Origin: Elsinoe ampelina
Taxonomy: Eukaryota
Direction of reading: 5' to 3'
Assembly (NCBI GenBank): GCA_010093995.1
Contig: ML992517.1
Location: forward strand, 200,677-264,676
DNA length: 64,000 nucleotides
The notes beneath the pieces are model-generated. The model worked only from the letters and a program-made list of their open reading frames with translations. It searched no databases and was not told where the DNA came from. A program made the translations under genes and the position numbers. Of the stretch, positions 1 through 64,000 are shown piece by piece (position 1 is the first letter of the stretch; each line of letters opens with the position of its first letter).

Positions 1-2
1 TT

Positions 3-431
3 GACGGCAAGGAGATCACCCTCGCCGCCATGGGCCGTGTCGCCACAACAGACCTCGCACGTGACTACCTAGAATGGTCCTTCAGCGGCGCAGTCGCCAC
101 ACAAGATCTGCACACGCCGGCTCGTGCACTCGCGCTCAACTCGGCGGTCCGAGGAGAAGTTTGGACCTTCATCAAGAAGAACTGGCCCACGATTTTTGAG
201 AAGCTCAGTGGGAACATGGTAGTATTGGAGCGGTATCTCAGAATGAGCTTGACGAAGTATGCAAGTTTTGAGATCGAGAAGGACATTGAGAACTTCTTCA
301 AGGACAAAGACCAAAAGGGCTTTGACAGGGGGCTGAGCGTTGCGTCGGATACGATCAAGGGGCTAGCAGGGTATAGGGAGCGAGATGGAGAAGTGATCAA
401 GGAGTGGCTGGAAGCCAGAGGCTACAAATAG
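3..431 (+). CDS. M1 family (Ape2/Aap1-like) aminopeptidase, C-terminal ERAP1-like domain; 5' part lies outside the window
   Basis: Frame is open from base 3: DGKEITLAAMGR...VATQDLHT...VWTFIKKNWPTI...DIENFFKDKDQKGFDRGL...DTIKGLAGYRERDGEVIKEWLEARGYK*, a typical fungal puromycin-sensitive aminopeptidase C-terminus. Confidence 0.9.
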   Translation, partial: DGKEITLAAMGRVATTDLARDYLEWSFSGAVATQDLHTPARALALNSAVRGEVWTFIKKNWPTIFEKLSGNMVVLERYLRMSLTKYASFEIEKDIENFFKDKDQKGFDRGLSVASDTIKGLAGYRERDGEVIKEWLEARGYK

Positions 432-591
432 GTGAATGACCAGAGAAGAGGCGAAGGCGGGCATTCAGACTATCAAAGCGCACTGTGGTTGCGCTGACAT
501 CAGCAAGGTGTCGAAGATCAAAGCCATCTCCAAATCCCATGCTGCGAAGCTCTTGTCGATCCGATCTTTGCTCGATGTCTCTCAATCAGAT

Positions 592-1366
592 TCAGTACAT
601 CGTAGGGTCACTCTTGTTCTTGTTGTCCTCATCGTCATCACGGATAGGTCGAGCAGAACGTTTGTACTTCCCGCCCCTCTTCTTCCCCTTCCTCTGCTTC
701 TTTGACTCAGCCCGGCGGTCGTCTTCGGCGAATTCCTAGTGATCGAGCTTGGACGACTTGTCGGCTTTGCCCACCCATGGATCAGTTGATGTGAGAGGAC
801 ACTTGTACTGGAGCTGGTCGGATTGGGAGCGGGTTCTGTCGTACGTGGAAGCGGCGGTGGGATCCTCCCTGATGCTGGAGTTGATAGGGTCTGCCGCCGT
901 GGGGCGTGCCGTAGTCCTCCGTTGACTCATCGTCCTGATCGGCCTCGTACTCCATGGCAGCGTTGATGCGGCGCTCGATCTCTTCCAGAGACTTGTCAAT
1001 ATCGTCGTACACAACTTCCGACTGGACCGTCTCCGGCCTCGTGGCACGAAGCTGAGGGGTGAGTCGTTTGACCAGAGTCACCAAATCTTTGATGATCTCT
1101 CCCTTGGACCTGACCTGCTCTTGCATCTGAAGCCTGTGCTTGGCCTCCTGCTCTTCTAGCAGTTTCTCATAGCGCTGATTGCCCACCATTCTCGTTTGCC
1201 ATTCCACGTGGCGCTCCGCCTTGTCTTCTTTCTTGGACTCAAAGTGCTTGTCATGTAGAGCCCGAAATTCCTGACGAAACAGCTCCTGTCGGCGGTACGG
1301 CTCTCTCTTCAAAACAACCACCTGCTGTTCTGGAGCGAGTGTTTTCAGCTCATCCATGGTCATCAT
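592..1366 (-). pseudogene. Orphan coiled-coil/charged protein gene, interrupted (probable +1 frameshift at 901-904 and in-frame TAG at 736-738) or spliced near 808-736
   Basis: 194-aa ORF with a coiled-coil, E/K/Q-rich N-terminal part. After DYGTP the GC3-biased coding signal moves to the next frame (PTAADPINSSIREDPTAAS...KLDH*EFAEDDRRAESKKQRKGKKRGG...PTMY*), ending at TGA 594-592. Confidence 0.5.
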
Positions 1367-2747
1367 CTTGGTTCCACGAAATTGAATGAGAGTGTATGTG
1401 AAAGAAGTCAGAAGAAAAAGTGGACGGGGAGAATAGAGCGCGAAGGTCGAGATGCGGCGCCGAGGAGGGCGGTGGAGCCTCCCGCGGCGATACGAATGTG
1501 CTTGTACTACCGAAACGCCTCTAGATCCAAAGTGCGGGACATGGGCTCATGGGAGTGGCCCCAGGCGATCAGTCGACGGGATGAACAATCTTAGTTGCTT
1601 TCCAAGTGCTTCTACAATCTTGCACCGTCCAAACTGCGAGGATGCGACATGGCGTTCGAAGAGACCGCATTTCCCACCAACTTGGAATCCGGACACCTCT
1701 TGCCAATTTCTCGAAGAGCTTGTTTTTGCAACATCGATCACTTTTGCAGGATCCAGCTGTCGAACGGCTTGCTGTGTAGTGGGAAAGTGAGGTCGGCAAG
1801 CTGCAGCCAAACGCGACAGTTTGAGAACTCCGTCCAGCCGAATCAGGAAAAGCGTGGCGCTTGTCTGGGATCCTCCCGCACACTTCTTCTGCTCCCTGCT
1901 GCATTAAACATCATCCCAGACCGACAAACGGCCATCCACGATCGCCATTCGTCAACTTATCTGTCGTTTGTAATGCGACTGGGAATTGAAGGCGTCGCAA
2001 TCACTTTCGCAAACGGCACTCATCGGGCCCGAAACCATTGGGAGCTTGGGCTCACCGCTAGGTGCGACCAGCTTAGACCGGCATCGATCAATGAACGCAC
2101 GCAGTGCAGGAGGCTTCACCTGTTTGTCGTGCCGAAAAACGCGAAGCTTGTACCCTCTCACGTTGGTGGCAGAAAGTCAGCCGCACGGCAGCATGGCTTC
2201 ATACGCGCTGTCGCCACAACTTTGGAGATCCACAACACCATGGACGTATTGTCAGCCGCCAATTCCGCCTAGCTGTAATGTGATGTTTGGTCGTTGTCGT
2301 TTTTAGAGGTGCTGCCGTGTCCGTGCAAATAGTCCGAATCGTGTGGATTGTGCCTGTTCGATGCCTCTCCTTCGATCGGAGCATGTGAGTGGATCCTCAT
2401 GTTTTCTCGTCTCGAGATGCTTGTCTCAACGTACTTGTCACTTTCCGCTCCCGCGTAACTCTGGTCACTAGTGTGACGCTAGTGCTTTGTACGCTGTGTG
2501 CTGCGTTTGCATGCTCCTTCCAAAAACTACTGCCGTATCGCCTGCAACCAGTCTTTACCTTTCAAGATCTCATTCCACATCCAAACACTCTTCCCCATCT
2601 ACATCGTGTCACAATATTCGATACTACCACACTCATACCACACTCATACGACAGGCCACCGTTCCACATACTAGCCTGCACAAGCTGCAACTACAAGCAA
2701 CCTTGCGCCTTCATCGTTTCGCGCGAGGGTAGGCTCCCTTCGTGAAT

Positions 2748-3095
2748 GCGACGCCCCTCCAGATCCAGATACACCCCCACTTGTCCGACTTCAGGCAAGC
2801 AACGTCCTACCAGATATAGCATACGACGTCTTTGCCGATCCAGGCAGGCGACGTCCCACCGTATCCAGCCAAGCGGCGTCCTACCCAATCCACATAGGCG
2901 AAATCCTCTCCGACTCCAGGCGGACGACATCCTACCAGATCCAGACAGGCGACTCCTACCAGATCCAGACAAGCGACGTTCTTCCAGATCCACACAAGCG
3001 ACGTCCTACCAGATCCACACAAGCGACGTTCTATCAGATCCACACAAGCGACATTCTATCAGATCCACACAAGCGACGCCCTACCAGATTCAGGC
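2748..3095 (+). repeat. 25-bp minisatellite, about 13-14 degenerate copies, consensus AGATCCACACAAGCGACGTCCTACC
   Basis: Near-perfect units at 2961-2985, 2986-3010, 3011-3035, 3036-3060 and 3061-3085. Copies degenerate progressively leftwards to about 2750. No unique spacers. Confidence 0.92.
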
Positions 3096-3103
3096 ATACA
3101 AAG

Positions 3104-6100
3104 ATGGCAGCGGATACCTCTGCCGGCGAAGATGCCTCCATTGACCCTGAGGAAGTGCGGCAAATGACTGCTTCTGTACAGGAACGGCTCACGCCAGCGG
3201 CGAGTATCTCATCCAAGAGGAGGAAGTCTGCCAGAAAGAAAAGGGTCTCCACCAACACAAAGAAGCTGCGCTTGACTGAGCATCACGGCCAGACTGAGGC
3301 ACAGCTCAAAGGGCGCTAGCGCTTCCGAGACTCATCTCCGACACCCGGCGTAAGTGCTATCATATCGGTTCCAGGTGAATGCTAATCGTCTGCCAGGCCA
3401 AGACTACAAAGTCAAGCTCTGGTAGTAGTGCCTCTTTGCCGGAACGTATGAAGAGAGGAGAGGTCCTGTCACGCGGTCCGAGGAGAATCGCACAACCATC
3501 CACACCCACAATGCGTAACACGGCAGATCTTGCGATCAGGAGCATTGGTCATCGCAACGTCAAGCATCCAGGCCCCTCGGCAATCAATATTGAGCCCTAT
3601 TCCGCTCCGCAGCCCTTTTTCGATGTCCCTCCAGGCAGTCACAGGCGCAGTGGATTTGAAAAAGGCGCTGCAATTTTTCCTGACGTCGGCGTCACCTCCG
3701 AACCATCCGCGGTCTCTGGAGCGAAGCAGCACCAATCGGTCGAACACAACCCTAGCATGTCGCAGCAAGGCTCCGCCTCCAGCCAGGCCAGGCACGCACC
3801 GCACTCGTCCTACCAGAACGGCTCACCTGTACAGCTAACCGAAGCCCCGAGCTTGATCCAACAGCCCGCGCCCGCACTGAGCCCTACGCACAACCACCAC
3901 ACTCAGCACTCGGTCATGCCTCCGATCAACCTCTCCGGTGCGCAGTCAGCATTACCCAGCTCTGGTCGTCCCCTTTCCTCCATCTCGGAGCAGCCAACAC
4001 ACCCCAGCGTAGACCTGTCAATCTCCACTGGTTCCTCTAGGGGCATACCACAAGGCGCTCAGGCGTACGGTACCCGCGAGATGAACCCCATTTGGCAGCA
4101 TGGATCGTATCAGCCTCTGCAATACCAGCCTCAAGCTTCACCACTGTACTTTCCAACCCCATCATATGAAGACATGCGAATTCGGCCTGGGTGGGGTGTT
4201 CCTACACCTCCCAATCCTTACTTGGGCAGTCGCTTCGACGTTACTGGTAGTTCTGCATTTACGTCAGGTCTTACTCATGATATTGCTCGTACGACAGCAG
4301 GCGCTACTGGTACTTCGACTGGCATTACAGGTCTCCTTCATAGTGATACTCCTACTCAAATCGGCGTTACTGGTAGTTCTGTTGATCGATTCCAGCCTCA
4401 TGAACATATTCCAACCGGCGCTTTCGACATCGCTGGCAGTACGGCTACCGAGCGGGGGCTTTTTTCTCCTCAGCCTGCTCCTGTCGCGAACATGTTGGGC
4501 TCGAGCATCCCCAACGGAGCTGTTTCGACTGAATTCAACACATGGGAACTGGACCTGCCGGAATTCACGATAGATGAGCAGCAATTGCTCGAAGGAATGG
4601 ATCTCGGCGATCTTGACGGACTTGTCACCGATCCCGGTCCTGATGGATCTACTGCATTGCTTAGCTCCGTGCCTCCACCATCATCGCCAAATCAGGACTC
4701 AGAAGATGATCTATTCGTGAGACCATACACTCCAGTGCCCGACGAAGAATGGCTACCGGATGCTCAGTCTGGATCGTCGCCTCTCTCCTCTGTCATTTCG
4801 CACCCATCAGCCGACGCCGATGATGTAGAGTTGATGCATTCGTCAGATCGAAGAGGCGCCAAGAAAGGTAGCAGGAAGCCACCACAAGCTGGAGAGAAGA
4901 AAGTCGTACGAAAGAAGCTTGTGAAGACGACAATGACAGTTCCAAGGCCTCCAACACCGGTCGTCGGGAATGACACATTGGACGCCGACCGAGAATGGTC
5001 CTATATCAAGGCGAAGGCTCTGTATGATCTATCAGATCATTCAAAACCTTCCCAGAAAGCCTTCGCCACAGTGCTGCTCGCAATCATTCGTCAAGCGGAG
5101 GAGGACGCATCTCTACATGCAGCTCTTCCCGGCCAGGTCACTGACCAGAAGACAACGATATCTGACGAGGAGATCATCACAGAGAAGCGTCCTGACCCCC
5201 CGAAGAAAGTGACCCCGGCAACATTTCAGTATCCCACTTCTCGGATGGGGTTTAGGGATATACCATGCATCGAGATCGTTCGACTCGCTCAAGGAGTTTG
5301 GCTCCACGACACTGGTATCGAGACCTTTCTCAGATCCATTGCGGATAATGATCCGACATGTTTCTACATCCCTCCCCATGAGATGGCCGTATTCCTGCCA
5401 GACTTCTTCTACTCACCAGACATCGAAGAATGGCGAAAAGCACAGCAACAAGCGCTCCAGAAGTACAGTGATGACTTCATACATGGCACGGATATCTATC
5501 GGAGCATACGAACAATTCCCGCGGCAGCCACCAGAATCGTTGCGGCCCGTAACTATGATGGCAATCACTGGACAATCATTTGCATTGACATGGAGAACGA
5601 TACTGTGGTGGAATATGATTCGATACCAACCACAAGACGAATGAGCAACGCATCGTTCGCTAATGGCAAATTCGCCACCTTCGTTGCCCTAAAGCAAGGT
5701 CGAGACCGTACAGGACGACCGCCATGGAAGGTGTCCTACGAAACGCTTGGTGTGCAGCCCAATGGTTATGATTGCGGCATTTACGTCATACAGCACGGAT
5801 ATGAGTTCCTTCGACGTCAAAGTTTCACAGAACCTACCGTCGATCACGTGCAATTAGGGCTGAGGGCTGGAGCCACCACTTTTCAGGAACTCGGACGCTC
5901 TGAACGCGACTTGGCGGCTCACAACTACGGTCTCTGGACGCGCTACCAATGGCTCCGCTCTCAAGCAAGCCTGATGCTCGGCGACGTCGGGCCTGCGAAT
6001 CTGCCACTCGACGACCAAATCGGACCCAACACCGAATACCTCGTCACTGAGGAGGTCGACGATGATGACGACGCGGTACCAGATACGACAGATGGTGATG

Positions 6101-9100
6101 TCGTAGACACTTCCGAGCCAGAGATAAATACCGAGGAATATGAAGACACAGCTCACCTACTGCGGGAGGCTCCGCTGGCGACTGGTGCGCTCCCGAACGA
6201 GGCATTTGGTCTCCGCGGCTTGCTATATGAGGCACTCCAAGCGGCAGGGCCTGTCGGTACGACGCTTGATATCCTGACACAACGCATCACTGCACGACTC
6301 CTGGCCCTAGGAGTCGAGCCGCCACAAGATCTTCCCAAGCATCTTGAAAGTCTACTGCGTCAGGCCCCGATGTTCTTCACGTCACGTTACATCGAATCAC
6401 CGGCATCTTCGAACGAAATGGACGAAGACTTCGCTGCCGGTCAAGCGGATACACTCTTCTGGTCTGCTAATTCTGGCTTGACCAAGCAGTTGAGTAGTAG
6501 CTATGTCCGCAGCCTCCTTCGTACAATTTCACAGGAGTCCGAACTCTCATATACTGGAATACAAGACCATGCGCACTCAAACAGCCTCGTCATATACATC
6601 GCGCGATTCAGCGGAATGATCAGGCCGCGACATCTGAAAGCCTTTGAGTCCAGCTCTCGCCAGAATACTTACGCATATTGCCACACGCTCAGCTCGCGGT
6701 CCACTTTGCCGAAGATTTACAACGATAGCGAAGATCTCCACCATCGGTATATCACTTGCTTACTCCCCGGGACAAGGGGCATTGTTCCCCTTCTTAACAT
6801 GCTGAGATTGAACTCGGACGTGCTCAAAGCCCTACGTCGCTACAACGATGAGGCTGGACCTGAGAGATCCCTTGTGACCATTTTGCAATCTGGCTTGGAT
6901 GGATCAAGTGTCAAAAGTGACTCTTACGAGGCTATCATCCAGGAATACCCCAACATACGCTTCAGACAAGTTGTTGGTATTTATTCGACCAAAACCACTT
7001 CACAGGTCTCGAACTCAATGCGTCCCCTGACTGATGCCATTTTGCCATACTTCCGAGTGGCATGCCTGCATAAGCCGAGGGCTTTCCCAACTCACGGGCA
7101 TGTACTTTGGGGAATATTCGAGGCAGAGCTATTGGCGCGTCTAAACATGGTCGCTCGATCTGAAGAAATCGACCATGAGAAGCTGACGTCTGGCCTGGGT
7201 ATCTCCGAGAATCCTACCTCCCAACGAGATGTTGTGCTAGGCCACCAGCAATTCCTGCTTGCCCTAAACCTGCAGATCTGTTGGAGATACGATTGCAGAC
7301 AGAAAGTCGACCACAACATGAGCCAGACTCCTCTAGGTAGAAGTATTGGAACATTCGCTGGTCTCTATTCTTCTGGACTGGGCCGCAACTCTAATTTTCT
7401 CGACGAGTGTATGCCCGGGGATCCCGAGGACGCTGTGATCCGTTCCTGCGTGTTCTGCGACAGTACAACAACAACGCAACAGTGGTGGGGGAGCATGTAC
7501 CCACGCCCAGGTTTCGTCAATCTGCCGTTGACGGGGTTTCACTGTGATGGCCGGGAATGTATGGCCAAGGAGCAGAAGTTGCGGAGCGTTATGCCAGCCT
7601 TGAAAGGTCCACGTCTAGGCAGACTTGCGACGCCAACAGTCATCGCTGAGTTGCGGCAGCGCCGTGAGCGCGCACTGCAAGAGAAGCTTTGCTTCCACGA
7701 GGATCACACGATAGCCAGACTGCTTGATGGCTTCGACTTTGCCGTTGCAGAGCATGATGCCGTCTGCGAGAAAAGACAGGGCATTGTACTGTGGGGAGCT
7801 GAAGCCGTGTGCGACTACATCTTGCACGATGAGGACGGGAAGCCAGCCGGAATCCCCGATGTTTTCCTCTCAAGCTCACGGGTGAAAAGCTTGGAATACC
7901 TTAAGCAATACCTTGTCCAGCACGATTATGCCGCCACTGTCTGGGATCTGGTGGGATTCATCTTCAGGCATCGTTTACGTCATCAGCGCCTAGGTGGCGA
8001 GTCAAAGCTGGACCGTCCGCATGAAGACAGCAATGCCGATGAGGGCGATGTAGATGACGGCTACGACAAGAATGAGGATGCTTTAGAGGACTATGGCGAG
8101 GAAGATCCTTCTTCGGACGAATCAGACGACTCAAGCGACGACGACCCAAAAGCTGATGGACCGGGTGGCCAGATCGAAAGTCGAGATAGTTCTGGGGACC
8201 GGGAGGAGCGCCTCATGGAGTTGGTCTCATATGGTCTCTTCTATGCTCATGCAGCGATGCTGCTTTCTGATGTTCCCATTCGCGAAACGTTCAATAGACG
8301 GGTCGTTCGCCTCCAGCGTGAAGTTGGCGTGATGGGAAGAGACTGGACGCCTGATGATGACTTGAAGATGATGGAGCTTTAGGAAGCCAATAAGGACCGA
8401 AATGGTGTTGCAGCGGCATTTGGACGGACCGTCGGATTCGTTTATCGCAGGATCCTGATGCTGAGGCGAGACCGCCGCGACGCTCATTACACCGATGCGG
8501 AGCTTGCACTTGCACGAACGCTTCACAAGAAAGGCGCTGATGATCTGACAATTGCCGCTGCCCTGAAGCGCAGCCCGGGCGCCATGTACCACCTGCATCG
8601 CTTCCTTGGTCTGAAGCGGAATAAGCGTCCCGAGGAAGTTCAAACCCCTTGGAAAGACTGGGAGCACGCTATACTGGTTCGAGGATGTGAACGCCGTCAT
8701 AGCGCCGCCCAGATTGCCTCATACCTTCCCCGTCGGTCCCTAAAGGCCATCCAATTCAGAATACATGCTTACAATCTCGTTCCCGGTGAACGCCGGGAAA
8801 TTACTGAAGAACAACGTCAAATCATTCTCAAGAGATACGATCAGCAAATATCCTTCAAGGAGATTGCCGAGGAACTGGACATCGGATTGGAACCGTTACG
8901 CGTTTTCATCAAGGGTGAATTTCCCGATGCTTCACGGGCTCATGGACTTTGGCGTGCTGCCGAAGATCAGAAGCTATTGAAGTTGAAGAAAGATTATCCC
9001 AACATGACTTACAAGGACATGGCAGATCGACACTTTCCAGGCCGAGATCTAAATGCTTTGTCTAGCAGACTGGCCAGACTTCGAGCGATTGAGCGTGCCA

Positions 9101-9876
9101 GGCTGCTGGCGGACGGTGCCCCAAGAGAAGGACTGAATACGCAATCTGTAGAGCAAGGAGCTTCGACACTGCTCGCACTGAAGAAGAAGGGCTGGACTAC
9201 CGAAGAGGACAAAAAGCTAGTGAGATTGAGGAAGGATCGTTCAGAAATGAAGTGGAGTGATGTAGCCGCTGAATTCCCAGGACGTTCCGTGAGGGGCATT
9301 CAGCAACGTTACTACTCTTACATGGACCGCGCGGAGATCGAACGCCTTGTCGCATTAGAAGACGCTGCCAATTCAGAGCCGAGCACACAGATGGCGCACA
9401 CTGGTAGTGCAGTCAACACCAATACTACCACGGTCGTAGCACAAGACAAGGCGGCCAAGACGACGATCATCAAACCCGATGGTCAGAACACCGGAAGAAC
9501 TACCAGGGCTGCCACGAAAGGATCAAGGACACGTTACGCTGAACAGGCAGAAGGCGAAGGAGAAGGCGGGGACGAAGGCGGGGACGAAGATGACAACGCC
9601 GGTGCTGATGGCCCCGATCAGGATTTTGCGCCAGACGAAGACACCAGCATGGTGAACACGGACGACGCAGGTGGTCCTGCTGGTAGACGCAGATCTTCCA
9701 GGCTCTCCGGTACAGGCAGTGGTAGTGCAACTCGTGGTGGTAGCGGGGGGTGGCGCAGGCATGGCGGAAGGTATTTTCTGAGGATTCTAATGGGACATGC
9801 GTTTGCAAGGGGCTTGGACTGGTACGGCTTGCATAGCGAGGAGCAATCTGAGAATTGCAGCGACCTGATGGTTTGA
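3104..9876 (+). CDS. Large multidomain nuclear protein (about 2,200 aa): Ulp1/C48 SUMO-protease-like domain, Cys4 GATA-like finger, six Myb/SANT-HTH repeats; two in-frame TAGs (3317, 8380), so recoded gene or young pseudogene
   Basis: ORFs 3104-3319, 3379-8382 and 8458-9876 join in frame, via a phase-0 intron 3350-3396 (GTAAGT..GCTAAT..CAG) and across the two TAGs. C48 motifs: WLHDTGIE, GNHWTIICID, EYDS, QPNGYDCGIYV (about 5295-5790). CVFCDSTTTTQQWW...HCDGREC at 7447-7560. Myb-like repeats such as WTTEEDKKLVRLRK...KWSDVAAEFPGRSVRGIQQRY. Basic NLS-like SKRRKSARKKR near the N-terminus. Confidence 0.8.
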
Positions 9877-10263
9877 GCGCGGCGCTTAGGAATCTGGGAT
9901 AGCGCTGACAGTACAGAGAATGTAAGATGGAATGAGAGCACAGCCTTTCACCCCTAGTCTCGAAGGAGTGATTGTGTCTCGATGTCAATTCGTATAAGAT
10001 GCGGCGTAAAGTGCAAGTGATCGTGGGAATTGACCATGCATGGAATGCACAGGAGAAAGGCAGCCGGCTATGCGAGCATGTCATTCCGGCAGCAATGCTA
10101 ATGGACTGACCATGATCTTCTTCAGGCTATTCGTTACGGAAATGAAGGAATGCTCATCATGTTCATGCTGGGTATCATACACACTCGTGCCTCCACTCCC
10201 TCATTCGATCGCCATGTCATTGATCCCCCTTGTCAGACCCGTACCTCTCCCCTCCAGCCCACC

Positions 10264-10771
10264 TCATAACCTAATCGCAACCTCCAAACACGGCACCCTC
10301 CACTCCCTCCTCCCCACCAACTCCCTCAACCATTGCGCCCCACTCATTATCCTCCCCTCTCCACCTAACCTTTCCCTCACCCCCTCCATGACCACCTGCG
10401 CCGCCGCACCAGCCGTCGAATTCAGTATCCCCTCCACCAACCCCTCTTTCTCGTCCGTCTTGTCCCAGTCCCAAAGATTATTCCGCGGCTCGAACCAATT
10501 ACTCCGCCAGTCGTAGAGAGAAGCGACGAGGATGGTGAGGAGGATGGAGCAGTAGAGGCAGGGTCGGTGGAGGTAGAATGTGGCTGTGATGAAGAGGAGG
10601 AGGTAGATGGGGGAGACGTTGGTTCTGTTAGAAAGGTCAGTAGGGCTGCTGATGCGGGGGTGGGATCAGGGAAGGAAGGGATGCGCCGGGAGGTGGGAAT
10701 AATTTGGTTGCAGAGGAAGCGTGGACGCACAAGAAGAAGAGAAGCGGTATCCAGGTGCGGAGACAGAACAT
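10264..10771 (-). CDS. BC10/BLCAP (bladder cancer-associated protein) family small membrane protein, 2 exons
   Basis: Not captured by the ORF track. Exon 1 10771-10731 MFCLRTWIPLLFF; intron 10730-10625 (GTGCGT..CTGAC..CAG); exon 2 TNVSPIYLLLFITATFYLHRPCLYCSILLTILVASLYDWRSNWFEP...CLEVAIRL*. Matches the BLCAP pattern MxCLxWxxPxL...[RK]PCxxC. Confidence 0.88.
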
Positions 10772-11180
10772 GCTGGGTGTGTGGAGGCTGCGACAGCCTG
10801 AGCGAGTGGGTGAGGACGCGGATGTTGTCGAGGTCGCAGAGGTCAAGTGACAGCCGTGGGGATTGAGCCGTGTCGATGCAGCCTACTCGAATACCTTTCT
10901 GGTTCGGTCGAGACTCAGATAAGCGAGTGTGGTCTAGGTGAAGAGAAAGCAGGGTCACCGAGGCTGGTATGTATGAGCGGGTGGTTTGGGGATATTTAAT
11001 GGCAGGACGAAATGCGCCGAGATGTCACAGCGGAGGCGGCTATCGCGGCTCATCAACATCAGGCAGAATCAATTTGTGACATGTGGCAACCTGAGCGTTC
11101 TGAATTTTACATTTCTTAAGATATTCTTACATGTGCTTACAGCAGTATAGCCATAACAATCATTGCAGCTGCAGCCAACA

Positions 11181-13570
11181 TCAGGCATCACGATACAGCT
11201 GTGCTAGCCGCTTCGCCAGCGATTGCCACTTGACCTGTGCCTGTGGGAGGTGCTGCGGAATCGCTCTGCGATACAGAAGGTGAGCCCACTGGACGACCGA
11301 CGACGCAGCACCCAATCGTGTCGCAGGCCGTGTACTTACGCCCCCTATCGAGGCTGCGGCAAGCAATTCGGTGACCCGAGATATCGACAGATCCCTAACC
11401 ACACCTGCTTTGAACGTCGTTCCGCCAATCGTGATCGTCTCAAAGAGAACGACATCTCAGAACGGCACGATCCTAATATCACCCACGCTGCTGATGTCGA
11501 ACGTATACATCATAGCCACCACAGGACCATCCGGATGTAAAGTCCTTCCTCCAATGCAGATAGCGGGGCTAACCGCGCAAGTGAGCACCGCAGACCCGCC
11601 ACGACCTACAGTTCCTGATCGCCTATCCTCAGCTTCGTGCCGCTGGGAATCACAAGGTAATTTTCTGGGATCATCTGCGTTCCGTTGACCCCAATCCCTC
11701 GCATCTGCATCGAACTTGCTTGACGTTAATGATCGCTGCAGCGCCGCCGAGGACAGACTTCTGCGCTCTCATGGTCATAGAAAGAGATGGCACTGAGCTA
11801 TGGTCATGAGCTGCTCGTAGGTATCGAGCGGTGCTAGACCCGACAACAATGACACCGGCTCCGCGAACCACGCCCTCTCAACCATCCATTGTTGTAGTAT
11901 CCCCAGCCAAGAGGCTCTTGCCTTGCAGAACGTCCACGTCACTGGTCCCGTTCAAGACTGTGATCAGCGTCACTCTGATGCTCCCGACGCCTCTCTCGGG
12001 TTCGTGTGGGAACAACGCATCGTGTCTGGTCTGTGCACAGGCTGGTCCTTTTTGTGCCAACGATTATACCAGTCCGCCGACACTTGGGGATGTACCGTCG
12101 GTAGGCTGAATTGATACGGATACAATCATGCCACCTGAACCATCTTCGGCGGCGAATCTCAAATCCGTTAAGAGGAAGGTGGAAGCGATGTCGACGATGC
12201 TGCATTATGAGCAGGAGCAGTCGGCGTTGGTGGCATGGCAGTAACGAGGAGATGATCGGACCTTCGGAAGTGATCAGCTCAGCTTGGGCCGTGGGCCGCT
12301 CGACGGCATGGTCGTCTTCTACACATGTAGAAGTGCGCCTGGTGGACACTGCCGTCGCTAGCCAGACGGCACCATCTCCGTGTGGGTTCTTGTGACGGAC
12401 GTAGATTTTGGAGTTGGTGCACCGGTCCGGCTCATGGGTAGTTAGACTGTGTAAGATGCCCCAGAAAGTTGTTGGTCAGGCAAGGAACGGATCGTATGGC
12501 ACATCAACTGTGCCCACCGGAATGTACTCTTCCTTCCAGAACCCCACCCTGCGTTGCGGCATACAAGAACAAGCGGTCCACGGGACCCTGCCTCGCGGGT
12601 CTGCGAAAGCGAAAGAAGACATGCCCTTCACGCCAATCCGACCATAGACACTCGTGAGGTCGGTGGAGTAGAGCAGAACAAGAAGCAAGAAATCCACTGG
12701 GTAGAACATCCGTCGCTCTCCATCGATATGTATGAGATGTTGTGATGGAGTACATATACCATAGGTGAGATCCAAGTGATGCTCTCGTATACCGCTATAT
12801 TGGTGGGCCTGGTGAGATGCGCTGGTAGGTGGTTCGCTTCGCCTTAATACAGAATTGGTGCCAGTGTGTGTCGAAGGCCTTTTTAACGTCAAGACGGTCA
12901 GCATTGTCCACTGTACATGGAAGTGGTTTCCCACCTAATGTCATACACAGTCGATTCAGATATCTTGGCCGTTATGACAGTCTGTACGGCATTGAAGATC
13001 GTAGATAGACGGGGACAGACCTCGAACGGCTTTCTAGATCTACCGTGCAGACAGGAGGTGATAAAGACATTATAGGGACCAGAACTGAGTGACCAGGCAC
13101 TTCGTGACATATTCCATCCAGGCCACCGGAGTGGGCATGTCGCCTGAATGTTCCCTGCGCGACACATCGTCTCATTCGGAGTATGTGTAGCTACCATGCG
13201 TAGTCGAACTGCGAGTATAATTACCGACAGGATCTACCCCCGCGCTAGTGTGGTCGACAGTTTTGTCCATCCTGACAGAGTACACATCGGTCCATCATGC
13301 GTCGAAACAACGGATGATGGATAGTGGTGCCGAAGCTTGGTCGGTTGGTCCATCTGAGAGCAAAGTCCTGATGTCAATCGGACAGCTGGTGATGGTAATA
13401 TGAGTCAGGGTCTCGGGAATGCTGCAACCAGACTGCCGTTCTGACACGGTGCGTGTCGGTACTATTGGCGTGATGGCCGGTGGCTGTGGCGAGATTGCAG
13501 AGGCGATGAAGTCTCCTGTATCTGCTGAGCCTATGAACAGATGCAGCGCCCAAAGCAGCAAGAACGCCAT
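11181..13570 (-). pseudogene. Decayed gene for a secreted Cys-rich-N-terminus / Ser-Thr-Gly-repeat cell-surface protein
   Basis: Collinear minus-strand fragments: signal-peptide-like MAFLLLWALHLFIGSA (13570), FAFADPRGRVPWTACSCMPQ...PYDPFLA, and repeats VLQGKSLLAGDTTTMDG*EGVVRGAGVIVVGSST, IGGRTLHPDGP, ITIGGTTFKAG. Broken by several TGA stops and frameshifts. Confidence 0.6.
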
Positions 13571-14787
13571 TGCAGTCGTAGCGACCGGCGAAAAGACTTG
13601 TCAACAGCAGCCATGCCCATCTTCTGACCTGCCCGTGGCCCTTGTAGCTGGCGAAGCTGAGTCCACAAGTCTGAAGGAGCCAAGAGGCGATCTTCTAGTC
13701 TTTTGAACTTGACCGACCCAGATGGACCAAGTGCTACCAGAGATAACCAGACCGATTTATGAGGCACAATTTGGACATCGTGCTAGATCAGCTATTGTGC
13801 CTCGGCATCACAATAAAATGCCTCTGGTTCCTATGATTCTGCCCAATGAGCTTGTACTCCAATAATATCATAGCAAGTGGCAGGCTCCGCGTGTGTCCGC
13901 CTCCGGGTCCTGGTCAAGACCGTACCGCCATGCTTGTACAGCGGTGCATGTCACTTCATACACGGATTACTTGTTTGAATGGTCGGGGATATCTCCGTCG
14001 TGTGGAAACAATCCCATGACATCTGATGCCGCCTGCGACTGCGTTGGCGGCTCGCGACGCGTCGAGCACGTGACATTCGCGTCCCCGCACCCCACGCTTC
14101 GCGACTCCATCCGCTGTTCCTCCAGCCCCGGCCCACTTCGATTCCACTCCCCGCGATATTCACCGCCAACAGCGGCGCGAGCGATGTTTGTTCCGCAAAG
14201 ACGAAATGTTCCTCGACATCACGTTTCCAACGTTCTTCTAGAACGAGGTGCCTGATCTTGTGCATATCACAAATCGGATTGAAGACTCACTACAATGCAG
14301 CAGTATTGACAACCTCATCCAGCGCTTCATATCTTCCACTTTGCTGCACCATCGAGAAACATTGCATCCTCTTTTCCCCATTACAGGTGCTTTCTCCTGC
14401 AGTATCACCGGCATCTGCGGACTCCTTCACCACAAGCTAAGTGCTGTACTCCGCTTTCACCTCCCCTTCATCCTCAACTTCCGATTCAAAACAACTTCTT
14501 TCATGACCTTGAATACCATTCCCTATCACCTTCATCCTTGACTGCAGCTTCTCTTGCAAGTTCAATCACCATCAATCTTCCTTCACCGAACACTCCACTC
14601 TTCTACGTCCCTGCATGACATTCGAGGTCTATCCACACACACCCTTTCTCTTTACATCTACCGCCGAAGCAGCTCATCCACTACTCACTTCAATTTGACA
14701 CACCTCGGTCTCTCCATTCAGCGGAAAAGCCGCCGAGTCATCAGATAATCAACCTAGTCACCGCCTCCCTCACTCACACATCACACC

Positions 14788-17605
14788 ATGCCTAGTTTGA
14801 AACGAGAGTCCGTCGATGACGCCTTCGGACCGGAGCAGAAGCGGCAACGACGAGATCCTGACTTCTACGACTACTGTTCCCGCTTCACCGATCTCCTCGA
14901 CGACCTGGCCCGCGATGCGGAGCTGCTGGTGAAAGACAGTCACTTCTTCAGGACTGGCCTCAAACAGAGCGTGACGGATCTTCGCAACCCTGCTGGCGCC
15001 CAACGGGCAGACCCTCAGAAGATCTGCTTTCTGGGTAGATCCGGGGTGGGAAAGTCATCGTTGTACAATTCTCTCATCCACGAGAAGAACCTTTCAAGAA
15101 CGGTCAGCAGTTTGCACTATTCATGGACCATTGCTGACGTTGCCAGGCTGCTTCCTCGGACGGATGTACGTCTTCCGTCTGGGAGGCAACTGCTGGTTAC
15201 GGACAGGTTTCGAAATATCGCGCCGAAGTCACGTATTTCAGCGACGAGGAGATCAAGAGCATGATCAATGAGTACCTGGACAAGCTTTCAGCCTTCCATA
15301 CGGAGACGGACGAGACAGAAGAGCCTCGCTCTGACGACGAACAAACAGATCTTCGCAACAGCGAACAATCCTTCTTCTTGATGATACATTCTCTGTTCCC
15401 TGAACTACCACATCTAGCGACAGACGAGCAGATCATGGAAGTCATCCGGAAGGACTGGGACGACAACACGAACGAATTCCAACGCTGGGTCACAAAGGAA
15501 TGTATCCGAATTGTCCAACGGGCATCTTCTCTTTCTACAGGTCCATATCGCTCCGCAACCGACTTCGAAAACCCGGCGGACCTCCGCAGGTGTGTCCAGC
15601 CGCTTGGTTCCACTCAACATGGCGATTCAGGCCAATCTCACGTGTGGCCACTCGTCAAGAGGATCCGTATCTGTATTGCGAACCTTGACTTGTTGAGGAA
15701 CGTGATTCTCGCGGATGCACCGGGGACAGGAGATTGCAATTCTACTCGAGCGATGAATTGCCACCTTTATCTCAAGGAGTGTGACTATTTATTCGTGGTC
15801 GCCAGTATCAAGGATCGCATCGCTAGCGACAAAGACATCGACAAGCTCTTGAACCATTACAAAGCTCGTTTTGAAGGCAAGATATCCTTGGTCGTCACAA
15901 GCACAGATGTAAGTGACTCCAGAGACGATGCTGCTTGATACTGATGAATCACAGCTCCCAGTCAACCCCAGCGATGTGAAGGACTTCATTAGTGAGCTGA
16001 AGTCGACCAAACGCACCAGTCTCGTGGATCGTTACCTGTCCCTGAGAGGGGAGTTGAAAGGAGTCACAGGAATGCCAAAGAACGCAAATGACAAGGCGGA
16101 GCTAAAGTAAGTCACCGAAGCAGGTCCCGTGTGCAAAGACTGATCTCGGTTAGGCAGCGCGTCAAGGAACTCAAGCACAAGTACGTTGGGGATAAAGAGT
16201 TATGGGAACGATAACTAACAATGATAGCCGTGATGAGATGCATCGTGTTTTGCGAAGCGAGAGCTCCAAATCCAGTTTCCAGAGAATTCGCAAGATGAAC
16301 ATTCCCATGTTCTTCGTTAGCAACCCAGCGTATTGGCAGCACTTTCGTGACGCAGATGGTGGGGAGGAGAGCGAGAACGACGACTGCGACACGGACGACT
16401 CCGACGGCAAACCAAAGCAAGCATTGCTCAGTCTGAAGGACACTGGGATCAATGATCTCCGCAGTTTCATTCGTGGCGTACCCATGATTTCCATTCACCG
16501 TGCCTTGGATGCCCATCTTGGCAGGTTCCAAGCAATCACGGAGACTCTCAAGGCGACATGCGAAGCGCGTCCGATCGAGGATCGCAACGAGCTACAACGA
16601 ATCCTTGACAACTTCAAAGCTCAGATGACTACCAGTACCCTCAGCAAAGCCATCAAGGATGATACGGCTAGGACAATGCGCTCTAAGATGCAGAAGAGCC
16701 ATTGGATTTCCTCAGCGCTGTCATCGATCTCTGCGATGGAACGCTGGTCTGCCAGGAGTCTTAAAGCTGGTGTCACCGGTTATGGCGTCCATACTATCAG
16801 AAAGGTTCATCACAAGAACTGGGTCATGGAATTCACACGCCCAGCCCAGCCAGTATTCGAATCAGGCTTCAAAGCACTCAAGTTGTCGCTGGAGAACCGT
16901 GTGATAGCCTTCGAGTCCCAGTTGCAGGCACAGTTTGTCGGCCTTGCAAAGAAAATCTCAGGTACAGGTGTGCGTTCCTTTTTCTAGTGATTGGGCTGAC
17001 GTTCTCGCCAGACAATCCAGCGCTGGGTTGGGACAGTGCAGCGTTGGATCTGATCTTGGGATCCGTTCTTCGTGTGATCAAGACCAAGACAGACTACTTT
17101 AAGGAAGCAGTGTGGAAAGAGGAAAGGTAATAGAGATGTCGAGATAGTAAGGTCACGGACTGACACATGCAGGAACATTCATATGGAGTGCACGAAGTTC
17201 ACCGACCTCAACTATTTCAATGTCCGCATGCGCCGTCGCTTCCCTGAGATGGTTGCCCTCTTTGGCACAGGCTTCCGCAAGAACTTGATTGCGTTTCTCC
17301 GCAAGATGGTGACAGCCGAGGGTGGCGACGACATTTTCGAAGCCTGGTTCTCTGGTATCATCAAGACCATGAAGAAAAATCAGGACGCCCGCCTCGAACA
17401 GCTTGCGGCCGACGTCGAAGTGGAGGTTACTACCATCTGCAAAAATCTCATGCAGGGTGGCAACAGGGAGGCGAAATACAACGAGCTCAAGACTGGGATG
17501 AGGGACTTCTCTACTAAAGTCGACAATGCCATGCCAACGGCCGAGAACTATCTCGTACAACTCAAGGAAGAGATCAACAAGTGGGAGGAAGGAAGGAAGG
17601 ATTGA
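14788..17605 (+). CDS. Dynamin-superfamily GTPase (SLIP-GC/NUGGC-like fungal family), copy 1, 7 exons
   Basis: G1 FLGRSGVGKSSLYNSL, G2 DGCTS, WPLVKRIRI, G3 LADAPGTGD, G4 VVTSTD, helical C-terminus. Introns about 15103-15146, 15909-15954, 16107-16153, 16181-16227, 16962/8-17011 and 17127-17172 all restore frame. Confidence 0.85.
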
Positions 17606-19213
17606 GGACATGATTCGTGCGGTGTCACTCTCGAGACCAGGTAGCAAAATCCGATGTGGAATGATCGGGGCAGAATACCACTGATAGATCTGCAAGGCGA
17701 TCTTTACTTCAGCTCGGAAGTATGATACTCTGCTGGCGATTGAGCACTACCATGTTTCGGATCTCGGCAAGGGACCAACTTAGACAACATGGGCAAGGCT
17801 CTCAGCATATCACCCATGGAAGCTGTCTGATATCACAGCATAGCAGATAGTCCGCATTTGCTTGTGATGAAAGTGGGCAGGCAGGATGGAAAGCTCGCAA
17901 AGGGGATTTGAAAGTCAATTTCTCAGCTTTTGTTGTCAGCGTTTCGAGGAGAGTTTGATGTATATGATAGTAGCAGGTGATATGATAAGCAAGCAAATCG
18001 AATTCATTTTGTCCCAGATGTTGCCGAATCGATGTACTGCCTGTCCCTCTAATTCATCGTGGCGAATCGCGGAGAAAGCCCGGAGAAACTGTGGGGCACT
18101 TCGACTTCCTGCCATCAAATGCGTTCCACTTTCCATCGAAGTCTTGACAATACCTTGTGACAAGTTTCGGGTTATGTAAGAGCACGTGCTGGACAAACTT
18201 GCGACCCTGTTTGGCGTGCTGACGCTGCCTACCTGACTGTGACGGACACCACACGGTCGTTTTCGGCACGTGGTAGAATGTCCCGCCATCCTCTTCAGTC
18301 TTCATGTCATGCCTGTTATCGCTTTGGATCCGAAAGTCACTTCTCGAAAGATGGGATATGCATACGTGCTGGCTGAGACAGATCTTCCGGGTCCTGGAAC
18401 TTACGTTCGGCTCGACGGCCTGTGGACAACATGACGGGTGTCAAATGCCCAGTAGAAATTGGACGGGTGACAATTCATAATCGAGTAAGGGGGGAGCTTC
18501 AAGGAAGGGAACGGACTGGCACATGGGAAGTAGACCGGGACTAAACGTGGGCACATGGGACAAAGACGGAGAGGTCGGTAGCGGTGTGATGTATAGCAGG
18601 CCAGCGGCGGACGAGAATGAGAGCAGGAGAAAATTGCGGACATAAAAGGACGATCGAATGGGAGTAGATTGCGGGTATGGCGCGGGTGTATGCTCGCCAC
18701 TCTTGATTTGCGCTGCAGATCCGTTCAACATACAGATGTGCTTAAGAAGAAGTGCATTGTGAGTTGAATCACGTTTCTCATATGCTGATATCTTTCCATT
18801 CGCCAACTCTATACTTTGCATGTCTCCAGCTGATCCTCCAAGCATATCATCAGTATCAAAGACAAGATCACAGTTGTCTCCGGCTTGGTTCCTCAATCAC
18901 ATGCTCGCCTCGCCAACGTGTGAAGCAAGACTCACTTCAACTGACATTGGCCCCACAAAGCTTTTCACTTCTCACCTCACACACTGGGTCTCTTCTCACC
19001 TCACTCGTTTTGAGTGCTTACAGCTCCTCTCTGCTCCTTCTCTGATATTCAACCTCACATAGCATACGAAGACATTCATGACGATCTGCGATCACGGCCT
19101 CTGTGGTAAACAACTTTACCCTCTACCTCACTTGCGTGATTTCCACACCTCACTCACACCAACATCTCAATACCATTGAGCTCAGCAATTTATTACCACA
19201 TCACGGCATCACA

Positions 19214-22200
19214 ATGTCTAGTCATAGGCGAATGCACGATGGGAGTCAGCCGATTCATCCCAAGGACGTCGGCGTAGAAGCATCAAACGATTTTCGCGAC
19301 CGAGCTGAAGACATCAAATCCATACTCACCAATTTCACCGAGAATGGAAGTAAAGTCATTTCTGGAAACGACGTCTTCAGTGAAAGCCTGCACGCCCAAC
19401 TTGAGGCGCTTCGTCAATCAGGCCAGATCAGGTCCAGTGATCGAGTCAAGATCGGCATGGTCGGTGCCTCCGAGATGGGGAAGAGCTCAACCATGAATGC
19501 CCTGATTCACATTAGGGAGCTGTGCAAGACGGTACAGATTTCAAGCTGCTTGAATCGACACAGGCTGACATCGAAAGGATTCTGGTATAGAAGGGTGCAC
19601 TGCCGCAACAGGAGAGATCACAGGTGGTTTACCCGGACAAGAGCAGCAATATGTCGTGCATGTTTTCTTCTACGATCAACAGGAGCTCGCAAATATGCTT
19701 GCTGAATACGTAAACGATTTCTGCACTTTCCACTTCGAACAGGAAGACGAAGCAGAGCGCACCGCCAACGAGAACGCGAGAATGCAAAACAGCGCTGAAA
19801 CTCTCGTCCAACTTATCACGACATTACATCTGCAAGGCAGCATTGCTCAGACAGAGGAACAGATAAAGCAGGATCTCGAGTCACACTACCAGCAAAAGTC
19901 GATCGCCAGGTACAAACGTACCTTGGTCCAGCAATGCTCTATGCTGGTCAACAATTTCCATGGAGGTTCCGGCAATGTCAAAAGGTATTCCTTTCACGAT
20001 GCGGAATCAACCATCGCCTTCACGCATCCGTTGGGTACCACGGACGAGTCCGGATCGACGGGTCGCTCGATGTGGCCGCTGGTCAAGAGGATCAGAATTC
20101 ACATCAAGGATCACGTTCTCTTACAAGACATTCTGGTAGGAGATGCCCCTGGCATTTCCGATACGAACGTGGCGCGCGTGAATAACAGTAAGGCGTTTCT
20201 GGACAGCTGCGACTTCCTCCTGGTCTTCAGCTGCATCGGTGTCCGCATCGCTAGCGATCAGACCGTGGCTGATATCCTGTCGGAGTACGGCGAGCGATTC
20301 AAGGATAAGCTTGTCATGGTGATAACGAAAGGCGATGTGAGTATGGAAGTGGCAACGTGGGTCGCTCTGCTGACGACAGACAGGAAGCGATTGAGTCGAG
20401 GCATATGGGAAGACTTTTGGGTCAGGCCACGGGCTTGGGCATGTTTGACGCAGTCAGCAAGTATCGTGCAAAAGATGAAGAGATCAAAACAACCAGATCT
20501 AGCACGCATGGCAGGAGATTGACACCCCTGCAAAGGTTCGAGCTGAGGTGAGCAGGCCGAGAGTGGATAGTAGAGCTGCGGCTGACCAAGAACAGCGAGA
20601 GACTAAGACCACTGGAGCAAGAGTAAGCAGCGCGCCTATTCCAGTATATCATAATGACTGACATATCAAAAGAAAATTCGAAATGGGAATGGAAATACGC
20701 AACACCATATTCAAGATCAAGCTTCTGAAGAAGAAAAAGTTGGACATACCCATCGTCTTCATATCCAATAAACACTACTGGCGCCATACTGATGGTGATG
20801 ACGGTGAATTGGAGAGCTCTCGCACGTTACCACTGCTGGCGACAGGAATCCCGACCTTGCGTCGTATCTTAACGAGTCTGCCCATGAAGTCCGCATACCG
20901 CTGCCTGGACGAACACCTCCAACGCTTCATCTCATTCGCGGACGCACTCAAGACTGTCGTCGAAAGGGAACCACCCAAGAACCCAGTGCTGATGAAGCAG
21001 CTCACGGATGATTTGATGGTATGTCTGCTGCATGAGCGTTCTCAGATGTCGTGCTGACCGTGGTAGGACGCTTCCAGTAAGGTGTCTTTGGCGAAGGCTT
21101 TCGATCACGCGGTATCACTTCATGCCGTTGGAACCCTACGTACACATAATCTCCGATCCACAAATGCTGTCGCTGACCATCACAGTCCCAAATTCGGGGA
21201 TGTATGCGAAGAAGGCAGAACGAGTCTTCGACAATTTGCACAATGTAAGTCTTCCAATCCAACATAGTGAGATCTTACTAACATCTTAATAGTTGTTCTG
21301 GGGTATGATGAATCCTTCCAGAGGCGGACAATATCACTGACCATATCTTCAGCCACCATCAGAGCGATCGTGAACAGAAGGGGAGTGTTCTTGTCCAAGA
21401 CGACGGGTCTGCACGACTGGCCCCAGATGTTCAACGAATGCGCAGTCACTGATATTGAGAGAGTCCTCAAGGACGTTGAAGAGTATGAAGAACGTGCGAT
21501 GGAAGCCTACAATCGTCAGACCGAGCGAATGCTGGGTGAGTTTGCCTCAAGAGTGTCGTGTAAGTATCTCTCGGCAACAAACCGGTAGTGTTCTGACGTT
21601 TTTACAGCCTACAAACACGACCTTGGGGTCACAGACGTGGCGCTCAAGGAGATGATTGAAAGCTGCAGGCGCTTGATAGCGCTACGCATGGAAGGGTTCT
21701 CGAGGAATTACGAAAAAGACATTGCGTATGCCTACCAGCCCAACCTCTACCAAAGCATGACTGACCGTGGCCAGCAATGTCAGACTGAACGCTACCAAGT
21801 CCCGCAATACCAACTACTTCGCTCAGAGCCTAGGACCACTTTTCGACGATTTAGAACAGGAGTCCGGGACTGGCTACAAGCTTCGTGTCATCGGCAAATG
21901 CAAAGACTTTGTCGATGCTGAGGACGACAATGTCATCACACCTTCCTTGAGAATATTCTTCGACAGCCTTCGCGCAGTCAAGTCCGAACACGCCGGTGCC
22001 CTGGACGAGGGGAACCATCGAGAGTTTCGCTTCTTGTGCAGCAAACTCACATGCACGATGGAAAAGGGCGGAGCATTCGACGCAGCCCAGAAAGACGGCA
22101 GCAGGTTTCTTAAGAAGACGACTGGCAAGGGCGTCAAATTGGTGGAGAGGATGATGCAAGAGCTCAAGGACATGATCGATACTTGGGTCATCGTCCCGGA

Positions 22201-22393
22201 GATGACGGACGTCACAGAGATGCTCATCAAGATTGAGGATCATGTGGTCGAGGATGAAGCGGTACAGATGGGCATCGAGCAGGATATTCAGAGTCCACCA
22301 CATGTCGCTCCGATGGCGCAGATGATGTCGGACAGAGGACTGGATGGAAGTGTGGACTTGGAACAGAACACCGGTGCGGATACCACATACTAG
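19214..22393 (+). CDS. Dynamin-superfamily GTPase (SLIP-GC/NUGGC-like fungal family), copy 2, about 11 exons
   Basis: G1 MVGASEMGKSSTMNAL, G2 EGCTA, WPLVKRIRI, G3 VGDAPGISD, G4 VITKGD. Introns at 19532-19578, 20337-20383, 20548-20595, 20623-20671, 21018-21066 and further small introns to about 21775. Ends at TAG 22391-22393. Confidence 0.85.
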
Positions 22394-22944
22394 GATGACC
22401 TGGAAGATACAGGAGAGACTTGCTTGAAAACACCAGCCACTGCCAGCGGCCGAGACACACTTGCTTTTTGCAGAAAGATATGTAGCATATTCGGCATAGC
22501 TCAGAAGCGTAGTCAGGATCACTACGAACATGCTTGCTTGCACATCAAACCAATGGAAGTATATCGCCCCGAACGTCGGGATTGTGTCTGCGTTACTATG
22601 TGGTCAGATCCCTTGCATATTGGACTCGCATCCATAGCGCCATGAATATGCGACGATGCAGTGGCAAGCGTATCAGCTGCGGACAGTTGCATCCATGCGC
22701 GCTCGCCACCAAAAACATACACATCGACATGCGTCAGTGTTCACAGCATCAGAAAGGGGTCCGAAGACTAGCCTACCATCCTCATTCCATCCGGAGCAAT
22801 CCTGGCGACATGATTGTATTCCCGTCGACCAGCCCAACCACGAGCACGCACACTTTTCTTAGCCAGCACGACAGCCTCACAATCACTACCAGCGACAACG
22901 CCACGCTCCATTTCAAAAAGGAACCAGTACATTACCCCATACAC

Positions 22945-24637
22945 CTATCTAACGTCTACAGATCTATACCTCTCGGCATCCTCCTTCGTCCACGTCTCCT
23001 CCGCCTTGGTCCCAGGCGGCAACCACGCCCCGCCCGACGGACTCGAGTCCCTCCCCTGCCCCTGCGGTGGATGCCCCACGCTCCCATTCCCATTCACATA
23101 CGGCGCCTGCACCGGGGGCATTTTCCACTGTGCCATCCCATCATGGCGCTTCGCGTCCCCGTTGACCGTCACGGGCAACAACGGCGTCCCAGCCTGGTTC
23201 TTCTCACGCAGCTTCCGGTCCGCCTTGTCTGCGTCGCTGGTGCGGTCGTAGAGGTACAGCCCGATGATCGTGAGGCCGATGCCGCTTGCTTGGATGGAGG
23301 TCATGGGGTTGCCGAACCAGATGATGGCGAAGACGATGACGAAGACGCGCTTGATGAGGGATGCGACGGAGTATGTCACTGGTGACACGAGGCCGAGGAG
23401 GACAAAGGCGACGAGGGATTGCGTGAAGTGGAAGGTGCCGTTGAAGACGAACTCGAGTGCCAGACGGCCGTGGTCGAAGGCTCCGGGCCGGCCGGAGAGT
23501 TCGACGGAGGCGTCGGTGAAGAAGTCCGCGATGAGACCTAGACCTTCGGACCAGAACCAGAGGGGAAGGGTGAAGAGGAGTGCGAGGCCAGAGGAGTAGC
23601 AGAGGAGGTTGAGCTTGTCGGGTTTGCGGTAGCGGGCGGGGAGGCCGTCGGCTTCGGCTTTGGCGGCTTCGGTGAAGAGGGATTTGGAGACGATGTTTTG
23701 CGTGACGAAGAGAAGGGCGGAGCCGAAAGCGTAGAGGAGGCCGAGGAATTCGGCCCGGAAGGAGGCGGAGCAGGCGAGGATGACACCGAGGGTGAGGGGT
23801 ACGAGAGAGAGGTAGGTCGCTCGAGAGTAGTGGACATTGAAGTAGAGGCGGTAGGCGAGGACTGTGAAGAGCGGAGAGAGTCCTTTGATGGTGTGGACGA
23901 GGGAGACAGGGATGCGGGACATGGCGTCGGAGTTCAAGATGTGCCCGCCGATCTGGAAAGCCGTAAGGGGAAGGGTGGCCCGGATAATCTCCCAGTCCGG
24001 CCGACGAATGCCATTGCGGAGGACAGGCATGGCTCTTCGTATTGAAGGGCTCATCCGGGCGAGGAAGGCGGAGAAGATACACCAGGAGCAGACGAAGAGG
24101 AATTGGACGATGGTCAGAGTGACTGGTTTCCGGAGAGACGTGAGGATAGCTTTGGATGAAGCATTTGACATGACTGACGTGGCATACCAGAGTCCGCAGA
24201 GCGCCTGCGATGATCAGCCATGCTCTCACATGTCGAGCATATCTACCTACCACCAGCCTCATCGACACTGGAGCTTTGAGCGCATCTGCAATCTCGGCCG
24301 CGTTCTGGGTAACACTCCCTCGCCTGTCCCTCACCGTCCGTATAGCCTCGCTCAAGCTCTTTTGTCTACCATGTCTTGTCCCACCCGTAGCTCTCCTGTC
24401 ATTCCACATGCTTCTCTCCAGTGACTGCTCCTTGCGTGGTTGCCATCGATCTCCTGCAGAGTGTAGTCGTGTCAGATCTGGGAGTGGACCAGGGCTCGGC
24501 GAATGTGGATAGTCTTCGACAGCAGAACCATTTTGAAGCTGCTCAGTTGTCAGGTCCGGGAATTTTAGACGTCCTGACTGTGTTGTTGAAGATGATGAAC
24601 GCCGATCCGTGACAGTGTAAGAGCCGTTGGAGGTCAT
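22945..24637 (-). CDS. SLY41: Triose-phosphate/nucleotide-sugar translocator family protein (Sly41-like), 2 exons
   Basis: Exon 1 24637-24251 (...HGRQKSLSEAIRTVR...IADALKAPVSMRLV); intron 24250-24205; exon 2 with IPVSLVHTIKGLSPLFTV, DKLNLLCYSSGLA and VSPVTYSVASLIKRVFVI. Confidence 0.88.
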
Positions 24638-26926
24638 GGTGGTCCTCGAGGATGTATGCGATTATCGCGCCATTGAAGGAGTGAAATGGGCACTTTCAAC
24701 ACTTGCGGTACAGCAAAAGCTCAGCATACAAGGTTTGTATTGTACATAGAAGAAGAAATGTCGTACCAATGTGGTCATTTCAGAAGCTCCGCGTCAGTCC
24801 AAGGTGGAAGGGTTCAAGGTTGAGATCCGCGGCAAAGTCGGCCCGAGAATCCGAAAAGGAACAGACGACATCTTCTGAGCAAAAAGAGGCACCTTTCTAT
24901 CAAGAAGGTGCTAATCTGAGGAGATACTCATCATCATTTGAAAGTACTTTCATCACGGGTAGTCGATAGCAGGGATCTCGAGTGCGGAGAGACCGAGCAT
25001 GGAAACTCGATGAATATGATGTAGACTTTGTGGGTGGCAAATGGCTCATGGCCTCCTTCTGTCTGACGACATGCGTTTGGTGGCAAGATCCGCTCACTCG
25101 GCCTATCTCACGATGGACCTTGGTATCTGGCTGGCTGCCTGACATGGTAAGCCCAACCAGCTGGTAGTTGCAGTCTTTGTAACGGCAGTCCAATCCCCGA
25201 CCTTGGCGATGTCAAGGGCTGTTGATGGAGCTGGGCAGCTCTTCCTTGGAAGCTGTCCCTTCTGACGGGGCCACTCATGCCAAGGCTAACGCCCAATGCA
25301 GATGATCAGGTGTGTTGCTGACCAAGACTTAGCGCTGCACGCACTGGGACCTGACCTGTGCGTAGTTCAATCATTCAGATCTCACACATCCTGTATCTAG
25401 TCCATCATGCCTTGAGTTTGCTCACCATGCACCATGCATACACTTACCCAAATCGCATTCTTAGTATACTTATCCTCCATCGCATGTTGCGTCGCAGCTG
25501 ATATGATTCAGGGCGGAGAAAGAGCTTCGAGACGTACTGCCGCCATGAACATGACGTGTTCTGTGCAGTGCTCGAAAGCATGATCATTGAGAAAATACCT
25601 GATGAAATCTTGCCGTGGCAACGGAAGGCCTGTCAATGGGATCACTTGCTATGCACGGGACGTGCAGGTCCTGACGATGTAGAGGCAGTCTCTCTGGAAA
25701 GGTCCAACCCCAATCGACATGTACCGTCGCCCCGATTGCCAGCTCTTGTGTCCGTAGTATGCTGCTTCGGCCTCTTGAGTCCAGTGATCGTGTGCGAGTG
25801 TGCCTATGCCCCTGATGATCATCAACCAATCAGGACCATCTCCCCACTCCGCAGCCCGTCCAGATCAGCCATGAAGTTCTTCGAAGAAGGAAGGTCCTGG
25901 AGTCGATACACCGATGGCCAGCTGTGAAGCTGACCGACATGCCTTGATCCTCGCCAGTGGCTGGATATCAGGCTGTCGAAATTCGCGCCACGCCAGGGGA
26001 TAGCCCTGACGCTCTTGGTAGCTCATGTGGTGTACTGCTGGGCATGACGGAATGGGATTGGCTTCTCTCTAATGGATTGATGGTGCGCAATCCAGGTGGG
26101 AGTTGAGTCTCTTGTTATTACTGGAGCTTGGTGCAAAGTTCGACATGCTGAGAGATCTCAATCCTTGTTTGGCATAGCTCTTTCGATGTCTGCCCAGTGA
26201 TACCAGCAAGCGCAAAGGGTATCCCCTACAATAGAGATCAAGGACAGTCCTGCAGCGATGGACATTGCTTCGGGAAGATCTGATGGTCGACTTCACTCGG
26301 TGTGGCTGACAGACCTGTGACCATTTGTGGATTTAGCCATACTCGTCAGGTCGTCGGTGAGTACTGGGAATTGTTTACTGAATTAATGCTGACAATCTTC
26401 ACGGCAGACATGTATGATCTAGTCTCGGATAGTCATGACCTCGTCTACTCTTGCCGCGTTTGACACGTGCGTGTCGGTGGAAGACGGATGGTGAGCTGGC
26501 AGCCTCGACAATGTCTACATGTGCTGGTAAACAGTATGCGCTGGCAGTAAACAAAACAAGGATTACCAGGCGACCACATCTCTCGACAGTCGCGTTCCGA
26601 AATCTCATCATTTGAGAAAGACTACACCTTGTATAACGAACAAGTTTTTTGAAGTATAGAAAGGTGACCATCTCTTAATCGCCACTGAAGCCAAGAGATG
26701 AAGAGAGTAAGTAAAGCCGGCAAGCGCCCACAATGGCAGCTTCACAATTTTTGCCAATTCCCTCCTTCTTCAGAAAACACTTTCCGAACAATCCAAGAGC
26801 AAATCATCACAAAAAAACATCCAATACCACCTTGAATCATCAATTGGCCATCAATTGGCAATCTATCGGTATTCAATTGCCTTCTCCGAGCTTCATGAGA
26901 CATCCATTGTTGACACATCAATAGCA

Positions 26927-29602
26927 ATGGCAGACTCCAGCCCAGAAGGGTCTCCCACTCCTCGCAAGACTCCTTTCGACGGTGGTGTCTTTCTCAACAA
27001 GGGCAAGGGAAAGGCGGCAGCGACCTCCCCTCAGGTATGGCACAATAGACATCAATGTTGAAAAGACCCGACTAACACATTCGCACAGGATATCGTCCAT
27101 CCCACCTTGGGCAACGACGAGCCTACCAAACTTGGTGATAGCTTCAGCTTGGTCAACAAGGCCTTTGACCATAAGGGCAAGGTCAGGATTCCATTCTTTG
27201 GGAGATCTCACTGGCCTTTCGAGAAGACTGACACATTTTCACAGAAGCCTGCTTTCCTCACATTGCAACCATACAACTCCAACAATTGCTCTCCAAACGA
27301 CCTCGACAGCTCTACTAACCCTGCGCTGCTCGCTGCTGCTTCTGGCTCTTTCAGCGTTGCATCCGGCAAGACCTCAAGTACTGACGATCTCTCAGCTGGT
27401 GCAGCATCATCATCCCTCACATCGTCCACCGATGGGTTCAACGACCGTGGTTCAATCAGCACCACACCCAGCAGCGATGATGGTCCACAGATGCAGATCC
27501 TCACCCGCAAGTTCAACTTGACCAAGCTCGACCCCATTCTCGACATGTCCGACAAGAGTCAAGCCTTTTCAACTTCAGACTATGAGTACGTCGCAGCACC
27601 AGCCAAAGGCTTGGGCATCTCCACAGGTCCATTCGACAAGGTCCAGGAGCACGACTTCGCCCAGTTCACGCCTTCAACCATCTTCACTCCATCGTCCACC
27701 GTTTTCACGCCCCACTCAGCGGACTTCACCCCAGCCGCCAAGGGTCCATGGAACCACAATGGCCGTGGTAATCCAAGCTTGATGCATAGGAGCATTCCCG
27801 AGATGGGTCCTAAGAGCACTCTTCTCCCACAGATGCCCTTCAACGGTCCCGGCATCATCGGTCAGCCACCCAGCTCTTCATACCGCTTCAACAACATGGG
27901 CAACCAGTACCATCACTTCCAGTCGGCTCCCTACACCCAGCCCATTCCTCAGAGCCACTTTCCTCGCTCCACTAAGAGTGGATTTCGTGGCAAGAAGTAC
28001 GGTTGGGGCTTTCCTGGTAAATTCTACGATCGCCGCTCGAACGATGGATACGAGTCTGGTCCATCCTCTCGCTCCATGACTCCTGCCTTTGGGTCGCTCC
28101 CACACTCACTGGCATCCTCCAATGTCAGCCTCCCAGGCATGAGCTCGGGTTATCTCGCACCCAGTCTCAGGTCCCAGAGCTCCAGCAACCTCAGCGCTAC
28201 AGCTCCAGAGTTCAACACTGGTTCCTTTGATAACTTCAATGATCCATCTCCCTGGAACGATCGTGTAAGTATCCTGCTCCTGCAAAGGTGACCTCACTGA
28301 CACACTTTCAGCCTCGCGAGACTCACAATCAGAACTATGTCAACCCCCATGAGCCCCTCAACTACCGCCGCTTGGCCGAGAGGAACATGACCACGGACTG
28401 GAAGATGGTTGTTGACAAGATCGTCTGCGGCAACGACCAACAGGCATCTCTCTTCCTCCAGCAGAAGATCAAGAACGGCGAGCCAGATCAGAAGCAAGAG
28501 ATCATTGACATCATCATCAGTCAGGGCGTCCCTCTCATGGCCAACCGCTTCGGCAACTTCCTTGTCCAGCGCTGCATGGAACACGGCAGTCCTGAGAACA
28601 TCAACGACATCGCTGAGCGTATCATTGGCCACACTGTTAATCTCAGCATGGACACTTTCGGCTGCCACGTCGTTCAAAAGGCTTTCGACTTCGCCTCCGA
28701 CCGTCAGAAGCGCATTATGGTCCACGAACTGGTCGGCGCCGTCCAGACTACCATCATTCATCGCTATGCTTGTCATGTCTGGCAGAAGTTGTTCGAGCTC
28801 AAGTGGGATGGTCCACGTCCTCCTATCATGGTATTCGTCAACGATGCTCTCAAGGGGATGTGGCATGAAGTTGCCCTCGGGGAGACTGGCAGTCTGGTTG
28901 TCCAGAACATCTTTGAGAACTGTCCTGAGCATGAAAAGGTTCGTTGCTCTCTCTGCCACTTGTCCAAACTAATGCATCCCAGCGTCCTTGCATCGAGGAA
29001 GTCCTCCAGCAGATCAGCGCTATCACTACCGGTCAGTTCGGTAACTGGTGCATTCAGCATGTCTGTGAGCATGGTGCTCCTCCCGACAAGAGCCGTGCTA
29101 TCGACCATATTCTCATGTTCGCCACTGGATATTCTCAGGATCAGTTCGGTTCCAAGGTTGTCGAGAAGTGCCTCAAGGTCTGCGGCAATGACTTTTTGGA
29201 TCGCTACCTCGAGCGTGTCTGCGCCTACCGTCAGGATGTCCCTCGCATGGATCTCATTGATAGTAATTTTGTCATCCCCGAACTCCATTCGCTCTCTAAC
29301 ATGTTACAGTTGCTGGCGATCAGTATGGCAACTACCTCATCCAGCACATCCTTCAGCATGCAGACCCTACCCGCAAGGAGATCGTCGCCGGTCATATCCG
29401 CAGGCACATGGTCTCCCTCCGCGGCTCCAAGTACGGCTCTCGCGTTGCCATGCTGTGCACCCAGGGTGGCCATAGCAACCGATACAACCATGGCGGCTCT
29501 TCAACTCTGGATCGTGCTCCTGGTGGCGCTATCGGTGATGCCTACCAGCGTACTGGTCCTTGGGGTCTTCCTCGTCAGGGCAACTACCGTGGCAGCTACT
29601 AA
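26927..29602 (+). CDS. Pumilio/PUF-repeat RNA-binding protein, 5 exons
   Basis: PUF repeats ANRFGNFLVQRCME, MDTFGCHVVQKAFD, HRYACHVWQKLFE, GETGSLVVQNIFE, GQFGNWCIQHVCE, DQFGSKVVEKCLK, DQYGNYLIQHIL, SKYGSRVA. Introns about 27035-27088, 28265-28311, 28939-28982 and 29263-29309. Confidence 0.93.
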
Positions 29603-30960
29603 GCTTGTCACACCCCGGAAAGCAGCTTGATATATCCATGCACGGTTTATCATCAGCGACAGCTATTGCCTGCATTTCCTCACCAAAATTTGATTTTCTG
29701 CGCAATGTTTTTCACAGATCGGATCAGCCATGGAGGGCAAGTTGGCCCTCTTGCCAGTACGCTCAGGAAACTGGCCTTGGATCCTCCGTCTGAATGTCGG
29801 GTATCGTCAAGGAGGTGGACCTCGTATGGTTAGACAAGTTTAATCCAAAGATCAAATCGTGGCTCGAGATGGATAGATAGCATGCATATTGCGTGGTAGT
29901 CTAGTCAATCAAGAGTGATTAAACCTGATGACATATCTCGTAGAGCTTGTGAGATGTCCGTGAAATACTTGGTGCTGTCTTGACTTTGGTAGCAGCGTGG
30001 TTTGCCTCGTCCAGATGTGGCAAAAATTATGCCGTCACATGATGAAGTGTTGGCATCTCCAAGTATATAGGGGTTTCGTTTGTAGCGGTTATCGCGTTAC
30101 GGATGCTCAGTACATACGACGGCTCCACCTCGTGATCCGATATCAGAGGCAAGCTGAAAGCTGTCCTCTACTGTGTGGGATCTATCCTACCACGTCCCCA
30201 CCACCCTTTCAAGCAAGACTGCCTCCTTTGCGTTCTCGAATCCGCTGACACTTTGTCTCATCTGCATACTTCACAGTACCCGTTGCGACTTTCTGGCTTC
30301 CCAGTCCTGCATTATCCCAAAGCTCGTCCGGAGCAAGGCAGTGGTCGTGATGCGTACCTAGTCTCTGGATGAGGCCTGGGCTTCACAAGCGGCACTCCTC
30401 TGGTCGATCTGGTGGGTAGGGTGGGGGACCTTGTCTCAGGATGCGCGGAGGGCTGAAGTGGACTGCACTTTGGTCTGCAAAGACTCTGGAAGTCGATCCG
30501 GTGGAGGTAGACTTGCGTCTCGGTCGTTTGGTGATCGCTTTGGACGGCATCGGGGTGGTGGTTGGATCACGCCGCGGGTGTGTGGTAGGTAGAGCGGGTA
30601 TATGGTGGGCAGAAGAGCGGGGGCGTGTGGGATGGGGGTTAGTGTCCGTCGAGAGTGGGATAGGTGGCGTTGATTTCTCGGCCATGATGCTGAGCATTGG
30701 GCTGGAGGATCGAGATGATCTTGGAGTCCGGAGGATCGAGGACTGTTTTGGCTCGACGAGATCGGTCCGGCGGGACTGAGTTGATGAGGAGGAAAGATGG
30801 CTGGGGAGGGGGAAGTGGGCAGTTTAGCAGTGTTGAAAAGGCATTCCTTGCGAAGGGGGCCATGCGGAAAGATGATGGTGAGCCTGCGCAGGACCTTCGA
30901 GATCATGTCTTGCATTCGTGACGGGATCCATCTCGTTCCTATGGTAGACCAGAATGCACC

Positions 30961-32895
30961 TCATTCACGCCTCCCGGTGACAGACACCAACCACTCCTGC
31001 ATGCGCTCCAGATCACTCCGAGGCAAGTCCTTCCACCTCTCCACATCATACAACCCCTCCAACTCTTTCACCATCCCCTTCATTCTCTTGACCACAGCCT
31101 TCTTGCTCCCACCAACACTCCGCACCAACCTCTCCGCCTTCTCCGCAATCTCTTTCCTCTTCCTCCTCGACTCCCCTCCATCTGACCTCTCCGCTTCACA
31201 AAGCGAGCAGGTACACCTGAAACCCCATGTCCGCTGCAGCTCAGCTTCCCTCTCTTCCAGGTCTCCTTGGACATATGGATGGAGCACCTCGACGCCTTCG
31301 TCCAGATCGTTCAAGGCAGTAAGGACAAGCAGATCGCCGAGCATTTCCCTCTTGACGTTGGAAAGGCAAGAGTGGTTCGCGTGGCTGGCTATGGTCCACA
31401 GTCCAGTGGCGGCCGTTCTTGGATCTTCTAGAGCGGACAAGGAAGTCGTGCTTGCGAAGGCGTTCTTGCCTACGATATCAGCTATTTGGAAGGCGTCGAC
31501 CACCAATTCTCCACGCTCGTCCGAGACTGGGTCCGGTCCGAGGCCTGGGTAGGAAGAGTACAGTCCTAGTACTTTTGGCGCCAAGGAGGGATTGTTGCGC
31601 AACTTGGTCATGACTCCTTGATTTAGTCCTGCGGGAATGGCACACATCTCTTCGTCAGATGGGGATGTAGAGAGACCAGTCCAGGCGCCGTTACCAGCGT
31701 GTGAGAAGTGAAATGCTTTCTCCACGAGCACGATCCCGCCTGCGGGGACGCTTTTTGAGACAAATAGACCATTGCCACCTAGTTTCGAGGGCTGGATCAC
31801 GACATTCTGGGAGAAAGTAGCTGCCTCTACGGTAGGGCGGGAGGCGGAGAGGCGAGATCGGATGGTCGAAAGGTTGAAGTCGCCGGCGACTTGCTCCTCG
31901 AGGCGGGAGATGGTGGCGCGCAGGTGAGCCTTGACTTCTTTAGCGAATGGGCTGGCGGGAGATATGGCGAGGGAAGTGGTGAGATAATGCTTTGCCTGGG
32001 TATAATCGCCAAGATGGTAGCATGCGAGTCCGGCTCGTAAGTATGCCTTGCTGTCGAGGAGGGCATAATCGCCGTTTCCAACAGAGATCAGAGAGGCGAG
32101 AGCGTCGGAGAGTGCTTCGTCGTATCGATGGAGTAGGAGATTGAGATGAGAGCGGTTGCGGTAGATGTCCATGGCGAGTGAAGGGCGAGGAACGACTTTG
32201 GTCGTCGCTTCGATACCCCAAGTGTAGTGCTGATATGCCTCCCGAAAAGAAGACTCCTTCATAGCTTGGTTGCCAGTTTGCTTGCATTGGTCGGCGACGT
32301 GGTCTGCGTCCAAACCAAGAGACTCGATCTCCAGGTCCTTTCTGACGCAAGTAAGGTCCGAGGGATGGTGGACATGGATACAGGCTTCACCCTGGTAGTT
32401 GAGTCTGAAGAGGGGCTCTTTGACAAGGTACTGGTCGCACGAGTCGAGCACATCGGTACCGAGTGTGTCATGGTGCAAGTAGACTTCCAGACGTTCGACC
32501 TCACCTGCATCATCTTCAACGACAGTCCAGGAGAAATCTCTGTTCGTTATGACAGGGCCGACGCGATGAAGCCGTAGTACGCTGCCTTTATGATGTGTTG
32601 CGATCCTAAGACTCTCCAAGGAGATAGGCCGGAGATCCTGCAGCTTCGCAGTGCTTGGTGGATATGGTTGAGGAAAGACAAGCAGGGGAGGTGAGGTCGA
32701 CTGCTCGGCAGGAGCCATGTCAGCCAGCAAAGATATCTGTGTCGCTGAGCTGATCACATCGCGGCGGTCTCTGGGTTCTCTCTTTCGCCCTGACAGTTCT
32801 TGTCGTTGTTTCTCGGCTTTCTTGAGGGATGCAAGCTGCTTCGAAGAGTCTCCGTCCGTGGAGCGAAGCATCAATCCGCGGTCGGAAGATGTCAT
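30961..32895 (-). CDS. TPR + SET domain protein (putative lysine methyltransferase)
   Basis: TPRs (KQTGNQAMKE...YRNRSHLNLLLHRYDEAL...KAYLRAGLACYHLGDY), SET motifs GNGLFVSKSVPAGGIVLVEKA and ASHANHSCLSNV...EVLHPY, post-SET WGFRCTCSLC. Confidence 0.9.
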   Translation of the reverse strand: MTSSDRGLMLRSTDGDSSKQLASLKKAEKQRQELSGRKREPRDRRDVISSATQISLLADMAPAEQSTSPPLLVFPQPYPPSTAKLQDLRPISLESLRIATHHKGSVLRLHRVGPVITNRDFSWTVVEDDAGEVERLEVYLHHDTLGTDVLDSCDQYLVKEPLFRLNYQGEACIHVHHPSDLTCVRKDLEIESLGLDADHVADQCKQTGNQAMKESSFREAYQHYTWGIEATTKVVPRPSLAMDIYRNRSHLNLLLHRYDEALSDALASLISVGNGDYALLDSKAYLRAGLACYHLGDYTQAKHYLTTSLAISPASPFAKEVKAHLRATISRLEEQVAGDFNLSTIRSRLSASRPTVEAATFSQNVVIQPSKLGGNGLFVSKSVPAGGIVLVEKAFHFSHAGNGAWTGLSTSPSDEEMCAIPAGLNQGVMTKLRNNPSLAPKVLGLYSSYPGLGPDPVSDERGELVVDAFQIADIVGKNAFASTTSLSALEDPRTAATGLWTIASHANHSCLSNVKREMLGDLLVLTALNDLDEGVEVLHPYVQGDLEEREAELQRTWGFRCTCSLCEAERSDGGESRRKRKEIAEKAERLVRSVGGSKKAVVKRMKGMVKELEGLYDVERWKDLPRSDLERMQEWLVSVTGRRE

Positions 32896-34073
32896 GTTGC
32901 CGATTCGCTTGGCTTGTAGATCTAATTGCTGACTGTCTTGCAGCTCCCACCTGAGAGCGTCTTCGAAACCTACAGATATACAAAGCTATAGACTCACCAT
33001 TGATATATTGGGGAGCTTCATGGGCCATATTTATGAAGATCAAGCAGTGTCAGATCGAGTAAGCACTTATCTCTCTGGGGCCGAAGACCCGGGAGCGCCA
33101 TCCTAAAAATGACATGTTGGTGGATGTTGCCTCATCGAATCTCGCCACCGAGATGAAGTAGGCCGCATGCTGTTGTCCAGCGCAGGAAAATCATTTCCGA
33201 CCGCCTCGCGCCAAAGCACGATGCAGGGTGTAGCGGCGACAACGTTGAGTGAAGCAGATTGTGGTATGCGGTGACTGTTTCGGGAATGACGGCCAACTCA
33301 TTGGACGCCTGAGACGGTACTTTGATAGCGACATGTAGCGCGAGCATACACAGCGAGAGTCTACACTCTAATTATGAATCGTACTCAGACAAATCATTGA
33401 CCAGAGTCAGTGAATGTCCAGCGAAGTTGGTGCTTTCGTTGCTTGTGGTTCTTCCTGGTTCGCTCTGATGATGTCGGCCTGCACTCAACGTCCGATGTCG
33501 GCCCGTACTCAACGTCGTGTCTCGGATCCCACACTGTCGGACATTTTATTCCATTCATGATGTATCTCATGATAATTAGCGTCTCTGTGTTCTCATGGTC
33601 GCCACACATAATGGCACATGCTGCTAATTTGAAGCCGCTCCGTTGCAACATTGGTCACTACTACATTCTAAGCGTGGCAGTATCGCCCAGTGGTCAATCG
33701 GGGTGCATCTGTTGATCTGGTCTTTATTCGTCGCAGATACTGATACAGGACTGCTTGATATCACATCAAAAGTTGATAGACAGCAAGAAGCGACCTCGGT
33801 GAGATATCAAAAGACCGAACCGCCCTGCACGATGTCACTTTTCGCCCTTTTTCGCACGCGGAAGGAAACCGCTTTTGCCGATCACTTCGGCCTCTTCGCC
33901 GATCCTGCTGGATTTCCGGCCGTGAATCATTCACATTATTTTCTTTTAATCATGTCTCTGCCCCAGATTCTGGAGCGTGACAATTTACCAGTATTCCGAA
34001 CAGAGGTTGTTATTGAATGAAGTCCTTGGCAACCCTTGAGTCAGGGCAATTCGATTATCGATCAGCATGCATC

Positions 34074-35654
34074 ATGGACAGAGAAGGTAATACCCCACAC
34101 TCCACAAACCCCACGGACATGCCACCAAGCGACTTATCGCATCCCACTGAGGTGGTGGAACAACCGCCTCGGGATGTAGAGAAGCAGCAACCTCTTCAAG
34201 ACACAAGACCCAACGATCTCGCGCCAGTGTCCTCTCATGTATCCGGACACGATGTTGCTCACTTTCACTGGGAAACCGGAGATGAGATCTACGACAAATT
34301 CTCTTCCAAACGAAAAATCGTCATCGTATCGGTACTCAGCTTCTGCTCTTTTCTGGCGCCAGTGAGCTCCACGACGGTCCTTGCCGCAGTACCGGAAGTC
34401 GCCAGCACATACTCGACCACCGGTACAATCATCAATATTTCCAATGCCTTGTACCAACTCTTCATGGGTCTTTCTCCCATCTTCTGGGGACCGATGGGAC
34501 AAGCTTACGGCCGACGCTGGACGCAGCTCTTCTCAGCTATCCTGTTCACTGGCTTCTCGATAGGCACAGCCCTCGCTCCAAATCTGGTCAGCTTCTTTGT
34601 CTTCCGTATCCTGACGGCCTTTCAAGGGACAGCCTTTCTCATCATCGGCTCATCGTGCATTGGCGACATCTACCGACCGACTGAGCGCGCCACCGCACTG
34701 TCATGGTTCCTTTCTGGCACGCTGATCGGACCTGCCTTTGGACCTTTCCTCGGCGGTGTGATAGTCACGTACAAACCCTGGCAAGACATCTTCTGGCTCC
34801 AGACTGGTATCGCTGGAGCTGCGACAGTCCTGGTCTTTTTCTTCCTCCCGGAGACGATACACTACAAGAAGAGCCAAGAGCTGAAAGGACTTACCCCGAA
34901 GCAAAAGTTGAGCAAGTTCTGGGAGTGGATGAATCCTCTGCGGGTCGTCTCACTTTATAAGTTTCCGAACCTTGCTTTGGCTGGATTTGCTACTGGTGCT
35001 CTTGTCTGGAACATGTATTCGCTGCTCACTCCGATCCGTTATGTTCTCAACCCGAGATTCAACCTTTCGACGCCGATGCAGAGCGGTCTCTTCTACATCG
35101 CTCCCGGGTGTGGATACCTACTCGGTACTTTCTTCGGGGGCCGCTGGGCAGATCATACTGTCAAGAAGTGGATCGGGAAAAGATCCGGATCGAGAGTGCC
35201 AGAGGACAGGTTGAAGAGCTGTCTCATTGCGCTCGGAGTGGTCATGCCTGGATGCATGCTCGTATATGGCTGGACGGTGGAGAAGAAAGTCGGAGGCATT
35301 CCAGTCCCTGTCATTGCCATGTTTGTTCAGGGTATCGCTCAACTGTTCTGTTTCCCGAGTCTTAACACATACTGCCTGGACGTCATGCAGAAGAGGAGTG
35401 CAGAAGTCGTAGCTGGCAACTACGTCTCGAGGTACATGTTCGGATGCATTGGTTCGGCTGTGGTACTGCCGTTCATCGAGCAAGCAGGTGTCGGTTGGTT
35501 CAGCACGCTGAGTGCCGGTCTATTGGTTGCCTCAGCTGTAGGCGTCTGGGCTATCACGATATGGGGCCAGAAGTGGCGAGAAGCAGTCATTGCCAGAGAG
35601 GAGAGGCAAGCGGAACAGCAACAGTCTGTTCAGAACACTACTAGAAAAGCATAA
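34074..35654 (+). CDS. MFS transporter, DHA1 (drug:H+ antiporter) family
   Basis: About 12 hydrophobic segments; WGPMGQAYGRR, IGDIYRPTERATALSWFLSGTLIGPAFGPFLGG, FFFLPET, PEDRL. Single exon. Confidence 0.93.
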   Translation: MDREGNTPHSTNPTDMPPSDLSHPTEVVEQPPRDVEKQQPLQDTRPNDLAPVSSHVSGHDVAHFHWETGDEIYDKFSSKRKIVIVSVLSFCSFLAPVSSTTVLAAVPEVASTYSTTGTIINISNALYQLFMGLSPIFWGPMGQAYGRRWTQLFSAILFTGFSIGTALAPNLVSFFVFRILTAFQGTAFLIIGSSCIGDIYRPTERATALSWFLSGTLIGPAFGPFLGGVIVTYKPWQDIFWLQTGIAGAATVLVFFFLPETIHYKKSQELKGLTPKQKLSKFWEWMNPLRVVSLYKFPNLALAGFATGALVWNMYSLLTPIRYVLNPRFNLSTPMQSGLFYIAPGCGYLLGTFFGGRWADHTVKKWIGKRSGSRVPEDRLKSCLIALGVVMPGCMLVYGWTVEKKVGGIPVPVIAMFVQGIAQLFCFPSLNTYCLDVMQKRSAEVVAGNYVSRYMFGCIGSAVVLPFIEQAGVGWFSTLSAGLLVASAVGVWAITIWGQKWREAVIAREERQAEQQQSVQNTTRKA

Positions 35655-36182
35655 CGAGCGCATGGAAAGGACACAGTAGACTAGACATGACTTACGAATG
35701 ACGACCGCGTCGCGTTCTCGGGTATATATATACACAAATACCAATAGATCTCAATACCATCAGATTACATGTCACGTAGGGTGCTTGTGTCATACCACCA
35801 GACACATGAAGACCGCCACATGTCGAAAAATTTGCTAGATTGTTGCGTCGTTGGTAAGGAACAGAGAATCATCGGCAGAGCCTCCTTCGCTCCAGCTACG
35901 GCGCTGTCCATCTAGAATTCGTAGCAGAGGCCAGAGAGGTAGAGAAAAGGATCTCTCTTTCCTACAATAATGAATCCATATGAGTATAATGAGAAGAAAA
36001 AAGAGACGGTCCGCTCGAGCTGAATTTTGATGTCCTATGCGGCTCTGCGGATCGTCAACCAATCAAATCCCCCGCGAATCAGCAGTTGTATCAAAGCTCA
36101 AGAATCAACCGCATCATCTCCCACACCTTCCTACCACCCCTCGCCCCTCAACCCATTGCAACTTGTCGACCACCTGCCCACA

Positions 36183-38697
36183 ATGCTGCAGCGCCAGCTA
36201 TTGAGGGCGGCTCGTCGGCCACAGCGGCTAAGCCGTCTGAACAATTCGAGGGCCTTTGCCACGACACAGCAGCGGCAAGCGGAGGTCGAGATCTTTGTCG
36301 ACGACAAGCCGGTCAAGATTGAAGGTGAGCAGGTACCAGCAAGAAAGAGCAAGGCGATCGATATGAAGACATGGCTATGGAACAGAACGCACGAGCTACG
36401 CCTACCCGGACGACTCTACCAACCAGCCGACTTGCCTCTACTAGGAATTATAGGAACTTCTGCTAACAACTTTACAGCTGGAAGCGCACTCATTCAAGCC
36501 TGTGAAAAGGCTGGCGCTACGATACCACGATACTGCTACCATGAGAAACTCGTACGTCCGCCTTGATATGCACAGCAACGAACGTCCTAACGGAACTAGA
36601 TGATCGCCGGTAATTGCCGTATGTGTTTAGTTGAAGTCGAGAGAGCACCAAAGCCAGTAGCATCATGTGCCTGGCCCGTCCAACCTGGAATGCGCGTCAA
36701 GACCAACTCACCCTTGGTACACAAGGCGCGAGAAGGCGTCATGGAGTTCTTACTGGCAAATCACCCTCTCGACTGCCCTATTTGCGATCAAGGAGGCGAA
36801 TGCGACTTGCAAGATCAGAGTATGCGATATGGCTCAGACCGAGGACGATTTCACGAGCTGGGTGGCAAGCGAGCTGTCGAGGACAAGAATATTGGACCTT
36901 TGGTCAAGGTGGGTTTGTCAAGAGATAGCATGGCTTTGGGGGACTGACGGATACCAGACATCCATGAACCGATGCATTCACTGCACACGATGTATTCGAT
37001 TCGCGAACGACGTTGCTGGCGCTCCCGAACTAGGTTCAACAGGACGTGGTAACGACATCCAGATCGGCACCTACCTCGAGACGGCGTTGGACACTGAGCT
37101 TTCTGGAAACGTAATTGATCTCTGCCCTGTCGGAGCCCTCACATCGAAGCCATATGCGTTTAGAGCACGCCCGTGGGAACTTCAGCATGCTGAGTCGGTC
37201 GATGCGCTCAACGGTCTCGGCTCTGCTATCCGAGTCGACACCCGAGGTCTTCAGGTCATGCGAGTTTTGCCACGCCTGAACGATGATGTCAACGAAGAAT
37301 GGATCGATGATAAGTCGAGATTCGCCTGCGATGGCCTCACAACACAGAGGCTTACCACCCCTCTCATCCGCCGCGACAACCAATTCTTCCCTGCCACATG
37401 GGAGCAAGTTCTTGTAGAAATCTCCGACAAGTTCCAGTCTCTTGCCCCGAAGGCCGACGAGGTCAAATTCATCGCCGGTCATCTCGTCGAGACTGAAACT
37501 CTCGTAGCGGCCAAGGATCTTGCAAACAAGCTCAATTCTGATAATCTGGCTCTTGATCAACCACAAGGATCTGCACCTCTGGCACACGGTACCGATGTCC
37601 GCATCAATTATGCTTTCAACTCGAGGATTACTGGCGTGGAAGAGGCTGATGCTATTCTCATCGTTGGTTCCAACCCGAGATGGGAGGCTGCCGTGTTAAA
37701 CGCGCGCATTCGCAAGCAGTGGCTACGATCAGACCTGGAAGTTGGTCTTGTCGGCGAGGACTTTGCGTCAACCTTCGAGTATGAGAAGCTCGGAAACACT
37801 GCTTCGGACATCAAGTCTGCTCTATCATCAGAATTCGGCAAGAAGCTTGCCTCAGCACAACGACCTATGATCATCGTCGGTTCGTCAGTCGCCGAGCACC
37901 CAGACGGCAAGGCTGTATTTGAGCAGCTCGGCGCATTCATCGAGAAGAACAAGTCAACCATGCAGACACCAGAGTGGAACGCTTTCAATGTCCTCCAGCG
38001 TGCTGCATCCCGAACTGGCGCGTACGAAGTCGGTTTCTCCGTCCCATCCGCATCTACCTCCTCAACTTCTCCTAAGATTGTCTACCTCCTCGGCGCCGAC
38101 GAGATCTCCGCTTCCGACCTCCCCAAGGATGCTTTCGTCATCTATCAAGGCCACCACGGTGACCGCGGTGCCGCCCTCGCCGACATCGTCCTCCCTGGTG
38201 CCGCTTACACCGAAAAGAGCGGCACATACGTCAACACCGAAGGCCGCGTCCAGCTCGGCCGGGCTGCCACATCAATCTACGGCGCCGCCCGTGAAGACTG
38301 GAAAATCCTCCGCGCCGTTTCCGAAGCCATCGGCGCTCCTCTCCCGTACGACGACATCGAATCCCTCCGTGACCGCATGGCCGAAATCTCCCCCGCACTC
38401 CGCCGCTACGACATTGTCGAGCCTGTCAGCCAAGAAGTCTCCACGCTCAGCAAAGTTCAACTGGTAGACGCCAACAAGGGCTCATCAGCGGGCAGTGGGC
38501 AAGTGCTCAAGACGGCGATCGAGAATTTCTTCTTCACGGATTCGATCAGTAGGAGCTCGCCGACGATGGCGAGGTGTAGTGCTGCGAAGGAGAAGAAGGA
38601 TCCGAGGACGAATTTCATGGCCCCGGGGGAGTTGCAGCCTTTGAGTCAGTATCAGATTGGAGGAGGTGAGGGGCAGGCTGCTATTGCTGCGAAGTAG
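36183..38697 (+). CDS. NUO78: NADH:ubiquinone oxidoreductase 78-kDa (75-kDa) Fe-S subunit, mitochondrial, 4 exons
   Basis: Presequence [69 protein letters not shown]. Introns 36325-36477, 36552-36599 and 36909-36957. Confidence 0.97.
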
Positions 38698-39169
38698 ATG
38701 GGAAAGTGCATTGTACATGATAGGCTACCAGGAATGGAACGTTCTTAGTGAAGTGCATATCGCTCTCGTTGCAGCATAATGAAAGACAAATCTCGTCAAA
38801 AATGCAGACTGGGTCGTGGTATGCAAGCAGCAGACATTCAATTGGACATGAATGTACCCGAGGACAGCTCCCATCATGACGCTAGCACCAAAAGAGAAAG
38901 CCGGCGCTTCAGCAAAATACATCTATTAGCTGCGATCCAACTACAGCTTTGCTTTCACCGGAACACCCTGCTATGCATGCCACATTGGCAATCGAATTTT
39001 ACCATGGTCTTCGGGCAAAGTTAGCCTTCGCGCGCGGTTCGACATGTTCCATCGTCTTTGTGAAACGGGACTAGTATGCAGGTGATATACGAGATGACCA
39101 CCTGCGCCGAAGAGGTATCGTCTGTCTTTCCTTCAGCAGCAGTTCTCATCATGTTCCTCAATCACGAGA

Positions 39170-40316
39170 ATGGAGGAAATGCAGGTGAAGGATGCCCGGA
39201 GATCATCATCCCCATCGAATCTGATTCCACGAACAAGGCTGCTACGCGCAGCATTCTCGACATGCTTACTGCTATTTCTATTGTACTCGGTGCTGTCCTG
39301 GTCCAGCAGTCGGGTCCGACCTGACGTCTGGTCTGATCTGGTTCAACATGACATGGCCAACCGTGACTTCAGTCCCAAGGCTCCATCTACCAGCGTCTCA
39401 CTCGACGCCCTCACAGACGACGAGATGAAATCCAACTACGCCTACTCCCTCTACGTCACCGACCAAAACTACCTCTGTCCCGCCGTAATGATGATCGACT
39501 CCCTCAAGACAGTCGGCAGTCGAGCCTCCCGCCTCCTCCTTCACCCTTCCTCATGGACAGACATTCCCTCCCGCACCCCCCTCGTCTCCCACCTCCTCAC
39601 CCTCGCCCTCTCCCTAGGCGCCACCCTCATCCCCGTCGACATCCTCATATCCCGCTACGGCGACCCCACCTGGGCAGACTCCTACACCAAACTCCTCGCG
39701 TTCAACCAGACCAGCTTCACCCGCGTCATCAGCCTCGACACCGACGCCACCATCCTACAAAACCCGGACGCCCTCTTCTCCTTCCCCCTGCACGAGAAGA
39801 CACCGATCGCCGCTCCCCTGGCATACTGGCTGGAAAACCGCACCCTCTCATCGCAGATCATGCTCATCCGCCCTTCCACCGCTGAATTCACCAAGGTCAT
39901 GGCGAAAGTAACCTCCCACGAGCAAGGCGAGTTCGACATGGAAATCATAAACTCCCTCTACGGCTCCACCGCAGGGGTCCTACCACATCGCGAGTGGGAT
40001 CTGTTGTCAGGGGAGTTCCGCCGGCGAGACCACGGGGCTTACCTCGGCCTGGCGGGGGCAGAGGCAGGGGACGAGTGGGATGCGACGAGGGAGTTGGCGC
40101 GGGCAAAGTATGTGCATTTCTCGGATTGGCCGATGCCGAAGCCTTGGATGGTGACGGGGGAGGAGGTGGAGCGGGGGTTGCCGGCGTGTGAGCGGGAGAT
40201 GGGAGGGAGGGAGAGGGCGGGGGAGGCGGAAAGGGGGGATTGTAGGGATAGAGAGGCTTGGGGGTGGTTGTATAGGGATTTTTTTGGAGAGGAGGGGGAG
40301 GGTTTGTGGGAGGTGA
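39170..40316 (+). CDS. GNT1: Glycosyltransferase family 8, Gnt1-like glucose N-acetyltransferase; apparent 1-nt homopolymer frameshift near the 3' end
   Basis: Type II TM anchor; YAYSLYVTDQNYLC, TWADSYTKLLAFNQT, SLDTD, FDMEIIN, YVHFSDWPMPKPW. The family-like ending YRDFLERRGRVCGR* (TGA 40314-40316) needs one T fewer in the T7 run at 40279-40285; as assembled the ORF runs to 40435. Confidence 0.85.
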
Positions 40317-40463
40317 GCGGGAGGGGTGGGAGAGGGGTCAGAGGAGAGGGGAGGGTGGAGATCATTGTGTACATAGCTGTATGTTCCAGATTCTGTCATG
40401 ATATGCATGTCTTCATCATGGTGCCGAAATGCTGAAAGAGTCTGGTGCGGCAGTCTACCAAAA

Positions 40464-43052
40464 TCAGGAGTCCAACGCTGATGCCGCGGCCCTCTTTTTC
40501 ACCTTCGTTTGGAGTTGCCTCCTACTGATGGGTCGTGCGGCGAACGAACCTGGTAATGCACATGGGCCGACGAGGTTCCCAAAGTGGTTCTCGCTCCCGG
40601 CCAGGAATTCCTCGTCGCTGTAGTCTTTGAGCAACCTCGTCTCGTCCCCCCCAGTCTTTGAGGATACGAGAAGCTGCAAGATCTGCTCCAACGAGTCTGT
40701 GGTCTTCGGGATGACCTGCTCGACCTGTCCGGAGATAGTAGAGACGAGGAAACCAGAACTGTTCTCGCCGAGCAGAAGCATGTACAGCGCAACTTGTAGG
40801 ACATGCTGTGGTTGAAGTGTCTGAGAATGCTTGATCTCCCACACCGTCTTCTCATCCCTTTGGACTCCAGAGATGTCCATAGCGCCAATCATCTTGATCC
40901 CTCGTTGACTATGGTTGACAGGTCCACGGATAATGCGAGGGAAAGAGCCTGGTATGATCCGTTCAAATCTGACAGGCGACGTAATGCTAGCGGGTGGCGG
41001 TAAGCTATCCAACAAGTACTTGATATCCTTCACGTGTCGTTCGTCCATCCAGTCGTACCCGTCAAAGGGCAGAGAGAGAAGTTTTGTAATGTCGCCATCC
41101 ATGCTGGCTTGACTCATAGCTGCAAGAAATATGATATCGCTAGTTGTGACAGGCAGACGATTTTGTTTGCGATCTTTTACGCTGGCGACCCGCTCGTAGA
41201 AATGCTGCGGTAGCTCTCGAATGGGCTTGCGATCGGAATTCTGTCGAGAAGGAGGCACTAGAAGCTTGGACAGTTGCTTCAAGAACTCGATACCTTTGAA
41301 TCGCCTCCATTGGTATATCTGAGGTACAGCAGTACCGGTGATAGCTGAGACGCTCTCCAGAAGTCCGTACTTGTCCGTGACCTCGGTCGGAATGGAGGGC
41401 TTGAGACCAAATGTAGGCGGTGCGATCGACTTTACCTCGAGATGTTGCAGGCATTTGGTGAGCAAAGTCTCCGATACGTTCCTGATCAGGGTGGTGACAT
41501 TGAACCTAGGGATCGTAAGACCCTTTGTTTCTACCGCTTGCTGAAGTGCCAATGTGCCAACGACATCGCAGGTGTCGCCGAGGGCGTTTAGGTCGACGAA
41601 TGGGAGTGGCAGGAACCGTTGATCGTGGATGAGTACCAGATGTTCCAGTGCTCGGGTAGCAGCTACATAGAGAGGATTGCTAGCTGCGATAGGCACTTCA
41701 GCGACCTTGTCGTAAAAGCTGTGGTAGCTCTCGTCGAAACCGAGAACGATTGCAGCTTTCCTCTCAATACCCTTCGCTTGATGGTATGTACAGATCAGCA
41801 CTTTGCCACGAGCTACTTCGGGCGCAATGTCGGAGTTGTCAGAATCGGAGCGGTACACTGGAATGCCGCTCAGGGCGAGGTCATTGGCCAAGTACAATGC
41901 TGCAGATCTGCCGCGTACTGAAGGAGCGAGGACGATGACGTCCTCCGGAGTATAACCAGGTATTTGCAAGAAACGACGGACCTCTCCAACGGTATCCCTA
42001 TCAGGGTCGCATATCACGTAGCGCGGCTTCGCGAATGGTTTGCCGTCTGCGTCTCTCTCCTTCACAGCTCGGACAGTGACATCGGAATGGCCAGTCAGCA
42101 AGTGGGAATTTATGAAGTCAACATTGGGTCTCGTAAGTCGGTTGCTATCTGGTATCAGCTGTCATATGTCATCTTTGCATACGATGACTTACGAGATTGT
42201 CTGCGTAATCCGCACCCACGGCTGGTGGTTGACTCTACCGAATAGCTCAGGACGATCTGCGAGTGTAAGGAATCTAGAGTCTGCGTTGTTGAAGCTGTAA
42301 AGTTCTTGTCGACTATCTCCGAGGAGTACCAGTCTTGGACTCAGCATGGCACTCCTATCTCTGCCGGCAGTTGCTCGGTCTCGCATGATCTTGAACACGA
42401 ATCGCATGAGTATTGGGTTCAAATCCTGTTGCTCGTCCATGACCAAGACAGAAAAATCCGGTATTGATTGTCTGTCCAGTGTCTGCATGTCGTCCTGGAC
42501 GATTCGCTTTAATCCCTGATCGGTGGCACATTCGTGCGTGTAGAATCGAGCCCCTAGAGCGTGATAATTCTGGACCACCAGATTGTTGAGTTGAAGTGCT
42601 TCTGCTCTTTCGGCAGTCTCAACCATGAGGCGTGTGTTGTACACCAGTACCAGGAATTTGGTCTCCGGCGCAGCCTGTGCAAGATGTAGAATGGTCGTTG
42701 TCTTGCCAGATCCAGCCACGGCATCAATGATCAGGTTGTTCTGTGTGTGTAGAAGCGTGTCAATCGCAGCCTGTTGCTCTCGTGATGGGACAGGTAGAGA
42801 CGCCTTGGTGCTTGCGTGTCGAAAGAAGGCTCCAGTCGGAATGTTCGCCACCCATCTAGGCCGTGGACTGCGTCCTTCCGAAGTGATCAACCATCTTGCC
42901 GGGACCTTCGCCACCCATCTGGGCTGTGAAATGCTTCCTTTCCAAGTAGCTAGATATGTTGCATTTACACGGCACTGTAAGGAGCCTGACCCTGACCTGA
43001 TAGGGCAGCACCTGATAGATCGAGACGCCAGGACCAGCATAGCTAACGGCAT
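40464..43052 (-). CDS. SF1 (UvrD-like) helicase fused to a C-terminal PD-(D/E)XK-like nuclease, 2 exons
   Basis: Walker A AVAGSGKTT, Walker B VMDEQQD, motif III LGDSRQELY, intron 42192-42145 restoring TISNRL, motif V TYHQAKGIERK, motif VI LYVAATRA; C-terminal GAMDI...WEIKHS...HVLQVALYML. Confidence 0.88.
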
Positions 43053-43567
43053 AACTCAGCGAACGAAGGAATGACCTACCGTTGCTTTGCTTTCATCATA
43101 TTCTCACAGCGTGACAAGACTGCTGAGCCTGGCGCCGTCTCGAACGACAAGGATCAAGCTCCATGATTGCCATGTCAGACAAACACAACAGAGCGCGTTT
43201 GTCGATGAACAACAAGTGTTTGTCTAAGAAAGAAATGCAAGGTTCATCGATGACCGCAAGTGAGCAAGCACGTGCCAGCCCGAGAAGAAACCGACCTCGG
43301 CATCACCGGACCCTGGAGATTGGAGATGGATGATTGTGGAGAGATCTGTATCGCATCTGCATTTCTACATGAACCTCACGTGTCACATCTACACACCCTC
43401 TCGCTACCGCCATTCTCAATCTGTACAGTATCTCACTTGCCGACCCCATCATCTCCAGATCCACGAATACCCACCCATGCTTCCAACCTAAAGCAACCAA
43501 TCCTCGCCCAATCCATCCCACCACTTCCACCCCCCCCGGCCCCCCCTCCCCCCCAACCCAGCCCACC

Positions 43568-44476
43568 ATGTCCGACTCCATCGACCGCGTCTTCGGCCAC
43601 GCCCTCAACACCATCAACAAAATCCGCACTGGCTCCGTCAAACCCCCCGTTTCGGACCGCCTCCTCCTCTACGGCCTCTACAAACAAGCCATGGAAGGGG
43701 ACGTGACCTACATCACCCCCCGCCCCTCGGGCAGCTCCGAAGCCGCCCGCAAAGAAGCCGAGAAGTGGGACGCCTGGAACGCGAACGCGGGGATAAGTCG
43801 CACCGAGGCGAAGAAGAGGTATATAGAGCATTTGATTAGGACTATGCATGCGTATGCGACCACGACGCCGGAAGCGAGGGAGTTGGTGGGTGAGTTGGAG
43901 TTTGTGTGGGATCAGGTCAAGGGGAATTCGCCTGGTGTGAACACGAGTGAGAGTAGTGGGAGTGGGGGACGGTATTTGCCTGGAGGTGGGGCGCAGGGGA
44001 AGGGGTTGAGGGAGGTGGAGCCTGAGGGGCAGGAGGAGGAGGATGAAGAGAGGGAGGAGTTTGTGGATGCGCCGGTGAGTCAGTTTGGGGAGCAGGAGGG
44101 GGAGGGGGTGGAGAAGGGGGAGGAGAGGGTCAAGAGGAGGGTGCCCGTGGGGGATGTAAAGTGGAGGAGGAGGGTGGAAGGGGCGATTGTGAAGATGACG
44201 ACCGAGGTGGCGGCGTTGAGGGAGTTGGTGGAGTCGAGACGGTATATTGCTCAAAAGAGGAGGGGATCGATATTGAGTTGGGTGTTTGGGTTTGGGTGGT
44301 TCTTAGTCAAGTTGGTGGTGGTAGATGTGTTTGTGCTGTGGTTGGTATTATTGTATCTACGGCGGAAGAAGGACAGGCGATTAGAAGGGGCGATAAGAGT
44401 GATGTTGGGTGATGCACAAGCAGTGGCGAAGAATCTGGCGACCTCGGTGCAGAACAAGTTACCCAGTCGAAAGTAG
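43568..44476 (+). CDS. Acyl-CoA-binding domain membrane protein (Atg37/ACBD5-like)
   Basis: MSDSIDRVFGHALNTI...DRLLLYGLYKQAMEGD...EKWDAW...ISRTEAKKRYI ACBP domain, acidic EEFVDAP motif, coiled coil and C-terminal TM segment. Confidence 0.9.
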   Translation: MSDSIDRVFGHALNTINKIRTGSVKPPVSDRLLLYGLYKQAMEGDVTYITPRPSGSSEAARKEAEKWDAWNANAGISRTEAKKRYIEHLIRTMHAYATTTPEARELVGELEFVWDQVKGNSPGVNTSESSGSGGRYLPGGGAQGKGLREVEPEGQEEEDEEREEFVDAPVSQFGEQEGEGVEKGEERVKRRVPVGDVKWRRRVEGAIVKMTTEVAALRELVESRRYIAQKRRGSILSWVFGFGWFLVKLVVVDVFVLWLVLLYLRRKKDRRLEGAIRVMLGDAQAVAKNLATSVQNKLPSRK

Positions 44477-44563
44477 GACAAGAGCAGGACGATATATCAC
44501 GATGTACAATAAATTATGAAGACAAGAGTAGGACATGATACATTTGTTGACTACAAAAAACGC

Positions 44564-45589
44564 TCATGCATCTTTGAACGGGCATCCCTTTGCGCTACTC
44601 TCGGGGCGAGTCTTCTCCTCGATGATTTCCCTCGTGATCTTCATAAGCTGATCCTGCAGCTGCTCGTCATTGGCTTTGTCGCTGCCCTTCTCCACAATCG
44701 CAGGAGGACAGATGTATTGACCAGATCCATTAGTCACAGTCGCAGCGTACATGGTACTGCAGGCGCCCTCAAACTGTGTCTTCTGAAATGGCTTCAATGC
44801 CGCAGACATGCCGTACCCGAGTAGTGGATACGCTTCATGAATGTGAGTAGTTGTCTGGGCAGTGTCGACAATACCAGGATGGGTAGCGTTGATGAGAATC
44901 TTTGGATTTTGCGAGTTGAGATGCCTGTGCAGGTATCTGGCGTGGAGCAGATTGGCAAGCTTGCTTCGGGCGTACTGTGCATTCGGGCCGTAGTCTTTAT
45001 TGATCTCCTCGACCGACTTGAACTCGGTATCGGACGGACAGCTCTCGTGTAGGTTGGAGGACAAGTTGACAATGCGAACGGTGTGACCGGCGTCTGCTGT
45101 CTTCTTGAGAGTTGGGAGCAAATGAGACGTGATGACTTCGTGTCCAAAGTGGTTGGTGGCTAGGTGGAGATCGATGCCGCTGTCATTCAGCTGACGAGTC
45201 ATGATACCTCGAGCAGCATTGTTGATCAAAATATCAATCCTGTCGGTCTGAGAAGCAATGTCGCTAGCAACCTTTGCAGCTTCGATCCAATTGGACTGGT
45301 CGTTCTGGATGTAGATCACCTTGTTCCTGGCATCTGCTCCTAGCTCTTCCTCGATCGCCTCTAGAGCGTCTTTGCCTGTCTCCTGCCTGACCGAAGTGAC
45401 GAAGAGCTTTGAGATGCCCTTGCTAAGGAGGGTGTGGGTGCAGCCGTAACCAATACCTTCGGAACCGCCAGTCACGACGGCGACCTTGCCAGAGAGATCT
45501 GGGACATCATCGAGGGAGAAGGTCTTGCTACCAGCAGAGTGAGCTGGACCGGTAAAGTTTTCGGCGAGCTTGTCTTTGACTGCCTGCAT
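44564..45589 (-). CDS. Short-chain dehydrogenase/reductase (retinol dehydrogenase-like)
   Basis: LSGKVAVVTGGSEGIG, LINNAA, NHFGH, VNLSS, catalytic YARSK, HPGIVDT. Likely start MQAVKDKL at 45589. Confidence 0.93.
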   Translation of the reverse strand: MQAVKDKLAENFTGPAHSAGSKTFSLDDVPDLSGKVAVVTGGSEGIGYGCTHTLLSKGISKLFVTSVRQETGKDALEAIEEELGADARNKVIYIQNDQSNWIEAAKVASDIASQTDRIDILINNAARGIMTRQLNDSGIDLHLATNHFGHEVITSHLLPTLKKTADAGHTVRIVNLSSNLHESCPSDTEFKSVEEINKDYGPNAQYARSKLANLLHARYLHRHLNSQNPKILINATHPGIVDTAQTTTHIHEAYPLLGYGMSAALKPFQKTQFEGACSTMYAATVTNGSGQYICPPAIVEKGSDKANDEQLQDQLMKITREIIEEKTRPESSAKGCPFKDA

Positions 45590-46627
45590 AGCTGGGTTTG
45601 TTGTGACTGTCCTTTTGATGGTGAGAGTAGTGATAGATATGGAGGATGGGAATCTGAGAGCGCGTAGAGGCACGCCTAGGGAGATCATATAGTGCTTGTA
45701 GACAGACCAAGTCACATGGCCGTGGAATCTGAGTGGTTAAGAGGGAATGTGCCTGCACATGGCGCTTCATCGCAGTGTCATAGCCATGTCATAACAGCTT
45801 CCGTACCTGGGTGTTGAATCTGAGATCTCACCTCGGCTGATCGTAAAAGCCCAGTATTGTCACGGTAGACGGGAGTCTTCTCCTCATCCATCACCATAAT
45901 GACGAAATATCCATGCTCTTCTCTATGGTCTCGAGAGTGATGAAGAGGTGGTCCTTTGAGAGAGGGAAATTCTCGTCAAGGGCAGCAGATCAACCCGCGA
46001 TTTGGCTTGCGATCGACCCGATCTTATTCACACTTCTGGAATGTCGCCGATTGGATGTTGCCAACTTCATCTTCTGCTCCTCCTTCCCTACATCTTCAAT
46101 TTTCACATATCTTCGGAGTCGTCAATCACATTCGGTCTAGGACTGCATGAAGCGATGAGACTTCTGGTAGTAATCCCCGATCTGGGCAGGTAAGATGGTT
46201 CGACGAGGCGGCAGTGAAGAGGTTGCACACTTTACACTGTTCCCGTCGTCCATCTGCTGTGTCGAGCAAGCTGGTAGGATATGCATGAAAATACTACCAG
46301 ACCTCATGGATTCTGGTAGTATCTTACTTCATAACGTGACGTTACTTTGCTCCAGAATCACTTTCTTTTGCGGCTCTATGAACCTACCTATGACCTCTCC
46401 AGCGCGATTTTCTTCCCTATATCTGCTCACATCTTCCTCCAAGCGCACACTTCCACCTACAATATTCCCAGGAGAGCGACTATCCTAGCTCGACTCTTCC
46501 CTCAACAACACATCAAACACCTCTTTCCACAACCAGCTTACCACTCTCTCTATAAAAAGCCCAACACCTCTCTACAAAACAGCTCACCACTCTCTCCACC
46601 AGCCCACTCTCCACCTACCCCACCAAC

Positions 46628-47182
46628 ATGGCCGACAACTCCACCAAGGCCGACAACTCCCCCAACATCTCCTCCGCCAACACCTCCCGGACCGTCTCCC
46701 CCTCACCGCCACCCGCACCCTCCCGACTCTCCCCCAACAACACGCCCCGCCCTACCCCTACGGAGGAGCAGGGACAACAGTCCCGAAAGCGGGCCAGAGA
46801 AGAGTCCTCCGAGTCGCCCAAGACGTCCCCCTCTCCAAAGAGGAACGACTCCGGGGCCGAACTGATCACCGCGCACGACGAGACGGTGATCAAGCAGGAG
46901 TCCGACGGGGACCCGAGCGGCGAGGCGGACGGGGAGGCCGAGACCGACCCCGAGAGAGAGCCCAGCGAAGACGAGGGCGAGGAGGATGCCGGCGACAGCG
47001 AGGAGGACGTCCCGCCCAGCCCTACGACGATGCCTGATAGGGTGCCTGTCGAGGTGCAGGGCCCGGCGCGGTGCCAGTCCTGCGGAGGCTGCCTCCGGCC
47101 GATGTACACGAGGATGCAGACGCATATCCCCGTCTCGCAGATCAGCGTCGTGCGCATCGGGCGGTGCACGTGTTTGCGCTAG
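46628..47182 (+). CDS. Orphan protein: Ser/Pro-rich and acidic disordered region plus C-terminal CxxC..C...CxC motif; may extend past TAG to 47293
   Basis: TATAAAA at 46551, pyrimidine-rich leader, CCAACATGG start context, strong GC3 bias; RCQSCGGCLRP...RCTCLR. Confidence 0.7.
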   Translation: MADNSTKADNSPNISSANTSRTVSPSPPPAPSRLSPNNTPRPTPTEEQGQQSRKRAREESSESPKTSPSPKRNDSGAELITAHDETVIKQESDGDPSGEADGEAETDPEREPSEDEGEEDAGDSEEDVPPSPTTMPDRVPVEVQGPARCQSCGGCLRPMYTRMQTHIPVSQISVVRIGRCTCLR

Positions 47183-47546
47183 GGAGAGGGGTGGATGTAC
47201 GCCTCCTCTCAGCTGAAGACCCGGTACAGGACTGGGCTGGAGGAGGGGCATAGCGAGGGGTTGGTTCACGGTGTTATGATACAGGGACTTTGAAGCCATG
47301 GGATACCGTTACAGGTCTGTCTGAAGGTGTTACGGAGCAAGGATGTACGGATGGATGTATGAATTAGATACCCAGCTTCCATTCGAGGAGCAGCAGGATG
47401 AGACCTGCCATGTTCGATAGCTAGCCAATGCATTCATGATTTTCTTCCGTGACTAATACATCTCGTCATCCCTTCTCTACCTAACCAAGACAGCCCCTCC
47501 ATCCAGACCGCCCTGTCCCGTCGCCCCCCGAACCTCCCCCTCGTCC

Positions 47547-50396
47547 TCAAATCTCCACCTCCCCCTCTCCCTCATCCCCCTTCCGCTTCCCCGCCCTATC
47601 CAACTCCCCCATCTCATACCCCCTCTCCCCTTTCCCCCTCGTCCTCCCCCCTTCCGCACCCGACATTGCCATCGCCTGCCTCCCCGTCTCCGTCTCCTGG
47701 AGAAACTCCCTCAACCTCTCCTTGCCCACCTCCACGGCCTGCGCTGTCGCGGCGTTGGTCATACGGAGGATAGGACCCCACAGGTTCAAGGTGTAGGTAA
47801 CGTACGCGCCGACGAGGGAAAGGGCGAGGAGGAGGAAGTAGGCTGGATTTTTGAGGACTGAAGGGGGGTTAGCGGGTGGTTCCAAGGGGCAAGAAAGATA
47901 GAAGAGGGGAGAGTGGACGGGATGCTGGGGATAGGGAGGACATACCAGCTACGATCTCGTTCCATCCTAACGCTAGTAGGAGGCCGTAGAAGTAAAGCGG
48001 TACTTGTGCAACACCACCGATTGCGCCGCGTTTGGCTTCGACGTAGACACCGTCGGCTGTCTTGCGGAAACGCACGAGGAGGTCTCGCCGCTTGTTCTCT
48101 GTCAGTAGCTCCATCTCTTCTTCGAGTGTGCGATCTGCATCATCGTCCACTCCACCAATGATACCAACTTCTTCCTCGTCACCTTTCTCGCCGGCTGGGG
48201 GGTCACCAATCCAAGACGCCAGAGGAGGCTCTTCAGCTGTGGATTTGAGTTGGAATCTTGACAGGAGAGGGATGAGTCCTGCAGTGTCTTCCCGTGCACG
48301 CATGTAGGTGCCTTCGATATCGTCGCCAGGTCGCCAGACGCGGGGGACGCCTTCTTGGTCGTAACGGAAAGCGTCTTCGAAAGCTTCGCGGAGTTTGAGG
48401 AGGAGGTTACCTTCACTGAGCTCTTCTTCGAGTTTGGTGCGGAGTAGGATCCAGCTCTTTCTTCGTAGCTTCCAGAGTCCGACTTCGACTTCTTCCGGGC
48501 TGGCGTCAAAGCTCTTTGCCATGCTGGCAAATTTATTCTCTGCTCCTCCAACCATGCCGGTGAAGCCGCTCCATATTCGGTCCCAAATCTCCTTCTCTTC
48601 TCCTTTCGCACTCTTCTCGCCTTCAGCAGGAGCACCGGAACCTCCCCTCCCACTGCCTAGTCGTCCGAATTCCAGTCCAACGGCATCGCCCAGCTTCGTC
48701 TTCACTGCTCTCTCAATCCTCGCCAATAACCGCCGCAACTCATCCTTCCTCAGCCGCGAAGAAACATCCTCCAACTCTTTCCTGAACAAGCCCAGCTCGG
48801 TCTCAAAACCAGCCCACCCTGCTCCTTCAACACCCGTCGCCTTTCCCACCTCCTCGAATCGGCTGAGAGCTCTAGTCCGCTCGCCAGTAACAATCTTTTG
48901 GAAGTCATACGCCGACCCTTTCCGCTGTCCTGATTTGACCGCAGCGCTGACGTTCTCACTGAATTGCGCGAGAAGTGTCTTGTGTGCAGCACCTATTTGA
49001 CCGGTAAAGAGAGCTTTGAGGCGGCCGTCGATGGAAGTAGCGAGCTCACCAGCCTTGCGCTTAAAGACACCCTTGTGGTACCGGCTCGCTTCCCCTTCGA
49101 ACGATGACAGTGCTAGATTGCGAGCGGTGTTCATGGCTTTGCCAAGCTCGGCTATGATAATAGGTTGCCCAGACTTGGAGGCGCTACTCTGACGGTCTTC
49201 GAGTGGTGCGATGGCGCCGTCAAACACGACCAAGACCTCCTTTGCAATTTCATCGCATCTGAATTGTGCGAGTAGCTCTTGCTGAGTGGGCAAGTCAAGG
49301 TCCTTGTTGCTATCTATTTGCGCCCAAACGTTCTCGGCGTAGTGAGGGAAGCCGTCAGCGGGGATACGGCGGTGGTACTCGGGAAGCAGGATGGGTAATG
49401 AGGCATCGTCCAACAGAAACGAGCGGCGTTTGGGATCAGCGTAGCCTTCTCGAAATCGTTGACCGAGTTTAGCGACCTCCGATACAAATCGTTCTGGCTG
49501 TAAGATCTTGTGTGGTAAAGCGACAAACGCAAAGTCAAAGTAGTCTTCGATCTTGGAGGTCTCCAGTCCAGGAGGTTTCGAGAGTGTGGACCAGATGCGG
49601 GAGAGGTCGGCTAGGAGAGTAGCACGTAAATTCGATAGCGGAGTTGTGCCTAGGTGATCGCGGATGACGAAGAAGAGCAGTGATCGAGGGACAGATCTGG
49701 AGGGTCAGCAATTGGTACTCATCATGCATGCAATGCTCACTTTGCATCCTTCAAGAACAGCTGAAGATTCACCTCAAACACCGTCTTGAGCAACCCCATA
49801 TTTGCGCCCTGGTACAACCCGACCTGGTGCTCCCAGATATTGACAATAAGGACCTCACTCGTTGCCAGCGCAAACAGGGCGCTCTTCCTCTCAAAGTCCT
49901 GGTCCTCTCCTCTTTCCCGTCCGTCTGTGCCCTCGACATCCATTACCAATATGTTATCCGCCATCCCCTTCTCCCTTTCCGAGGCAGTGCCATTTGTTAT
50001 GCCCCCCTTTTTGTTCTTGCTCATCCATATACCCTTTGTCGTCTGTCTTCGCTCCTGCTCGCTCATCACCCCAAATCTCGTACCGAACAGCTCATTGAGA
50101 AGCGTGCTCTTGCCAGTACTTTGACTCCCGAACACGCTGATGATGTGGTAGTTGAAGCCCGATCGGATTATGTCCTCTACCTTGAGGTATGCAGGTAGCT
50201 GCTCGGCATTGAAGTTCTTGTCTTCATCGATGACTTGTATTCCATGCTGGAAGGATGCGGCATCGGTAGCCCCGACGGAGCTGAAATGACCATTCAGACT
50301 GCTCATGATGGGCGGAGCAGTCGGCGAGCGTATAGGCGAGGTAGGTCGTTTGGCTGGAGGTGAAAGTCCATTGGTAGTTGTGTTTGCGGACGCCAT
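47547..50396 (-). CDS. SEY1: Sey1/RHD3 atlastin-like ER fusion GTPase, 3 exons
   Basis: [77 protein letters not shown]-terminal hairpin [17 protein letters not shown]. Introns near 49.70-49.74 kb and 47.86-47.95 kb. Confidence 0.96.
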
Positions 50397-50822
50397 CTTC
50401 TCGGATCGCCAGGTATGAGGTATTTGTGGCGTCTTACCAGAATTTGATTGGCATTGAAGATAGCGCCGGGAACGATTGATGTCACGCGCTTGTACTTGTG
50501 GCGCGGGAAACTTGGGGATCTCTTTGTTGGCACTGTCAAAAGCAGGTCGAGCTCCGAAGCTTCGGTCCCTGACTCGACGTTGACAGCTTAAATTTCGCCG
50601 CATGCAGCAGTCAAGTTAGGTACTACCACCAAAACTACCAGTACCTGTTGTATCTTCTCCTATATACCTTAGCTAGCACTGATCCCAGACCTGCTAATTC
50701 CGGAGAAGGTCCTACCACCTATATAGTGGCAAGGATTGTTGGTAGGATAATACAATCATATCATACTGCAGGGGTATATTGAGATGCTACAGAGGACTTC
50801 ATCATCGTCATCACCCATCAGT

Positions 50823-53800
50823 CTACCTCATCAGAAATTTCTCCGACGTCTCAAACAACACATGCCGGTACTGTTCCTGCCACTGCCTGGCTCTTCTCGT
50901 CTTGTCGCCTGGCGGTCTTTTGTCCGTGTCCGCTTTTTCCCTCTGCAACTCGTTCGCCTTGGGTGTACGAGGCGCAAGAATGGGATCATGCCGTCTCTCC
51001 GTATCATCGTCTGAAGCAGATACGTCGTCCTTGCCAGCGTACTTGGGAAGTATGACCGAAAACTTGCTCAGCTGGTCTACCTTTGACAGAGCGAATTGGC
51101 AAAAGTATGCGACAAGCGCAGATGTAGCCTTTGCCTGATTCTGCGATGCCAGAACATGGTACTCCGGGAGCTCTGTGATAGTCGGAAGCTTTAGACTGGG
51201 TTGATATTCAGCCCCGTTCATTCCCGATTCGTTCATGTTCAGCAGATATGGATAGACCAGAGGTAACATAAGCTTGCCGATCTGTGTATAGTATTTGGTC
51301 TTCAAGTCATCTGACTTCGCTCGCTCCATCAATTCGGTGAGCATCTCCATTATACCAGGTCGAACTACCAGGCAATTTGGCGGCACCGAGTTTGTCTTGG
51401 ACTTTTCCAGTTCTGCTGCGAACTTTTGCACAATGGTCAAAGCCCGATGTGGTTCCTCGATGAAGACTTCATCCACAATGAGAGCAGCATATCCTCTTGT
51501 AAAGATGCGAGTGAGCGTCATCCGCTGGCTATCGACCGCAGCTAAAGTCGAAGTAATTGCCACTTTTGTTTCGAATCTCAAATGATTGATCGAGGCCCGG
51601 TGCAGTGCAATATTCATAAAGGGGATTTGCCAGTAGTTGGTGATCGTCGGATACCAGATCACGGTACCGCCGATGAATTCTTGCTTCTCGCTAAGAGCCT
51701 TATCAATAAACACCCTCCAAGATCCTGGTTCCAGTGTAGTCATCACTTGAGCTTCTTGTTCTTCAAGAAGCGTCTTCAATGCGTTCATTTCATGCTCCAA
51801 ATCAAGCGGAAACATGAGGTAAACCAGCTTCCGGAGTTTCCTGCCTCCTACAGAACAGAACAGAAGCTCCGGATTCAGATCGATCGGAGCGATGTCGGGA
51901 ACGGAGGCTCTCCCTGCTACAGTGTTGAATGGTACCTGGAATGGACCAGGTAGGGTTGTCATGTCGAACGCAATCAGCGATAGTGGTGCTGCGATCGAGC
52001 TGCCACTACATGCAGCATGAAGTGAATGCCAGGTCTCATCATCCGGAGCGTGCACGACCACCATCACTTCCCCCACATAGGCGATAGCACCTACCAGGTT
52101 TTCTAGCAGATGACTGCTGAGATTCTGCAGCTGATCCTTTGTCAAATCATCAGCCGCGTCAATGAAGCCTTCATGTGTCGGCTTATGTGCGTCTTGAAAT
52201 CGCCAAGCAAGGTCTGCGGCAAAGCATAGGTTCTCAAAAGCAAGCTCGCCTGCTCTATAGGCAAGACTTGTCGCTATGAGCACCGTAGAATCTGCGAAAG
52301 CAATGTTGACAGCGAGACTGTCTGGCGAATTGCTCACAGGGAAGCGAAGCTTCGTTGCGATGGTTGCCGGCTCGAAAAGCTCACCGTCTGACGCATCATT
52401 GACGATACTCTCCGGCGACGCGACGGGGTGCCGTTCACCCTCTGGTACTGACGGATCCCAGAGAACATGGTAGAGGTCGCAATCCTCGGCCGAGTATTCA
52501 CAGTGTCCAGATTTCCAAGCCGGACAGGTCATGGGATATTTCAAGAATGCTGCGTCGCCACCCGAGAAGGGGCAGTGGTGGTACAAGCAGAGTGCCTCAC
52601 TAAAGATACAGCTGCCTCTCTCCGCCCAATGCTTACAGGGATCTGACATTTTGAAACCGACAAAGGTGCGACATGCATGTGCATACTCGCATGATCTGCC
52701 AGGCCTAGGCGTACACCTGTCTCGCAGCCAGAAACGACAAGTTATGTCCTTCTTCTCTCGAGGAGGCGGACCATACCTCTCAACATACGTCGCCATCTTT
52801 TGCGCGTAGGTCATAGAGGATCGAGCAATTCCAGACGAGGGACTGAGATTGTCGGGCGTAGAAACGGAGGCTTGCCCACCGTTCTGGCGCTCCCAACGTT
52901 GCAAGGCGGAAAATGCTGCCGCTGACAATTGTCCACGCAAAGCTGCAGAGTATGTACCTCTCGCAGGTGAAGCTGAAGGCGGGTAGATATTCCTTTCATT
53001 AGGTCGGCAATGATATCGATCGCAAAGCTCATCCCCAAATTTGCATCTACCATTCACCCATAGAGCACAGGTCGAGTGGGTTTTGGCTTCCCACTTATCT
53101 GTCAATTCGTGAAGATAATGGCACTCTTCGCCAAACTTGCAAGCGCCTTGCTTCAGCCAGCGTCGACATGTTGCCGGCCTCTTTGCTCTGATTATGCTGG
53201 CTGTACGAGTACCAGGCTCATCACCCCAGAGATTCGCACGTCTCTCATCATCGGAGACAGAGTAGTCATTAGGACTGTAAGAGGTCTGTCCCAAATCGTT
53301 TGGAGAGAAGTCAGCGGCTCGCTGCGCCGCTCGGACTACTTCACCCGTCTTTGGATCGATGATGTCGAGACTGTCTGCATCAGGCCTCTCGTGATTCTGC
53401 ATATATTTTCGATGGATATTTTGCCGCCTTAATGACCATGCATTCGCAGCGACACCAGGATCGCCATCCTCGCCGATCTTGTTGCTCTTCCGGCGCTCGA
53501 CTGGCCTAGATGTCATGCTGATACCGGATGTCCGAGTACGGACGAATGTCTTGGTAGGGGTGGCTGTGCTGGCAGATGCCCCGCTAGGTGAATCCGTAGC
53601 TATAGGGCCAATAGAGCGTGGTATAGCAGTATGGATACGAGCAGGCGTCTTAGACGGCTCTTCGCCATCGGGTTGATCAGGCCGGTCATTCTGGCTTGAA
53701 CCACCAAAAAGAGAGCCGTCAGACATAGCGTCGTCCATGTCGAGATCAGGCACCGACAGTCCGGTGGCAGGATTAGAGACACCGATCTCTGTAGGCCGAG

Positions 53801-54647
53801 TGATACCTGATGCCTGAATCATGTTGCTGTCCTTCCGAGAAGCTTTGCTGAGGTCGCTTATCAATTGGTCGTGCGGTGTGGGCTCTTCGGAAGCCGAAAG
53901 GATTTGTCTGCTGTCGACAGCTGTATCTTCCGACTGTGAGATGCTCTTGGATGACTTTGTCACCATGTCTATGGCGTCTTCTGAAAGTCGTCTAGCAGCT
54001 TTGATACCATCTCGATTCTCTCCTTCGGTGTCAACCTCAGGCTGGGAATTCGTTGACGCAATCGCTGACAATTCGTCCTCTGAATCAGTTTGCGCAGCCA
54101 ACTGCTTTCGGCCTCGGACGAGTTTGCGTTTCTTGACAGGGCTACCAAGCTCGCCCTCTGAGTCGTTTTGTATAGTCACCCCGTTCCGGGAAGTTCGTTT
54201 GACAGCAACTCCCCGAGTTCGTTTTGGTCTAGCTGGAGAAGCTCGCTCTCTAGCATTTCGGGCCTCTTCGGCTCGAGCTTGTGCCTGGCGTAGTCGTTCT
54301 CGTCTTTGGCGTAGTCGTTCGCGACGATCCAGCCGGTTTTGTCGTTCTTGCTCGGCTCTTCTGATTTGGGCGTTAATGTCTTTGACGTCCACATCCTTAA
54401 GTTCACCCTTCTTGAGCTTCACCTGCCGTTCCCTCCACAGAAGAGGTACGGGTTCGTCTCCGAAGGAATGGCGTGGCTCCCATGTACATTGATCAAGGTC
54501 ATATCCCACCCACTTTGCGAGATACAGGACTTTGTCCCCAAATCGACGTGCAGCGAGAATGTCTTCAATCTCGTACTCCCTCTCAAATACAGTGTCCTGC
54601 GAACCTATTGACGCGCAGTCATCTTCATCGCTATCGCTGGACGACAT
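50823..54647 (-). CDS. Chromodomain + five CCCH zinc-finger protein (Chp1-like architecture)
   Basis: N-terminal chromodomain YEIEDILA...YLAKWVGYDLDQCTWEP; CCCH fingers CRRWLKQGACKFGEECHYLH, CALWVNGRCKFGDELCDRYH, CRFWLRDRCTPRPGRSCEYAH, CKHWAERGSCIFSEALCLYHH, CPAWKSGHCEYSAEDCDLYH; globular C-terminal region. Confidence 0.85.
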   Translation of the reverse strand: MSSSDSDEDDCASIGSQDTVFEREYEIEDILAARRFGDKVLYLAKWVGYDLDQCTWEPRHSFGDEPVPLLWRERQVKLKKGELKDVDVKDINAQIRRAEQERQNRLDRRERLRQRRERLRQAQARAEEARNARERASPARPKRTRGVAVKRTSRNGVTIQNDSEGELGSPVKKRKLVRGRKQLAAQTDSEDELSAIASTNSQPEVDTEGENRDGIKAARRLSEDAIDMVTKSSKSISQSEDTAVDSRQILSASEEPTPHDQLISDLSKASRKDSNMIQASGITRPTEIGVSNPATGLSVPDLDMDDAMSDGSLFGGSSQNDRPDQPDGEEPSKTPARIHTAIPRSIGPIATDSPSGASASTATPTKTFVRTRTSGISMTSRPVERRKSNKIGEDGDPGVAANAWSLRRQNIHRKYMQNHERPDADSLDIIDPKTGEVVRAAQRAADFSPNDLGQTSYSPNDYSVSDDERRANLWGDEPGTRTASIIRAKRPATCRRWLKQGACKFGEECHYLHELTDKWEAKTHSTCALWVNGRCKFGDELCDRYHCRPNERNIYPPSASPARGTYSAALRGQLSAAAFSALQRWERQNGGQASVSTPDNLSPSSGIARSSMTYAQKMATYVERYGPPPREKKDITCRFWLRDRCTPRPGRSCEYAHACRTFVGFKMSDPCKHWAERGSCIFSEALCLYHHCPFSGGDAAFLKYPMTCPAWKSGHCEYSAEDCDLYHVLWDPSVPEGERHPVASPESIVNDASDGELFEPATIATKLRFPVSNSPDSLAVNIAFADSTVLIATSLAYRAGELAFENLCFAADLAWRFQDAHKPTHEGFIDAADDLTKDQLQNLSSHLLENLVGAIAYVGEVMVVVHAPDDETWHSLHAACSGSSIAAPLSLIAFDMTTLPGPFQVPFNTVAGRASVPDIAPIDLNPELLFCSVGGRKLRKLVYLMFPLDLEHEMNALKTLLEEQEAQVMTTLEPGSWRVFIDKALSEKQEFIGGTVIWYPTITNYWQIPFMNIALHRASINHLRFETKVAITSTLAAVDSQRMTLTRIFTRGYAALIVDEVFIEEPHRALTIVQKFAAELEKSKTNSVPPNCLVVRPGIMEMLTELMERAKSDDLKTKYYTQIGKLMLPLVYPYLLNMNESGMNGAEYQPSLKLPTITELPEYHVLASQNQAKATSALVAYFCQFALSKVDQLSKFSVILPKYAGKDDVSASDDDTERRHDPILAPRTPKANELQREKADTDKRPPGDKTRRARQWQEQYRHVLFETSEKFLMR

Positions 54648-55252
54648 AGTCCATTCATGAAGATGTGCAACTCCGCGAGGTGAGTTGCTAGCTCGGCTGA
54701 GGCGGAGCGACCTCGGCTGAGGTGGGTCCTGAGATCATATAATTGGCTGGAATTTTAGGCAGCAGCCTTGGCGGTTAGCGTTAGGGTTCAAGCTGAATAA
54801 AACAATTTTTCTACTCTAAAGACCTTCTTTTCTTAATCTTGCTTTTTAATAGGTAAGTAACTCTATAACTATTAATTAGATTCTAGTTATTATATTAGAT
54901 AGTTCTTTAACTACTTTCTAATTAATGCAAGATAGATACGAACTAGATTCAGTTAGGATTCAGTTTAGATTAGTCATGTGATCTCGGCATTGCGGCCCGG
55001 GCTTCCGGCCGCTCTACCCTTAATATTATATATGCTTTATATACTAGCTTTCTTCTTCTTCTTCTAAGTCTTAATATCTTAATAAATAGACATAATTAAC
55101 TTCTTATCTTACTAGTTGTAATTACTATATCGAGACTTAGAACGACTATAACTAAGTAATAGAGCTATTAAATTATCTAGTTATTCTACTACTTATATAA
55201 CTACTAATAACTACTACTTATAAAGAATTAAAGAATTAAAGAAGAAGCTATT

Positions 55253-55716
55253 TGTCACGAACTGTCTAAACATAGCCTACGTTAGTAGTCTAAGCTAAGC
55301 TAAGAACAAGGTAGTTCTACTTCTATAGTAGTATAGCACTAAGGTAAGAGTTAGAGAAGATATATCTTATAGATAATAAAGTATAATTAGATAGTATTAT
55401 AAAGGCTAGCCTTAGTAATACTAGTGTTTACTATCTAGACAAGGTTAACTATAGTACTTATATAAGGTAAGGACTATTTCTATATACTTATATTCTCTAT
55501 TGCATACTCTATATACTCTATATACTCTATAGCGAAAGCTAGGGGCAGTATAGAGTACATGTCTACTAGTAACCTATACGCTCTATAGTCTCTAGAGTAG
55601 AGCTACTAGAGAAGATAGAGAACTAGGTAAATATCGGGCTAGGTCACGTAATAACCTTAGTAGTTTAATTAGTCCTAATATCCCTATACTCTAGCTTGTT
55701 CTACTAGTTCGTAACA
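55253..55716 (-). repeat. 3' LTR (TG...CA)
   Basis: Begins TGTCACGAAC, ends GTTCGTAACA (terminal inverted repeat); collinear with 61809-62272. Confidence 0.95.
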
Positions 55717-55790
55717 TTACTCTTCTCCTTTAATCGAGTTGTCCTAATAAGTAAGTATTCTTCTTTGTCTTTACGCGCTATATACTAAAT

Positions 55791-56339
55791 ATATCTCCTA
55801 GTTGTCGAAGGCATAGTAAATCTAGCATATCCGCACGAAAGAATCTCTTAGAGTTTATTAAACTATTTAGAACTAATATACTATAGGCTTATTCTTGTTA
55901 CAAATCGAAGAGGCTAGACTATAAGGTCTATATTTAGTTAGGTATCTATAGCTAGTATATCGTAAGTAACTACTCTAGTTATAATATTTAGGTAATAAAA
56001 TCGGAATAGTAGCGTCTCTAGTCTAAGTATATTCGTTTACGAAAGGAATTAGTTATAGCTAAGGCTACTAGAAAGGAAGCTAAAGAGGCTTATAAAAAGG
56101 CAAAAGAGGCTTGTTAAAGAGCTATAGGCGATAAGCTTTACCTATATAAAGAGATATAGAAATTAGAGAATAAGGCGAAGAAAGTAATCTCTCTAGAGGA
56201 GACTTATATTCGAGTCCTAGAGTAGGAGAAAATACTATTATTAGTAAATCCCGTCCTACTATAGGATTAGTAATTATTTATGCCTAACTCCGACTAGGGT
56301 TCTCTATTTAGCAACGATTAAGATGCTTCTATTAGCTAA
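55791..56339 (+). pseudogene. RIP-decayed antisense ORF within the retrotransposon: Zn2Cys6-like Cys spacing plus coiled coil
   Basis: One frame from ATA(ATG) 55791 has six TAT/TAC codons spaced x2-x6-x8-x2-x7 (about 55890-55982), followed by RLRKELVIAKATRKEAKEAYKKAKEA...KLENKAKKVISLEE. All stops are TAG/TAA, as expected from RIP. Confidence 0.7.
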
Positions 56340-59300
56340 GTAACCTTCCTTAGACATTCTCGTTTTTATTTAGTGTTAAGAGTACTAGGTCTATCTAGTT
56401 AGTTTACTTAGGATAGGTTCTTATTCTAGTAATCTAGAATTGTTTACGAGGTAAGGTACTCCTCTAGTTCCTATATTACTTCGCTATACTAATGTCCCTT
56501 CTAGTAAATAAGGTAGTAGCGTTTTTCTTTAATAAGTTTATAACGTAAAACCCTTTCGATTTTATACTATAGCTCCTATGTTTCTTTATCTAGTTCGATA
56601 GGTCTAGGTATAGTATTCTATAGTGCTTTCTCTAGTAGTAATATATAAAAGACTAAATAGATCCTTATATGTCTTAGTAGTTCTAGTTTATATACGTTCT
56701 TGTTTTTCTTTTCTAGAATCTTAAAGAGTCCTAGTTTAGTATAGTTAAGTTTCTTACTTAGTTGTTTCGTTTTAATGTTTTTACTAAAGAGATAAACTTT
56801 CTCTCTCTCTTATAGAATTAGTCCTATAATTCTCTTCTAGTTAGTAAACTCTACTATTCTTTATAATATAAATGCTATATCGTAGTATAGCTAGTTATAT
56901 AGTTTCTTAATGTTAGCTACTAGTATATTAGTATCCTCGGATATTAGCTTAATTCTAAGTATGTCGTAGTATAGATCTAGGTGTATTCTATAGTTTACGT
57001 AGAATAGTAAAATTCTATTTGCTAACTTTCTATTGTTAATAGCAAGCTCCGTAAGTAGTAATAGTATTATCTATAAGTCTTACTTATAGTTTAGATAGTA
57101 TTATAGGTACTACTCTAGTACTTAATTTACCTGTTTAGTCTGTCTATCCGTTTATAAATAAAAGAAGGTTAATAGCTTATGTTTAACTCCTAGTAGGTCT
57201 ATAAATAATTACTAGAATTATGACGTAAATAGCTTATCCCTATTAGTTATTAGGTCTTATAGTACTCTATATTATAAAACAATTATTCGGAGGAAGGTAA
57301 AGACTATATCCTTAGTAGTTACTATTATCTTATATAGTATAAAGTAGTAATACTTTATAAACCTATCTACTAGGACTAGAATGCTATTATACTTTACACC
57401 TATAAGAGGTTCTTCTAATAGTAGTAAAGGTCCTATAAAGTCTATTATAACTAATTACTATAGTTTGTCTAGTAGTAGTAAGAGTTATAGTAGGCTATAT
57501 AGTTTATGTCGAGAGTGTTTAGACTTGTAGCATATATTGTATATAGTAACGTATGTCTTAACATCGTTTCGAAGTTCTTTCTAGAGGTAGTTTTGTATAA
57601 TAAGTTTAATAGTCTTATTAATCCCGCTATGTCCTGCCGTTAGGTTATTATAGTATATTTAAATAACTTCTTTTTTCTGTTCTTACGTAAGCTCCTAGGT
57701 AAGGCTATATAACTACTCTACCTTTAGGTACTTATAGACTAAAGCGCCGTCCTACTACTTTAGTATAGAGGCCTCTATTACTGTTATATTTTTTAAGTAA
57801 TCTAGCTAGTAGCTAAGAGCGTCTACTTTGCTATTCTCTAATCCCTTAACATAGTAGATCTAGAAGTTATAGCTTATAAGTGTTTCTAACTATTAAACCT
57901 GTTATCTATTTAGAACCTTAGTTGTTGTCTAATATAGAAGGTTCTTATAGTTAGTATAGACTTATATAGGTAAGGTTATCTCTTCTAGGTATACTCTCTA
58001 TTTACGGAACGCTTTTATAATCGCGAGTAATTCCTTATCGTATATGTCGTAGTTAAGTTTAGGTCTAGTCATTTTTCGTAAGTAGTATACAATTAAGTAG
58101 CGTTATTCTTCTACGTCCTTCTACGCTAGATACACTTCTATTACAAAGTCCGAAGTATCTATTTCTAGTAGTGCTTATTAGTCTAGGTTAAAGAGTACTA
58201 GGACAGGTACTATTATAAGTCTAAGCTTTAGCTCCTTAAAGGCCTACCTATAGATCTCGTTAAAGACAAAGCTAGTTTTCTTTTTCGTAAGGTTAGATAT
58301 TAGTATAGCTACCTTAGAGAATCCTTTAATAAACTTATAGTAGTAGTTAAAGAACTCTAGTAGCGCTTAAACCTCCTTAACTATTGTAGGTTCTAGCTAG
58401 TTATTTACTAACTTAATCTTCTTCGGATTAGGTCTAATACTATTAGTAGATATAATATAGCCTAGAAATTATATCTTATGTTTATAAAACTCGCACTTAG
58501 AGAGCTTTACTAGTAAGTCTTTTTCTTTTAGTTTCTATAGCACTTTATAAATATATTCTATATATTTGTCGTACGTCTTTAAGAAGATAATAATATTATC
58601 TAAATATACTAAGATAAAGTTATTAAGGTATTCTTGTAGAGTGTTATTAATTAACTCTTAGAAGGTTATAAAGGCGTTAGTTAACCTAAAGAGCATAACG
58701 AGGTACTTATATAGACTCTATTACGTCCTAAAAGCCGTTTTCTACTCCTTACTCTCCTTTATTCGTACTTAATAATAGGCATCCTTAATATTAATCGCGG
58801 TGAACTATTTAGCTCTAAGTAGTTAGTCTTAAAGTTTGTTAATCCTTAGTAGAGGATAGTAATTCTTCCTAGTAAGTGTATTAAGTTTCTAGTAATTAAT
58901 GTATATTTATAACGTTCTATCCTTTTTAGGTGTAAAAAGCACTCTATACGCAATAGGTGATTTTAATAGTTATATAAATTCTTTAAGTAAGTACTTATCG
59001 ATATAGTCCTTAAGGACGTTCTCTTCTTGTTTCGATAGTAGTATAAGACCTTAATAGTGTATTAGGGATTTACTCTCTTTAAAGAGTATTTCGTAATTCT
59101 ATAGTTTATATTAAAGTAAGGCTACGATGCCTTCTCTTTCTTTAAACAAGTCCTTAAAGTCTTTATATTCTAGCGGAAGTGCTTAATTACTTACGCTAGC
59201 GATAGCTCTAACTATTAGTTATACCTATACTATCCTTGTAGTTAGTATCTATAGAGCTGATTATACTCCCTATGTCCTATAATTATACTTAGGGAATTCG

Positions 59301-61808
59301 AGTGTTTCTTTAATCTAGTCTACGTCTAGATTATGTTATTAAAGCTAGTCTATACTAAGTACTATATTATACTACATGTTAACTATATCAATTAATTGTT
59401 TTTCTATATATGTTTTAATTTAGATTATAACGTTTTATAGTTCCTAAGTAACTTTCCTGTTCTTCCCTATAGAGGTTCTATCCGCTATAGTAAGTAGGTA
59501 AGGTAACTCCTTCTAGTATTAATAAGGTTTAAGCTAATTAGCAACTATTATAGAGACGTAGCTATAGTTAGCTCCTAAATCTATTATTGCTCTTACCTTA
59601 CTCTCTTATATTTTAACTTCTAGTATAAAGTAGTTTAATATATAGATCTTTATTATATTAAGGCTTTAGCTAGTGTTATTATCTTACCTTATTAGGCAAC
59701 AACTAGCTAGTTTTTTGTTATTATAGCTCCTTAGATAAGTAGCTAATTCCTTCCTATATGTATCTACTATTAGTACTATATCTATTAGGCAAGTTGTGTT
59801 TTATTGCTATTTAATATAGTAAGGTAAACTTCTAGCGCCTAAGTCCCTTAGTAACTATAAAGTCTAATAATTCTCTACTAGTCGCACTAAGTAGTGTTAT
59901 ACACCTATATTAGTATAACTATTCCTTCCGGGTATAGCTAGGCATTAGTATTAAAGACAAAAACAAGTTATGTAGATTTATCTTATCGTGTCCTATTCTA
60001 GTAGTAGATGTATATTATTATATAATTCCTCTATATCCCTATAAGGTATACTTTAAGTCGTCTACCTAGTAGTAGTACGTCGTTGTTGTTGTTGTTAGAT
60101 AAGTCTTTATCTATGTTATTACATTATAGTTGTTTAGTGTATTCTTCGTTATATTTCTCTTCGTCGCTACTACCTCTAGTATAGTTATAGTTAGTAAGGC
60201 TACACTAAGTACATTCCTGTACTTAGCTATAGGGAATAGTACTACCTATTTCGATTACTAAGAAGTCTGTAGTGTATTTAAGACTAATAGTCTCTTCTCT
60301 AAGTACATTGTATAAGTAAATAGTATAGTACTATTTACAATCTAGATTTATGTATTTCTAGAGCGATATATAATATGCCTTTCCTTATAGTACGCTATAA
60401 GGGCTAAAGGTAAGGCTACTATATTGTCGTATAGCACTTACGCTCTAATACTTCGTCTTAATAATTGTATATTAGTAATTATCGCTAACTACCTTCTAAG
60501 GTTAGTTAATGTTACTACTAATTATAGAGAGCTCTTCTAAGTTAGGTTCCTAGTTTAGCTATTTCGTTAGTTATCTACGCTTAAATAGCTTATATAGAAA
60601 CTAACTAGATCCCTACTTGTCTAATAAGTGAATATAACAAGAGTTATCGTAATATACTATCTATAATAGCATTACGTGTTAGCTTTGTTATTTGCTATTA
60701 GTCGTAGAGATATTAAGCGTAACATCCGGAGAGGATTCTACTACCTCTCGAGTTATTATAGACTTCTTCTATATTTCCTCGCCTACGCTAAAGGTCGTTA
60801 GGTCTTCTATAGTAGTGTTAGCCTTTTTCTCTACTAGCCCGGCAACTATTATATATAATCTATTAGCTAGCGCCCCTTGTTAGTAGTCCCTAGCCTAATA
60901 CCTAGGTCTTTTATACTTAAAATATAGATTATCTTGTCTATACTTCTCTCTCTCTTTTCTACTAAGGAACTTTCCTCTACGACTTTAGCCTTGTGTCTAT
61001 AAGAGGCAACCTTCGCGTATAGCGTTAAGTTCTATAGAGTCTCTATAGTTTCGGGAGAAACGCGTATATCTAGTGTTTGCCTTATATCCTCTACGACGTT
61101 CTATACGTTATTTGTAAAGTTAGTTATTAATAGCAATCGTAGTATCTACTAGTTCTTAGAGGCTATTAGGTAGCTTAAGTATTATTTAGTCCTTAACTAA
61201 GTCGCTTAGTCCTTAGTAGAATACTAAATGTTTAGCACTATTATTCTAGTCTAGGTATATTATAAGTTATTAGAACTAGGAGTAGTACTAGGCTATAGAC
61301 CTATGTTATTATAGTTATTAGATCTTCGTCGTAGCAATGTATTCCTTATTAGATACGTTAAAGACTTACTTAATCTTTACCTAGAAGATACTAAAGCTCT
61401 TAAAGATAGCCTTTATATCTAGGCCTAGTTATCTATCTAGGTAGCTACTTATATAAGGCTCGAACTACCTAAAGGTAGCGCCCTTAAGGTGTATCCTAGT
61501 ATAGAGGACCTTTACTACGTCGTTAGCGTACTTGTCTCTCTCTAGAGCGAAGAAGGCTTTAAGTTAAATAAGAAAGCGCCTTAAGTAAGCGTAGTCCCTA
61601 TAGAAGAGTTCTACTTCTAACTTAGGCTTACTCTATTCTTCTATACTAATAGACCTTCTATGTTCGCCCGAGGTTAAACTAGTAGTAGACATGTTGTTAA
61701 TAGTAAGCTTTTCTAGCTTACTAGCAATTAAAGATGCTAATAGTAACTTAGAGCGAGAGTTACTTATTAACCTTATAGCGTGCTATGCTATAGTAAGGGT
61801 AGTTAAAA

Positions 61809-62272
61809 TATTACGAACTGTCTAAATATAGCCTACGTTAGTAGTCTAAGCTAAGCTAAGAACGAGGTAGTTCTACTTCTATAGTAGTATAGTACTAAGG
61901 TAAGAGTTAGAGAAGGTATATCTTATAGATAATAAAGTATAATTAGATAGTATTACAAAGGCTAGCCTTAGTAATACTAGTGTTTGCTATCTAGACGAGG
62001 TTAACTATAGTACTTATATAAGGTAAGGACTATTTCTATATACTTGTGTTCTTTATCGCGTACTTTATATACTCTATATGCTCCGTAGCGAAAGCTAGGG
62101 GCAGCATAGAGTACATGTCTACTAGTAACCTACGCGCTCTATAGTCTCTAGGGTAGAGCCGCTAGAGAAGATAGAGAACCGGGTAAATGTCGGGCTAGGT
62201 TACGTAATAACCTTAGTAGTTTAATTAGTCCTAACGTCCCTACGCTCTAGCTTATCCTACTAGTTCGTAACA
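61809..62272 (-). repeat. 5' LTR
   Basis: Begins TATTACGAAC (RIP form of TGTCACGAAC), ends GTTCGTAACA; differences I checked against the other LTR are C/T or G/A transitions. Confidence 0.95.
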
Positions 62273-64000
62273 CTATTATAACTATAGTTCCCGCGTATAC
62301 TATAATAGATCCTTGCTACTACTATATAGGTTAATACTATAAACTCTAAAGATATAAGAAAAAGGTAATAAGTTAAGTTATAGACAACTCTTAAAGAAAG
62401 TAGACTACTAGCTAAAAATTTTAATATTCTCTTTGTTATATATTAACTTTTTATACTATTTTATTTATAACTAACTATGCTAAGTATAGCTTACTCTAAC
62501 TATAGTAACGACAACTATTATATAAGTAAGATCCCTCTACCCTCTACTAATAATAATAATAAACCTATCTAGTTATTCTATTATAACCTTATTCGCCTTA
62601 ATAACTCTAACCTAAAGAAGAGATTATAAGAGTTAGATAGTATAATTACTCTATGTAAGGCCTTTACCTTTATTAAGTCTACCTATAATAAATAGGTTAC
62701 TATATATAACTTAGTATATTTTAATACTCTTAATCTATATAACTAGTTAGACAACGTCCTTATTAAACTAAATATAGCTAATAGTACTACTAATAATCTT
62801 ACTACCTAGGCCGCGTACTACTTTACTAATATTAGTAAACTTAAAACTAAACTAGCCTAGCTAAGAGCTAAGATAGAACGCACTATACTAGCCTCTTCTA
62901 TATATGTATTACATTGTTAAAGAAGATACTAGACCCCGCTATCTTCTCTAGTAGTACTCTAGAATAGTTTAAGGTCTTTAAATATTAGATAAAGAATAAG
63001 ATATATACTAACGCTAACTACTTCTCTACTAAGGCTATCTAGTTTATCTACCTATACTTACGCCTCTCTAATAAAGTATATACCCTCGTTATAGACACCG
63101 CTAGTAATAATACTATTAGCGTTAATAAGACTCTTACTCTCCTAGCCTAATACTTTAAGAATCCTAACTATAAGACTATAGTACGTACTTAGTTTACTAG
63201 TCTCTTCTAGTGTAATATCTCCTTTAACTCCTTTATTAGTAAGTTTAATAAGTATACTTTCTACGCTAAGATTACTAAAGATAAATAGCTCTACTAGCTT
63301 TAGTAGAAAATATCTAGTAAGCTATATACTACCCTTATTAACTTCGATACTAATAGTCTTTCTATCTTTATTATAAAGGCTTATACTACTAATTATAATA
63401 TCTAGTAGAGTAACCTTATTACTAAGCGTACATAGGCTTTATGCCTTAGCCTAGCTATAAGCTATACCGCTACTACCTCTACTTATATATCTTATTCTAC
63501 CTCTATACTTACTACTCTAGCTACCTTCTACTCTATTACTAGAGGTGCTCTATAGCCTTTCTGTCTAACTTAGGCACTTACCTACTATATATGTAGTAAA
63601 CCTAGCTATATCTCTACTAAGTATATAGCTAGTACTTTAGAGAAGGCTACTTACGCTACTATACGCTCTATACGTATTAGTACTATAGAGGAGATATAGT
63701 AGCTCTAGAATCGCTTAGCTAAGTTAAGTAACTAAGTTAATACTAGTTCGGCTTATGAACTAGATCTAGTTTAGCCTTAGTTCGACCCTAAAATAGACTA
63801 TAAACCTACTAGTTTCTCTAGCTAGAGAAACAAGTAGCTAGAGAATAAGTCCTATTCTCTAGCGAAATAAGAGTAATTCGAGATAGATCTAGAGATATAT
63901 ACTTAATAAACAGCGTTATTAGCTACTATATCCCTGCTATTATAACTCCTATTACTATTTACAACTCTTATAATATAAGGGCTTAGTATTAGAGCGGCAC
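62273..64000 (+). mobile_element. Second RIP-decayed gypsy-type element (gag and start of pol), host of the nested insertion; left part probably 55017-55252
   Basis: Plus-strand relic KKI(P)DPAIFS(G)...IKNKIYTNANYF...YLYLRLS at about 62920-63070, zinc knuckle TAC-TAT-ATA-TGT-AGT-AAA-CCT-AGC-TAT-ATC-TCT-ACT-AAG-TAT (CX2CX4HX4C after de-RIP) at about 63583-63624, and gag-end-like GAAACAAGTAG at about 63827-63837. Confidence 0.75.

Follow-up and report, generated by a model that had tools for sequence, protein, structure and literature searches.

A RIP-killed antisense gene in an Elsinoe ampelina retrotransposon, third gene of one ascomycete Ty3/gypsy chromovirus clade

Between the integrase chromodomain and the 3′ LTR of a mutated retrotransposon in Elsinoe ampelina, the strand opposite to pol carries a frame whose Tyr codons are spaced like the cysteines of fungal binuclear zinc clusters. 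Is this frame the remnant of a gene, and what would its protein do for the element? We addressed these questions in a window of 64,000 nucleotides (the whole stretch of DNA analysed; contig ML992517.1 of assembly GCA_010093995.1, positions 200,677 to 264,676), in the other copies of the frame in this genome, and in intact relatives from elsewhere.

A degraded chromovirus and its antisense frame

The retrotransposon is a full-length, RIP-degraded Ty3/gypsy chromovirus of 7020 bp on the minus strand (55253..62272), delimited by its LTRs and by a 5-bp TSD, CTATT, on both flanks (55248-55252 and 62273-62277). Comparison of the LTRs places the 5′ LTR at 61809..62272 (-) and the 464-bp 3′ LTR at 55253..55716 (-), the latter with its U3 end toward the antisense frame. 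The LTRs have TG...CA ends, except that the outer end of the 5′ LTR has become TA, a change of the RIP type. Between the two LTRs, 34 of 464 positions differ, every one by a transition. The pol relic (56447..59722, -) comprises protease, RT, RNase H, integrase and chromodomain, and is 48% identical to the intact pol of a related locus, L121, over 1093 columns (residues 56-1147, tblastn); in L121, Pfam finds the domain order PR-RT-RH-IN plus chromodomain. A gag relic, of which the matched part lies at 61321..61584 (-), aligns with the gag piece of locus L123 at an E of 5e-8.

An intact host gene for a 1274-aa chromodomain and CCCH zinc-finger protein (50823-54647, -) has the element about 600 nt upstream, with the 3′ LTR oriented toward it, and a Sey1/RHD3 GTPase gene comes next. 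Directly after the element, a second RIP-degraded repeat extends from 62273 to 64000. At 2806-3092, in GC-rich DNA, the window also contains a tandem array with a 25-nt period, for which eight overlapping family members are listed. Locus L151 contains a more distant gypsy pol relic, about 30% identical and on the plus strand, and gave no match to the antisense gene.

The antisense frame occupies 55791..56339 on the plus strand (about 182-183 codons, with an uncertain 3′ end), tail-to-tail with pol, which runs from 59722 to 56447, and is separated from the LTR edge by 74 nt comprising the polypurine tract complement and a short leader (55717..55790, +). This is where the first-pass annotation had placed a relic frame, on the strand opposite to pol and between the chromodomain and the 3′ LTR. 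The region has a RIP-like composition (TpA/ApT about 2, GC about 30%), and the frame is interrupted by 15 internal stops, all of them TAG or TAA. Its start codon, at 55791, is ATA in the window and ATG in 87 of 101 genome copies. Tyr codons at residues 34, 37, 44, 53, 56 and 64 reproduce the x2-x6-x8-x2-x7 spacing, again as first annotated. This exact Tyr/Cys spacing arose in one of 20,000 residue shuffles of the frame, and it occurs once more in the roughly 18,000 codons of window positions 55000-64000, which are 9 kb of RIP-mutated DNA. We rejected that second pattern, at about 63456, as a chance occurrence; the stretch around it is rich in Tyr and lacks homology to the antisense gene. Since chance yields the exact pattern a second time here, the spacing by itself is a lead, and the proof has to come from the copies and the relatives.

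Searching this genome with the frame returned 112 matches; 119 loci were extracted, giving 103 distinct sequences, of which the 101 of full length are used for all copy counts. Only two indels occur in the frame among these copies. Cys is found at the six sites in 9, 21, 0, 0, 11 and 2 of the 101 copies, respectively. The earlier proposal that the Tyr codons are RIP products of Cys codons fits four sites, at which some copies have Cys. At sites 44 and 53 no copy does, whereas all 22 intact relatives that were aligned have Cys at both.

None of the 101 copies has an open frame, and none of the 61 matches obtained with an intact relative as the query is open either. The least-mutated copy (L060, G000:C86), on a 6.5-kb contig and with a GC content of 48% in the gene, has 5 stops, as against 13-20 in the other 100. 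Three stop positions of the antisense frame are shared by all 101 copies. Of the 68 TG/CA sites that the least-mutated copy keeps, 12 are lost in all 100 others, and all 101 copies have a stop at position 56473 in the pol chromodomain. The complete loss of a site is therefore common under RIP in this genome, and it is RIP saturation that leaves the genome with no open copy. The first-pass annotation named the lack of an open frame in less-mutated copies as a refutation, and within this genome that is literally the result; relatives elsewhere are open. At the 3′ end, a sense codon at 56337 is present in one of 101 copies. A pol-strand stop and the antisense-gene stop share the four bases at 56336-56339, each in 100 of 101 copies, and both of these overlapping stops may be products of RIP. 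For this family, the sequences of the relatives indicate what residues sites 44 and 53 probably had originally, and where the gene probably ended.

RIP does not make transversions, which we therefore used as a coding test. Of 32 columns with transversions, 20 are third codon positions (P=0.0007). With alignment edges trimmed, since untrimmed edges spoil the control regions, the 47 copies compared have third-position transversions in 10 of 14 columns of the antisense gene, 47 of 71 of pol and 8 of 24 of the LTR. Third positions coincide with the register of the pol-strand frame, so that the test gives coding constraint and not its strand; homology alone fixes the strand. The window copy itself is dead, and no special role falls to it.

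Intact relatives beside gypsy pol

To find relatives, we used the least-mutated copy, with X at the stops, as the query. It matched 86 proteins (best E 4e-32), of which 57 carry C-x2-C-x6-C-x8-C-x2-C-x6/7/8-C, and the remaining 29 comprise fragments, copies that are mutated in part, and long repeats with no relation to the family. The six Cys of the 22 top relatives align with the six Tyr sites of the relic, and the same six-Cys spacing is present in 104 of 106 further proteins. Among longer proteins, a search with the head domain gave 171 matches; the 120 listed are 143-280 aa long, and none of these 120 is a fusion to a long host factor. Named members among the matches listed come from Aureobasidium, Hortaea, Elsinoe and Sporormia, and none from Botrytis; two members are named ‘Zn(2)-C6 fungal-type’ in UniRef. 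In other collections, a word-index search with the least-mutated copy yielded no relatives among 128 candidates, and none of 41 pattern matches in viral_contigs was a relative. Pfam gave nothing useful on the relic frames. In the ESM Atlas, an intact relative found unnamed Ascomycota clusters with no Pfam family in common.

The first-pass annotation had also suggested looking for the frame in intact fungal chromoviruses, and open relatives do lie beside gypsy pol. At 21 of 25 metagenome loci with a relative, gypsy pol is on the opposite strand, tail-to-tail with the gene. Of the other four, two have less than 260 nt of flank and two are a single pol-less LTR element. These loci include near-duplicates (L137-L140, L141/L142 and L123/L124), and metagenome contigs of repeats can be chimeric. 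L121 has the pol closest to that of the window element among the loci (64.5%), and its antisense protein aligns with the window frame at an E of 6e-20, tail included; its pol and antisense gene overlap by 32 nt. The pol-less element (L123:4673-7086, the same in L124) is 2.4 kb long, with 330-bp LTRs that are 95% alike, and contains a 155-aa gag piece and an open antisense gene of 175 aa with a shorter tail than most relatives.

Silent sites are saturated in most pairs of relatives (dN 0.15-0.5). For the pair L134/L144, dN is 0.045 and dS is 0.46, giving a dN/dS of about 0.1, and by these sequence comparisons the protein of the antisense gene is under purifying selection. The suggestion that the element encodes an extra antisense gene is thus upheld.

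Is there any room left for the frame being no gene at all, its Tyr spacing a RIP accident in non-coding DNA or the shadow of an env-like frame on the sense strand? Such a reading could point to the chance recurrence of the spacing in the window, to the two of six sites that are never Cys in 101 copies, and to the lack of an open copy in this genome. Conversely, older ‘env-like third ORFs’ such as that of CfT-I might be shadows of the antisense gene. In the relatives, the sense-strand frames opposite the antisense gene are often long and hydrophobic, but they lack conservation, the longest varying in length and register across 17 relatives. The window frame, moreover, aligns with the intact L121 protein, and the relatives keep all six Cys at a low dN/dS. 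Intact relatives under selection rule out the chance or non-gene reading, to which we assign a negligible probability. The stretch is a RIP-killed copy of the third gene of one ascomycete Ty3/gypsy chromovirus clade.

Predicted architecture of the protein

From its sequence and structural models, the intact gene is predicted to encode a protein of ~190 aa with a basic N-terminal helix, a six-Cys head, a long coil and an acidic-aromatic tail. In the window, the relic of the six-Cys domain (residues 34-64), defined from genome copies and relatives, spans 55890..55982 (+). That of the long coiled coil (about residues 70-147), defined from models and heptad analysis, spans 55998..56230 (+). The acidic, Trp/Phe-rich tail, defined from composition, alignment and an AlphaFold2 model in which its confidence is low, spans 56231..56336 (+) and is probably disordered. 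AlphaFold2 modelled an intact relative with a mean pLDDT of 86 and a pTM of 0.59, in which an N-terminal helix is followed by a Cys domain containing two short helices, then by an 85-residue helix, and last by a tail with a pLDDT of about 55-60.

The head resembles Gal4-type factors consistently but weakly, both in sequence and in the model. Zn_clus is the commonest Pfam match in the family (22 of 67 members at E<=1, best E 0.0026), but no family member reaches the Pfam gathering cut-off for PF00172 (21 bits), and on 30 family proteins three score, at 13.6-15 bits. The Zn_clus model itself works here, with 96 host matches above the cut-off in this genome. The best 22 rows shown by Foldseek are Hap1, Gal4, Leu3, Pho7, Put3, Ppr1, CBF3 and kin; E values for the zinc-cluster rows are 0.14 or more, and no row reaches 0.001. 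VIA gave a best Z of 2.7 for the head domain (Ppr1: Z 2.4, rmsd 9.7, 54 aligned) and only generic coiled coils for the whole model (best Z 7.4). A PDB sequence search with the family profile returned coiled-coil matches only, with E values of at least 0.18.

Two hallmarks of Gal4 are a proline in the C3-C4 loop and a basic residue four after Cys2. The loop proline is found in 2 of 166 domains of the family, and Lys or Arg at Cys2+4 in 16% of them, with Lys or Arg at +2 in 69% and at +5 in 73%. A conserved [KR]VH[VI]RSG[KR] loop stands in place of the loop proline and the usual basic residue. The PROSITE pattern matches 12 of the 166. On account of the loop proline and this pattern, we do not file the family as a member of PF00172; the head is better described as a divergent six-Cys, zinc-cluster-like domain with putative zinc binding. 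The likeness to Zn(II)2Cys6 proteins that was first annotated thus survives in the spacing (the 57 of 86 matches above) and not as canonical membership.

The long coiled coil, another feature of the first-pass annotation, is well supported by the 85-residue modelled helix and by how its length varies. Between Cys6 and a C-terminal motif of the coil, the spacing changes in multiples of 7 in 79 of 82 non-redundant members, as expected of a continuous coiled coil. When two copies were modelled together, the score was 0.49, as against 0.00 for the best control, with runs agreeing on at least 94% of contacts and a pLDDT of at least 79. Among solved homodimers, 21 of 30 pass the dimer mark, and among monomers 0 of 23; for eukaryotic proteins the figure is 17 of 29, and only 1 of 7 for those with no older solved relative. 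In the modelled dimer, residues 71-144 pack antiparallel, with residue 88 contacting 123 and residue 109 contacting 109, and the interface includes an Ala that never varies (29 of 29) as well as a position held by Trp or Phe (29 of 29). Among the top 20 covarying pairs, 5 fall in the antiparallel band as against 7.4 expected, and the mean of the band is slightly higher (p 0.02). Together, the models support a coiled-coil dimer.

Over the last 50 aa, 166 members have a median net charge of -8 and a median of 4 Trp/Phe. An acidic and aromatic make-up is described for acidic activation domains (PMC10550315, PMC9241528).

The 3′ LTR, candidate roles and known systems

In 16 of 18 relatives, 44-113 nt separate the ATG from the 3′ LTR, measured to its inner edge; in the window the distance is 74 nt. 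With the ATG so near the LTR edge, and only the polypurine tract between them, U3 would be the only plausible promoter, and the 3′ LTR is likely the promoter of the antisense gene. A TATA-like box in the 3′ LTR of the window (55480..55487, -; CTATATAC on the plus strand) has counterparts in 11 of 13 relatives, beyond the U3 repeats and 172-247 nt from the LTR inner edge, and would fit the sense promoter better. In four RNA runs, chosen by guess, the sole match to the element was one 80-nt LTR piece.

The 300 nt of LTR at the inner edge hold many short repeats in the relatives. In 16 LTR stretches, GAGCA/TGCTC totals 90 occurrences, as against a mean of 16 and a maximum of 23 in shuffles; 2 of the 16 lack it. 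TCACGTGA, an E-box like the Cbf1 site, is found in U3 of 9 of the 16 related LTRs (L120-L144), at a distance of about 75-125 nt from the edge. At the site matching TCACGTGA in the window (about 55643-55651), CACGTG is present in 2 of 47 genome copies. Words of the CGG/CCG type, the sites bound by Zn(II)2Cys6 factors, do not figure among the leading LTR words in the relatives. The U3 motifs may be sites for host factors.

Across 14 elements, the more alike two antisense ORFs are, the more alike are the 6-mers of their U3 (Mantel rho 0.38, p 0.0003). Identity of the ORF does not correlate significantly with that of the pol end, either in the same 14 elements (rho 0.06) or in 16 (rho 0.13, p 0.12), and pol against U3 gives a rho of -0.06. 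The ORF-pol comparison was run on the common pol region; uneven pol pieces gave a rho of 0. L131 and L136 are 88% identical in pol and 49% in the ORF, and the ORF data reject a pol clade that has 100/100 support (p-AU 0.023), the group having been picked after both trees were seen. Because the gene tracks U3 and not pol, gene and U3 seem to form one cassette, and these sequence comparisons support its exchange between pol lineages. The ORF-U3 correlation can also follow from linkage alone, or from recombination, with no co-evolution.

The most likely role for the protein, which we hold with about even confidence, is that of an activator of its own LTR. In live elements, transcription of the antisense gene probably runs outward from the 3′ LTR, beginning at its U3 end, judging from the position of the gene, and the enhancer serving gag-pol at the 5′ LTR would drive the antisense gene at the 3′ LTR. 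The protein would dimerise through its long coiled coil, as modelled, and this small activator might then bind the multi-copy short repeats in the U3 of its own element. Once bound, it would raise transcription of the element and so close a positive feedback loop. The intact relatives resemble a miniature gene activator, which hints that the elements may bring their own switch. A fuller version, possible although on the doubtful side, is that this widespread ascomycete clade carries its own sequence-specific transactivator, a divergent zinc cluster on an antiparallel rod. Gene and U3 sites would then make a self-contained cassette, swapped between pol lineages and kept even by elements that lack pol, each cassette defining a private activation circuit comparable to those of Tax and Tas in complex retroviruses. 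If the protein does activate its own LTR, fungal retrotransposons would have regulation like that of complex retroviruses, and thousands of LTRs near host genes could respond to a factor made by the element.

Activation is not the only function that a dimeric rod could serve. An unlikely alternative is an anti-silencing or bridging factor, in which a nucleic-acid-binding head at each end of the ~11 nm rod of the modelled dimer tethers two sites (two LTRs, two nucleosomes or the cDNA ends), or bars heterochromatin from the element. The antiparallel model speaks for it, as do the invariant Ala and Trp/Phe position in the modelled interface, a coil that varies only in heptads (79 of 82) between two conserved patches, and the heavy host silencing of this element family. 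Covariation, however, gives the antiparallel register no confirmation (the 5 pairs against 7.4 above), a parallel coil fits the heptad indels equally well, and the protein has no known anti-silencing domain. We consider it distinctly unlikely that the protein acts after transcription, in RNA export or packaging, nuclear import of the cDNA complex or integration targeting, in the manner of retroviral accessory proteins. Such roles have been proposed for antisense extra ORFs (PMC7264820), the head lacks the Gal4 DNA-contact signature, and the pol-less element retains the gene; but a partner of integrase should follow pol, and the gene follows U3 instead, while the acidic-aromatic tail is better suited to activation.

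The same tail, activator-like as it is, weighs against self-restraint, in which the protein or its antisense RNA lowers transposition as copy-number control, or suppresses competitor families. This is decidedly improbable in our judgement, although dsRNA could form where the tail-to-tail genes meet or overlap, as they do by 32 nt in L121, a possibility raised in a review (PMC7264820); strong selection at the protein level argues against a role for the RNA only. Activation of the own LTR thus remains our preferred reading.

How does the gene compare with what has been described? The first-pass annotation held that standard gypsy elements encode only gag-pol, which is overstated, as a class of antisense ORFs in just this place, downstream of pol and before the 3′ LTR, has been described as aORF-3R (PMC7264820). 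Its examples in plant LTR retrotransposons are Grande gene23, RIRE2, Retand and PvRetro13, a regulatory role has been proposed for the class while its function is an open question, and the antisense promoter of HTLV is likewise located in the 3′ LTR (PMC7264820). The gene described here shares with aORF-3R its position, its orientation and its presence in most family copies (101 full-length copies; 21 of 25 related loci). It differs in that the aORF-3R in PMC7264820 have SMC-like and Transposase_28 domains and no six-Cys cluster, and in a start codon merely 44-113 nt from the LTR. With its head, dimer rod, activator-like tail, repeat-rich U3 and many intact natural members, the family offers a concrete candidate for the function of an aORF. 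In current annotation, its proteins appear under host ‘Zn(2)-C6’ genes or as hypothetical ones.

In fungi, the class is represented by brtn of Boty (Zhao 2011, Virology 417:248), as cited in bioRxiv 2021.04.13.439636 and PMC4227169. As described in these citing passages, brtn too is an additional gene in antisense orientation, located between pol and the 3′ LTR of a fungal gypsy element that carries a chromodomain; the passages describe no zinc cluster in it. No brtn sequence occurs among the database matches to the family. Should brtn prove homologous, the gene reported here would be already known. The literature covered, outside which lie most subscription journals and Repbase, held no account of a zinc-cluster gene in fungal gypsy elements. 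The words zinc, antisense, GAL4 and Zn2 never occur in the main text of PMC3248453, and passages of bioRxiv 2022.03.07.483234 and PMC5118889 add nothing on the gene.

Among host proteins, the family is closest in plan to Gal4, Hap1, Leu3, Put3 and Ppr1, with which it shares the six-Cys spacing (x2-x6-xn-x2-x6/8), the two short helices and the coiled coil that follows. It differs from these Zn(II)2Cys6 factors in its extra N-terminal helix, in a coil of ~75-85 residues modelled as antiparallel, whereas that of Gal4 is short and parallel, in a length of only about 190 aa, and in its location inside retrotransposons. Retroelement-encoded regulators are also found between pol and the 3′ LTR in HTLV-1 (HBZ and Tax) and in foamy viruses (Tas), with HBZ, like the gene here, antisense, and driven by the 3′ LTR. 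These are proteins of different folds from animal retroviruses, and we draw the comparison as an analogy only.
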